Shown here piece after piece: positions 1-64,000 of a stretch of DNA of 64,000 nt (its first letter is position 1; each line of letters starts with the position of its first letter). The stretch is from Eledone cirrhosa (taxonomy: Eukaryota). Location of the stretch: the NCBI GenBank assembly GCA_964016885.1, contig OZ024746.1, positions 77,128,001 through 77,192,000 on the forward strand. The letters run 5' to 3'. The notes beneath the pieces were generated by a model. That model was not told the DNA's origin. It did not search any database and saw only the letters and a program-made list of their open reading frames with translations. The translations under genes were made by a program, and so were the position numbers.

Positions 1-36
<36 letters not shown>

Positions 37-145
37 TTTCGATTAATTTTGAAAATAAACAAGAATTTTTAAAGGAATTTAGTAAAAATAACTTTTTTAA
101 TTTTTAAGTTGGTGCTTGAGACATACTTAACAAAATTTTCTTATA

Positions 146-310
146 CAGGCAAAATTCCGTTATAATTAATTTTTCAGTATAACAATTTTTTTCAATCCCC
201 GAGTTAATAACAAAAGCTCGAATTGTTTCTGTCGATCTCGTTATAAAGAATTTTTCATACAACAAATTTTTTTTATACCCCATGAATTTTGTGATAATGG
301 AATTTCACTG
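146..310. mobile_element. Tc1/mariner-pogo-type MITE
   Basis: TA|CAGGCAAAATTCCGTTAT ... ATAATGGAATTTCACTG|TA: imperfect TIRs flanked by TA. Confidence 0.55.
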
Positions 311-817
311 TATAAAATAATAACAGTTTAAATCTAAATATGAACACTTTAAATCAAATGGCTTTGCATCATAGAAACAAGAGTGGTTTCATGTGGTAGG
401 TGTGTTAAGCCACTGCTGCTAGTGATGGTGACCATCATCATATTATAAATACTTTTTGATTCCAGCAGGTGATGGGGTCCACGTCTTGTTCATACGGTCT
501 ATATTTCGGTATGGTTTCTATGGCAGGATGTTCTAATATCAACTGCTTTACAGGGCATACTGGTTGTATTTTAAATTTGCATCAGCACTGCCACTTTACA
601 GAATGAACTGGGTGCATTTGATCATTGCACCAGCACTACCACATTACAGAATATACTGGGTGTATTTGATTATGACACCATACTTACCACTTTACAAACT
701 GGAGTGGATGCATTTTTTCATGGCAATCATGTGTAATGAAATTAAATTGAAATGGAAAAGTTTGAGGAAATAATAAGAAAACTATCAAATCTTATAGTAT
801 AATAATAAACATAAAGT

Positions 818-823
818 TTTATT
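818..823 (-). promoter_or_regulatory. Candidate poly(A) signal AATAAA
   Basis: First AATAAA on the minus strand, about 125 nt after the stop and before the downstream repeats. The AT-rich context weakens this. Confidence 0.5.
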
Positions 824-947
824 TTTCAATGAGGATTTCCATACACCCCTTGTAATGTGCAAGCCAGATAGTATATTGAAGTTATAAGACATACTATCAA
901 CAAGATACTACAATGGTAGGTAAGTTCCATTGAAACACCCCCTTTTT

Positions 948-1158
948 TCAATCACTTGATGACCAACTGCGACTGCGGCTCGAACTACTGCCCTTTCTCT
1001 TGCGACCACTTCTTCCACTCCTTCGACTGCTTCGACGTCGCTGACGACTGCTGCTGCTACTACGACGGTCCCGAGTATTTCGTCGTTGTTGGTTGCGAGA
1101 GCTGCTTCGAGAGTAAGAGCGCCGATGGCTGGATGACCGACTTCGTGAAGGACTTGAA
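948..1158 (-). CDS. NKTR: Exon 20, terminal RS domain and stop
   Basis: tcacag|T TCA AGT ... GAT TGA. The 20 exons sum to 4377 nt (1458 aa plus stop). Confidence 0.92.
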
Positions 1159-1825
1159 CTGTGAGTGGGAGGCAAATATATAAAAATAAAGGAAATAAAT
1201 TTTACAATTCATCAAAGAAAGGAAGAAAACAAACAAATTAAATGTTTCGGTTCACAACTGCATAGATTTAACTGACTTCTTATGAGGTTACATTTCATAC
1301 AAGGTTTCTCGGGTGTTTTAATGATAGAGGCTCCAGTCCTATCATGTTATAACTTACAGCAATACAGGTTTAGCTGGTCTATGAGGTTGCAACTCATTGA
1401 ATGTTTCTTGAGTGTTTTAATGATATGAGCCCCAGTTCTATCATGTTACAGCTCACACCTATGCAGGTTTATGTTAGCCCCCAACAAGAGTGCATCACAT
1501 AGAAAGTTTTCTGTATGTATAATGTCCTATCACGAAAAAAAACATAAAATGTCTTGCTCGAGAACACAATGTAGCACACAACATTGGAATTGAATCTATA
1601 GCCTTATAATGATGAGATCAACAGCCTAACCCTTAGCTATGTGCTGGGTGCATTGTATCATGACAGCAACATGAGAGAGGTCGACATGACTTTGACAGGG
1701 CAAAGATAGACAGCAACCGGAGAGGTTGGATGAGAATTCATGTGATTATATTTATTTTAGGTATTAATAAACCCAGACAAGAGTGAATATTGCTGCCAGT
1801 ATTATATATGGTGAATACTGGACCG

Positions 1826-2242
1826 AGATCTTTGGCGCTACACAGTAATACAGAAGACCCGCCTTGCCTAAGTACAAAGCGAAACCTACAGTCAGTAGGC
1901 ACCTCTAACATAAATACACCCCCACCCCATCCACACCACCCCTTTCGATGTAAAGTTATGTTGGTACCACAACATCCAGTCCGAAACAAATGAGGTCGTG
2001 TAGGTGTCACAACAAAAAAACACACAGTCCACGCTGTAATGTGGCCATGTAGGTAACACGGTAAAAACCTCCCAGCCCCACACTGTAAACGTGGTTGGTG
2101 TTAGGAAGGGCATCCAGCCGTAGAAAACCCGCCAGACAGTCCTATACGAGCAAGACAACCAATCTTGCCTCAAGTGGGAAAATTCCCGTCCAAACCCATG
2201 CAAGTGTGGAAGATGGACGTTAAACGATGATGATGATGATGA
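1826..2242 (+). mobile_element. RTE-derived non-autonomous retroelement (SINE-like)
   Basis: GGTTGGTGTTAGGAAGGGCATCCAGCCGTAGAAA core and a GGACGTTAAAC(GAT)n tail shared with the RTE LINE 3' end. Near-identical to the copies at 7938-8303 and 29168-29500. Confidence 0.85.
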
Positions 2243-2422
2243 ATTGGCAGTATTGGTAGAGGGTTGGACGCCATGCTTTCTAGCATAATTACGTCCCTTT
2301 ACGGTCTGAGTTCAAATCCTGTTGAGGTTAACTTTGCCTTTCATCCTTACGGGGTCGATAAAATAAAGTACCAGTAATGCACTGGGTAATTGCTGGCCTT
2401 GTGCCAAAAGTAGAAACAATTA
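2243..2422 (+). mobile_element. tRNA-derived SINE with Nin/Deu-like core
   Basis: A-box-like TGGCAGTATTGG, B-box GAGTTCAAATCC and core GCCTTTCATCCTTACGGGGTCGATAAAATAAAGTACCAG. Other copies near 17585, 48610, 48730, 56107, 56700 and 59793. Confidence 0.85.
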
Positions 2423-2666
2423 TATGTATATGTGTGTGTGCGCTTAAAATGATTTCATTTGATTTTGTGGAGAAATAATAACTTCTTTCACAGAAGTCCA
2501 CAAAAGACTGGTCAGATCTATAATCAATTGACTTAACCCTCATACTTTACTAGTACTTATATTATCAGCTATAGAAGGATTAAAAGAAGTCAACCCAATG
2601 GAATTTCAACCCTGCTTTTTATTTTTACTTAAATATAATAAAGATGAGTGTAGGTTAAAAACTTAC

Positions 2667-2714
2667 CGTCTTCGAGAATTGCTACGCCTGGGAGAATCTC
2701 GCCTGCGACGATTC
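2667..2714 (-). CDS. NKTR: Exon 19 (NRRRRDSPRRSNSRRR)
   Basis: atgtag|...|gtaagt, 48 nt, phase 2-2, RS-rich. Confidence 0.9.
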
Positions 2715-5144
2715 CTACATAAGTACACAATTTTCATTAAATCAAACCTTTATTTTAAACGATTTCATGAAAAAGTAAAAATGTGTTTTGGGCTTTTTTT
2801 GAAAATAATCTTTCATAACCATATTTCTAATGAAAGACACTCCCTATGGTTTTCAATTAATTTTGAAAATAATCAAGAATTTGATGTGGTTTAGTAATAT
2901 AACTAACTTTTTCATTAATTTGGTGTTTGGAACAAAGGTTTTTACAGTTATGGTGGAAGGTTTTTAGATAAATATAAACATTTTAAAACAAACAGTTGTA
3001 TTGTAGGTAGAACCAGGGTGGTTTGGGACAATTTGATACAAAATAAAAATGAATTATTAGATATTAGAATATTGTATTTAGAAACTGGTTCCCAGAGATT
3101 CTTTGTATTTGGTTTCAAGTTTCTCGCAAGGTTTAACCCATTTGATATGAAACCACATTAGAAATATAGTAACAAATGAATCAAGAGTGAATCTCAATTT
3201 AGATCTTGAGAATCCTTTAGCAGTACTGAAATCATAAGTCTGCTTTTGAAATTTTCATTGAACATTTTCTATTTGTGTTAGTAATTTAGAAGGTTAAATT
3301 TGAAAGACTGGACTAGAGAAGATGGGTACCACCAAGCATTTCTAAGGCTCACTGATATGCCATGATGGACACACAGTCAAACATCTAAAGTAACAGCTGT
3401 ACTACACCAGTAGCTAAACCTACATAGGTATGAGCTGCAACAGCACGATAGGACTGGAGCCCTATCATTACAACACCAAATAAACCTTGAATGATTGATT
3501 GAATTTAGAAGTGAATGAAGTTGTAGAATTCATGTGAATCCTATTGGCCACTCTGGAACAATGCTTCCCAAAGTGAGTTCCATGAGATAAGGTGTCCTGT
3601 CCAGGGAGAGGCTTGTACTCTCAGTCACGTAATCCCAAGGAAACTGGAGATAAGCACCAACCTGATGAGCCTTCGGCTTAGAACAGAGTTTAACTAACTT
3701 AATTCACTCCTTAGGAGTCTTTTAAAGAAATTCAAAATAAAGTTTATGGTTCTTTATATTTGACTAAATTCTCTCTCTGAAACATTTAATGTCTTATTAA
3801 AATTAAGACAGTGGAGATTGCTTATACAATATAGTTACAGTTTTGGTGATTTTTGGAAAATCATATAAAGGTTCTGCAACAAAACATTTTGGAACCACAG
3901 CTCTAGAATTAACATGTAGACTTATCATCACCAACAACATTTAACGTCGGTTTTCTTTGCTAGAAAGGGTTCAATAAGTCATCACAAACCAAGTCAGTGC
4001 TTATTCAGAATCACTGACTCTACAGCAAGTATCATGTGCATTTTATCGTGACACTAGCATTAGGGAGATTTTCATGTCTCCGATACAATTGTAGAATCCT
4101 CTTGGTCTTTTATTTGACAGGTTTTCTATGGATGGACACTTTTCCTATCACCAGCCATTTAGCAGAGTGTACTGAGTGCGTTTTATGTTGCCAACCCTAT
4201 GGAGGTTGTTGTTCCCTTGACAATATTTAAGGCTCATTCAGTTTTATTTTTAAGGGTAGGCTTTCTTGTAATATGCAAAAGAATGAGCCAGATGAAATAT
4301 TACTAAAATATTACTAACCCTCAACATCTAATGATTTAGTAAAAAATATTGAGAAACAGGTTTGATAATTCAAATGTTTATAAAATCTTTGCAAGTGAAC
4401 AGATAGTTGTGAAAATTTGTAGTATTAAATTAAAGACTGATTTTTAATGTGATGCTTTGTACTTTTCAAGAATGTTTTGCTAATGCAGGTACTGTTAACA
4501 TTTAAAACACTAGAAAAACCCAACTTACTTAGAAGTGTCTCTAGAAGGGCTGCGCTTATACTTAGAAGTTGATGATGATGATATTGGGGATCTGTGACGA
4601 TAAGGAGGACCCCTAGAAAAAGAAACATCAACATTCAGATAAAGTAAAACAAAAATCAGCAATTACAGTGTGGAAGAGTTATAATCTTCCAAGCTGTAAT
4701 AACTTTAGTTCCAACACAGTCCCTAATCAAGTCACTTCCCAGAAAAGTACAATTCCTACTTTAATGTCCTGCTTTATCAATGGTACAGCCAAATGCCTTC
4801 CCTGATGCCAACCAATACCTTTCAGTATGGTAGAGATTCACTGACTTAATGGTGGTAAAAACGCATACAAACACACATATTCATACAAATGATGAGCTTT
4901 CACAGTTCCCATCTACCAAATTCATTCACAGGATATCGTCAGCCAAAAGCTATAGAAGACACTTGCCTAAGGTGCCATGCAGTGGGGACCATACCCAGAA
5001 CTACATGCTTTAGAAGCGAACTTATTAACCACATAGCCATAAAATAAATATCATATGCTGTGAAGATTTCCCACATTTCCAAATTGAATTAAAAAAAAAT
5101 TGCTGACGTTTCCAAAGGAAGATGTAATGAAAAGCACTACGAAC

Positions 5145-6020
5145 CTACTCCTAGAACGCGTTGATCTACGCTGTTTCCACCTAGGGGGCGAATAGTTACT
5201 GGTCCTCATATAAGGTCGTGATGAACGAGGTGAAGTATATTTTCTTGATGACCGAATCCCTCGAGAGGAAGAGGAACGTGAATACCTGGTTAAAGAGTAT
5301 GATGTTGGTGAATGGTTCCAACGTCCAGTACGCACTGGGGAATTTCGGCTGGATGACCTGAAGTGGCGCTTCGGAGACCGTGAATGGCTTCTCGATTTAC
5401 TACTGTTGTGACTGGTATGCCGTCTGCCTGATGACTTTTTTGGAGAAGGACTCGAATCTCGTGTGTACGACTGTTTGGATGATGATAGGGTTGAATGATG
5501 TTTCTCATCTTCAGTGCACTTAGAAGAAGGGATACTTATCACATCAACAGTTTCTTTTTTGCCACTTTTTTCAACACTGTCTTTCTCAATTACAGCCTTA
5601 GTTATTTCAGAGATCAATGGTGGTTGCATCTTTAGATCACCTGCTTTTGTATCTGAAGGTAAAGGCACAGGGACATCAGACAATTCAATTTCAATACTCT
5701 CTTTCGTAACCTCATCTGAATTAATGGTAGTCACTGCTTCCACAACTGTTGCTTTCTGGTCTGTTTCGCAACTGACCACTACAGCAGGTGTTGGGATTAC
5801 AGCTTTGGCCAATACAGAACTGCTTGTATCAGAAAGTTTCAAAGTAGAAGAGGAGATGTTCTGTGCACATTTATCTGTCATTGCTGGAACTGCAGTCAAA
5901 GAGTCAATGGAAACAGAGGCTACAGTGCTTGTGGAACTAGGTGGAAGCGGTACAGATTTCACACTTCCAACAGGATCAGGAGGAGTTGGGATGTTTGCTA
6001 GTAATGCTGCAGAATTGAGT
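5145..6020 (-). CDS. NKTR: Exon 18, large S/T/P/E then RS-rich exon
   Basis: ttccag|...|gttcgt, 876 nt open, phase 2-2. Confidence 0.9.
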
Positions 6021-7678
6021 CTGGAAAAAATAAATGGAAAGTATAACAAGAAAATTAGTAATTGAAAAAATATTAACCTTTTTGTTAACATATTTCTAAT
6101 GATATATACTGTACTTCAATAAAAAGTACAAAACACCACTTTGACTGTGTCACATTAACAATTATAGCCTTTATTCTAATACTACAAATGTTCCCAACAA
6201 TTTGACCATTAGTAAAGATACTATAAACATTTGAATTGACAAACCTGTATTTAGATATTTTCTTTGAAATCATTACAGGAGGTTAGGAGTTAATGCTCGT
6301 GAAATTAATGTGCAAGTGGCTGAGGATTCCACAAACACATCTACTCTTAACGCAATTTTAAGGAAGATTTAGCATGACTCAAAGCTGGCCCTTTGAATTA
6401 CATGTACAATACATTTTTGCGAGCTGAGTAGACTAAAGCAATGTGAAATAAAGCAACTTGCTCTAAGACACATGTGGTTGGAAATTGAACTCACAATTGT
6501 GAGTCAAGCACATTAGCCACTATGACTGTATATTACTGGTATATATTTTACTGACTTTGAACACTGAAAAAATGTTGCATTTAGTGTAATCTGAACTAAG
6601 AAACAAGATGTACCAAACCTATTACCATAAAGTATATAGTCCAGTTTTCTACTTTTATAGTCAACATACCATCTCACAAAAGCTAATTTTTACTGTGGAG
6701 AAAATTAGAAAATTGAACCAACTATAGTAGATTACATGTACTTATTTTATTGATCCCAGAAGGAATGGAAGGAAAGTCGACGCTCCGTTAATATTTGCAC
6801 TCAGATTCAAGAGATGAATTTTAAATACTGCCATAAGTGCAGGCATGGTTATGTAAAAGAGTTTGCTTCTCAATCAAGTAGTTTGGGGTTCAATTCCACT
6901 GTGTAGCACCTTAAGAAGAAATGTTCAGCTATAGCCTCAGGGTGACCAATACCTTGTGAGTGAATTTTGGTAAGCAAAAACTTGTAGAAACCCATCCTAT
7001 GTATGTGTGTGTTTGTATATCAGTGTCTGGATTTATGTTTGTCTGTCTGGACTTATGACCCCCAATGAAAAGAGATCGATAAAATAAGTATCAGACATGA
7101 AAAAAAAAGTATGATTTAGTGTTGATATGATTGATTAAATCAAGGTTGTGCCTCGGCATGGCCACAGTTTAATGATTGAAACCAGCAAAAAAAGTACATG
7201 AATAATAGGAATACCTCAAGCCAATCATTCTATATTGTCTTAGCCATGTCTAGTACCAACACCCACTTCACCTTATAATACCAGGAAAAAAAAAACAAAC
7301 AGAACTAAGCTTAGTCATTACTGAGAATTCAAATGAATATCAAATTAATACAAGTTGTAAAAATAAGAAAAATAAAAATATTTCATTAATAATTTTCGGG
7401 GAAGAATACCTTTCTGTGGTCATTCTCAACAATATATAATTGAGCTATTCAAACAACAGGCCACATGCATGCTTTTGCAAACACCCACAAGGAAATCATG
7501 TTAGTGCATGTTTCATATCATGACAAAAGTTAGTCATTCCTCTCATTCCCAAACCAATAAAATTCCATGATAGAGGCCAATTTTTTACAAGCTGTTACAC
7601 ACCTTTCAAAGTCCATACTTGTCTCAATTATACTTAAACATGACTGAAGCTTAAATGAGGAGATAAGCAATGAGTAAT

Positions 7679-7723
<45 letters not shown>

Positions 7724-7726
<3 letters not shown>

Positions 7727-7828
7727 GGTGTCCCCCAAAAAATGTATACTACAAACTTTGATTACTTATACAGGCTATATTTATTAGAATGCTGTTGAAG
7801 TGTGTATACATTTTTGGGGGTCACCCTT
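7724..7828. mobile_element. About 105-bp mariner-type MITE
   Basis: TA|CAGGGTGTCCCCCAAAAAATGTATAC ... GTATACATTTTTGGGGGTCACCCT TIRs; inserted at a (TA)n run. Confidence 0.8.
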
Positions 7829-7937
7829 ATTTTATATATATTCACACACACATACTTGCTTGCTTAAGTGTTAACTATAGAGAGTCATGAACGAATAAAC
7901 AAAATGGAGCTGTGCATCAAATTGGACCAAGGAAACA

Positions 7938-8303
7938 CGAAACCTACAGTCAGTAGGCACCTCTAACAAAAATACACCCCCGCCTCACTACCCCCACCCC
8001 ACCCCTTTCAATGTAAAGTTATGTTGGTACCACAACATCCAGGCCGAAGCAAATGAGGTCGTGTAGGTGTCACGACAAAAAAAAAACCCAGTCCACGCTG
8101 TAATGTGGCCGTGTAGGTAACACGGTAAAAACCTCCCAGTCCACACTGTAAACGTGGTTGGTGTTAGGAAGGGCATCCAGCCATAGAAAACCTGCCAGAC
8201 AGTCCTATACGAGCAAGTCAACCAATCTTGCCTCAAGTGGGAAAATTTCCGTCCAAACCCATGCAAGCGTGGAAGATGGACGTTAAACGATGATAATGAT
8301 GAT
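7938..8303 (+). mobile_element. RTE-derived non-autonomous element, young 5'-truncated copy
   Basis: Near-identical to 1880-2242; probable TSD GAAACA at 7932 and 8304. Confidence 0.85.
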
Positions 8304-8645
8304 GAAACATTTCTATTGGTCTTTCCATTGATGATAATATCAGCCAGTCATCACTCCTGGCAGGGCAGGAGGCAGGATTTCAATTCAGAACATGCAGCGC
8401 TGGATCAGATACTGCAAAGCACCCTGTCCAACTCTTTAACAATTCTGCCAACCCACCATCCTTGAAATGGTACTTTATTAATCAACCTTAAAAGAATGCA
8501 AGGCAATGTTGATCTTCGTGGTATTTGAGTTCGGATGGCAGTGAGTGAACAAATACAGAGGTATATTAATCTGATGCCCTAATGACTCTGCCAACTAAGG
8601 AATTGAACTCAACTTAAGACAATAATTTAAAAAATTTAAGAAAGA

Positions 8646-8707
<62 letters not shown>

Positions 8708-9487
8708 AATAGAATATTTTTTTGAAATAAGAAGCTTCAGAAAAAAGCTATAAATAAAGCTATGAATAAAGCTCTTCACTGAAATGATGCTTTAAGATTT
8801 GAAGGATGCAGAATGAGACAGAAAATTTAACTAATCTTTCACACGCTTTTTTTTGGTAGTCCAGATCAACTGTATTTGAACAGACCTGTAATACGGAGGC
8901 AGCTGATCAGTACTTCCTGCCATGATTATCCAACATTTAGCACGAGAAATATTACACAAAAATTATTACCTAAAACACATAATTCTTTTCATCATCAAAG
9001 TTTTTACATCAATTTTTCTATGGCGCCATGAGATGGATAAGACCTTTTTGAAGCAGTATTCTGACTGGATGCCCTTCTTGGTGGAATTTGTTCCAGTCTT
9101 TAGTAGTCTGAGTTCAAACCTTACTTTGGCCTGCTAATCACCATAGAAAGGGTAGGAGTGCCACCATGAACAGAGATGTAACCAACCATAGTAAGAGAGA
9201 GCTAGGTTATTTAGCCTACTGAGAGTAGATGCTAGCTGATGATATATTTCTTTTCAGTCATGACAAATAATCATAAACAGGGCCACAAGTTAGGCTATGT
9301 AGTTAAGATGTTTGTTTTGCAACCACAGTTCTGAATTCGATTTCATTGGGTGGCACCTTGGGCAATTTTCTTCTAATATAGCCTTGTGAGAGAATTTGGC
9401 AGACAGAAAGTGTGAGGAATCCCTTGGGATAAGATGATAAAAGCTGACCTTGCACAACTGTACCTCTCAAAAGCGATGACACGATCG

Positions 9488-9943
9488 AGATCTCTGGCAC
9501 TATGCAGTAATACAGACCCGCTTTCCCATGCGCACGGGTTGAAGCATACATCTAGTGTGCACCACTTTCCCCTTCCCTACCATACACCTCACATGTCCTA
9601 ACACCCAACCCATCACCAGATAAGTCCCCCACCTCACCCCAGATCTATCTCTTCGATCCTTATGCCCCCCCCCCCCCCACTCCATACTGTAAAGTGGTTG
9701 TTTTGGTGCCACGACAAAAACCAACCAGCTCACACTGTAAAGTGGTTGCGTAGGTGTCAACAAACAGCACCCAGTATACAGTGTAAATGGGGTTGGCGTT
9801 AGGAAGGGCATCCAGCCATAGAAACGAATACAAAATCAGTTCTGTATGAGCAAGACATGATCATCTGATTGGGCTTATCTCAAAGAGACAACTTGTCTAA
9901 CCCATGTTAGCATGGAAAAATGTATGTTAAACAGTGATGATGA
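9488..9943 (+). mobile_element. RTE-derived non-autonomous element, second subfamily (sister copy 55240-55775)
   Basis: Shares the GATCTCTG...CAGTAATACAG head, a C-rich linker, 48-bp modules, the AGGAAGGGCATCCAGCC core and a (GAT)n tail. Confidence 0.8.
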
Positions 9944-10548
9944 GTGTGTGTGAGTATCTTCATATTGACACCGTTTAAAGTGATTAATGATGGTTATTTA
10001 TGTCCTACATACACCATATATTTGGCAGCTTAGTAATTCAATAACCATTAGCAGTAAATACCATGCCTTAAATAAGTGTAAGAGTTGGCTTCAGGCAGGG
10101 CATCCAGCCATTAGAATAAAACCGTTGCAAAATATCTCATTTAACTCATGCAAGAATGGAAAAATAGACAGAGATTATGATAATGGACATTTACAATCTT
10201 AACATTGCCACCAAGGTAAAATGTACCGTGGATGCTCAGTAAAGTGGTTGGAAGGACACCCAGTCAAATGTGAGGTGTGCACATCCCTTCCACCCCACCG
10301 CCAGCTCAGCTGGAAGGACAGTAGCTCCAATAAAATACTGACATGGTCTGTGATGACCAAACCAACCTATGCCAGTATGGAAAAATGGATAGTAAAAGAC
10401 GATGGTGATGATGATATTGATGATTAATATAATTCATGTCAAAACATGTTTATCAACAGAAAAAAATGTGGTTAATATGTCTGTCAACTCCAGACATTTT
10501 TCTCATTAAAAACTGGTGGAAAATATAAGAAGAAAAAAATATACAAAC

Positions 10549-10808
10549 TTGGCAAACTGAGCTGTAGCTTCAATGGCTGTTTGTTCGGCAATTGCTAATG
10601 GTGGCGGTGGAAGAGGAGGTGGTGGTGGAGTGGTGGCGATGGTAGTAGTAGTTAACGTTGTTGTTGATGTTATTGACGTTGCTGCTGCTGTTGTCGTTAG
10701 TCCCAAAGAAGAGGAAGTGGTGGTGGTGGTGCAGCTTAAATGTACAGTTTCACGACTTCCTTCCGATGGAAGACGGATAGACAAAGGAGGGTTAACCTCA
10801 GGAGGCAA
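10549..10808 (-). CDS. NKTR: Exon 17, Thr/Pro-rich
   Basis: ttgcag|...|gtttgt, 260 nt. The donor is weak and was chosen because the next exon needs phase 2. Confidence 0.82.
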
Positions 10809-12060
10809 CTGCAATATAGATAAATGAATAGCTTTCATTATATACCAGAAATAAAATATGTTAGTGTTGGTTCACTCTATAAAAAATGCACCCAGGTCAC
10901 TCTGTAAAGTGTAAAACACACTCAGTACATTCTGTAAGGTGGTTGACATTAGGAAGGGCATCCAACCATAGAAACCATCCTAAATATGGAATATATGAGG
11001 AAGATAAGGTTGCTCTGACCTGTTTAGTCTCAGACTATGACAATCCATGCCAGCATTGAAAGCAGATGTAAAATGATGAGGATGAAATGAAATGAATTTA
11101 ATTTACAGCTCACACCTATGCAGGTCTAGTTAGCTTCTTAAGAGGCATCTTATAGGAGGTTCCTCGTTTTTTTTTTGTTTTTTGGGGAGAGGGGGGGGGG
11201 ACTATATTATGGACTCCAGTCCTATGACAAAAAGCAATGGGAAATGAAGCATCGTGTCCAAGAACACAACACACTATCCGATCTAGGAATCAAACCCACG
11301 ACTTGATGATTCTGAGTCAAACACCCTAACTACTAGGCCACTGGCTTTACATATACCAGAGGTGTTCTATCAAGTTATAGCTCTATAAAATTGCATAATC
11401 TGCAAAACTATTCAACTGTATGAATATTAAAATGAGAGCAGAGAGAAGGAAAAAGACCCCGAAAATCACTTTAAAAAAAAAACCAAAAAAAAATATCTAA
11501 TACATCATTAAAGGGATTCTTTTTTAGCCTTGCACGGGAATTAAAATATAGATTACATAATAATTGCTTACTTTACATATAAATATATGTATATCATCTC
11601 ATCATCATCATCATTTATATGGGGTTTTTTCCATGATGGCATGGGTTGGATAGAATATGTTGACAAAATGTTTTACAGCAGGATAACTTTCCTGACAGCA
11701 GCCCATTTAGTTACCTCTTATGATATGTAGGGATATTGTGTACCGATTTTAAAAACTGGGATTATATATATATATATATGCTAGTGCAATGATAAAATGC
11801 ACCTAGTACACTCTGCATAGAGGTTGTTGGTAATAAGGAAGGTATCCAGCTGTAGAAACCATACCAAAATCAGAACATATGTAAGCAAGAAATGGTGCAC
11901 AGCTCACATGGGAGGACACTCACTCTGATTAAGTACAGAGTTAGTTGGTGACAACATATCCAAAGCATGCCAGCATGGAAAAAGAGATGTCAAATGATGA
12001 TGATGGTGATGAAATACTTACCAGACTTATTATATAATTAAGAGACAAAAATAAACTTAC

Positions 12061-12135
12061 CTGAATATTTTGTAAATTCATCTCTTCTTCAGGCTCAACA
12101 TCTTCAGGGTCAGGTGGTGGTTGCCATTTGAACTT
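12061..12135 (-). CDS. NKTR: Exon 16 (KFKWQPPPDPEDVEPEEEMNLQNIQ)
   Basis: ttttag|...|gtaagt, 75 nt, phase 0-0; WQPP followed by an acidic stretch. Confidence 0.9.
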
Positions 12136-12425
12136 CTAAAATAGAAACACATATTTTTTGATTATCTTATTTTATTTTTTATCCTCAGCTAAAGTTAACT
12201 ATTATTAGGTTTAACAAGAGACAATTGACAGTGTACTCTTTTAGTGGTTAAAGTCATTAGACTGTAGCTATATTGGAACATCACCTCCAAGGGTTTTAAT
12301 AGATTGCATTGACTAGTACATATTTTGTTCAAGTTTGGTACTTAATTTAACAACTCTATTTGTTGAACCACTAAATTACACAACATATAAACAAACAGTA
12401 AACACAGACACATACACATAATGTG

Positions 12426-12735
12426 AAGGTGTGTTCCGTCTTTGTGGTTAGGGGTATTCGGCTCACGATTGTAACATCGTGGGTTCGATTCCTGACAGCA
12501 GGTTGTGTCCTCAAGCAAAACACTTTATTTCATGTTGCTGCAGTCTACTCAGCTGGTAAAAATGAATTGTAATTCGAAGAGACAGCTTTGTCACACTGAC
12601 TCTCCTTGAGAACTACGTTATAGGCAAGTGTGCTCATCAAATGCTGAGTCACTTGCACATTAATTTCACAAGCAGACTGTTCCATTGATTGTATTAACTG
12701 GGACATTCATCGTCGTAACTGACAGAGTACCAGTT
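12426..12735 (+). mobile_element. tRNA-derived SINE, second family (TGTGTCCTTGAGCAAGACACTT core)
   Basis: GGTTCGATTCC B-box followed by the core. Other copies near 37288 (+), 32050 (-), 25720 (-) and 11240 (-). Confidence 0.75.
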
Positions 12736-12827
12736 ATCTATACAATGGACTTCCTAACTACTTTCAGGTTCACTCTCACTTTGTAGCACCTTAGGCAAGT
12801 GTCTTCCACTATAAGAATAATACTTAC

Positions 12828-13293
12828 TTCCAGCTTTTCTTTAGGTTTCTTATCAGCACTTGATGTTGACTGACGGTAGTAATGCTTGGATTTGCTTGAT
12901 TTCGATTCTGGGGCTGTATGGCGTTTCTGTGGGCCATCACCATCAGAATCCATATCAGAATCTGAGCAAGCAGAGGAGTTACTCATGTTTGAAGAAAGAG
13001 CAGTTGAATTCAGCTGACTTCGGTCGTCAGGTTTAATCACAGCGGCCACTAACGGTTCTGGTTGATCCTCTAGATTGTACTGTATCTTTCCACTAGATGA
13101 CAGATTAGTTGGTTCACTGGGAGCAACTACAACGGCTGCCGTCGGCTGAAGTTGTGATAATGATGGCAGTTCAGGAGTCAAAGAATTTTTGGGTGATTTC
13201 GGAGTGACAGCACTGGCAGAATCTTTCTGCTCAGCATCACTGTCAATATCTTCATCAGTTTTAGGTACTGTTTTATTTGGACTAAGATTATCT
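12828..13293 (-). CDS. NKTR: Exon 15, low-complexity S/P/D region
   Basis: ttgcag|...|gtaagt, 466 nt, phase 2-0. Confidence 0.92.
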
Positions 13294-14515
13294 CTGCAAG
13301 AAAAAAAAAATGTTTTAATCATTAACTCTTTTGATACCAAACTGCTTAAAACTGTTCTTGATATTATGATACAGGACTGTTTAACTGTAATAATTTAACA
13401 TAAAAAAAATCTAAAAATGGAGTTGTTAATTCATATGTTTATAGTACCTTTACCAGTGGACTGAACTTTGTGAAAATGTGCAGTAAAGACTTAATTTTTA
13501 GTGTGATCCTGCCATAGAGCTGTTTTGTACCTTTTAAGAGTGCCATGCTAATGTGGTTTCATGTGATACAGGATGTTCAGGTGTTTAAATTTATGTAAAA
13601 ACCTCCCATCATAATTTTATGTAAGAACTTTTGTTAAATTATGCTCCAAACAACAGATGAGAATATTAAAGTTACTAAATCCATCCAAATTCTTGATTTA
13701 AAAATCATAAGTGGCATCATTAGAAATATGGTAATGATAAGTAGTATCATTAGAAATATGGTAATGAAAGGGTCTAAATGAAGAACAAAAGTAATACATC
13801 AATATTTTTATCTGCAACATCCTGCCTCACCTGTACATTTCACTTTTGCTGTTTCTACATATGGATACCCTTCCTTAAACCAACCACTCTACAGAGTATA
13901 CAGGTTGCATGTTATTGTGGTGCCAGAACTAGAAAGGTTGTAATGCCCTCAATAAGACTTACGAGACCTCCCTACTCTACATTGTTTCTATAATGAAAAC
14001 GTGACCTAATAGTTAGGGTGTTGGAGTCACAGTCACAAGGAGTTACTCATGTGACTCAGTTGAATTCAGCTGACTTTGGTCATCAAGACATTTCATTTCA
14101 CATTACACCAGCCCCTCAACTGAAAAAAATGAGCATCAGCAGCATCGAAGGGTTAACTGCAACATCTGGTCTAGGGGTGAGTCTTTTCATGATGGCCTGG
14201 AGCTTCTATCATTAAAATACCTGAGAAACAACCTTGTAGGAGGCCAACTAAACTTCCTTAGGTGTGAGCTGTAACAACCACATTACAGAGTGTACTGGGT
14301 ACACTGTATCTTGGCACCAACACTAGAGAGGTTGTTATGTTCTCTATACCTTACTTTGTCTCTGTTTAACACCAACCAATTTAATGGGTACATTTTATAT
14401 TAGCACCAACACTGGATAGGTTGCCTTGTCTCTTGCAACACTAAAGAGTAATTCTAAAATAAAATAGAAGCTGCCTCTGAAAGTTCAGTAGTTGCAGTAA
14501 TAATACAGTACTTAC

Positions 14516-14614
14516 GTTAACAAATTCTCTGTACTTGTAGATTTAGGTTTCCATGGTTTCTGCCCTGGTTTCCAGTGAGTGGGAGGAGGACTTTCAGATT
14601 TCTCTCGCTCCATT
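14516..14614 (-). CDS. NKTR: Exon 14 (MEREKSESPPPTHWKPGQKPWKPKSTSTENLL)
   Basis: ttccag|...|gtaagt, 99 nt; SPPPxxWKPGQKPWKP is a motif I recall from NKTR. Confidence 0.93.
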
Positions 14615-14866
14615 CTGGAAAAAAATTAAGAATGTTACAAAATTTAAAGCTGATGATAGTAATCATAGAAGTTTTATACATTAAACAAAAACAGCCATTA
14701 TATACCATTAGCATAAAGAGAAAATATAAGGCAGTGCCCTAGCATAGCTTCAGTCTAATGACTGAAACCAGTAAAAGAATAAATGAATATACTCTAGATA
14801 CAGAAATAAGCAAAATATTCAGTTTTGTGAGAGTGGAGTGACAACAGTCTATTCTCATTAGAAACA

Positions 14867-15175
14867 CTAGCAGAAAAACCACACTTCGGGTGGTTTTCTG
14901 CTAGCATGTGTAGTGTGTATATTGATATTATACGCAAGTATATATACATGTAGATATGATACATCAAATAAAATCGCAATTGACAATATAAACAGAAATT
15001 GAACAAAGGCGTTGTTACACTGTCTTATGTAATCAGTAACGTAATCCATGATACATTAAAAAAAGACGATATTATATATAAACTGCATGAGCAGAAAATT
15101 AGTATGTTAATTTAAGTGATCACCACCGGAAGTGTTGACATCACACTCTCTCTCTTTCTATATAATATGGTAGTT
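14867..15175 (-). mobile_element. Possible non-autonomous Helitron-like element
   Basis: The minus strand ends in hairpin ACCAC-N7-GTGGT followed by CTAG|T. The putative 5' end (CTACCATATTATATAGAAAG) is only loosely Helitron-like. Confidence 0.4.
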
Positions 15176-16070
15176 GAAGTGGTGAAAAGAAGTCAATTTT
15201 AAGTTATTTATTTTTACGAAATTTAGTAGATAAATTATGTAATATTCATTCATTATTTATTCAAAGTAATCCAACTTATTTTACTAACGCAGACCTTCCT
15301 TTATTATAGTTTAGATAGTCACAAACAGGTCAGTTTCCAGCAGTGATTAGTAATAAAGTTTTCAATAATATATGCCGTTTTTCTATGGTAAGTATCCTAT
15401 CAATGCTAGCTAGAGAGAGGGAGAGAGAGAGAGAGAGACATCATTATTGTCGTTTTTACATTTGTTTTTCATTACTGGCATAGGTTTGACAAAACATTTC
15501 GAAGCAGAATTAAACAGCTGGATGCCCAACCTAATGCCAAGATGATACATTTCCATTTCAAACGCATATATATATATATAATGAATTAAAAATGGTGGAC
15601 CTTTTTTTTTGGTGTCTTCGTCCACTGCTTTAATTCATTGTATATTAGCCATGCAAGGCATTTTTTCAAATGCATATATATATATATAAAAAACAATACT
15701 AAAGCCAAAAGATCCAGAAAGATAATAGATGGGAGGGTATGATCCAAGTTCTAAGTCCAAGGACGAGAGAAATCAGAAATTTGTGGTTAGTAAACAAACT
15801 GAATTCAAAATGATGCCAGGTGTTGAGGAGGTGTTTACAAAAACTGGGTGTTCAGTTAGATCCCATTATGATTAAAATTCATTATCGTTATTCTTCCTCT
15901 GGCCCCCAAATCATCGAAACATTTTTGGCAAACTCCTGGTACATGTCATTTAACAATAACATAGAAATTAGTGTGTACTCAGGTATAAATAGAACAGAAG
16001 AACTCATATTAAAATAAAGTAAAGACCATATGTAATTCTAAAACCTTCAACTAAATATAATGCAATTTAC

Positions 16071-16202
16071 CTCTGAAAAGTAAGTAGTTGGTGTTGAAGT
16101 GCATCCCTGGAAAAGAGTTTCTGGCGCTTTTCAGCCACATTTGATCTCCTTCTTGGAGGACTGTGATGTCCACCAGAACTTGAAGAATGTGAATATCTGC
16201 GA
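16071..16202 (-). CDS. NKTR: Exon 13 (RRYSHSSSSGGHHSPPRRRSNVAEKRQKLFSRDALQHQLLTFQR)
   Basis: cttcag|...|gtaaat, 132 nt, phase 2-2, open frame, SR-like composition. Symmetric, so it could be skipped. Confidence 0.85.
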
Positions 16203-19077
16203 CTGAAGAATAAAGAAAATATTGTTTAAATTGAGGTAAAGATGCAGTTGTCTGTAACTGCTTTTCCGTGTACATTTTCTGCTGATATTGAAGCTATACT
16301 AGAAGACCCTTGCCCAAGGTGGTGCATAGAGAGACAGGATCCAGAATCAAGTGGGTGTAGAATGAACTCCTTAACCACACTGCCATGCATGTGCCTATGT
16401 TGGCATGGATAAAATAAAAAACACAAGTCTTAAAAATTTGCATAAATTATTGGAATATGGTTTTCATGATTGGATTTCTGTATTAAAAGCAAAAGAAAAA
16501 CCAAGATAGGTAGCATGTATTGCTCTAATATTTGGTATTATCTGCTGTATGTATCCCAGTTTTTAGAATAGGTACCTCATATTCTGCTGTGTCCTATGAG
16601 GTGTCAACTAAAAGGAGTCACAATCCTATCTTGAAAAGCAACGTGAAATGAAGATTCTAGCACAAGAACTCAATACACTGCAGAGTCTAGGAATGAAAAC
16701 CACAACCTGGTAATCATGAATCCAACGCGAACCTCTAAGCCACACATCTTCACTACACTTATGTAGGTTTAGCTGACTCCTGATGAGGTTGCATCTCAAA
16801 GGAGGTTTTGAGTGTGTTAATGTAAGAGGCCCCAGTCCTAACATGGAAAGCAACATGAAATGTGGCATCTTGTTCAAGAATACAATGCACTGCCCAGTTT
16901 AGGAATCAAGCCCAAGACCTTATAATTACAAGTCCAACATCCACACCACTAGGAGGTCATGCACCTTCGCTGATGATGATATTACAAGGTTTGAATCCAT
17001 TGGTCTAGAGAGAATTATGTGATAATTATTGCGCAATCATATTTTTATCAGCTAAGACACCAGCTATTATGTGGTGCAACTCAGCAGTTACACAACTCTG
17101 CTTGATGCTGTTTGCCAGACTGATGCAAAACAGGTTCCATTCATGTTTTTACAGTTGAGTAGTTAACAACAGGAAAAGTATCCAGCTGTAAAAAACAATT
17201 ACTCCAGTGAAATAGAATACAAAATAAAGCTGTCCACAACCCACTTATGCAAGCATGAAAAATAAATGTGAAACCATTGGAAAAAAAAAAATAATAAATT
17301 TAGCAGTAAGTTGAAAAACCTCATTAATAATATCAGTGGTAAGGCCTGTCGCTGCAATGGTAATAATACAAGTTTGTATTGCTAGGAAGATGTTTAAAAG
17401 AAAACATGTGCAGTGAAGTTAATATACTTAATCTAATTGCTGTCCACTGAATGTGCATTAAATAGACAGAGTGCAGGAGAACTAATCAAAACAGAAATTG
17501 CAAATGAAACTATCAAATGAGATATCTTATATGTTGTGGACAGTTGCTGGCAATCATCATCATTTTATGTCCACTTTAAGAAGGTGAATTGGCAGTGTCG
17601 TTAAGGTGTTCGATTAAATGCCTAAGCATTAGTTCAAGCTCCTTGCATTATGAGTTCAATTTCTGCCAAGGTCAACTTTGTTGTTCACGCTTTTGAGGTT
17701 AAATAAAGTACCAGTCAAATACTAGGGGTCCATTCTACCTTTATTTCTTTCCTTCTCCAGAGGAAAACAGCTGTCTTCAGACCTAGGAAGGGACAGGTCA
17801 TGTGCCAGGACAGCACTCCTTCCTTCTATACTGTGACTCTTATGTTTCACATTTGGCATGGTTTCCATGATTGGATGCCATTCCAAGTGCTAACCACTTT
17901 ACAGAGTGTACTGGTTGCATTTTATCATGAAACCAGCACTTCCACTTTATAGTATGTACTGAGACTGGGAGCATTTTATCATAGCACCAGCACTATCATT
18001 TTACAAAGTATACTGGGATTGGATTCATTCTATCATGACACAAGTACTATCACTTTACAGTGAGTACTGGGTGCATTTTACAGTGGTACCAGCAATAATG
18101 ATATCGTCATTGTTGTTTTATGCCTGCGTTTCCAAGCAGACATGGGTTGGATGGGTTTTCTGAGGCATTTTACAGTTAGAAGCCTTTCCTGTTGTCAGCC
18201 TTGATGCATCTAACCATCCACTCTAGAGGAGAAACTGACATGCTGAACATAACTTCTTTGAAAGTAATTGTAAAGAGGAAGTTGACAAATGGAGATATTG
18301 TTGGGAGGAAGCAGAGTGTACTGGGTGCATTTTAATGTGGCACCAGTATCAGGGAGGTTGTCATTTTCTTGACATAACTGAAAAGGCCTCTCAATTCTTG
18401 TCAATAAATAATTGGTTACATAAAGGTAAAGAAAGGAGCCAATTGTTAGATCAAACCAAGGAAACAATATTTCCATTGATCTTTCCATTGCTGTTACTAT
18501 CTGCCAGTTGCAACACCTGGCAGGAAGCAGGATTTAAACTCTGAACCCCAAAAGCTGGATCAGATACCACAGATATCAACTTGTCAACAATTCCACTAAC
18601 CCACAACCCTCAGACTGGTACTTTATTTATCAACCCTGAAAGGAAAAGAGGCAAAGTTGATCTCAGTGGGATTTGAATGCAGAATGCAAGAAACTGAAAC
18701 AATACCGGGGCGTTTAATCTGATATTCTCATGACTCTGCTGTCTTACATAAATTAATATGTGCTGGTGCCATGATAAAATGCACCCAGTGCACTAAAGCA
18801 GAATATAGAAATGCATCTAGTGCATTCAGTAAGGTGTGGGAACATATGTGAGACGTGGGCCCCAAATGGATCCGGTGCACTTGGTAAGCAAGATGCAGGG
18901 CCTCCAGCGATCTGAGATATCAGTAGCTCTGATTAAGTACTTGGTCTATGATAATCTGTCCAACCAACCCTTGCTAGCAAGGAAAACAGACATTAAACAG
19001 TGATGACAATAATAGGGAGTTGTTTGATTGTTTTCTAAGACACATACAATGCCAATATTTAAAAAAATTGTTTTTAC

Positions 19078-19728
19078 CTGTGTTGGTGACGGGATGAACT
19101 CCTGTTTCTATGATGTGATGGAGATGAAGAAGAGGACGAAGAAGAATGATGTCGCTGAGAACGCCGTGTGGTTCTATTCTTCTTGTAGTGATCAGGAGAA
19201 TTAGATCTTGGTCTTGACTTCGAAGTCGACCGATTTTTCTGACTCCGATCAGCTGAATGGGATTTATGTGATCGAGATGGCTGTGCTGATTTTGACCATG
19301 ACCGCCGGTCCCTGGGCACATGTGATTTGGAATGCGAACGACTGCGTCTTCTGCTCTTATTCTGATGCCTCGAATCAGCATGTGAGGATTTTGAAGAAGA
19401 CCTACTGGTTCTCCGAGTGGAATGCCGATATCGGCTGCTGTGTTTGTCATTATGATCTGCTTCCACTTGAGATGTGTTGCCGTGTCTTGTTTTATTCTCT
19501 TCAGTTTTCTGTCCATGACTTCGCTGCCTTAAAGGTTTGCTCCTCTTTCCACTGCTCTCACCAACATCTTTGCTGGCCTTTGTTTCATGATTCTCCTCGC
19601 CCTTTGACTTTACATTATGTAACTCTACATCAGAATCCGAGGCATTTTTCCGGCTGCGTGATTTAGAACGGGACTCTCTGTCTTTTGGAGACTTCCCTCC
19701 CCGTTTGTGCTTCTTATGCTTCTTGTGC
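19078..19728 (-). CDS. NKTR: Exon 12, K/R/S/H-rich RS region
   Basis: ttttag|...|gtaaaa, 651 nt open, phase 2-2. Confidence 0.93.
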
Positions 19729-20107
19729 CTAAAAATTAATAAAATGTACATAAATAATTATTTAAAACCAACAGAAAATAAATTATAAAAAAAGAATCCA
19801 ACTATTTCAGTGACATAAAGAATATTGGAAATGATATGGTTTCTTTTAGAAAGGACATCCAGCCATAGTAACAAACCATGCCAAACAAAAAGTTGAGAAA
19901 AACCATGTTAAACAAAGGGCTGAGAGGACTCTTCATTTGTGTCTAGGCTATGACAGCCTACATAGTGCTTCTGCCACAATAAAAGGCACCCAGTACACTC
20001 TGTATAGTGGTTGGTGTTAGGAAGGAAATACAGCCATAGAAACCATAACAAAACCGAAACTCAGGTAAGATGTGAACGCTTGCCCATTAGTGAGAGACAA
20101 TAACCCT

Positions 20108-20245
20108 GACTTGGTCTGTGACAAACTGTCCAACACATGCCAGCATGTAAAGTAGTGATTGGTCTGTGACAACCTGTCCAACACATACCAGTATGTAAAG
20201 TACTAACTTAGTCTGTGACAACCTGTCCAACACATGCCAGCATGT
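20108..20245 (+). repeat. Three tandem ~48-bp copies of a SINE tail segment
   Basis: TTGGTCTGTGACAA(A/C)CTGTCCAACACATGCCAGCATGTAAAG repeated three times with minor variants. Confidence 0.85.
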
Positions 20246-21125
20246 ATAAACAGGTGATAAATGTTGATGATGATGTACTTCTGAATATTATTTTGGAAGA
20301 TTCTTCAACAGAATAAGCTTTCACACTGGGTCAAAACCAAATAACAGACATCAATTCATTTTCTGGGGTAAATTTGAATTACATGCTATTTTACTTGTTA
20401 GTTTCGATACAATTTGATATATGTATTATTCAAATCCATGGTAGGAAAACTGCACAATTAGGTCATAGTAGTACATAAAAAAATATACTTACTTTTTATC
20501 CTTATGCTTTTTATCATCTTTATGGTTGTCTCTGAAAAAATATGAGTCAACCAAGCATGAGAATTTGCCTAAGAAATTTTTTTTAAATCATCAACAAACA
20601 TTACACCTGAAATTGACTCTGGTTTTACAATACAAAGCTATTAAATGTTTATATTATTTAAAAACCTTCTATAATTTAATGCAAGAACCTTTGTTAAGTT
20701 ATGTTCCAAACAACTTAATTATGAGAAAAAATAGTTACATTACTAAATGTTTCCAAATTCTTGATTATTTCCAAAATTATTTGAAAATCATGGAGAGTCT
20801 CTTTAAAGATTTCATAGAAAACTGATTCTTTAGATTTTACAGCTTACACCTGTGCAATTTTAGCTGGCCTCTTAAAAAGTTGTTTCTCATAGGAGGTTTC
20901 TTGAATGTTTTAATGCTAGGGACCCCAGTGAATGAAGCATCTTGCTCAAAAAAACAAAATCAAAAAAAATCCACAGCCCAACCTAGGAATCAAATCCACA
21001 ACCTTATGACTGAGTCCATCCACACTTCTTGAGAACTAGATATATTAAAGTAAATTCTTCCATAAAGGAATGGTGAACTTAGAATTGCAAGATTATTTGA
21101 GATATATTACAATTATCTTACTAAC

Positions 21126-21709
21126 CTGCTCTCTTCAGCAACCTTACTAGATTTAGATATATCAGGCTGGACAACATCACGATGAGAATGAGAATCTTTT
21201 GTACGTTCCTTCTCTAATGGTGAATGGTTCCTCTTGGACTCACTGATTTTCTCTACACTTTGTCTCTTTGATCGGTCAGATTCACGATCACGTCTTTCCC
21301 TGTCTCGGCTCGACTGATCTTTACTCTGCTCTTTCTTTCGATTTCGGCGATCTCTACTGCTGCTACGGCGACTGTCTTTCTTCCAGTCATCTGCTTCCCT
21401 GTCTTTATCCTTGTTCACACTATTAACACGCCAACCATCATGATCAGAGCTCTCGCGATTCCTGCTTGGATTCTCAGAGTTTTTCTGTCGGTTTGACTCT
21501 AGTGTATCTCCCTTCGCCCAGCGGGTAGAGTTGCTGATTTCCTTCCCAGTTGAATCCAATTTATCTCCTTTCAACCAACGAGCACTGTTAGTGCTATCCT
21601 TAGCAGTTGCAACAGTTTTTACACCATTATCCACTTGGCGAATTCTATCTAGTTCTCGACGCCAGTGTGGTGGAGTAATACTACCATCCCTACTCCGAGA
21701 CCGGAAACG
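21126..21709 (-). CDS. NKTR: Exon 11 (RFRSRSRDGSITPPHWRRE...WLKGDKL..., RS/RD-rich)
   Basis: ttgtag|...|gttagt, 584 nt, phase 0-2; conserved TPPHWR.E and WxKGD motifs. Confidence 0.94.
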
Positions 21710-22904
21710 CTACAAGAAATATATAATTAGTTCAAAATAAAGAGTTTTGTGATCCAAATATATAATAAAAGATATTGTACTTAATTTATTTCTTAACATT
21801 CTATAATGATTTAGCAAAAAATGTCTAAAAATAGGTTTGTTAATTCAAATGTTTATAGTATATTTACTAGTGGAGAGGTGATTGTGAAAATTTGTAGTAT
21901 TAGTGTAAATTTTTAATGTGATGCAGTCACTGTGTTGTTTTATAATTTTCAAGGATATCTTGTTAATGTGGTTTCATGCAGTAGAGGACATTAAGTGTTA
22001 AACATTGATTCTACTAAGAGAAAATCTAGTCACTTTCTTTAACAGAATAGAACTTTGGCAAACAGTTAAAAATCTATATAAAGTTTCTGAGAGTAACTTT
22101 CAATACATCACCACCAAAAGGTTAGTGTCTGAATGATTAAATTGACAATGGTGCAAGCAAGGCTATGTGGTAAAGAAGTTCACTTCACAACAATGTGATT
22201 CTGGATCTGATCCCATACTGTAGCCTCAAGTTAACTAATGCCCTGAGTAAATTTGGTAAATGAAAACTGTCTAGAAGCCCACAAGCCCACAGTGTGTGTG
22301 TGAGTGTGTGCGCGCGCGCGTGTGCATGCATGCTTGTCTTTGTTTTGCACTGGTTGAACAGACAGTGAGTTTGGTTATGTCCTGCAACTCAGTGGCTGAA
22401 TATGCCAAAATTCATATCTTATTTTAAAAAATAAAACAAGTGGGGGCTGGCATCATAGAGAGCATTCTGCCATAGAATACTGCCACAAAAATCATTGGTC
22501 AACCCATGACAACATGGGAAATTATAATGATAATGAACGAAACATTGATATATCTATCAGTTTTTACAATCATTACACACTTCAGACATTATGATTTAAA
22601 CTAATTTTGATACCAAACACGAGAAAATAGCCTAACAACACTAATGTTGTGTATTGTGGTGACCATCATCCTTCATGTGGCAAAAAACATGATTACCCCG
22701 ATGTAATTAAAATATTCAAATAAATAAGAAGCAAGTATCTTATGTAATTATCATCATTTTATGTCTGCTATCCATGCTGGCATAGGTTGGACATGTTGTC
22801 ACAGTCCAAGACTAAACAGGTTGGAGAAACCTCAGCTTGCTTCTCTTAAGTTCCATATTTGACATGGTTTCTATGGCTGTATGCCATTCCTAATGTCAAC
22901 TACT

Positions 22905-23375
22905 TTACTGGGTGTATTTTATCATGGCACCAACAGAAGCACTGTAGGTGTACTGGGTACATTTTATTATGGCACCAGCACTAACAGCTTACAAAGTGTT
23001 CTGGGTATATTTTATTGTGGCACCAACACTAACATTTTACAAAGTGTTCTGGGTATATTTTATTGTGGCACCAACACTAACATTTTACAAAGTGTTCTGG
23101 GTATATTTTATTGTGGCACCAACACTAACATTTTACAAAGTGTTCTGGGTATATTTTATTGTGGCACCAGCACTAACATTTTACCAAGTGTACTGGGTGT
23201 ATTTTATTGTGACACGAGCACTTTTATTTTACAACTTTACAGGGTGTACTGGGTGCATTTTAACATAGCAATAGCGCTAACACTTTACAGAATGTACTTA
23301 TCATAGCACCAGCACTAACTACCACTTCACAGAATGCACTAGGTGTATTTTATCATGGCACTAACATTTTACAGA
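22905..23375. repeat. 48-bp minisatellite derived from the RTE-SINE internal module
   Basis: Unit TGTTCTGGGTATATTTTATTGTGGCACCAACACTAACATTTTACAAAG, about 9-10 copies, central ones identical. Confidence 0.92.
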
Positions 23376-23434
23376 ACATAATGTGTACATCAAATTAAAA
23401 TCTCAAAAAAAAAAAAAAAAAAGGCAAAACTTAC

Positions 23435-23546
23435 AAAACTCCCGCGTCCCTTGATTTTTCGACCTGTGCTGGAGTATTTTGTACCTCTGCCTTTGTAGTT
23501 GGAATCTGGATATTTCCGATGTGATTCTGCACGTACTGGAGAATTC
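23435..23546 (-). CDS. NKTR: Exon 10 (...SSTGRKIKGRGSF)
   Basis: tttcag|...|gtaagt, 112 nt; conserved GRKIKGRG motif. Confidence 0.95.
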
Positions 23547-25311
23547 CTGAAATAAAGCACATTATCATCATCATTGTTTTTACATGCTGACATAGGTTGG
23601 ACGGGACTTTATGGATGGATGGATGCACTTCCTGACACCAACCCTTTAAGTCGCTTCTTATGACACAGTGTACCTATTCTAAACTGGATGCACATGATAT
23701 GAATACAAACCAAAGAAAATACTGTTTTCCTTTTTTTTTTTCCAAAAAAAATTTCTAACAGGTATGACAATGGTTCAGTGCAGAGCAGATTATCACTCAA
23801 GAGCTCACACCTATACAAGTTTAGCTGGCCTCTATGAGGTTCTATCTCATAGGAGGTTTCTTGGGTGTTTTAATGTGAAATGAAGTGTCTTGCTCAAGAA
23901 CACAACATGCCATCCAGTCCAGAAATCAAACCCACCTTTCTGCAATTATTCAGAGAGAGGAAGGCAAATTATGAATTGCAGAGGATGATGAGAACAGAGC
24001 TAGTGATAGATGGTTTAGGTCATATGTTGCAGAATGATGAAAGTGACTATGTGAGAGGAGTGATGGGAATAGAGCCAGTGATGAATAGTGCAAAAACTAA
24101 TGGAATGTAATGGTTGGGTCAATTGTTGAGGAAGGATAAAAATGACAGGAGAGATGTGATGAGAATTGAGAATAAGGCTAGTGATAAATGTGAATAAAAA
24201 TGGAATAAAATAGTTAGGTCTTGTGTTGAGGAAAACTGAAAGTGATGGAAATGAATGAGGGAAAAGGATGACCAAGAAAGACATGGCTAAAAATGATATA
24301 AGAAAAAATGAAAGTTAGGGGTTGATTGAGGGAGAGCAGAAGACAGGACAAAATACCTTTGAATAGAAATATTAATGTCCCATCGAGTTATTCCCCCTCA
24401 CACTAATGACTAATTAGCATACTTGGCTTAATGTTTAAACAAACAAAACTAACAAGCGTTTTAGGGCAATTTTTCCTTCTGAAAAAAATTTAGTCTTGTG
24501 GGACGACCCATTACAAGCTTATCTATTTTGCCCTATCGTCTGCACCACCCCCTCATCAACCTACTGGCTTTTATTTCCTCTTTCATTATCTAGCTATATC
24601 TAGGCTACAGTGGGATTTGAAAGAAAGAGACCTGGAACAAATACAGTAAAGCATTTTGTCCTTAGGACTCCTGATATATATCAAATATAACAAATGCTAT
24701 AATAATCATTTCTTAGATTAGCAAACGGTCCCATTTTTTTTTTGGGGGGGGGGGGACATGATCAGTACATGGTTCATTCCATGGCTAGTACTTATTTTAT
24801 CAAAACCCATAGGAATGAGATATAAAGTAGACCCTAGCAGGGTTTAAACTCAGAATGTAAATGCATGCAACTACCATTTTTGCATTATCACCACTTTAGC
24901 TCATTCTATTTCAATTAATTAATGAAGAATTTTGATGGATTTACTGAAATCATTAATTATTTTATTAATAACAGAAATTTAAGAAAAAGTTCTTATATAA
25001 AATTATGTGGGAAGCTTTTAATATAAATAGGAACCTTTAAAAATGGACAGCTTTGTTTTAAAGAACCAGAGCAGGTTTGGCCAGATTGGTATTAAAAGGA
25101 TTAATGAAGAATTTGGGGGGGATTTGTTAACATTATTATTTCATTACTAAGATAGTAACTTAAAATATAAAATTATGCTGGAAGATTTTAATAAATATAG
25201 GAGCCCTAAAAAAAGGGAGGTTTTGTTTCACAGAACCAGAGCAGCTTCTGGCTGGGGTGGTCTCAAAAGGGTCAGCAAATACTATTACCATTGTAATAAA
25301 GAAATACTAAC

Positions 25312-25440
25312 TTGGATTTGTCTTGCAGCTGAGGGTTGCCTCGATAGAGAAATTTGGGGGCTGGAACATCTGGTATCTCTTCAGGCCGCACAGAGGAAAC
25401 TTGAGTGGAGTCCTTTTTAGCATCTGATTCAGTATCAGTT
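25312..25440 (-). CDS. NKTR: Exon 9, moca motif (SVRPEEIPDVPAPKFLYR)
   Basis: ttgtag|...|gttagt, 129 nt, phase 2-2; resembles VRPEEIPP(V/I)PENRFL of PPIG/NKTR. Confidence 0.94.
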
Positions 25441-26099
25441 CTACAACAGAGAGAAAAATTACCATTATCTTCATCATTTTATGTGTTTTCCATGCTGGTA
25501 TGGATTGGTTGGGTCATCATAGTGTGAGACCAGACAGTTCAGGGGACTACATCTTAGTCATATGTTCCCCTTTGGAATGATTTCTACAGCTTTATAACTA
25601 CATGGTTTTCAGTCTAAGCCCACTGCATAACATCTTGGGCAACTGTCTTCTATAGCCCTTATTGACCAACATCTTGTGAGACCATTGCAGAGTTTAATCC
25701 CCCACTGTTGCAGCTGGTACTCATTTTTGGCTGAGTTTATTGGGGCAACATGAAATAAAGTGTCTTGTTCAAGGACATAACACACTGCCCAGTTCAGAAA
25801 TCAAACTCACAATCTTACAGTTGTGAGCCCAACATCCTAAATACTAAGTCACCTTGCTTTTGTGTTATAATTATTTAATTTCTATCCCACAAATTTGAAG
25901 ATATGTACAGCCTAATGGTGAGGGTGCTGGTCTCATGATTGTAAGGTTGTGAGTTCGATCCCTGGACCATGTGGCACTTCCACAAAGAACCAAATCCAAT
26001 AGGCCACACAAAATAATTTTTTTTAATTTTCTCCTCTTCCAGTTAAATGAAAAAATTAAGAAAAAAATTTAGTGACAAAAAAAAGAAAAGAAAACTAAC

Positions 26100-26277
26100 T
26101 TTGATTCTTTCTTTTTTTTCTTCTTTTTCTCCTTCTTCTTCTTTGATTTCTTTTTCTTCTTCTTTGATTTCTTCTTTTTCTTTTCAGTGTCGCTTTCTGA
26201 AGCTGAAGAGCTGGAGTCTGAAGATGATTCTGATGAGGAAACTGATTCACTTTCTGACTCATGTCGTCTCTTCTTAG
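26100..26277 (-). CDS. NKTR: Exon 8, Ser/Glu-rich then Lys-rich tract
   Basis: ggttag|...|gttagt, 178 nt, phase 1-2; matches the S/E/K-rich segment that follows the PPIase domain in this family. Confidence 0.92.
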
Positions 26278-27285
26278 CTAACCCCCCAAAAAACACAAGA
26301 GTTTTTATAGAATATATGATAATAGATTTATAATCAATAAAAAGAAACGGAGGAATTGAAAAGTTAGAAAACAGATAATTCTTTTTGTGCCCAGTTGGGT
26401 TAGTGCAAGGAATGTTAGGGGTTGAGATGTGAATAATTCATCAGTAAGACTCTCTTTGTGATGACCTGTCCAACCCTTGCAAGCTTTGTACTCATGACAT
26501 GGAGTCGCTTTGGGGCAATGCTTTATGGCTGAATGCTCTTCCTGGTGCCAACCCTTTTAGCCATCTCTTAGGATACACAGGAATATCATATACCTACTCT
26601 TAACTGGATACATACATGTAAGCAATCCTTTTATCAGATATATTTTTTTTAATTTATCGCTACTTTCTAACACAACCCAGTCCTTTTTAAAAATGATATG
26701 CTACTTTCTATGCAAATGATTTAGTGCCCTGCTTGAAAATTATGTGCTACATTTTATGCAAATGATCAGGTGACCCTGCCTGAAATATCAGAACTTACCC
26801 CTTTGCACAACAAACTTATAGTAATATACTGAAAATCAATCTGAAATTGTTCTGTTAAGAAGAAATAAAGGAGCCAATGATTGTATCAAACGAAAACGAC
26901 AATGTTTCCAGTGGTTTCTGCATTACTGATACTCTCTACTGGTTGTAAATAATGGCAGAAGGATTTGAACTCAAAATACAGAGCCTCATCAGATACTGTA
27001 AAGCACCCTGTTTGAATCTTAAATAATTCCACCAACACACCACCTCTAGATGGTTATTTTATTTATTGACCTTGAAAGGACGAAAGGAAAGTTGATCTTG
27101 GCAGAGAGCCAGAATAAATAGAGGCATTTAATCTGGTGCCCTAATGACCTAACCAATTCACAAACAACAAAATATTATGAGGAAACTCAAAGGACATCTT
27201 TCAGAATGTTCTAACATCTTTGCCAATTCATTGCTAAAAAGCAAAAATTAAAAAGTAGAGAGCAGACAATTATATTATACACTAC

Positions 27286-27431
27286 CTTTAGGTTTCATCT
27301 GTAATACCAGTTCTCCACAGTTAGCCACTCTCACCTGTTCTAAAGGACTACTTTGACTGTTTGTCTTTTCATTCTCTATCTGACTAACAACGTCCGTTCC
27401 ATTAATCACACGGCCAAATACAACATGAACC
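27286..27431 (-). CDS. NKTR: Exon 7 (VHVVFGRVINGTDVVSQIENEKTNSQSSPLEQVRVANCGELVLQMKPK), end of PPIase domain
   Basis: ttctag|...|gtagtg, 146 nt; HVVFG.V and CGEL motifs. Confidence 0.96.
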
Positions 27432-28773
27432 CTAGAACAATGAAAAGGAAGATAGAAACTTGAGATAAATCATACTTCTTAATTTAGGCCAATGTTTTTC
27501 AAGGTAGGTCATGACAATATTTTCGTGAGGTGTTGGACTTGAGAATGGGGCATATATACTAAGTTATATATTAACTTTAAACAATTGTGGGGTGGGCACA
27601 TTTAAAAAAAATCTAAGTGGAACATGAGACAAAAAAAGTTGAGGTACACTGGTTGAGGCCTAATGTCCATTTTCTTTCTTTAACCCTTCAGCATCCAACC
27701 TAGCCAAATCAAGTTACTCTAAATGTTGTGATATTAGCTTGAATTGTTAGCACAATTGTTAGGTGATGATAAAACCGCCATTGGTTTCAAGAATGAGCAT
27801 TCCAGACATGTAACCATAATGTAATTCCCAAGCTGAATCAGTTGGACACAATAAGTGACAAAACCTTGAGCAGCAAGTAGAATCCATGCAACAGGCTTTC
27901 ACAGTTTCAATGATAATGTGCATTCAGTTGTTTGATTAAGTGAATCTTTGAATAACTAAATTAATGTGTAAGCAGTTGAGTATTCCACACCTGTGTACCT
28001 TTATGTGAAGTGAATTGCTTAATCACTCAGCAATGCCTGTATCCACTTAACACCCTGTAATGATTATAGTGAAGAGTATAATTCTTAATACACTTCAATC
28101 ATAGTGAGGTTCTATTCTTTACAAGCATGTCTTATTAATGTAGTTTCATATGGTACAGGAGGTTAATAGTTAAGCTGTTACCTTTTATCATTCTTTATAT
28201 TTAATGATGCATTCAGTGCTGTTTTATACTTTTCAAGAATGTTTTAATATGGTTTCATGTGGTGCAGGACATTTAGAATTAATATATAAATATTTCTTAA
28301 TATCAACTAATTAACCATCAGTGGTAATAATATATATCTTAAATAGTCAAGGGGAAATACTAAGTATTAATTTTTTTGTTTTACTGTTTAGTCAGAAAAA
28401 AGCAACACCCATGACAATTATTTTTCAGTGGCTCATAGATTGGTAGAATGGAGGCCTAGTCCATAAACTTATAACAAAATGGACTCCACCAAAAGGTACC
28501 AAAAATCTTGATGATGCTAAACTGGGTGATGGAGTGATGGATTAAAGCTACTACAAGTTTCTGAGAAAAAAATGAGGAATTTGAGGAATTATGATGGAAA
28601 GGTTTTGAGCAAACAGCCAGTGTTGATGCAAATCAGGTTTTGTTTGTACCACTACAATCCAATATAGTGTCAAAGAATTAAATTAATACAGAAATAATGT
28701 TCAGTTACATTAATTATATATCAAAACAAAATGATACTAATTCATTAATTATATAGATCAGAAAACTACTTAC

Positions 28774-28803
28774 CCATCTAAATGTGGTGAATTTCTGGTT
28801 GTT
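28774..28803 (-). CDS. NKTR: Exon 6, 30-nt microexon (TTRNSPHLDG)
   Basis: ttacag|...|gtaagt. PHLDG places His at the CypA W121 position, as in PPIG/NKTR. Confidence 0.95.
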
Positions 28804-29123
28804 CTGTAAAATACAAAAAACAAAAAATAATGATGAAATTTATATTATAAAACAGTTGTTTCTCCCTCTATCTGATTGTTACAACATATATGAAGGAGGG
28901 AAAGTCATTGTAAAGAGAGAAGCACAGTGGAAAAGAGTGTGAAAACATTTCTGATGTGAGGATGAAATTGATGACGACAGAGTTAAAAAAAAAAAGTTTC
29001 AATAATAGGAAACGCTTTCTTATGGGGGGGAAAAAAAACGTATGTATGTGTGTGAGCTCAACATATGGACAAGGTAACACAGGCTTCAAAAAAAGACCAT
29101 AACGTTTGTCTGTCACACACATG

Positions 29124-29167
<44 letters not shown>

Positions 29168-29170
<3 letters not shown>

Positions 29171-29500
29171 TCATCATCATCATCATCAGGTTTAGCGTCC
29201 GTGTTCCACGCTTGCATGGGTTTGGACGGGGGTTTTCCCACTTGAGGCAAGAGTGGTTGTCTTGCTCGCATAGGACTGTCTGGCGGGTTTTCTACAGTTG
29301 GATGCCCTTCCTAACACCAACCACATTTACAGTGTGGGGCTGGGAGGTTTTTACCGTGTTGCCTACACGGCCACATTACAGCGTGGACTGTCTGGCGGGT
29401 TTTCTACAGCTGGATGCCCTTCCTAACACCAACCACATTTACAGTGTGGGGCTGGGAGGTTTTTACCGTGTTGCCTACACGGCCACATTTACAGCGTGGA
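29168..29500 (-). mobile_element. RTE-derived non-autonomous element with an internal tandem duplication
   Basis: Reverse complement of the 1880-2242 family; a ~112-bp segment containing the core is duplicated. Confidence 0.85.
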
Positions 29501-30529
29501 CTATATATATATAACACATTTAGTTATTTTTCTGGTTGTTTGCGAGTGTAATTTACCTGCACCATAGAGATGAGTTTTTACTAGTTAAGTATTAAACACA
29601 TACATATAATATTCTTTATTATGGCTAAGTAACAAGACTCATCACCTAGCCATGATAAAGAAAATTCTACTTTCGTATTAAGTACTCATTCATGCATTTG
29701 TCAACATCACACGTATTATCTGTGTGTATATATATATATACTTTGATCTTAGCCAAAAAGCGAAGAAACCATGCCAAATATGGAATGTGTGAGCAAGAGG
29801 AGGTCTCTTTAACCCACCTGGTCTCAAACAGCAACAACCCGTCTAGCACATGCTAGCATGAAAAGTGGACATAAAATACTGGTGATCATATTTTTATCAT
29901 CATTATCACTATTTAATGTCTCTTCTTCCATGCCGGCATATGTTGGATAGGTTTTCACAGACCAAATCGGTATTTAATCAGGGCTACTGTCCTCCCAGAT
30001 GCACCAGGGGACCATGTCCTGTATACATAAACATCAGTTATGGCATGGTTTCTACAGCTGGGTGCCCTTCATACCAGACATATATGATCCTTGCCAGCAT
30101 AAAAAAAACAGGATGTTAAATGATCATAACGACACACAAACAATACAAAAAGAAATACTCTCCCTGAGTGTTCCAGTTGTACAGTCAACAGAATGGTGTG
30201 CAAGTTATTCCAGACACGTGTACTCCTCATGTAATTCTCAGGGAAACTCAGCATGACAGTATGTTTGACAAGACTGCCCTTTCCAAATTACAGGCATCTG
30301 ATGGGCTTCTAAACAGTTTCAATCTACCCAAATGCATTCACAAGGCTTGGGTTGGACTAAAGTTCTGGTAAAAGACATTTGCCCTAGATGGCATGCAGTG
30401 GGACTGAACCTAGTGTCAAAGCCATATTTCCAAATCAGAAAGAAAAGTATTATTATTAATAGTAATAATAATAATATTAATTCATGTTACAGAAAATATA
30501 CTTCCCTTTGTATAAAAAGAACATCTTAA

Positions 30530-31090
30530 CCCTTTAGTAACCTTATTTCTAATGAAATACATTCACTCCATTTCAATTAATTAATGAAGACTTGAAGAAT
30601 TTACTAAAATTATTAATTATTTTATTACTAAGCTAGTAACTTAACATATGATTCTTATATAAATTAGATGATTGTAATTTAAATAGGAATCCATTGAATT
30701 GGGTGGTCTTGGCCAGGCTGGTATCAAAAGGGTTAATTCATTCACTACCATATTTCTAAAAGAAATTGTCTATGATTTTCAAATAATTCTAAAAATAATC
30801 AAGAATTTTGAGGGATTTAATAATATAACTAACTTTCTCATTATTAAGCTGCTGTTTAGTTGTCTTACCTAGAATTATAATGGAAGGTTTTTAGATGAAT
30901 ATAGATAAAAATAAAGTTTGGTAGTGTAGAACTCAAGATAGTTTCAGGTAATTTGTTATCAAAAGGGTTAACATGTGGTTCTTATATAAAATTACGTTGC
31001 AATATTATAATTTTAAAATTTTTTAAAATAGGTGCTTTTGTTTCATACAACCAGAACCAGTTTTGGCCAGGTTGGTATCAAAAGAGTTAA
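30530..31090. mobile_element. Tandem TTAA-flanked (piggyBac-like) ~200-bp MITEs
   Basis: TTAA|CCCTTTAGTAACC ... GGTATCAAAAGGG|TTAA (30530-30732), followed by further copies ending AAAAGGGTTAA or AAAAGAGTTAA. The family recurs near 2815, 13560, 20600, 24890, 34380, 35850, 39520, 44975 and 54250. Confidence 0.75.
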
Positions 31091-31109
31091 AACACAAGTG
31101 GAGACTTAC

Positions 31110-31197
31110 ATAAAGAACTGAGAACCATTTGTATCTTTTCCACGATTAGCCATAGAAAGAAGGTGCTTTTGGTCATGTTTCAGGATAAAATTCTCAT
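31110..31197 (-). CDS. NKTR: Exon 5 ([29 protein letters not shown])
   Basis: ttacag|...|gtaagt, 88 nt, phase 1-2; [16 protein letters not shown] motif. Confidence 0.97.
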
Positions 31198-31641
31198 CTG
31201 TAAATTAAAAAAAAAAATTCCATCAACTTGACTTAATATGTTTCACTTATTTTTTACACACCCACTCATACAGACATAGGCAGTAAAATGGCAGACTTCT
31301 TAGAACATTGGCTAGAATGCTTCGAGGTATTTGTTCTAATTCTCTGCATTCTGAATCCAACTTAATCTTTCATCCATTCAACGTTGATAAATAAAGTCCT
31401 AGACCAGTACTGGCGTTGATTCTTCCTCTATATCTTCTTACTTTCCCTCTCTCTATCTTTCTCTGAAAGAAATCAATTGTGTTCAGACCTGGAAAGGGAA
31501 GGGCACCGCCAGCATTAAATGCCCAACTCATGTCATATACCACTACTGTACCCATAGAATTGAATCAGAAGTTATGGCATGACATATCACACAAACACAC
31601 TGAGAAGTCTTTACTGCTCATAAAAAAATTAAAAGCTTTTA

Positions 31642-31737
<96 letters not shown>

Positions 31738-31809
31738 TTAATCAGGCACACCTACCAGGCCAATGTGAGCCATATTAAATCACCAAACTACATACCAGCA
31801 AATACGTAC

Positions 31810-31854
31810 CAGGAAACACTCCTCCATAAATAGACTCTCCACCAGTACCATCAC
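31810..31854 (-). CDS. NKTR: Exon 4 (DGTGGESIYGGVFPD)
   Basis: ttatag|...|gtacgt, 45 nt; GTGGESIYG motif. Confidence 0.97.
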
Positions 31855-31895
31855 CTATAAAAAAAAGACGACACTTAAGAAATTGCAAATCAACA

Positions 31896-31949
<54 letters not shown>

Positions 31950-32125
31950 TTTCAGTCGATCGACCTTCGTCAAATCGGACCGAGGAAACAATGTTTCCAT
32001 GGGTCTTTCCAATTGCTAATACTATCTATCGGTCGCAACTCCAGATAGAAGGAGCAACATGAAATAAAGTGTCTTGCTCAAGGACATAACGCATCGCCCG
32101 GTCCGGGAATCGAACTCACAACCTC

Positions 32126-32171
<46 letters not shown>

Positions 32172-32174
<3 letters not shown>

Positions 32175-32776
32175 CAGCACAGACTCCACTACAGCAATGA
32201 AGAGGGTGATTTTCAGGCCTTTACAAAGGTCCTACTTCCACACCGATCTCAAGCTGTGGCACGCCGTCCAGACTTTGCTCTTCCTCTCAACCACATCATC
32301 TTCCTTATACTCATTAGTGATCCCCTCTGGCTTCTCAACATTCTCTATCAGATATTTTGTTTTAGTCTCATTCATTCTCAGTCTGAGACTTGGACACTGA
32401 CCAAGAAACTCACTCAGGTGGTGGATGGGTGCTACACACGAATGCTGAGGATGGCTCTGAACATTAATCAGTATACACTGATGATGAAAAACTCAGAGCT
32501 GTATGGGAACCTCCCAAAAGTCAGCTTAAAATTGACAGAGGAGACTGAGGTTAACTGGACATGTTCACCGACATCCAGAGTTGACATTGCACTCCGTGCT
32601 CCTGTGGGAGCCCCTACATGGACACGCTGGAAGAGGAAGACCACGGTTAACGTATGTTGATGCCCTAAGGACAGACACTGGTCTGTCGGAGACGCAGGAC
32701 TTGGCAGCGATAATGAGGGACAGAGACCGCTAGAGAGAACTCGTCCATGGATCTCGGGAATTTTACCCGCCCTACA
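32172..32776 (+). mobile_element. 5'-truncated RTE-like LINE fragment with an inverted 5' segment
   Basis: From 32382 the plus strand encodes SETWTLTKKL..DGCYTRMLR..GRPRLTYVD. Positions 32172-32381 encode, on the minus strand, the upstream segment LRMNETKTKY...VWTACHSLRSVWK*...AVVESVLLY. Confidence 0.85.
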
Positions 32777-32780
32777 ATAT

Positions 32781-33865
<1,085 letters not shown>

Positions 33866-34829
33866 TTAACTTTTTCATAATGCAACTATAGTAAAGTGCA
33901 AAATATATATTAAAGACAGATAGTTCACATATTGCCAAATTTAAATATATTCAAATTTGATTTAATAATGAATTTTTTTCCCGATCTGCCACCTTCATTT
34001 CTATAATTTACAAATCAAATTATTTTTAACAAAAAAGTCCCTTTCAACCATATAAGACATAGTCCTTCTATTCATCTCAAAGTGCATTAACTCCAAATAA
34101 AAACTGACTCAAACCATAACAACTTGAGAAAGTGCATGTAAAAGCAATTGTTTATTTTTAATGTTATACTATTTATTTGTTTATTTTACTATTATTGCTT
34201 ACTGTACATACTTATTAGCTAGTAAAGTGGTATTACTAAACATAACTAATGAGTCCTCTCTACTCTACAATGTTTCCATTTGTTTACCAACCACTTTACA
34301 GAGTGTACTAGGTGCTTAATATAATAAATACTTTAATTCAAAAGTTGTCAATATAACTGCATATCTAGTTTCACAAACATTCTAATGCCAATTTTACCAA
34401 AAACAGCCTTGGTTCTATGAAACAAAACCACCCATTTTAAAGGTTTCATATTTAAATTAAAATCTTCCAACATAATCTTATATAAGAACGATTTGTTAAG
34501 TTACTATCTTAGTAATGAAATTATTAATTTTAGTAAATCCCTCAAAATTCTTCATAAATGAAAAGGTTTGATACCAATTTGGCCTAATCCTGGTTTGGTT
34601 TTATGAAACAAAACCACCCATTTTAAAAGCTTTCTATCTAAATTAAAATCTTCCAACATAATTTTATATAAGAATAATATTTTAATTGTAATGAAATAAT
34701 TTTGGTAAATCCCTCAAATTCTTCATCAATCAATTGATATGAGTGTATTTCATTAGAAATACAGACAGGAAAGAGTTAATATATGTTGAAAACATTATAT
34801 ATAAGTTTCCATAGTGAACATGTTCCTAC

Positions 34830-34937
34830 CTTTTGTGAAGTCACCTCCTTGTATCATAAAATCTTTAACAACTCTGTGGAAGAGGATTCCTTTATAATGA
34901 AGAGGTTTTCCAGTCTTCAGCCCGATACCTTTTTCCC
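34830..34937 (-). CDS. NKTR: Exon 3 ([36 protein letters not shown])
   Basis: ttgtag|...|gtagga, 108 nt; catalytic [12 protein letters not shown] motif and the divergent-loop insertion. Confidence 0.97.
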
Positions 34938-35173
34938 CTACAAAATGAAAAAGCTTAATTACTAAAAACACAAACATATATTTTATATATTATAGTAAAA
35001 GAATTGGTATAATTACTAAAAAGACTATGTATATTCATTACATTATAGTAAAATAACTAGTATATTTAACATTCAGAGTTGCTCAGTTCTTTGAAGACAT
35101 CTTTTTATAGCTCTAACTTTTTTTTAACTTGTTCTGTTTATCATTTCTTTCCAGATGAATGATGACAGATATC

Positions 35174-35580
35174 ATGCTAACTCAGCAAATGAAAAGCTTC
35201 ACAGTAATCATTGCCTTAAAGGCAGAGCATAGTTATTTATAGATTGCTTGCTTCCTGAAAGTTGCATGGTCGTTTGTTGTCAAAATTCACAAAGAGCTGG
35301 AAGCTGCTCACAGGGATTCTACAGCAATAGCCAAATGTAAAACGCCAACTAAAGGTCCTAATACCTAAATTTGTATGAAAAGTGCAGAAAATTATCAATA
35401 AGAACCCTAGAAAGTCAATTAGTGCCATTGCTAAGAAACTCAAGGTTTCAAGGCCCACTTTCAGAAGAACTGTGCATGAGGACCTTTGATACAAGTTATA
35501 TGTGATGTGGAAATGCCAATTCATGTCTGCAAAGACAAAAGACAACCATCTGATCTGCACATAGTGCTTGTTGAAAACTA
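35174..35580 (+). pseudogene. Decayed N-terminal (HTH) part of a Tc1/mariner transposase, probably DD37D type
   Basis: MLTQQMK...IACFLKV...KVQKIINKNPRKSISAIAKKLKVSRPTFRRTVHEDL*YKLYVM, with several stops. Confidence 0.75.
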
Positions 35581-35608
35581 ACATTCATATGATACAAAAA
35601 ACAATTAC

Positions 35609-35683
35609 CTGTACAAAGGGCTCTGAAATTTTCACATGTCTTGGGACAGATGTCAGAAAAAAGCTCCACCACGATGCGGCCCA
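35609..35683 (-). CDS. NKTR: Exon 2 ([26 protein letters not shown]), cyclophilin domain
   Basis: ttgtag|...|gtaatt, 75 nt, phase 1-1; [13 protein letters not shown] motif. Confidence 0.97.
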
Positions 35684-36395
35684 CTACAAAAGTAAAAATT
35701 TTCTCTGAATACACTAATTAGATAAATGTGCTTATTTGAAAGAAATCCAATCTTTCCTAAATTTCCCCTCTACTTTTCATTGAATAAAACACAAAACAAC
35801 ATTAAATTAATTTAACCAATAAAGTTAAATTAAGCCTCAATTTGTTTACCCCCTTTTGATATCAACTCACCTGAAACTGACTCCAGGTTCATAAAATACA
35901 AAACTTTTTATTTTAAGGTGTTTATATTTATCTGTTTATATTTATCTAAAAACTTCCATCATAATTTTAAGAACCTTTTGTTATATTCCAAACACCAGCT
36001 TAATGAGAATTAGTTATATTAATAAATTCCTGATTTTTTTTTTCACTATTTTCCCAAACTGCTTATCATTATCATCACCAGTTTTATGTATATTTCCATG
36101 CTTGCATTGATTAGATAGGCTGTCACCATCTGAGATTAGGCAGGTCAGATAACCATCATGCTCATGTTCAATTCTAACATGGTTTTTACAGTGGATGCCC
36201 TTCCTAATGCCAACCACTTCATGGCATGTACCAGGTTCTTTTTCTTGTGGCACTACCACTACCACTTTATAGTGTGGGCTGAGCACACCAAACATACATA
36301 TACACACATACACATATATACATACAAACATATGTATCTATACACAGATACACATATATATATACACATTACACATACATACATATATATATATA

Positions 36396-37280
36396 CAGGG
36401 TGCGGACGATATTTGTTCGCAAGATTACTGTCTAGGAAAAAATAAGTTTTATTTTTTAAGATATATTTATCAAACTTGGGTCAGTTTGTCTTCATGACTT
36501 GGTCTTTCGATCTCACTTGATAAACCCACCATTGGCTTTGATAACGGCTTCAAGGCGGCCTTGGAACCAGCTACAGGCCTTCGTCACTGTCCCCCGACTT
36601 AGGCCCCTAAAGGCACTTGTGATCCTGGCCTTCAGATTGTCTTTCGTATTGCAGCTAGATCTGTTGGTGTCTCGTTCCACTGCACCCCACACAAAGAAGT
36701 CGAGGAGGTTGCAGTCAGGCGAGCTGGGAGGCCAGATGTAAGGTGAAGTGTGGTCGACGAAGTTCTCTGACAGCCAGGCTTGGGTCTTTCGGCTGGTATG
36801 GCAGGGCGCTGAGTCTTGCTGCCACATGTACGGCCTACCTGCAGCTACCTGGTCAATCCAGGGCTTTACTACCTCGTTCAGAATGCAGATATAGCCATCA
36901 GTGTTCAGCTTGAGGACCTCAGGGAAGAAGTGAGGTGGCATGACGTCATCTTGACTGCTGACGACACCTAAGACCAATGTTGTCGCTGGAAACTTTGTCT
37001 GCATGACTCTGGGCACGTCTTTGGATGAGACACCATTCTCCTGCTGACGCTGAGAAAGTCTGAAATTTTCTTATTTGTCCTCCCACCGCAGATTCCAAGA
37101 GGAACTCCATGTCTCTTCCACAAATTTGGAGGTTCAAAATTATTCATAATCAATTATTCTGAAAACAAATAATGGAAATATAGTCACTGATTTTATGAAG
37201 ACAAGAGTGACAACAGAAGTAAATAAAATTTGCATAAAATTAGCAGTTGAAAATTGCGAACAAATATCGTCCTCACCCTG
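36396..37280 (-). mobile_element. Internally deleted DD37D (maT-type) transposon, 885 bp
   Basis: TA-flanked 27-bp TIRs CAGGGTG(C/A)GGACGATATTTGTTCGCAA with one mismatch. ORF 36513-37016 has QQDSAPCH...WPPSSPDCNLLD with 37 residues between the second and third catalytic Asp. The first Asp and most of the HTH are deleted. Confidence 0.95.
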
Positions 37281-40200
37281 TATATGAAGGCGCATGGCTT
37301 AGTGGTTAGAGCATTGGGTTTGCAATTGAAAGGTTGTGAGTTCAATTCTCAGACTGGGTGATGTGTTGTTTCCTTGAGCAAGACATTTTATTTCACATTG
37401 TTCCAGTTTACTCAGCTGTAGAAATAAGATGATAGGACTGGAGTCCCTATCATTCCACTGCAAAGTGGTCGTGGAGGTGCCGCAGCAAAAAAGCACCCAG
37501 CCCACACTGTAAAAGTGGACATGTAGGCACCACGGAAAAAAAGGACCCAGTACTCACTGTAAATGAGGTTGGTGTTAGGAAGGGCATCCAGCAGTAGAAA
37601 TCAAGCCAGAATCAGTTCCCGTATGAGCAACACAAGGTCAGCCGACCGGACACTGCCCACAACAGGACAACCCGTCTAACTCATGCTAGCATGGAAGAAT
37701 GGACGTAAAACGGTGATGATGATGATAATATATATATATGTGTATGTATATATATATATATATATACATATCTATACAAACATTCATACATACATACATA
37801 CACACAAACATACATACTTATATACACACAAACACACAATCATTATCACCATTTAACCTCTATTTTCCATGCTTGCATAGCTTAGACAGTTGAGGTTGAG
37901 GTACAAAGATTACATTGCTGAAAAAGGAGGGGTGAGGGGTCATGGTGATGACCTTTAAGTGGCTGGTGTCTGACATTGTGGAAGTGTGCTTAGTTTCTCT
38001 AAATGGCCTAGGGGGTGTTTATATACTGCTTGGAATAAGTGGGTGTGTGATGTCTGTCCATCATTATGATGTGTCCCTAGGTTGATGAAATTTTGGGGGT
38101 TTAAGGATTCAGCAGGGGTGATGAACCAATCAAGGTTCATACAAACTTTCCATGCTTGTATGGGTTGGGCCAGGCAAGGACCTGAGAGTTGTTTCATCTC
38201 TTTGCTTTTTCAGGGGCATGCTAGCAGGGAGTTCAGGAGTATACTGGCAAGCTGGGGTGGGACCCAAGTGTTGTATCCCCACTCTGTTTCTTTGGGTTTA
38301 GAGTGGAGGGAGGTATGTGGTTTGCTATCCTTTGTGTGCTACTTCATTCCACTTTCATGAGAATGTGAGTTCTCTGTATTATGGAATATCGCCAATTTTC
38401 TCAATCCTGGATCATCTCCTTTGTAAAATTCAGTATGAGATCAGCCTTCACCACATCATTTAACGTCTACTTTCTCTGTTAGAAAGGGTTGGACAGGTCC
38501 ACACAAACCAAGTCAGTACTGAAACAGGACCACCAACTTCAGTATTTGCTTCATGCCCAAGTTCTCCTACCCATCATTATACATCCATGATCCTTAGTAG
38601 CAATTTCTCACCATCATTGTATATGCCCATTCTATAAATGCTTCACACCTTTGTAGGTATTCTCACATTACTATATTCCCCTTCTAAAATCCTGACACAT
38701 CAGTCATAATGCCCTAGTCCAATGCTCATCACATGCTATCCCGCTCATTACCCTGTCAAATCCCACCACACTCTTCATACACCATCACTGCCATAGGGTA
38801 GAGAGGCCTCTAAACTAAAGGCAATTATTGACGACTTCTCTAGTGCTCATGCCATGAAAAATTCACCCAATACCCCATCCGATGATTGGTGATAGAAAGG
38901 CCATCCCACTGAAGAAACCATGCCAAGAGGCTCCAGAGTACACTTCAGCTGTGTTAACAGTACATCAAACTCTCTAGTGTTCATGATCTACACAATAAAT
39001 GCATCCAGTACACACAAGTGGTTGCTGATAGAAAGGCTATCTAGTTAAAGAAAGCTTGCTAAACAAAGGATCAAAAAGACTCTTCAGCTATGTCAAAGAA
39101 TTGACAACTTCTCTAGTGTAGGTGCTACGATAAAATGCAGTCGGTAGAGCATAGAAACATATGTATGCAAGATGTAGGCCCACTGCCAATCTGAGAGGTC
39201 AGTAGCTCATCATTTTACATTTGCTTTCCAACACATGGGAAGGACAAGTTGTCACAGTTCAAGACTAAACAATTCAGAGAGACCTCAGCTTATTATACAT
39301 ACCATATTTCACATGGTTTCTATGGCTAGATACCCTCCCTAACACCAAGTGCCTCACAGGGTGTACTAGGTGCATTTTATCATGGCACCAGCAGTAGAGA
39401 GGTTGTCATATGCTCAAACAGACTGAATTGGTCTTTTTATTTTATATTGTCTGAACATCAACCACATTACAGAAGGTACTTGGTGCATTTTATCATGGTA
39501 CCAATGTCTTAGCATCGAGACTTAGTAAAATTATTAATTATTTAATTACTAAGATAGTAACATAACATATGGTTCTAATATAAAATTATGTTGGAAGATT
39601 TTAATTTAAATAGGAACCCTTTAAAATGGGTGCTTTTTTTTTATAAAACCAGATCTGGTTTTGGCTGAGTTGGTATCAAAATAGCCAAGTGACTTATCCT
39701 CTTAGTGAACAAAAATTAGTATGGATGATTAAAGTTCACTCTAAAACATTCTGTGTCAATTATATTAGCAATAGTCTAAAGATCTGAAAATATAGCTTGC
39801 AAAACACAGAAAAATATTTTCTTGCTCATATATATCAAAATATCTGGGGCCAACAGGGGCGCAAGTCGGGTGCACTATATCCTCTTGTTCCCTTGTTCTA
39901 CTTTCATTCTCTGAATAGTTTTACAATACTTCAGGTAGTTTATATATTATGGTATAATGTGTCAGCAAGATAAAAACATTACTACATATACAAGATGCAA
40001 ACAAATGATGATGATAATATATATGCCTGAGTGTGTGTGTATATATATTTTGAAGATACAAAGGCAAATATTAATGATTCAACAGAAACAAGTGTAAACA
40101 CACTCAAAGAAATAGTAGACAGCTATGCTACTGTTGACATTGCTAAATATTAAAACACAACACATACTTCACAGTTGAATAGCTAAACCAACTATAATAT

Positions 40201-41208
40201 ATGTGTGAAGGCATATGACTTAGTGGTTGGGATGTTCAGCTCATGATTGTCATGTTGTGAATTTGATTCCCTGCAGCACATTCCTTTAGTCCACTTAACT
40301 CAGAAGTCTCAAATTCAAAGAATCAAAAGGGTCATAGCAGGCCAAAAGTGAGAAGAGTTTGAGGAGTGGGCTGATTTCCACCCCATGCAATATGAGTTGA
40401 CAAATCTATTTCTTTCATTATGAAACAAATTTCCTCATGTTCTGTTGTGCATGTTAGTTATCTGTCATCTGAAGCACACCATCCACACCAATGTGAGTTG
40501 TCAAATCTACCCCTTTTTACATTATGAAACAAAAAAATTTCCTTTATGTTCTATTGTATAAATTTTCTATAATCTAAGACATCCCTCCACCACAATCAGT
40601 TTTTGAAAGAAGTCGAGGTAGATTTCACTAACGCTCTTGTTAAGAATGTTTTTTTTTTAAGTATATAAAATTGGATACATATTTCTACTGATCGGCTTTT
40701 GATCTTGAAGTGAAAGCGACTGATATATTAAAGTACATTCTACTCTTCCTTGGAGAGAAACATGGACAGACCCAGGATGATATTCAAAGGATACGATACA
40801 CGTGTCTGTGGAATGCTCAGCCACTTTCACTTTAATTTCACAAGCAGACTGTTCCACTGTTTAAACAACTGGAACATTCATCATCAGAGGTCATGGGTTA
40901 GACAGGTATGGTTTCTGCAGGTGGATACCCTCCCTAATGCCAACTACTTTACAGAGTGACTGGGTGCACTTTATTGTAAAGCCAGCAATACCTCTTTACA
41001 GAATGTACTGAGTGCATTTTATTGTGGCACCAGTATGAGCACTTTACTAAGTGTACAAGGTACATTTTATCGTGCAATAGCACTATCACACACACACATA
41101 TTATACATTTTAGATTGACTGTAAATAAATTTGACTACTACCAGTATTGAGTTCACCTTACAAGTTGGTATTTATTGTTATTTATAATCCTATAAGTCAA
41201 CAAACCTA

Positions 41209-41267
<59 letters not shown>

Positions 41268-41399
41268 TAGAAGTTGTATTTAATTTGTTGGAAGTCCGAC
41301 AAACAAATGTTTATAACTGATTTAGAGCACTCAACAAGTTACTGGAGTAAATATTCAATGATATTAAATAAATGGAAACTATATTTATAAAACCATATT

Positions 41400-41464
41400 T
41401 ATTTTATTATATATATTTCAAGGGCAACCAAGACAACATTGATACGCTTTCATCAGATAAAATA
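41400..41464 (-). ncRNA. Mirror hammerhead motif, sense to the NKTR-like pre-mRNA
   Basis: Reverse-complement copy of 41594-41658 with one stem II change (U-A to U-G). Confidence 0.75.
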
Positions 41465-41593
41465 CAAAGTTTGTTTTATAAATAGAGACGTACCCATGAA
41501 AATCATACCTTATCGGTTGGAAATTCACTGTGAATTTCCAACCGATAAGGTATGATTTTCATGGGTACGTCTCTATTTATAAAACAAACTTTG

Positions 41594-41658
41594 TATTTTA
41601 TCTGATGAAAGCGTATCAATGTTGTCTTGGTTACCCTTGAAATATATATAATAAAATA
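41594..41658 (+). ncRNA. Minimal type-I hammerhead ribozyme motif
   Basis: Stem I TATTTTAT/ATAAAATA; CUGAUGA at 41602-41608; imperfect stem II AAGCGTA../..TACCCTT; GAAA at 41639-41642; 1-bp stem III with palindromic AUAU loop; AUA cleavage triplet ending at 41650. Confidence 0.75.
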
Positions 41659-41697
41659 AATATAGTTTTATAAATATAGTTTCCATTTATTTAATAT

Positions 41698-41742
<45 letters not shown>

Positions 41743-43739
41743 AATTCTGGACATCAACAGGATATGATTTAATCAAAACTGCAAAGAATGCTTTGTGTGT
41801 ATTCCCATGTAATTATGTAAGCACATTAACATCATATTTAATATATGCACACGCGCGTGTGTGTGTATGCCATCTGCAAGAGTTTAAACAATCCTAGCCA
41901 TAGAAACATGTACATCTACTAAGGCCATATGTACAAACCATGTGTGAATCTGACTTATTCACATGATATAATGTAAACACATCACATTCACTGAAATTTT
42001 TTATCTATATAAAAGGAATGGTGCCAATCGTTAGATTGGACTATGAAAAATACGTTTCCATTGCTGATACTATCTGTCAGTGACAACTGCTATATCTGTC
42101 AGTGACAACTGCTAGCAGGAGGAGGTAGGATTTGAACCTAGAATGTGCAGAGCCAGATCAGATACTGCAAAATATCCCGTCTGACTCGTTAACAATTCAG
42201 CCAATCCACTGCCTCTGAATGAGTACTTTATTTATCGACCATAAAAGGATGAAAGATAAAGTTGATCTTCAGTGTATTTGTGCACAGTAAGCCAGAACAA
42301 GTACAGAGATATTTAATCTGATACCCTAATGACTATGCCAATTCACTGCATAATTTGTTATCCTAACATCTCTTATGAGTTAATATACCTGGTATGAGAC
42401 TCAGAGCATGAAGAAAATGTTAGTATAATGGAACAATGTAGCTTTTTCAATGTTCCCAGCCTCTGTTTTGTTTTCTTAAATTAACTTTCATGCACTTTTC
42501 ATTCGTCCTTACAAAAGTTATTTTTCAAACTCTGTACATATGTAGATACATACAAACATATATACACACACATGGACAACAGATAAAGCATAAAATAAAA
42601 TTGACATTTAACTGCATATGTTTTATAATGGTGCATCCAACCTATGCCAGAATGGAAAGCACATTTATGATGATGATATCGAATGAAGATAATATAGGAT
42701 AGATGGAACTCTAATCTTGTCAAAGACATAACAACCTCTCTTGTGCTGGTGCTATCATAATGTTCCTAGTACACTTATGCTAATCATACACTTCAGAGAA
42801 AGATACAAGTAACACACCCTTCCATTATTCACCCCTGTATATCTGAAATTTTTATAGCAACACAAGATATTAACATAAATGTGAATCGCTACGATAAAAT
42901 CTTAACAATTAATAACTCCGTTATCAATCCTTGAAACAATTAATGTGCTCAGCATCAAAATGACCATTAAAGATATGAAAGCAGCAAGATCATCTAAAAT
43001 AAGACTTGTGTTAGTCGTTCACATAACCAATTGAGATGTATGATGAATTTTCTATCAGTTTCAATAATGAGAATTCAATTGTTTGAATATTAAACTGATG
43101 AAGTAATGTGTAAATTATTCCCAAGCCTAATCAGGTACAATTCATCTGATGGGCTTCCATATAGTTTCTCTTGACCCAATTTCACTTACAAGACTTGGGT
43201 CAAGACACTTGAGTCCTCATGATTACAAAGTGGATTTCTAATCCATTAAGTTATGCTGTGTACATAGGTAGAATAGGGAGATATTAACCCCAATATGAAA
43301 ATAGTAACAAGATCAACTGCTAAAAAAGTAAAGGAAATTCTCTAGGAAAAAGGGATTGCAGAGCATGAAACTGATGATGAAAATGGCAGAGAGAATTATT
43401 CTTCCTCCTCATCAGCACCGTTTAATGTCTGATTTTTCCATGCTAGCACACATTGGACATGTCATCACAAACCATGTTAACACTAAATCAGAACCATTGT
43501 CCTCACTGACAGGCCTGAGGCCACATCTTACTTACAAAGTGTACTAGGTGCACTTTATCATGGCATCAGTGCTAGGAAGGTTGCCATACCCTTGACACAA
43601 ATTGAAGACTCCTCTCAAACCCTTTGTTTGGCACATTTCCTATGGCTGGATGTTATTCCTAACACCAACACTTTACAATTTAGATATATATATTAGGCTT
43701 ATGCCAAAACAACATACCATGCACTGTTATAGTCTGATG

Positions 43740-44740
43740 GATGGTAAAGAAACTGGATGAGGTGAAATGACTTGAGAGCGATGTAAGTCACAAGGAGTGA
43801 CTATAAGCAAGGTGAGAGTTTGTGCAGGTAAATGTCTATCAGAGTCTGGTTCTCACTCTCTTATTATTATAATATCTTTCTAAGACAGCTAAAAGTCAAC
43901 TTAGAACATAAAAATTGTAGTTAGCAGGAAAGAATAGAGAAGTCTGCTTTCTGGAAAGTGTTCATGCTTGATATGCAGAAATGTATCAGTAGTAAATCTA
44001 TACTGCATATGCATTGTAAACTATGGTTGCACAAAAGGTATAGAGGGATTTAAGAAAAGCTGACAAGACTTCATATGTAACAGATGCATAGGAGTGGTTA
44101 GAAGCAAAAGCACTCAGAAAGTTTGATAGGAGTTGACAGCCTCTGTGAGCTAGGTGACCTAATCAGCAATGGAAAAGTGTGTTCTGAAAGCACTTAAGTA
44201 GAAGGCTTACTAAAAGTAGTTGACAGTCTCTATAACCTAGGTGACTACATCAGTAGTGGAGGAGTGTGTTCTGAAAGCCTTGTAGCCAATCTAGGATGCA
44301 GCAGGGAAAGGTACAGAAAATTATTACTTCTGTTGGCAACAAATGAATTTTCTAAGTGAAGGGCAGATTGTATGGCATTTGTATGCAAATTGTGATACCA
44401 CATGGTAGCGAGATATGGGTAGCACTGAATGTGAGTGTGAAAAACTAGGAAATAAAGCATGATCCATTGGATGTGTAATGCCAGTGCACAGGAATGATAA
44501 AATACAGGAGAGCAGGAAACTTTGAGCATTATAGGGATCGTATTTAATATGCAAGAAAGAAACCTTCACTGGTACAGATATGTGATGCATATGAAGAATG
44601 ACAGTTAAGTGAAGAAGTATCAAGCAATCTTGTGGAAGGAGATTGTAGATCTTAGGGACCACAATGGTGAGATTCTGCAATAGGGTAGACATGCTGAACC
44701 GATGTCAGCATGGAAAAACAGCTATGAAATGGGGATAATG
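43740..44740 (+). pseudogene. Heavily decayed RTE LINE 3' portion
   Basis: Broken remnants resembling the 56875-58746 element, ending in a GCATGGAAAAAC-type tail. Confidence 0.65.
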
Positions 44741-45352
44741 AACACATCTTGGTATAGTGAAGCATGTGGCCTAGTAGTTAGAGAGTTGAATTCATGATCA
44801 TATAGTAAAGGGTTTGATTCCTAGACCAGGTGGCATGTTATGTGTGTCACAATTTGATGGTTTTCCTGAAGCACAGCAGTTCAACATATGAAGATTAGTA
44901 TATTACTTTAAAAACAAGAAGGGTTGGCATCAGGAAAAGCTACTCTTACCCACTAAGCTAACAGTACATTAATCATTTTGATACCAAAATGCCTGAAACC
45001 ATCCATTGGTTCTCCTGTCATAATTTGTTTAGTTATGTTCTAAATACCAGCTTAATAACAGACAAAGTTAGTTATATTATTAAATTACTCTAGCTTCTTG
45101 ATTATTTCCAAAGTTATTTGAAAACCACAAGCAGTGTCTTTCATTAGAAATATGGTAATGAAAAGATTAAATCTTTATATTTATCTAAAAATCTTTCATC
45201 ATAATTTTATTTAGGACATGATGTTATGTAAACTATGTTTCAAACATCAGTTTAATAATGAGAAAGTTATATTACTAAATCCCTCTAGATTCTTGATAAT
45301 TTCAAAGTTTAATGAGCCAACTGACAATAGATTAGAAAGGTTAATAACTTAC

Positions 45353-45416
45353 ATGCACGTCCATTGGTCTCGACATCAAAAAAGCACCGAGGACGGTACG
45401 TTCCGTTAACAGTCAT
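45353..45416 (-). CDS. NKTR: NKTR/PPIG-family SR-cyclophilin, coding exon 1 (MTVNGTYRPRCFFDVETNGRA)
   Basis: Reads tttcag|T ATG ... GCA T|gtaagt. RPRCFFD is the typical PPIG/NKTR N-terminus. Ends phase 1. The acceptor just before the ATG implies an upstream non-coding exon. Confidence 0.93.
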
Positions 45417-47299
45417 ACTGAAAATAATAAAAGGGACAAAGAAATTAACAATGAATTTTAATATAACCATATACTCATATTAGTCACACTGATAAATATG
45501 TTGCACACTCTTCGTATTTATATTTTCCCTTCAGGCTTGACACATACATAAATCACATGATTTTCATAAATACTTTTTGCAGCCTGTCACATGATTTGGC
45601 ATGGGTGAGTGTGGACTATGTAGTAGAACATGCAGGCTTAGTAATTTTCTTAGTGTGCTTAGAGAAAATGTCAAAAATTAGGTTTGTCAGCTTACCAAAC
45701 AGTAAGTTGAAATTATTTTATTTGGGAGGATGATGTACATAGCTGGGAGAAGAGGATACATTGTAGAACTAGCCAGGGGTGCAAACTACCCATGTGCTGA
45801 CACAGAGTACCACCAAAAACATCATCAAAATGATACAGTTGAGCTTCCTAGATGACCTTTTAACAATAGTGAAGACTTTAAACACACTCAGTAATATTAC
45901 TTTCACTTGTATAATTTAACTAAAACATGCACTCAGTACAACTTGTAAGGTGGTTGGTGATAGGAAGGGCAGCTTGCTGTAGAAACTATGCCTAAAAGGG
46001 TTGATAGGACCCTTCAGTAGTTTTATCAACCTCCCTACTGTTGGTCACCTACATGATAAATGCACCTAGTACGATGTAAAGTGGTTGATGATAGAAATCA
46101 TATCCAGCTGTAGAAAACAAAGGGTTGGGAGGACCCTCCAGTTGTGTCAAGGACATGACAACCTACTTAGTGTTAATCTACACAATAAAATGCACTCAGT
46201 AGAAAGTAGGACCATACATAGGCAAGATGTGGATCCCTGGCCAGTCCGAGAGGTCAGTAGCCCTGCTTCACGACTGAATCAGTCTGTGAAGACCTGTCCA
46301 ACTCTTCCTAGCAGGAAAAACAGATGTTAAATGATTGTCATATAGTCTCATGTTGAGTGAAGGAACATGCCCTAGAGATTAGGGTGTTGAAATCCTGGGT
46401 TATTATGGCATGTGTGTTCCTGAACTAAATGCTTTTCAAGACAGTACTAAGGCCCCTAATTATTAAAAATACCCTCTTATGAGATGCAGCCTTGTAGGAA
46501 GCCAGCTAAACTTCCATTGGTGTCAGCTGTAAATTTCATTTTGCATTAGTTCTATTTTGCACTGGTTAGTAGACATAACTGGAGGAAAAATCTGTTACTA
46601 AATCAGATTTTATAATTGTAATAGTAAGAGAGAAGGTTTTATGGAAATAGTAGCGAATCTCACTCAAATCGCATTGCCATCTTAAAATAAAGGAAAAACA
46701 CATTATATGAGACAATGTAACCAATGATAGGCAAAAATGCAAAATGGTCATGGCTGGAACGATTATGATCCTATGTTTGTTGACTTAGGACTGACCTGAG
46801 GCTTAAACAACATCAACCATTACAAGAATTCATAACATAGGGATGGTTAGGCTTTACACCAACATAGCTGAAATAAATTAAGCAGAAATAAATAGCGCTA
46901 CCATTAAGGTCAACTTGGCAACTGCATATAGTGCAGACCTCAGAGAGCTGCATTACTGAACCTTAGACAAACTTGTATAATAAAATATAACAATTTCCAA
47001 TGATCAATAAATAGCAAACATCTTTGCCATGTAGCAGCATTGTGGAAATATCCAAAGCAGTGGAGAGTGTCATATGGTGTTACAACCTATTACATGAAAT
47101 GGTGTGGGTGACTGAGGATTTTGTTGTAGAAAATACTGGTTTTGTACTTTTCTTAGTGTGATCAGAGGAAGAAATGTCAAAAATTAGGTTTGTCAGCTTA
47201 CTAAATTGTAATTTGAAATTATTTTATTTTTTAAAATGAGGTGCACATTGTAGAGCTCATCTAGGGTGCTAAGTACCCATGCGTTAGCTCTGGAGATGA

Positions 47300-47760
47300 A
47301 AATCGATAAAAAAAAATTTTTAAATGCTTAATATTCTACAAATTATCATTGATTTCGTTATAAGAAACATTTCTTGATTGTGTTTGTTCAGCTCCAGGGT
47401 TTGAAACGTAAAAAAAGTAAAAACGAACTAGTCTATAATGAAAAACAGATGGTTAGTTTTCACATACTGTGCTTGGTTTACGTGTCTTTAAACACTTTAA
47501 AAACAAGGCAGGCAATTTCGGAGGATGGGAGAAGTCGATTATTTTTTTTACTAATATTTTCATGTCTGCTACTTATTTTTATCGATTTCTTTTTTTCTTT
47601 TTCTGTCGAAGAGCGAAGTTATGGGACATAAACGGACACACACACACACATACACATACATATCGGCAGGCTTCTGCAGTTTCTGTCTACTAAACTCCAC
47701 TCACAAGGCATTAGTCAACCGCCCGAAGGCTAAAGTATAAGACTTGTTCAAGGTGCCGCA

Positions 47761-47805
<45 letters not shown>

Positions 47806-49236
47806 TGTGTGCGTGTGTAAGAGAGAAAGCACAAACAATAATTAAAGTATTTCAAAAACAGATGTACGTTTTGTTTGTTTTTACCTATATCTAGATTATG
47901 CTTCTGATATCCATCCAATCTTAGGATTCATCAACATCAATTTTCAGAACTTGTCATAGCTGGAACACCTTTGATCATAGGTCTTCTCAGACAAGCATAA
48001 AACAAATCCAGTCAACAAAGTGGGTTCGACCGGCCAGAAATAGCTAAATCTCCTCCAAAGGAAGACAATACAGTCGCAGTTGTACAAAAGAATGATGAGA
48101 CGGTCATGGCTGAAACGTCTCTGATCATAGATAAGTTTACTCAATCGGGACTAACCTGGAGGTATACAATAATATAAAGCAAGTGTGGCTTAACATTACA
48201 TTTATCAGGGAAGGTTGATGTAGAGTAGGCAACCAGGGTTAGCAAGCTTCAGTGATATAATGCATAAGAATTGTTTCGAGTTTTTCAAGAAACACGAACG
48301 TTAACGATAATATGCAATATGTTTACACATCATGAACAAATTTATGAATCAGTAAATTGTAGAATTTTAAGAAAAAGAAAGAAAAAATAAGAAAAATAAA
48401 CAAGCTTAGCAACTTGATCAATAACGTTGGCGACGGCGAGTGGATACTGACTGATTATATATATATATAGCAGTTGTGAGATAGATAATGGACAGATCCT
48501 CACTCAAATCGATAAATGTTATAATTATTCCGACGCTAATCAATACTAAACACAGACAAAACAACTATCCTCCGATATGTTTTGCTGTATTATTATTATT
48601 ATTGGTAGTCCCGCCGAGGTTAACTTTGCCTTTCATCTTTACGAGGTCGATAAAATAAAGTACCAGTAACGTACTGAGTTTTTGCTGGCCTTGTGCCAAA
48701 AGTAGAAACAATTATTATTATTGGTAATGAACCGAGGTTAACTTTACCTTTCACAATTCCGGGGTCGATAAAATAAAGTACCAGTCAAGTACTGAGGGTC
48801 GATTTAATCAACTTTCCCCTCTCCCCACAAAAACTGCTGCCCTTGTGTCTAAATTAGAAAACAATATTATTTGTAATGAATCACAGAATTGTCCGAATTA
48901 AAAATTTCTTAATTTAATCGATACTTTGTAAATCCGCGGAACTGCTATGTACAAAAGAGTTAATTGGTAATATTACAAACCAGACCAATGCAGCTAAATA
49001 CTTCTGGTGCAAATATAAACTAAAAGAGAATTCAGTTAGACCCTCTCCTTAATAATTTAACCCTCCAAATAAAAAAGTATTTTCACTTTATTATCATTTT
49101 CCACCATAATCTCACCAATAGAAATAGAACTACTTGAAAGGCAGAATTGATTGTGTGTATGTATATATATATATAAAGGAAATGAATACAAAGAGTTTAA
49201 AACCGTTAAAACACGTTTATATAATAATATATATCC

Positions 49237-49293
<57 letters not shown>

Positions 49294-52100
49294 GATATAT
49301 ACATACATACACTAGTAATCTCAGTAATATAAAATAAATATAATAGTTTCTACTATGGTATTGAGCACTTTTCCTCGGCGTACCGATTATATATATATGT
49401 ATTAAAGCACTAAAGCTGCCAATGTCAGTCACTATAAAACCATTTTTTTTTTTTCAATGAAGTATAAATTATTTTCGGGATTTCGACGAAGGAGAGCAGC
49501 AGAAACATAACTGTTATTATATGATATTTCTCTCTGTAGTTGAAGAAAATATATGAGATAAAATATAACGATGGTGATAATGGCGGAACACGAACATACA
49601 AATTACACATAGTAGAGTTATAATATAGTTACAGCACAATACACAATATATATATATATATATATATATATACAGCAAACAACAAGGGGTAATACAACGG
49701 CTGCTGCTGGCTAACTCTTCGTTTTATATTTGTTGAATAGTGACGGAGATTTTAGCAACAAAAAAAAAGCCTACATCTAACTACATAAGCTTATATAGTC
49801 ATAACAAGTAGATAACAATTTGAATAGAACAATATATGCACTACAAGATAATTTTAGTTTTGCAGATTTTTTTTTGTCTTCTTTCTCATCCTCAAATGCT
49901 TATTAAATGCGGCAGATATATATGTAATTCCTAACGAACATCCTTTACAATTGTAAATATGACACACGATACAAAACAAAATGGTTTCAAAATGTATTCA
50001 GTTAAAAATCTACAACTATATGTTACGTGTGTGATGCACTCAACCATCTAAACTATTAAAATGGTTGGTTATCCAAATATATTTACAATAGATTAATATA
50101 TACATATACACGCATACATGATTATATACGTAACCGACTATATAAATAGATAGATTAGTCTTCGGATAGTTTTTTTGAAAAGACTTAGCGAACACTCGCT
50201 TTGCTGAAACATTGTAGCTATGTTGTAAGAAAATTAATAAACTTAAATATTTACTCTATTATTAATACGAAGTTCTTTCTCTTTCACAGATTACTAATAT
50301 CATTAGATTAGAACCATATATATGTAACCTTGTTTGTAAAAATATACATTAATTAGTAGTCACATAATTTAACAAGAAAATAAACAGCGCTATAAACTAG
50401 TGTAGTAGTAAGATCGTTTAGTATGCGGGAAGAAAACGTTTAAGAAAGAATGCATTTAGTGTCATCAATTATCATCAGTGAGATCGATGTTTTTTGTTTT
50501 GTTCAACAAAAGCGGAAGCAGTGATATTTAGAACAGACCATAAAAAAAAAATCCTCGGAGCAAGAGGTGTTAATTGTCAATTGACACTACCTACTTTTTA
50601 TGCAGAAATGCATCTTTCTCCCAGTATATACTAATGTATTGCATACAGAAGCATAAATATATATATATATAAAGTGTATTTTTAACAAGAGGATAAAGTA
50701 AGATGAGGAGAGGTAATAAAAACAACAGAAAATATGTCCAAGATTACATTTAAACGGCGAGGAAAATGGAAAGCATGCACGATTAAGGTATACGATAATA
50801 ATTTCGGAATAAAATCGCCTCGATTCTCACTACTTAAAACGAATATATAGTATTAAAGGTTAAGAAATACTAATTACAGATGTAACGCTGATCAAGCATG
50901 AGTCTATATATACATATAAAACAGAAATCATTAGGAATACCTCAAGAATGCTTCATGTACATCATTAAAGATTTCAGGAATGGCGGTTTATAGATCTGAC
51001 CTAAAAAAAGGTGCGATAGATTCGCACCATAAAATTAAACGGAATAAAAACAAATTGTGTACAGAAATAAATAGATTATGATGCTATCTAATATATTGAA
51101 AAATGTGATCACGAATAATAGCACGAGTATGTTTTATTGATTTGAACACATTTTAAAATTAAATGGTTGAAACGGCGATAAAAGTTTTTAATAAAACCCT
51201 AAACATTATAATGGACTGAACCAGAGGGGTTTGACGTGACGTAAACCAGGAAGGTTGTGGTTTTTTCGTGCCTCTGTATACCACTTTAACAGTTTTGGAA
51301 CTTCAAGTGGATAGAATCATTTTTTTCTAAAAAAATTTCTAAAATTAACTTGTTGTTTTATATATAAACATAACCAAATTGCTTATTTCCGTTAGAGGTG
51401 TTAAAGGTATAATAATATAAAATATAAGTACGAATTTATTTATGGGATTAAGTAACTCATTTAATGATTCATTCGCAAACCTAATGGATATATATTTTAT
51501 TAAAACCAGAAATATTACCGTACTTGCAATTTTATTCAACGTTGATATTGCCTTTGATAAATTTAAACCTTATAATTGTTCGTTTCTACCACAAAACGTA
51601 GCAAGCTTAATATACTACGTTTTCAAGAAAACAGAAGCTATCGGCTCCTTCAACAATATATTTATATAATCGTATTTGCAATTATTTGAAGCGTAGGACA
51701 CCCGACTAAATGCCATTCACTCCTGTATCCTCAAATCCCGATGGCGTTGACTCTGCTCTTCATCATTTTGTTTGTCTATAAAACAAATACCAGTAATACA
51801 CTAGGAAAAGTAACTGGTTTGAGCCAAGACCCGTTCGAAATTTGGTTTTGTACTTCTTTAACAGAACATTCAGACTTACAGGAAGGAACGAAGGAAGTTT
51901 ACTCGTGACATTCAATAAGTTTTCTCAAGGGCATTAGCAACAGAAATAAAACGATTCCAGATGGGAATCGAAACCGAATATCTTATATACATACTTCTCT
52001 GTCTGACATGAAAGCTTAGATGTACAAGAAAAGGGAAAAGAAATTGTATGTCATGCATGCGTTTTTTGAAGCGAATGAACTTTGATGGAGAAAAAAAATT
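47300..52100. promoter_or_regulatory. Candidate promoter / non-coding first exon region of the NKTR-like gene
   Basis: Upstream of the ATG exon and visibly richer in CpG than the gene body. Contains TGACGTGACGTAA (overlapping CRE/ATF-like sites, 51232-51244), CAGGAAG (ETS-like, 51247-51253) and AATGGCGG (YY1-like, 50979). The TSS cannot be located. Confidence 0.4.
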
Positions 52101-52231
52101 AAGTTGTGGGCTCCTTTAATTCAGAGTTCAAATAGCACCAAAGTCAACTTCTTAAACATTCAGCTATGTTGCATCTGTTCTAATTATGTAGAACTGGAAG
52201 AAATCTCGGTATTTTTTCGTGTATATATATA

Positions 52232-52466
52232 TGACACTTTCTCTAGTAGCAACTTGACACATTTAATGATAGGCCCATGTTTTGTGGCTAGACAAGCAGA
52301 AGATAGCAAGCTGTTGAAGTATCAACCACTTTCTTATAGGTTTGTCATTAAATCTATAGTGGTGGAGACTTCTGGTATTCTGGGTACCCGAACCACCTCT
52401 CTACTATTGGGACAGAGTTGGCTACCTGCAAATTGTAATGTCTATTTCAACAGGTCTGCTTTATGA
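52232..52466 (+). pseudogene. Fragment of a REL endonuclease domain from a CRE/NeSL-like non-LTR retrotransposon
   Basis: DTFS.S....GP..VARQAEDSKLLKYQPL...F....VETSGILG matches the DT..S...AA..AE..K..KY..L...F.P...ET.G..G pattern. Confidence 0.65.
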
Positions 52467-52736
52467 TCATCACTTTCAGTTCTGTCTGGTGTCTGCACAT
52501 TGGTGAGCATGCAGCTGGTTTCGTGTGGACGTCCAGCCAGATGATTTAGAGACAGTTGCTTCTGATAGGACCTTCTGGAAGGCATGTCAGGACTCTGTTC
52601 CCACAATCCTCTCATGCACAACTGGGAGAAGAAGATTGCAAATTGGTGTGTGCGTGTGTCTGTGTATACATATGTCCCAAGGCTCTGATACCATCAACAC
52701 TATAAACACAGAGCTGGCATATCTAAGAACTGACTA

Positions 52737-52794
52737 ACTGCCTGATGAGGTCATAGCCATTCAATGGCTATCATTGAAATATATATATAGCAGT
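52737..52794 (+). ncRNA. Minimal type-I hammerhead ribozyme motif (PLE-type)
   Basis: Stem I ACTGC/GCAGT; CUGAUGA at 52742-52748; stem II ATAGCCAT/ATGGCTAT with G.U base; GAAA at 52776-52779; palindromic AUAUAU loop III; AUA triplet ending at 52789; AATAAA follows. Confidence 0.8.
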
Positions 52795-53239
52795 AAATAA
52801 AGGATTATGAGTTCATGCAATTGACTTATGTTTCGTCACTATATATATATATATATATACATGTATACATATATTCATTTGCACATACATCATTCATTTT
52901 ACATCACTTTTCTATACTGGTGAGGGTTGGACAGGTTGTCATAATCTGAGATTAGATGAGTTAAAGGGACCTTATCTTGCTCACACATTCTATATTTGAC
53001 ATGGTTTCTACAGCTAGGTGCCTTTCCTAATGCCAGTGGTACAAACACTACCACTTTGCAAAGTGGGTGTATCTTATTGTGGCACAAGCACTAACACTTT
53101 ACAGAGTGTAGTGAGTGTATTTTATCATGACATCAGCACTACCACTCTATCATATATTGTCTCTGTTCAATTAACAGCCTCAAAATTAGGAATTACTATG
53201 GGACAATCTGCTGGAAGCCATGAACCAGGCAAGATGGAA

Positions 53240-53965
53240 GGTCACATGGTGGTGGTTGAATGATAAGGTAGAAAAAGCCATTAAAACTAAAAGACAAGCC
53301 TCAAGAGAGTGGGGGAGACAGAAAGCTATACCAGATAGCTTGATGAGAAGCCAGGCACCAAGTATATCTAGTGAAGGGAGAAGCAGAAAAGAAGAAATTT
53401 GCACATATTTTGCATTATGAAGATTAGAGGCATGATGTGTTCCATACTGTGAGAAAGTATGCTAAAGAAAATTGTGATGTGGTTGGGGAAAAGTGTGTCC
53501 AAAATGATAGTGGAGCACTTGCCCTATCTGATGCTGAAAAGAAACAGGCATAGAAAACTTACTATGAGAGGCTGCTGAACAAGGAAAATATATGGGACAG
53601 TGAATGGCTACTCCATGCAGACCCAACTGAAGGACCAGCCATAAAGGTTGACAGTGGCATGATAGATAATGCAATTAAGGATATGAAGGTAAAGAAGGCA
53701 GCTAGACCATCTGGTATAGTCGCTGAAATGCTTACAGCATTGGTATAGTAGGATACAAGCTAGTCAGATGCATAGTTAATCAAATAGTATAGGTTGGTAT
53801 CATACCCAATGACTGGTGCAGCAGTGTCTCTAATGAAGAGAGAAGTAACTACAGAGGCATCAAGTTGATGGACCAGGTCATGAAAATTACAGAAAAGGTT
53901 ATGGCACAACTAATTAGGGAAAAAAAATCAAGTTAGACGAGATGCAGTTTGGATTTATACCATGT
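53240..53965 (+). pseudogene. Decayed RTE LINE fragment (N-terminal to the RT core)
   Basis: TWWWxNDKVEKAI..., KAARPSGIVAEML, NYRGIKLMDQVMK and LDEMQFGF remnants with frameshifts. Confidence 0.85.
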
Positions 53966-56874
53966 AACTGAAAATGAGTACCAGCAATAGCTGGGGGTTT
54001 AACCCTGTGATGGACCGATGTCCTGTCCAGGGGAGGGGGTCTTGTGCTCTCAGTCACTTCACACCATGAAACTGAAATAAGCACCAGCCTAACACACCTT
54101 CTGGCTTAAGACAGACTTTTTAGACACATTAGGTAGAAACTTCTCCAATATATTCCCTTTTCATTGCAACCCTTTAGATTTCACTTCCTTCATATTTTTA
54201 CCCCTTTCAATCACAAATCTGAAACATTAAAAAAAATCCTAATTTCCACCCCTTTTGATACCAACATGTCTCAAACCATCCTTATTTCTGTAAAATAAAA
54301 CAACCCATCTTAAAGGATTTTTATTTAAATTGAAATCTTCCTGTATAATTTGATACAAACACAATTTATTAAGTATAAATACCAGTTTAATAATGAACTA
54401 ATTGAATTTTTTAGTAAACCCCCCCCCCCCCCCCAAAAAAAAAAATGTTCATTAATTAATTGAAATAGAATGTATGTCATTAGGAATGATGAGGATGCGG
54501 ATGGTGATGGTAAGAATGATGATGGTGAGGATAATGATTGTGAAAATGATAATGAGGATGAGGATGATGGTAATAATGATGATGAGAATGTCGATGGTGA
54601 CAATAATGATGATGATGAGGATAATGGTAGTAATGATATTGAAGGTTATGCGCAAAAAGGTTAATCTTTCCTCACTCCTTAAATGTCCCACCCACCCTCT
54701 CTAACAAAACCTAAAATGTCTGTATGTATTGCCTGTCTCCCCATGTTAACAAATAAAAGCAAATTCCTATCCTGCCTAAATTTTAACACTCCGAATATAC
54801 TCTGTGGAACATAACTTCAAAAACAATTAGACACAAACATTTCATTTTATACAGATAAGGACTTTATACTTTTAAAAGATCCCTCAATAAAGTATTCTTA
54901 TATTATTTTGCTTCAAAGGGGAATGTATCCTTTATCAAACAAGCTTCAGTTGTATTTGATTGCATGTTTTAGGTTAATATGTCACTTAATATGTTATGCT
55001 GTTAGATAAAAGGAGATAAATGTCTTCTTAATAGTTTTAATCTAAGCCCATTATGCAGTCCATCTGCTATTACAAATGTTTATGAAAACTCTCAAATTAC
55101 TGAGCAATTTTTTGAAGTGACAATACTTAAAATAAATATAATGTTACATTATTATATTGATTTGAATTAACATTTTACTGATTCTAATTCAAATGTGTGC
55201 AGCAAGTAAAGGATTATAATTTACATAAATATTTCACATGATCTCTGACATTATTCAGTAATACAGAAAACCTGCCTTCCCATGTGCACAGGTTGAAGCA
55301 TACATTTAGTATGCACCACTTTTCCTAACTTTCCCTTCTCTTGTCCTAATACTCCACCCTTCACCCACGCCCCTATCCTCACCTGATAAGTCCCCCACCC
55401 CTAGATCTGCCTCTCCTCTCCCCATGCATCTTCTCCACCCCAGCCCCCAGTTCACACTGTAAAGTGGTCATGTAGGTGTCATGGCAAAAAGCATCCAGCC
55501 CTCATTGTAAAGTGGTCATGTAGGTGTCAGGACAAAAAGCATCCAGCCCTCATTGTAAAGTGGTCATGTAGGTGCCAGGACAAAAAGCACCCAGTACACA
55601 CTGGCAATGTGATTGGCATTAGGAGGGCATCCAGCCATAGAAACCAAGCCAAAATTAGTTCTGTATGAGCAAGACACGGTCATCTGCTCTGGCTTGTCTC
55701 ACTACGGGACAACTTGTCTAACCCATGCTAGCATGGAAAAACACGTTAAACAGGGATGATGATGATGGTGATGATAAACAGGAAGGAAGAAAAATTTATG
55801 TAGAAAAGGGGAACTTATTTCACATGGCAATGGAGTTACAGTGCTGGACTATTAAGCTCATGACATTAAGTTTAAATTTTACTATAATGATTATATAGTC
55901 TGTGCCTCTTGCTGTGGTTTTTGAAATGCCATCAAAGCTTGGTTTGTATGATGACAAACTAACTGATCTTTTGTTAATTATACAATCTGTTTCTTATTTG
56001 AATTGTCAGACAAAAGAAGAAAGAGATGAATGTTTTATCATTGCATGCATTGAAATAGAAAGACGTTTTAAGTGAGTATTAATGAAATATAAACTTGTGT
56101 ATGTGGATTGGCAGTATCGATAGAGGGTCGGATGCCATGCTTTCCAGCATAGTTACGTCCCTTTACGATCTGAGTTTAAATCCCGCCAAGGTTGACTTTG
56201 CCTTTCATCCACTGGATAATTGCTGGCCTTGTGCCTAAAGTAGAAACAATTAATGAAATATAAACTTAGAAGAAAAAACAACTGCATTATATTTATAAAA
56301 AATAACTACCGGTGTAATTTTTATAATGAAATTCTAAAGAATAATGTGGATAACCAACTGAACTAGTAGCTTATATCTTGAATTGAAGAATTATATTGGC
56401 AGTTTAAAGAATTCAAAGAAGACAACTTAACTTTACACACACCATTTCACTGACTAGTCAAATAATATCTTTCTGATTTCTGTGGAAATATTCTGAAGCC
56501 TCATGTATTCTTGGAGAATATAACAGGAATTCTTTCCATTATAATCTTTTTCAGGCATAAATTCAGTTTATTTTTTTCTTCAGAAAATACTGCAGATTCT
56601 TTATCTATCAGGCCTTCTGCAGTAATATTTTATTTGATGGTGTTTATCTAATTCTATGTGTATTGGTAGAGTTGCTAGAAGGTCAGATAGAATGGTTATT
56701 GGTTCAAATCCTGCTGAGGTCAACTTTGCCTTTCATCCTTTCAAGGTTGATAAATAAATTACTGGGGTTGATTCTTCCTCAATATTTCTTTCTCACCCTT
56801 TCTCTATTTATCACCCTTAATTATTCCACGAAGAGTTAGGGGGCTCATCTCATGGATTAGTATAATACGAAATA

Positions 56875-58746
56875 TCATCATCATCATCATCATCATCATC
56901 ATTTTACGTCCGCTCTTCCCTGCTCGCAAGGGTGTGACGGGTCTTATTCAGCACAGCATCTCTCCACTCGTCACGGTCCTTCGTCATCTCCACCGTGAGC
57001 TTCAATGATCTGAGGTCTGTTCTCACCACCTCCGCCCATGTTTTTCGTGGTCTACCTCTACCACGTCTTCCTTCAACTGGCATTTCCTGGCACTTCTTCA
57101 CCCATCCTCCATGCACATCACATGTCCATACCACCTCAGTCTCCTCTCCCGTATACTACATTCTATCCCTCTCAGACACAGTTTCTCTCTCAACACATTA
57201 ATGCTGGGTCGTTCACGCACATTTACACTGCACATCCAATGGAGCATGCTTGCCTCATTTCTCTCCAGCCGTCGCATATCCTCTGCAGTTGCTGCCCATG
57301 TCTCACTACCATGCAGCATCGCGCTCCTCACACAGGCAACATACAACCAGCCTTTCGTACACAGGGAGAAACCCTTCTTCATCAGCAGAGGAAGCAGCTC
57401 CCTAAACTTCTTCCAACCCATCCTTATTCTAGATACTATGGCCTCGGAACACCCTCCTCCCATGCTAATCTGATCTCCTAGGTACCGGAAGCTATCCACC
57501 ACTTCTATAGCACCCTCCTGCATTTGAAAAATGTGTATATCAATGCGACTTCTACTGTCTAATTTCCCTGTACATCTACTGCATACATAGTTCTCCCTAC
57601 CTGTTAGTTTGCCTGCTATCCCGCTACATCTCTTGTGTACCCAGGATGTGCATTGTGTGCATTTTATAGAATTTATGCCAGTTCCTTTTCTGCATATCGA
57701 ACATGGCCATTTCCCTGACGGAATCAGAGTTTTGTCCTCTTTGCTACTCATCAACACTTTTGTCTTAGCTAGGTTCACTCTCAGTCCTCTTGCTTCCAAC
57801 TGCTGTTTCCATAGCCAGAATTTATTCTCTAGCTCCTCTACTGATTCTGCTATAAGAACCAGATCGTCAGCATAGAGAAGTTCCCATGGACAGCCAGTCT
57901 TAAACTCCTCTGTTATGACTTGGAGGACTATAATGAACAAGAGCAGGCTGTGGACCGAACCTTGATGTACTCCCACTTGTATCTGGAATTTCTCACTAAA
58001 CTCCATTCCTACCCTGACTTTACTGAGAGTACCTCTGTACAAAGTTTGCACTGTCCTCACAAGCCATTCCTCAACACCTAGTTTCCTTAGGGACCACCAG
58101 ATGACAGATCGGGGTACCCTATCAAAGGCCTTCTCTAGGTCAACAAAGGCTAAGTATAGTGGCTTATTTTTCTCCAAGAACCTCTCTTGCAATTGTCTCA
58201 CCAAGAAGAGGGCATCTGTTGTACTCTTCCCAGGCACAAAACCAAACTGCATCTCATCTAGTTTGACCCTTTTTCTAATTAGTTGTGCTAATATCCTTTC
58301 TGCCACTTTCATAACCTGATCCATCAGTTTTATACCCCTATAATTGCTCCTCTCCAGAGCATCCCCTTTACCTTTGTAGCAATTTATGAGAATACTGCTG
58401 CACCAGTCTTTGGGTATGACACCACCATATATAGCCTGATTGATGATGCGTGCAACCAGTTTAGTGCCTACGTCCCCTGATGCCTTCAGCATCTCAGCAA
58501 CTATTCCTGATGTTCCAGCAGCCTTACCATTTTTCATTTCCTTAATCGCCTCTTGGACCCTATATTCGTCAATCTCAATAGCTGGTCCCTCTGTCGGATC
58601 TACTAAGGGTAATTTCTCTCTCTCCCATTCGTTCTCCACATTCATCAGTCTCTCATAATGACATTTACAGGCCTCCTTTTTGTGATCATTCGTGACACTA
58701 AGTACACCGATATCATCCCAGACACATTTATCTCCAACAACATCCT
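56875..58746 (-). mobile_element. 5'-truncated RTE-clade LINE
   Basis: RT ORF, then a frameshifted C-terminus (GRRGRGRPRKTW) and a GGACGTAAAAT(GAT)n tail. No endonuclease domain is present. Confidence 0.93.
57098..58645 (-). CDS. RTE reverse transcriptase (truncated, frameshifted near the C-terminus) with a PHD-like finger
   Basis: NYRGIKL, QFGF, FVDLEKAFDRVP, GVHQGS, LYADD, FRYLG and RRLRWYGHV motifs. Confidence 0.9.
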   Translation of the reverse strand: MNVENEWEREKLPLVDPTEGPAIEIDEYRVQEAIKEMKNGKAAGTSGIVAEMLKASGDVGTKLVARIINQAIYGGVIPKDWCSSILINCYKGKGDALERSNYRGIKLMDQVMKVAERILAQLIRKRVKLDEMQFGFVPGKSTTDALFLVRQLQERFLEKNKPLYLAFVDLEKAFDRVPRSVIWWSLRKLGVEEWLVRTVQTLYRGTLSKVRVGMEFSEKFQIQVGVHQGSVHSLLLFIIVLQVITEEFKTGCPWELLYADDLVLIAESVEELENKFWLWKQQLEARGLRVNLAKTKVLMSSKEDKTLIPSGKWPCSICRKGTGINSIKCTQCTSWVHKRCSGIAGKLTGRENYVCSRCTGKLDSRSRIDIHIFQMQEGAIEVVDSFRYLGDQISMGGGCSEAIVSRIRMGWKKFRELLPLLMKKGFSLCTKGWLYVACVRSAMLHGSETWAATAEDMRRLERNEASMLHWMCSVNVRERPSINVLREKLCLRGIECSIRERRLRWYGHVMCMEDG

Positions 58747-59144
58747 ATATAAATATTTAATTGTAACTAAGCTTATCAAGGAGCTTCTACATGATTTCAA
58801 GACTTGCTAGAAATAACAACTAGAAATAAAAAAAAATTGCATTCAGTAATACAGTCCTGGTATACACTGTGCTTTTTAAAAAAAGGGAAGGTCACTGCAG
58901 GAATGATTTTGAATATCAAAATTTTCGCCTCAAACAAATGAAAACAAGATTGGCAGTGGAATATATTAATTGCTGCAATGACTATATGATTAACATTATT
59001 GGCATGAACTCTTTTATTTCCATATTTATAATAACATACATTATATGTCAATTAATTGATGAAGAGTTTTGAGGAATTTACTAGAATGATTAATTATTTC
59101 ACTACTATTTGTAACATAACTTAACAAAAGCTTTTTATATATAA

Positions 59145-60165
59145 CTAGTAGTGGTTGCACGGGATAAGTTATTTTGGAACGCGGGCCGCCAACAGACCTA
59201 ATCGTGGAAAAACTGCATGCCTGGACAATATGTAAAGAAAATAAACCTAATACTCTGATGGCTGGATAATCTTTAAGATTTTCCTCGATGAAGCAGGAAA
59301 GATGTAGGTTTTCACCTAATGCGGGCCCTAAGGGATCAAGAAAATGAAATTTTTATGTGCATAATATGCCTTTAAATTTCGGGAAAATGGCTAGACGTAA
59401 CACTTCCAAAAGGCCCTAAGAAGCTGAAAAAATGAAATTTTTCATCTAGGCCATAAGAAAGTTGGATTTTCTTTGCTTGCGGTATGAAGAAGAAACTGAC
59501 TAATACATAGTTACAATTTCAAGGAAATCGGTCTGACGTAACGCCTCAAAAAACCCCTAATAATCTTTAAAAACGCAGTTTTTCACCTAATAGGAGATAA
59601 AAAAAAGTTGAATTTGTTATGTGCATAACACTCATTGAAACATAAGTAATACACATGTAAAGTTTGAAAAAAATCGGTTGGGTACTTCTCGAGTTTTAGG
59701 GATTCAAACTCACAGACACACACACACAGACATCCTCAGGGAAGTGACGTAATGCAGACAGTCAGACATATAGACAGATATTATAAGGGCGCATAGTTAC
59801 GTCCCTTTACGATCTGAGTTCAAATCCCGCCGAGGTTGACTTTGCCTTTCATCCTTACGGGGTCGATAAAATAAAGTACCAGTAATGCACTGGGTAATTG
59901 CTGGCCTTGTGCCTAAAGTAGAAACAATTATAAGGGCGCGACGTTATATGTATGTATCTATCTAAAAAGAGAAAGACTAAGAATTATAGAGTGAGATCGC
60001 TAAATCGCCTAATGCGGTCCCTATGGCATTGAAAATTTGAAATCTTTTTTGCTCATAACACTCTCTGAAACATAAGTATTACATGTGTAAAGTTTGAAAA
60101 CAGTCGGTTGGGTGGTTCTCGAGATTTAGGGATTCGAACTCACACACACACAGACAGACATCCTG
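59145..60165 (-). mobile_element. Helitron/DINE-like non-autonomous element with internal direct repeats
   Basis: Minus-strand end CCCGTGCAACCACTACTAG|T. An AAAGTTTGAAAA..TCGGTTGGGT..TTCTCGAG..(CAGA/CA)n block occurs at ~59620-59737 and again at ~60050-60164. Confidence 0.55.
59793..59926 (+). mobile_element. 5'-truncated Nin-core SINE nested in the Helitron-like element
   Basis: 13-bp TSD ATTATAAGGGCGC at 59780-59792 and 59927-59939. Confidence 0.9.
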
Positions 60166-60894
60166 AACCAGAGACAGTTTTGGTTGGGTTGGTATCATAG
60201 GGGTTAGACAACAGAAAAATGGGAATTGTGATAGGAAGATGGCTGAGTCCTGTGCAAAAGTATTGTGGTACAAAGTTACATCCCTTTTCATTCCCAGTTT
60301 AAATACTGCTGAGGATGACTTTGTCTTCCATCATTCAATTAGGAAAATACTAATCAAAGGCCAAAGTCATTCAAATTGCCTGGGCTCTCCACTCTCCCAC
60401 CTCACATTTAGGGCATTATTCTTAAATTCTTTTACTGGTTTTAGTCATTAGACTGTGGCAATGCTGGGGCGCCACCTTAAAGAGATTTAGTCGATCATAC
60501 ATACCCCAGTATATATTTTGTCAAGTCTGGTACTTATTTTATTGATTTCTTTTTGCCAATCTGTTAAGTTATTAGACATAAGCTTACAGTAAACGTAAAC
60601 ACACACTCACACACACATACACACTTTTGGCAATAAATAAAAAGATTTTTGCACCAAAAAAGAATTTCTATCATAATTTTATGAGTATCACTGAAATATG
60701 ATGTTTCAAAACAAATTTCTGTCTTAATGTATTTTATATATTTTGTGCACTCAATATATATATGGGGGTGAAAGCAAAAGTTATTTGATTAAACTTTTAA
60801 TATATATATAAGACCCAACTTGTCTCAATTGCAACAACCTATCCAAACCATGCTAGCGTGGAAAGTGAACATTAAATGATGATGATGATGATGA

Positions 60895-60959
<65 letters not shown>

Positions 60960-60960
<1 letters not shown>

Positions 60961-61735
60961 TAGTGGTCTCCCGGCCTTCGCCCTGGTCTGTACTGTACTC
61001 AAATCTATTCATAAGGCACCTATTGTCATGTTATAGTGTCCATTTTCATTAGAATAAAAATGTTAAAAGGTATTTAAATTTTGCATAACAATTTAAAAGT
61101 AATAAAGAAAATAAGAGAAAAATGTATTCTACTAAAATTATAAAACATTTACAGAACTTTTCTCTTTGGAACATATATGAAGAGTTTGTGGGGTCTTTCT
61201 AGTCTAGAATAATCTACATACAATGGACCATGTGAGAAACAGCCCTCTTCTAGATGGAGACTGATAACCTACAGGGTTTGACCTTGGAACTTGATAATGG
61301 TCATTGCGTAACTGACTATCACTGGGAATTGCAATCATTTGTAATGAAAGGGGACATCTGTTGGTATAAGCAGCATTCACAGTATAAATGCAATGTCTCC
61401 TTCATCGCATCCATCAAGGATTTTGGCTTTGATTATGTGAAGCTGTAGTTCAGTCACAACCATACATATCCTATTGCACAATTTTGGCTTATCCAGATTT
61501 CTGAGAAGCATGATGACTGCTCTTCTTCAATTCAAGGGGTGTGGCAACATACCAGATGGTTCCAGATTGTTGAGAAATTCAACAGGAGAATAAAGAGCTT
61601 TGTCCTCATCGAAAACTTTGTCAATAGATTTATAGGAGTGGTTTCCTCCAGGGATCATTTGTGAAAGATTTTTGTTGATGGCATTCACTATGATGTTTTG
61701 GGGTGCAAGGATTGCTTCTTATTGGTGCCTTTCTT
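60960..61735 (-). mobile_element. Helitron 3' remnant with decayed Pif1-like helicase
   Basis: KAILAP.N..VN.IN...IPG...Y.SID...PVEFLNNLEPSG..PH..MLLRNL..PKLCN...QFPV...AMTI.K.QGQTL...CFSHG.LYV..SR, with stops. Terminus CCAGGGCGAAGGCCGGGAGACCACTAG|T. Confidence 0.92.
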
Positions 61736-61776
61736 CATTGTTGTTGGTCTGTGATTGGTTATGGTTGCTATTAGGA

Positions 61777-62030
61777 TTAGGGGTGGTGGTTGGTGTTGTC
61801 ATGTGGTGTCTGTGACTGTGTTTGTAATATACTTATGACAAAGTTTCTTACAAAGCATTGTTCATAGCCTCTCTTTGACAGCAGTTTCTGAAAGTTGCTT
61901 AGCACAGGTTTTGCTTGGGTGGCCTCATCAAATCTGTCCATGCAGCATATAAGTTCGTTCCTGGCCACATTAGTATTTTAGGCTTTTGGAAAATGCTGAG
62001 TGTGGGTGGAGGAAGACATCTCATTGAGAT
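61777..62030 (-). pseudogene. Possible Penelope-like RT C-terminal fragment
   Basis: FLHPHSAFSKSLKY/NVARNELI...KLLSKRGY resembles the PLE L...S....K...E..R...L..RGY region. A hammerhead-like motif lies upstream on the same strand. Confidence 0.45.
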
Positions 62031-62378
62031 ACACCAAAGCATTATATATAGACACACACATATATATATATATATATAGTCTTCAACCTATTTGTATTTA
62101 TAGTTGTTATGGTATAAGCATGGCCACTGCTTTTGGTTGCTTTTCTTGTTGTCACATTTTCTTAACTTTGTGTTTACTCTGGATGATAATGTATTAACTT
62201 CTCACTCCATTGAGTGCTTTGTAACCACCGCAAACAATTTGATTAGTATCTACTATATTGCAACTACACATTCGATTCATACCCAATATCATATATATTT
62301 TTAAAAAATGACAAACACAGAGAAACAAAAACAGTTAATCTCATTTATTTCATGCTTTGGATGAAAGATAGAAAAAAA

Positions 62379-62416
62379 GTCCAACGTATCGGACATTAGT
62401 CCTTCATCAGGAATAC
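62379..62416 (-). ncRNA. Degenerate minimal hammerhead-like motif
   Basis: CCUGAUGA-A-GGAC-UAAU-GUCC-GAUACGUU-GGA. GAAA is changed to GAUA and stem I is weak. Confidence 0.45.
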
Positions 62417-63599
62417 AATAGTTCAGAAATAAAAAAATAAAAAATGGGGGACATTTGAATGTTTGTGTGTGTTGCTTTTAATTTTGTGTGTGTGTGTTGT
62501 TTTTAATATTTTTAATTTGTTGTGTGTGTCTGCATATATGTTGGTGGAATGGTCCATACGTAGTTTGTGATGATGTCTAAGTGTGTCTGGCTGTATTGAC
62601 ATTGTCTGTTTGTGTATTAAATATATAAGAAATTATTTGTGACAAATATGTATCTGTTCACTATGTATCTGGTCAATAAAAAAAATAAAATGGCACTCAA
62701 CTTCAAAAGGTGGATTAGCTGAAGTTGAAATAACTAGACATTGGTTAACCCATGGCTATATATAGTAGAAGGTATTATGCAGGGGAAGTGAATCTAAATC
62801 ACATGGTTGTGAAATGACTCTTTAACAACACAGCCATATATTGTGCTTAACTTAGAAACAAGTCATAGCATTACCATCACCATCACCTGGGTGATGGTAG
62901 CATATAATTGTTGTGTGTCAGACCAAATATGATTTTTGGAAGTTCAATCCCCACAAGGTCATCCTTCCAGAAAAGCCACCATCTGGTAATATATCACTCT
63001 AGGTTAGCTATCCAATGTGCACTATCATTCTACCAGTTACACATCATATTCTTCTAAATAAAATAATTTCAACTTACATTTTGGGAAGCTCGTGAATCTA
63101 ATTTTAGACTCTTCTTGCTTTGAGCACACCAAGGTTACATTTAGAGGGCGAGGAAAATGGAAAGCATACACAAATTATGCTTCTCTGGTGCTTTAGATAT
63201 TGCCATAATGTTGATACACAGCAAAGATGTTTAGTGATATATTTATTGATTCCTGGAAATTATTATATATTTTATTTAATTAGATAAATTTCTATAAAAC
63301 TGTAATCCAGTAATGTGTCTCTCTGAGGTCTGCACACTTGGCGGGGGGGGGGGGGGGGGCTAGTTGGCCTTAATAGTAGCATTGGCTCTGATGGTTGATA
63401 AAATATATGTCAATAAATCACTTGTGTCAACCAAATTGACTAAACCCTTCTTTTTCTTTTTCTTCTTCTTATAATAACGATAATAATGAAAATTATTGTG
63501 TACAATGCTCAGGTGCACTACAACAAAAATAAAGTTATAATGAATTGATTTGAAACCAACCCACAGTATTCCATAGTTTCATTAGGTCACGAAGACTTC

Positions 63600-63845
63600 T
63601 GCTTCTTGAGAAGCTCGTGGGTGTACGTAGAATCCTTAAACACTCCTCCCAAAGAGTCCTATCAGAAGCAATCATCCCCAAATGATCTGGCTGGATCTCT
63701 AAATGAGACCAACTGAGCTTAAGGATGTTATTCAACCATCTTGTTTATTGTCTACACCTAGGTCTCCTTGCAATTTGACTTTGTCTGTAAAATCTACCCA
63801 GTGATTCTTTCCTTACAAATTCTAACCACATGTCCATATACCAGA
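63600..63845 (-). pseudogene. Decayed RTE-like LINE 3' fragment
   Basis: WYMDMWLE...RWLNNILK...MIASDRTLWEE remnants; a related piece lies at ~52520-52590 (+). Confidence 0.55.
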
Positions 63846-64000
63846 GCTCGGATTTTAGAGTTAAAGAAACAAATAATTAGATAGGCTTAATTGTAACGAT
63901 AAAAAATAAAAAAATAAAATTTAACAAATTGGCAGTATAGGTAGAGCGTCAGACACCATGCTTTGCAACATAGAGTTATGGCTCTTTGCGTTCTGAGTTC

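Follow-up and report, generated by a model that had tools for sequence, protein, structure and literature searches.

An intronic inverted pair of truncated pLTRs from a likely Hydra-clade Penelope-like element in Eledone cirrhosa, with a hammerhead motif on each strand

Inverted pairs of truncated pLTRs, one-sided tails and (TA)n targets have already been published for Penelope-like elements (PLEs), as far as the available parts of four reports go (PMC8557442, PMC3846280, PMC4209133, PMC11167929). Head-to-head inverted pLTRs appear in the accessible text of PMC3846280, where self-priming is proposed for them; in that of PMC11167929, the target is cut on both strands and two internal start sites define the tail. 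The Hydra clade of PLEs is marked by RW(R/K), by DKT in place of DKG, by CxCx5C and by CxxC/CxH around E and N (Craig 2021, PMC8557442). The part of its supplement available to us gives (TA)n targets for Hydra families, among them Penelope-13_HM, which has an inverted 5'-truncated copy with a hammerhead on each strand. Minimal hammerheads of this kind appear to be poor ribozymes when alone: in the available sections of PMC4209133, a single minimal motif does not cleave and dimers cleave at a low level, and in those of PMC11167929 the minimal PLE hammerhead does not cleave without the element's protein and the uncleaved RNA serves as template.

Here we analyse an inverted repeat in a 64,000-nucleotide stretch of the E. 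cirrhosa genome, referred to as the window. The feature is real: two truncated pLTRs of a likely Hydra-clade PLE stand in inverted orientation. The arrangement itself is known. Its family shares with the Hydra clade (PMC8557442; Penelope-13_HM, Hydra-1_Obim) a single ORF of ~740 aa with RW(R/K), DKT, YRDD, CxCx5C and, at its C-terminal end, GIY-YIG, as well as the (TA)n target and a hammerhead in the pLTR and, judging from the accessible supplement, the inverted copy with hammerheads on both strands seen in Penelope-13_HM. It departs from that clade in having RWR where the clade has RWK and a gap of ~1.1 kb of AT-rich sequence between ORF end and pLTR, and its 90-bp tail exceeds the 30-40 bp given for PLEs. 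Its hammerhead, in which III is an AU palindrome of 8 nt and the long stem II contains a C-C mismatch, is unlike all Hydra ones listed in the available part of the source, including that of Hydra-1_Obim. The minimal PLE hammerheads in the accessible text of PMC4209133 are also type-I, with a palindromic helix III, a long helix II and thousands of dispersed truncated-PLE copies; that text also reports dual motifs on opposite strands, separated by 100-700 bp, as found here. Stem I has 8 bp here versus 4-5 bp in that text, and our motif count of 48,652, made up of pattern matches from several families, exceeds its 2,000-9,000. Published PLE insertion units, in the available portions of PMC3846280 and PMC11167929, have the same head-to-head inverted pLTR, one-arm tail, two reverse-transcription start sites and AT-rich target; in contrast to those units, both arms here have been reduced to just the pLTR, and a target duplication is indiscernible inside (TA)n. 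Non-LTR retrozymes (bioRxiv 10.64898/2026.07.22.740005) are likewise non-coding, hammerhead-bearing and related to the PLE pLTR, but they are tandem direct repeats with at least two consecutive hammerheads, whereas this locus has a single inverted pair on opposite strands.

The palindrome and its host intron

We re-derived the coordinates of the palindrome and recovered everything the initial annotation had described of its geometry: arms of 173 bp each around a central T, exactly two mismatches between the arms (41425/41633 and 41394/41664), and (TA)n on both sides. The left arm extends 90 bp further with no mirror on the right, which leaves a one-sided tail. The features are as follows (window coordinates; flanks approximate).

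35684-45352, minus strand: intron of the host, GT..AG, separating coding exons 1 and 2 of a gene with a cyclophilin domain (by homology)
41216-41265: (TA)n microsatellite, left flank, likely insertion target
41266-41355, minus strand: 90-bp tail, on a single arm; in longer copies between the pLTR and the ORF's 5' UTR/ATG
41356-41528, minus strand: tail-bearing pLTR arm, sense to the host gene; minimal hammerhead core from 41456
41529: head-to-head junction, within a family-wide 5'-end hotspot
41530-41702, plus strand: tail-less pLTR arm, antisense to the host gene
41594-41658, plus strand: minimal type-I hammerhead motif
41703-41736: (TA)n microsatellite, right flank

The intronic position that had been proposed is confirmed by homology. 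The minus-strand cyclophilin exons 45416-45353 and 35683-35609 are in frame with each other when joined across a GT..AG intron of 9.67 kb, the first of the gene, and Pfam PF00160 matches exon 2 and two later exons. The gene (5054-45416, minus strand) has multiple exons, with RS-rich ones downstream (e.g. 19528-18977 and 6115-5054), and may run past the window start; we presume it to be similar to PPIG/NKTR. The same intron also holds a 185-aa open frame (36516-37070, minus strand), which we take to resemble a Tc1/mariner transposase fragment.

A coding Penelope-like element and its hammerhead

A search of the 3.0-Gb genome with one arm yielded at least 1,506 candidate matches, and the 40 that were scored are all at least 98% identical; a 36-mer from the arm's 3' end had 5,451 exact genome matches against 0 for its control. 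About a dozen of 30 fetched loci show homology that continues upstream into AT-rich sequence, the longer copies among them carry GIY-YIG-like and reverse transcriptase (RT)-like frames upstream of the arm, and the 3' UTR, GIY-YIG and RT sequence in that position is common to other copies. Using the family RT as a protein query gave 142 scored matches (72-100% identity). When the best 20 long RT loci were fetched in full, several had the same pLTR downstream, beyond the ~1.1 kb of AT-rich sequence that follows the ORF, and none of these 20 best-matching loci contained a fully intact ORF. On the other side of the ORF, pLTR, tail, ATG and a 741-aa ORF stand in series at one locus (L066). A 30-mer of the ORF 5' UTR has 36 genome matches; among the 30 such loci shown, inspection by eye placed the tail directly upstream of the 5' UTR in 29 and a hammerhead-bearing pLTR upstream in 18. 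The initial annotation had recognised a PLE pLTR from the inverted pair, the one-sided tail and the minimal hammerheads, and had suggested a genome-wide search with one arm; the abundant copies and their linkage to an RT/GIY-YIG ORF now tie that reading to a coding element. Its further suggestion of an undescribed non-autonomous ribozyme retroelement family is not supported: arm and coding element form one continuous sequence, and the palindromes differ in their junctions from locus to locus.

The protein has the features of a PLE of the RT plus GIY-YIG type. An AlphaFold model (pLDDT 84), for which 26 sequences were used as input (2 family ORFs and 24 of 31 homologues), has TERT 3du5 as its top Foldseek hit (E 4.2e-9). 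With Pfam, the RT of the family ORFs went unrecognised and GIY-YIG (PF01541) had an E value of 4.6e-4, below the cut-off; PDB sequence and profile searches returned nothing relevant, one giving two weak unrelated matches (E 0.046) and another none. A C-terminal GIY-YIG is visible in the alignment as a VVY..Y(V/L/I)G and R..H pattern, and Atlas neighbours carry GIY-YIG and RVT_1 in part of the members. YRDD is present in most ORF copies. The family ORFs have RLRWR (RWC in one copy) and SDKT, while RWK and DKT dominate among the homologues; the linker reads CNCRIKSNC (CxCx5C), and CKLC/CSLC..E..N..CKH/CRH follows CxxC..E..N..CxH, not CCHH. The family thus combines the telomerase-like RT ORF, C-terminal GIY-YIG, inverted or tandem pLTR, 5' truncation and one-sided tail of EN+ PLEs with the RWK-type motif, DKT, CxCx5C, CxxC/CxH, (TA)n preference and pLTR hammerhead of the Hydra clade. 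Judged by these listed motifs, it is likely to be a Hydra-clade element.

A complete minimal hammerhead had been reported in each arm, and both are present. On the plus strand, 41594-41601 pairs with 41651-41658 to form an 8-bp stem I, followed by the core CTGATGA (41602-41608), a stem II (41609-41638) made of 3 bp, a C-C mismatch and an inner stem, GAAA (41639-41642), and a self-complementary loop III, ATATATAT; the cut is predicted after 41650 and AATAAA lies downstream. The mirror hammerhead on the minus strand (at 41456) has its predicted cut between 41408 and 41407. Rfam found no hammerhead at the locus, only hairpin-type matches below the gathering score. The core pattern has 48,652 genome matches, spread over several PLE-like families, against 154 for the reversed control, and is therefore not a chance occurrence. 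It is intact in 27 of 28 close copies, so the core is conserved among genomic copies, a point on which the first reading had been left to stand or fall.

Among 133 distinct motifs in the fetched DNA, stem I reaches at least 5 bp in 109 and the C-C mismatch after three stem-II pairs is retained in 115. Across families, stems I and II of these motifs show compensatory pairs (T-A/C-G, A-T/G-C, G-C/T-A); the swapped-halves control for this covariation, with 6 clusters, is a weak one. The loop III variants ATATATAT, ATATGTAT, ATGCGCAT and ATACGTAT are all self-complementary, as loop III mostly is overall, and self-complementarity that persists despite variation is what the dimer model predicts. Folding of the monomer predicts a stem III pairing probability of 0.001. 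The hammerheads belong to the element itself; they are predicted to require either a dimer or its protein, and are probably near-inactive otherwise.

Several further observations concern these sequences. A donor-like AAG/GTATG lies near the pLTR start (41548 on the plus strand and 41510 on the minus strand) and an acceptor-like ATAG/CTCC just beyond the tail (L199-L228), such that hammerhead and tail would fall in an intron of the element's 5' UTR; two ORF copies (L059, L060) start near the acceptor-like site. One pattern representing a spliced genomic copy of this putative pLTR intron had 0 exact matches. By eye, the tail and adjoining 5' UTR are complementary in two stretches and the tail has a small hairpin (L077:5900-6100, L199-L228); this complementarity could be a structure that positions the two reverse-transcription starts. 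At three loci (L118, L167, L147), pLTR copies have been split where later insertions entered the TA-rich loop III, and the L118 insert, which ends in CTAG, is presumably Helitron-like. Elsewhere in the window, a minimal hammerhead of another family, solo and with its structure intact (52730-52800, plus strand, core at 52742), lies upstream of the first coding exon of the cyclophilin gene, with a stem II of the GGTCATAGCC type, a 10-nt AT palindrome, then AATAAA and (TA)n. At least five distinct stem-II families share the 3-bp stem and C-C mismatch (G000:C1:71744-15533867), and two palindromes of another family (L268 at G000:C2:189387484 and L273 at C2:278304947) have their junction inside the hammerhead, with loop III ATGCGCAT.

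Palindrome census and formation

We took a census of 99 of the first 100 matches to the 36-mer, corresponding to 87 loci on C1. Head-to-head arms lie less than 500 bp apart at 16 of the 87 loci, with spacings of 58-418 bp. A tail is present on 33 of the 99 arms, and where a locus has two anchored arms, exactly one is tailed (11 of 12 loci). A zone of 22 nt, lying 124-145 nt upstream of the anchor, takes in 28 of the 99 copy 5' ends; the others fall in the next 125 nt (11), in the 94 nt below (24), less than 30 nt from the anchor (11) or beyond 270 nt (25). The junction of the window palindrome, at 136, is inside the 22-nt zone, which we interpret as the putative transcription start of the pLTR. 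No sharp peak of 5' ends occurs at the predicted cut site among the 99 arms. Several of the 11 arms that end less than 30 nt upstream of the anchor are later insertions or cases of TA microhomology, and only 1-2 lie at the cut, so these ends lend no support to cleaved RNA as the template for copies.

Within a locus, the arms are mostly close to one another. Those of the window share one variant (41616) that is absent from all 28 close copies, and one of the two sites at which they differ (41633) is polymorphic in the family, so that a single-template model needs a later mutation. Seven close palindromes have, by eye, six junctions, and one locus (L021) has a junction identical to that of the window without its private variant. 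Since junctions differ and L021 lacks this variant, the palindrome is probably made anew at each insertion. Among the first 100 motif matches there are 8 divergent pairs less than 500 bp apart; at distances up to 4 kb, divergent pairs number 19 and same-strand pairs 1. As a single inverted pair in such a population, the locus was rejected as a non-LTR retrozyme; an independent palindromic element with fixed junction and length was rejected on the range of spacings and on the junction, but not the private variant, being shared with L021. Within 4 kb, the 19 divergent pairs compare with 4 convergent ones (100 motif matches, G000:C1:71744-15533867).

In our assessment the locus is very likely to consist of two head-to-head pLTR copies of an abundant PLE, likely a single truncated insertion into the intronic (TA)n. 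By analogy with a PLE of Anolis, the element's protein would cleave the (TA)n target on both strands, and reverse transcription would begin at two internal sites of the pLTR-containing RNA, 90 nt apart, giving one arm with the tail and one without. Both cDNAs would end at the likely 5' end of the RNA and be joined head to head; alternatively, the second arm could originate by self-priming fold-back. With hammerheads that are probably near-inactive, the insert is most likely a neutral dead-end copy.

Two other origins were weighed against this insertion model. A fold-back assembly artefact would agree with the lack of any centre-bridging piece among the listed public contigs and RAD reads, in which flanks and arms are covered. 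We nevertheless regard it as highly implausible: the arms differ at two bases and only one has a tail, both flanks are unique, have single-copy depth in public contigs and lie within one intron whose exons join in frame, and the same architecture recurs elsewhere in the genome with varied junctions. The palindrome itself might instead be a non-autonomous mobile unit, retrozyme- or MITE-like, that is copied whole by the PLE machinery. Mini-palindromes are indeed common (the 16 of 87 loci and the 8 close divergent pairs), 5' ends cluster near the window junction, L021 has that very junction, and PLE-derived non-autonomous retrozymes have been proposed (bioRxiv 10.64898/2026.07.22.740005). A unit copied whole fits poorly with junctions and arm lengths that vary among loci, from tail-only to kilobases, with six junctions in seven close palindromes and the 58-418 bp spread of spacings over 16, and with the private window variant being missing in L021; the retrozymes in question are, moreover, tandem direct repeats and not inverted pairs. 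We consider such a unit very improbable, and retain a truncated PLE insertion as the origin.

Shielding in host introns and significance

The initial annotation had proposed that the duplex should lock the ribozyme off, which could allow a self-cleaving motif to persist in a host intron. The geometry behind this proposal is sound. Read along the host (minus) strand, the antisense arm is transcribed first, and folding predicts that the pairing probability of stem I drops from about 0.6 alone to 0.0 in the palindrome, with a duplex of -278 kcal/mol; in the host pre-mRNA, the hammerheads would accordingly be expected to sit sequestered in a 173-bp duplex. A selective role is more doubtful: lock-off is probably unneeded for persistence, because such motifs are inactive as monomers in the accessible parts of PMC4209133 and PMC11167929 and because an intact sense copy sits unshielded in a dynein gene span.

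That copy comes from 1.0 Mb scanned in three dynein heavy-chain gene spans, which were delimited by collinear Pfam domains and not by transcripts. The structure-based scan found 14 intact motifs, against 0 in the reversed control. An inverted partner accompanies nine of them (5 sense, 4 antisense), and the remaining five are unshielded (1 sense, 4 antisense; one-sided binomial about 0.19, not significant). The unshielded intact sense copy (G000:C2:189270849) lies between AAA_9 and Dynein_C exons and means that shielding is not strictly required. A BLAST screen revealed at least two further unshielded sense copies in the dynein spans, with a damaged core or stem. The skew of 1 versus 4 leans toward fewer unshielded sense copies, as the initial annotation would expect, in a small sample.

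These counts bear on the idea that the duplex does matter, with unshielded sense hammerheads harming the pre-mRNA and being purged from introns while palindromic ones persist. In its favour are the full sequestration predicted by folding, the five shielded and one unshielded intact sense motifs compared with four unshielded antisense ones, and the damage carried by the two further unshielded sense copies. Yet an intact unshielded sense copy exists, the skew is not significant, and AATAAA together with the donor-like GTATG in the pLTR would yield the same skew without cleavage. Monomeric minimal hammerheads, moreover, remained uncleaved in the accessible text of PMC4209133 and, without protein, in that of PMC11167929, in line with the very low stem III pairing predicted for the monomer. 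On balance purging seems unlikely to us. Also improbable is a broader scheme in which a short pLTR-promoter RNA, running from the junction hotspot through hammerhead and tail, would be the preferred template and mini-palindromes would be mass-produced; their near-perfect duplexes of 100-200 bp would shield intronic sense hammerheads, unshielded cleavage-competent copies would be purged, and the palindromes would be a large supply of intronic dsRNA across the genome, open to editing or small-RNA pathways. Roughly 3,900 hammerhead pairs would exist genome-wide, provided that the first 15.5 Mb of C1 is representative. Nothing relevant to intronic ribozymes and exon tethering turned up in the literature searched.

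We found no description of the present family in the literature searched or in the available part of the PMC8557442 supplement. As a locus it is ordinary: its own subfamilies probably contain hundreds of such stumps. The family is young (98% identity), very abundant and Hydra-type, and it has sharp ends, namely two 3' ends 90 nt apart and a 5'-end hotspot. These sharp ends and this abundance make it possible to test statistically how inverted ends are built by PLEs, and the copy number makes the intron-shielding idea testable given gene annotation, so that the family is of some value to transposon specialists.

What the first reader, a model, noticed from the sequence alone, without database searches (positions are those of the whole stretch)
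52737..52801. Independent hammerhead with the same architecture but different helices
Seen: ACUGC-CUGAUGA-long stem II-GAAA-UAUAUAUAUA-GCAGU followed by AAUAAA, between microsatellites. The stem sequences are unrelated to the palindrome copies, yet the core, UA-palindromic loop III, AUA triplet and trailing poly(A) signal are the same. That conservation of structure supports real ribozymes. Established: minimal hammerheads with a palindromic loop III are thought to act as dimers. Inference: the UA loops of the two types might cross-dimerise.
Basis: partly seen in the sequence, partly recalled or inferred. Interest (0 to 1): 0.72.

Follow-up and report, generated by a model that had tools for sequence, protein, structure and literature searches.

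The report
Penelope-type hammerhead in abundant octopod repeat
This is a real but slightly decayed copy of a small self-cutting RNA motif (hammerhead) inside a very abundant short repeat of an octopus-like genome, of a kind already known from Penelope-like jumping genes, and the proposed pairing with a second hammerhead type nearby would not form a working ribozyme.

Summary
The hammerhead at 52737-52794 is real: intact core, 5-bp stem I, 11-pair stem II with one C-C mismatch, palindromic helix III, AUA site, cut 52789|52790. No shuffle gave this (0 of 300). It sits in a ~170-bp element (52670-52838) between microsatellites. Laid runs show the element is an extremely abundant family in this octopod. 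The family majority restores the G10.1-C11.1 pair, which the window copy has lost (C to U in a CpG), and raw reads mostly show an 8-nt palindrome like the 41.6-kb type. Best reading: the 3' end (pLTR) of a Penelope-like element, or a non-autonomous derivative, carrying the published dimer-type minimal hammerhead. The parent RT/GIY-YIG gene was not found; cleavage and expression are untested. The cross-dimer idea fails: pairing helix III between two RNAs also swaps the stem I strands, and the two types pair 0 and 1 bp, against 5 and 8 within type. 'Unrelated' is overstated (weak stem II and tail similarity), and AAUAAA does not align between the types. New member of a known kind; low interest.

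The parts
52670..52838 (+). Whole repeat copy (~170 bp), inferred 3' end / pLTR fragment of a Penelope-like element or a non-autonomous derivative
   Evidence: Summed depth 2.2-4.3e5 over 52680-52838 in X1 against 93-147 at 52600-52639; X10 loose ends at 52665 and 52669; (TA)n from 52839
52670..52722 (+). 5' hairpin, 14 bp with a 4-nt bulge, starting at the element's left edge
   Evidence: -13.0 kcal/mol, z -2.68, 2 of 200 shuffles as good; segment chosen after seeing the fold
52737..52741 (+). Stem I, 5' strand
   Evidence: 5 Watson-Crick pairs with 52790-52794
52742..52748 (+). Catalytic core C3-A9 (CUGAUGA)
   Evidence: sequence; descriptor hit
52749..52775 (+). Stem II: 3 pairs, C-C mismatch, 8 pairs, 3-nt loop; pair 10.1-11.1 is G-U here, G-C in the family majority
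   Evidence: z -3.73, 0 of 200 shuffles; pair list; C at 52775 in 143174 of 144031 depth in X1 and in 756 of 873 and 464 of 714 reads in X10
52776..52779 (+). Core G12-A15.1 (GAAA)
52779..52788 (+). Helix III palindrome, 10 nt in this copy; 8 nt in most raw reads of the family
   Evidence: self-duplex -5.6 kcal/mol, hairpin form +3.6 to +4.5; 1365 of 1589 X10 reads lack 2 letters at 52779, but only 1672 of 145315 depth in X1 contigs
52787..52789 (+). AUA cleavage triplet; predicted cut 52789|52790
   Evidence: position by hammerhead numbering; cleavage not tested
52790..52794 (+). Stem I, 3' strand
52796..52801 (+). AAUAAA in the AU-rich stretch after stem I; use as a poly(A) signal untested
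   Evidence: 318 of 20000 random 14-nt stretches of the window hold it; 9 of 56 published PLE-type motifs show it within about 12 nt of the cut, my hand count of PMC4209133 Fig. S3
52802..52834 (+). 3' hairpin in the 44-nt tail; candidate site where reverse transcription starts (inference by analogy)
   Evidence: z -1.96, 6 of 200 shuffles; analogy to PMC11167929
52646..52674 (.). Left flank, imperfect TG/TA microsatellite
52839..52878 (.). Right flank, (TA)n running into TACA-type repeats; likely insertion target
41594..41658 (+). Comparison motif: second hammerhead type in the right arm of the 363-bp palindrome 41348-41710
41400..41464 (-). Comparison motif: mirror copy in the left arm; sense to the NKTR-like cyclophilin gene, inside an intron

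Best explanation
The motif is a minimal type I hammerhead carried near the 3' end (pLTR) of a young, very abundant Penelope-like element family of an octopod; the window holds one 5'-truncated (or non-autonomous, ~170-bp) copy inserted in a TA-rich microsatellite. How it works: an AU-only helix III is too weak to close in one RNA. Two family RNAs (two pLTRs of a tandem transcript, or two separate transcripts) pair their palindromes into one 8-10-bp helix and swap stem I strands, giving two cores that cut after AUA and leave a 2',3'-cyclic phosphate and a 5'-OH at 52790; the element's protein may assist. Stem I, not the shared UA palindrome, decides which RNAs can partner. This copy has lost C11.1 by a CpG-type change and has gained one TA unit, so it is probably a weakened passenger with no host role. 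Shown: anatomy, non-randomness, high copy number, majority letters. Inferred: Penelope parentage, dimer cleavage, methylation-driven decay.
For: Descriptor and controls. Repeat family with its own depth block, about ten times the neighbouring RTE-like repeat. Majority C at 52775 raises stem I pairing probability from about 0.25 to about 0.75. The copy lies in a CpG-depleted stretch, o/e 0.15. Homodimer -32.0 (window) and -34.4 (majority state) against -11.8 and -13.6 for an open monomer; closing helix III in a monomer costs about 3 kcal/mol. PMC4209133 describes long helix II, 4-5-bp helix I, palindromic helix III, G10.1-C11.1, mostly single truncated copies and opposite-strand pairs 100-700 bp apart, as seen here and at 41.4-41.7 kb. 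PMC8557442 gives 5' truncation, inverted copies, hammerheads near 3' ends and (TA)n targets for PLEs. Penelope families are recently active in Octopus vulgaris (PMC13282606). Nearest protein hit of the host gene is from Argonauta.
Against: No RT or GIY-YIG reading frame was found beside the motif or by motif search of the window, and no parent element was retrieved. In the simplest register there is no unpaired base between A9 and G10.1, which most published motifs have (two listed variants also lack it). Conservation inside a young family reflects descent, so it is not evidence of selection; 86 variant rows were not shown and covariation was not tested. The same build occurs in a contig that looks bacterial (L086), so the architecture alone does not prove Penelope origin. 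Published activity of such motifs is low or absent: none as monomer, 1 of 9 Xenopus dimers cut, and the anole hammerhead needed protein and was dispensable for insertion in vitro.
Confidence: 0.76

Rival explanations
1. Dispersed monomer of a non-LTR retrozyme: a ~170-nt tandem unit processed by the hammerhead into circular RNA and reinserted.
For: Size is at the low end of the 170-400 nt range of animal retrozymes; molluscs carry them (PMC7229834); monomers are common and retrozymes are proposed to derive from pLTRs (bioRxiv 10.64898/2026.07.22.740005); the element has hairpins at both edges.
Against: Single copy in the window. One search lists two joints, both upstream; none links the element's 3' end to its 5' end (weak: RAD fragments stop at 52822, contigs are short and filtered). 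The cut site is internal, about 49 nt from the 3' end, not at a unit boundary. Retrozyme hammerheads are described as mostly canonical, this one has the PLE-type build. 403 X10 reads continue upstream of 52669 into other, shared sequence.
Confidence: 0.12
2. Active cross-family system: the UA palindromes let this type and the 41.6-kb type form a cleaving heterodimer.
For: The palindromes can pair with each other (-3.9 kcal/mol); the family's common 8-nt form matches the other type's length; both + strand motifs lie on one strand 11.1 kb apart.
Against: Cross stem I pairing 0 and 1 bp; heterodimer -5.3 (window) and -12.8 (majority state) kcal/mol, with no stem I in either core. The + strand is antisense to the host gene and a CpG-rich, promoter-like stretch lies between the two. 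The other published swap, in crickets, needs matching stems I and II (PMC2837043).
Confidence: 0.02
3. The hammerhead belongs to the 3' region of the upstream LINE remnants (RTE-like end 52490-52645 or CRE-like endonuclease remnant 52280-52480; both labels recalled).
For: Same strand and within 100-400 bp.
Against: Three separate depth blocks with troughs between them; organism B holds the two upstream repeats but has depth 0 on 52680-52838; the second RTE-like copy at 63715-63645 is not followed by this element.
Confidence: 0.03
4. A copy co-opted by the host as a regulator of the neighbouring promoter region, for example cutting divergent transcripts.
For: Lies just outside a CpG-rich stretch (48-52 kb, o/e 1.0-1.2) upstream of an NKTR-like gene on the other strand, in the orientation a divergent transcript would read.
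Against: This copy is worse than the family majority at the conserved 10.1-11.1 pair and misfolds more; no conservation in the other species laid; no + strand gene found by a low-sensitivity scan.
Confidence: 0.03
5. Chance: a TA microsatellite next to a hairpin and a core-like word.
For: TA runs are everywhere in the window; TA runs followed by GCAG occur twice elsewhere; free folding does not favour the hammerhead.
Against: 0 of 300 shuffles, 0 of 64 viral matches; the family majority letter is the one the ribozyme needs; a second type in the window has the same build.
Confidence: 0.01

Closest known systems
Minimal and small-palindrome type I hammerheads in the pLTRs of metazoan Penelope-like elements (Cervera and de la Pena 2014, PMC4209133; main text parts 1, 2, 4 and supplement file 2 parts 1-2 read)
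   Same: Core, 5-bp helix I, long helix II, palindromic helix III, G10.1-C11.1 in the family, AU-rich tail, many single dispersed copies, opposite-strand pair nearby. AUA triplets are in their list (D. willistoni, Schmidtea). Nearest in build: Saccoglossus (2), with long helix II, no bulge and an extended palindrome.
   Different: Octopod host (their molluscs are Lottia and Crassostrea; 'octopus' 0 hits in the searchable supplement); AU-only 8-10-nt palindrome; helix II longer (11 pairs) with an internal C-C; link to an RT/GIY-YIG frame not shown here.
Poseidon element of Anolis, PAc (Frangieh et al. 2024, PMC11167929; parts 1-2 of 4 read)
   Same: Hammerhead shortly upstream of the copy ends, AT-rich targets, stem-loop near the end.
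   Different: There the ORF starts in stem II and the loop is AC-rich; here the ATGs inside the motif run into stops within 15 codons and no protein partner is known.
Animal non-LTR retrozymes (Cervera and de la Pena 2020, PMC7229834, passages; Li et al. bioRxiv 10.64898/2026.07.22.740005, parts 1-3 of 5)
   Same: Short, non-coding, high-copy, type I hammerhead, low GC.
   Different: Tandem units and circular RNA define them; no tandem joint seen here, and the hammerhead is of the PLE type.
Dimer-cleaving PLE hammerhead variants (Lunse, Weinberg, Breaker, RNA Biol; not held; known only through the review PMC6765202, passages)
   Same: Short palindromic stem III, cleavage as dimers.
   Different: Could not compare sequences; whether octopod examples or heterodimer tests are in it is unknown.

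Membership tests
PLE-type minimal type I hammerhead | Core CUGANGA ... GAAA ... UH in type I order | tested here: met
PLE-type minimal type I hammerhead | Short helix I (4-5 bp) and long helix II | tested here: met
   5 bp; 3 + 8 pairs
PLE-type minimal type I hammerhead | Palindromic 15.2-16.2 and loop 3, unstable as monomer | tested here: met
PLE-type minimal type I hammerhead | G10.1-C11.1 pair (family level) | tested here: met
   majority C at 52775 in X1 and X10; the window copy itself has G-U, read as decay
PLE-type minimal type I hammerhead | Unpaired base between positions 9 and 10.1 | tested here: inconclusive
   absent in the simplest register, possible in a shifted register with a bulge; two published variants lack it
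PLE-type minimal type I hammerhead | Families with compensatory changes | tested here: inconclusive
   copies not available as sequences; 86 variant rows hidden. Between the two window types, 2 intact pairs of stem II differ on both sides, 3 with the majority letter, n = 2
PLE-type minimal type I hammerhead | Self-cleavage as dimer | not testable with these tools
   energy model only
Penelope-like element (EN+) | RT plus GIY-YIG frame linked to the pLTR | tested here: inconclusive
   none next to this copy, as expected for a truncated copy; genome not held; parent not retrieved
Penelope-like element (EN+) | 5'-truncated copies in (TA)n targets, hammerhead near the 3' end | tested here: met
   flanks; some reads start in TA-rich flanks at 52665, others continue upstream of 52669; features from PMC8557442
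Non-LTR retrozyme | Head-to-tail tandem units each with a hammerhead | tested here: not met
   single copy; no end-to-start joint listed, a weak test
Non-LTR retrozyme | Expressed as linear and circular monomer RNA | not testable with these tools
   no RNA holder listed
Rfam hammerhead families | Covariance-model match | tested here: not met
   no hit at E up to 10 on 181 bases; 0 of 5 other motifs of this build were hit either

The most novel reading that the evidence does not exclude
A young octopod family of order ten thousand ~170-nt hammerhead elements works in trans: any transcript that reads through a sense copy can be cut by pairing with any other family RNA, and stem I acts as a family password that keeps families with the same UA palindrome from activating each other. 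Cephalopod introns and UTRs would then hold a genome-wide, RNA-only cleavage network seeded by a retroelement.
Probability: 0.07. Interest if true: 0.7.

Novelty: new member of a known kind. Interest (0 to 1): 0.22.

Why it matters
As it stands, little: it adds an octopod family to a class reported across animals in 2014. I found no cephalopod hammerhead in the held library (the nearest paper on dimers was not held), so a young, very abundant family is a modest addition and a handy substrate for the open question of what PLE hammerheads do in vivo. The useful lesson is structural: a shared palindrome is not enough for cross-family dimers, because stem I is swapped too. It would matter much more if dispersed copies were shown to cut host transcripts in trans.

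Tried and rejected
Own-genome search: no genome held, so copies could not be collected as sequences and no covariation statistics were run. Rfam on the window and on the motif: only microsatellite-driven miRNA matches, a tRNA-like hit and weak chance hits. Sequencing runs: no RNA holder listed, which says nothing on expression. Run X5 laid nothing, which can be a filter effect. Read starts and ends at 52586, 52817 and 52822 in X10 coincide with CATG and AATT words and were rejected as element or cleavage ends (restriction sites of the RAD library; enzyme identity is my inference). Family-specific pattern in metagenomes: 0 matches. In prokaryote genomes: 1 match, without the core upstream, rejected as chance. 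General pattern in metagenomes: 8 of 37 matches have both stems, in about four sequence families; none showed a Penelope-like frame upstream on inspection of 14 of the 37 loci, so they show the build recurs but not its carrier. The upstream continuation seen in X10 is not in the window. Short PLE protein motifs (recalled) found nothing convincing in six frames. Pfam on the upstream remnant found nothing and the ESM Atlas gave only unnamed clusters, so the CRE-like and RTE-like labels remain recalled resemblances. Pfam on + strand frames 49.8-64 kb: 0 families in 6 frames, low sensitivity. A distal extension of stem I (52727-31 with 52810-14) had pairing probability 0 and was dropped. Paper searches: hammerhead + Penelope + heterodimer 0 papers; hammerhead ribozyme + octopus 5 papers, none of the 4 listed describing one (two checked by passages; two judged from the listing); self-cleaving ribozyme + cephalopod 7 papers, 5 listed, one more checked by passages. 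Supplement file 1 of PMC4209133, bioRxiv supplements and the RNA Biol paper were not seen and could hold octopod examples. Earlier scan notes: none for this genome or sequence.

Full report
Observation. It parses as a type I hammerhead: stem I of 5 Watson-Crick pairs (52737-41 with 52790-94), core CUGAUGA, stem II 52749-75, GAAA, a 10-nt self-complementary AU run from A15.1 to U16.1 (52779-88), and A17, so the cut would fall between 52789 and 52790. A descriptor run on both strands found 3 hits in 64 kb: this motif and the two arms of the palindrome at 41348-41710. In 300 block-wise dinucleotide shuffles, 10 gave any hit and none gave a hit with a palindromic helix III. As a natural control, 64 viral-contig matches to the core-plus-TA pattern included none with both stems. 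Against it: the free fold of this copy prefers a small hairpin over the core (z -0.92), the first pair of stem II is G-U, and Rfam does not see it, though Rfam also missed five other motifs of the same build.

Setting. The window is from an octopod: the one protein hit for a long exon is an NKTR-like cyclophilin of Argonauta at 67% identity, and that protein maps as exons on the minus strand from 45422 down to 4528. CpG observed/expected is 1.0-1.2 at 48-52 kb and 0.15 at 52-54 kb, so the promoter probably lies at 48-52 kb (inference) and the motif is upstream of the gene on the other strand. The palindrome at 41.3-41.7 kb is intronic. No whole genome was held.

The motif is one copy of a large family. 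Laying four runs on 52240-52838 at 80% likeness gave three separate depth blocks in the window's species: about 1.7e3 at 52360-79, about 3e4 at 52540-79, and 2.2-4.3e5 over 52680-52838, with troughs of 0 and about 100 between them. Single contigs in that run have depth 3-15, which would mean order 1e4 copies, but the tool warns that summed depth is no copy number. Organism B held the two upstream repeats and nothing on 52680-52838; organism C laid nothing at all. Within 52670-52819 three differences were listed. At 52775 the majority letter is C (143174 of 144031 depth in X1; 756 of 873 and 464 of 714 reads in X10), which turns the base of stem II into the conserved G10.1-C11.1 pair; the window's T is what deamination of a methylated CpG would give (inference). 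At 52779, 1365 of 1589 X10 reads lack two letters, so the common palindrome is 8 nt, the length of the 41.6-kb type; X1 contigs show this in only 1672 of 145315 depth, so the two runs disagree in share. The third is a one-letter gap at 52723 from a single read start. 86 rows were not shown; the rows shown all reach about 0.6 share in some run, so I infer, without seeing them, that the window letters are common at the other places, including the C-C mismatch. With the majority letter, stem I pairing probability rises from about 0.25 to about 0.75. This is conservation by recent descent, not proof of selection.

Edges. The right edge is the (TA)n at 52839, 49 nt after the cut site. At the left, 263 X10 reads leave the stretch at 52665 into TA-rich sequence of low agreement, and 403 leave at 52669 into a more uniform sequence; how many loci these stand for is unknown in a RAD library. 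So some copies begin here and others are longer, which fits 5' truncation of a longer parent. A 14-bp hairpin starts at 52670 (z -2.68) and another fills the tail (z -1.96); both segments were picked after seeing a fold. No joint from the element's end back to its start was listed.

Independence of the two types. Stem I and the upstream region share nothing (p 0.39). Stem II and the tail are weakly alike (72 and 81 of 2000 shuffles; 12 of 2000 for the 3' strand of stem II, chosen after the fact). Read pair by pair from the core, the two stems II have four identical pairs, two intact pairs changed on both sides (three with the majority letter), one changed on one side, and C-C at pair 4 in both; both tails are about 44 nt. 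Remote kinship is therefore at least as likely as independence. The AAUAAA is not at an aligned place in the two types. It is uncommon by chance in the window (318 of 20000) but recurs after 9 of 56 published motifs (my hand count), whose consensus is simply 'AU rich'; nothing here shows it is used.

Mechanism. Closing helix III within one RNA costs about 3 kcal/mol; the two-RNA form scores -32.0 for this copy and -34.4 for the majority state, against -11.8 and -13.6 per open monomer. In that form A15.1 of one RNA pairs with U16.1 of the other, so each core needs the 5' strand of stem I from one RNA and the 3' strand from the other (my reasoning from the topology). Within type these give 5 and 8 pairs; across types 0 and 1, and the heterodimer scores -5.3 (or -12.8 with the majority state) with no stem I. 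The UA runs of the two types can stick together (-3.9) but cannot build a core. The cross-dimer inference is rejected; stem I sets partner choice. These are nearest-neighbour energies, not experiments.

Comparison with what is known. PMC4209133 (main text parts 1, 2 and 4, supplement file 2 parts 1-2) describes this kind: long helix II, 4-5-bp helix I, palindromic helix III, G10.1-C11.1, thousands of mostly single copies, opposite-strand pairs 100-700 bp apart, no activity as monomer and low activity as dimer. PMC8557442 (passages) gives 5' truncation, inverted copies and (TA)n targets. PMC11167929 (parts 1-2 of 4) found the anole hammerhead protein-assisted, dispensable for insertion in vitro, and without read ends at the cut site. 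PMC13282606 (passages) lists 31 recently active Penelope-like families in Octopus vulgaris and does not mention ribozymes. Retrozymes (PMC7229834, passages; bioRxiv 10.64898/2026.07.22.740005, parts 1-3 of 5) are the main rival and are themselves proposed to come from pLTRs. The same build turned up in 8 of 37 metagenome matches, one in a bacterial-looking contig, so it is not diagnostic of Penelope by itself. The defining link to an RT/GIY-YIG frame could not be shown. I file the motif as a PLE-type minimal hammerhead and hold Penelope parentage at about three in four. Earlier scan notes on other genomes reached the same kind of verdict; they are not independent support.

Verdict. Real motif, known kind, new octopod family, this copy slightly decayed; cross-dimer idea not supported. 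Interest 0.22.

Noticed in passing
window 41348-41710: 363-bp palindrome (181-nt arms, 98% complementary, 1-nt spacer) with a hammerhead in each arm, in an intron of the NKTR-like gene; the minus-strand copy is sense to the pre-mRNA, where the full hairpin would probably mask it. Its stem I has a 12-bp distal extension.
   Followed up: partly
window 52752 with 52772; 41612 with 41635: Both hammerhead types have a C-C mismatch at the fourth pair of stem II; could be a conserved contact or chance.
   Followed up: partly
window 52681-52693, minus strand: 13 letters that resemble, from memory, the primer-binding site for initiator tRNA-Met used by plant LTR elements; no LTR end beside it and it forms part of the 5' hairpin; probably chance.
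   Followed up: no
window 52280-52480 +: Frameshifted remnant resembling, from memory, the restriction-like endonuclease end of CRE-type retrotransposons; a repeat family of its own, also in organism B; Pfam and Atlas gave no name.
   Followed up: partly
window 52490-52645 +; 63715-63645 -: Two copies of a LINE-like 3' end (RTE-like by recall); abundant in organisms A and B.
   Followed up: partly
window 48001-52000: CpG-retaining stretch (o/e 1.0-1.2) against 0.12-0.65 in all but one other 2-kb bin; likely promoter of the NKTR-like gene; the strong depletion at 52-56 kb might mark the body of an undetected + strand gene.
   Followed up: partly
window 57098-58744 -; 53160-54000 +: 549-codon open RT frame with an inserted PHD finger (Pfam RVT_1 E 6.8e-28, PHD 1.6e-5) and a broken relative 400 bp downstream of the finding.
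   Followed up: no
window 36513-37070 -: Tc1/mariner-like DDE remnant, weak Pfam DDE_3 hit.
   Followed up: no
window 546-696, 17910-18071, 22948-23234, 40946-41047, 53036-53152, 55458-55594: Dispersed repeat family with internal 48-bp tandem units.
   Followed up: no
L076 499-534 -, L097 492-527 -, L086 49-84 -: A hammerhead family with a UA palindrome and AUA site; L086 lies downstream of bacterial-looking genes at a contig end, so such dimer-type motifs may not be confined to animal retroelements, or the contig end is chimeric.
   Followed up: no
window 48448-48475: TA run followed by GCAGT and preceded by a core-like word without stem II; likely chance.
   Followed up: no
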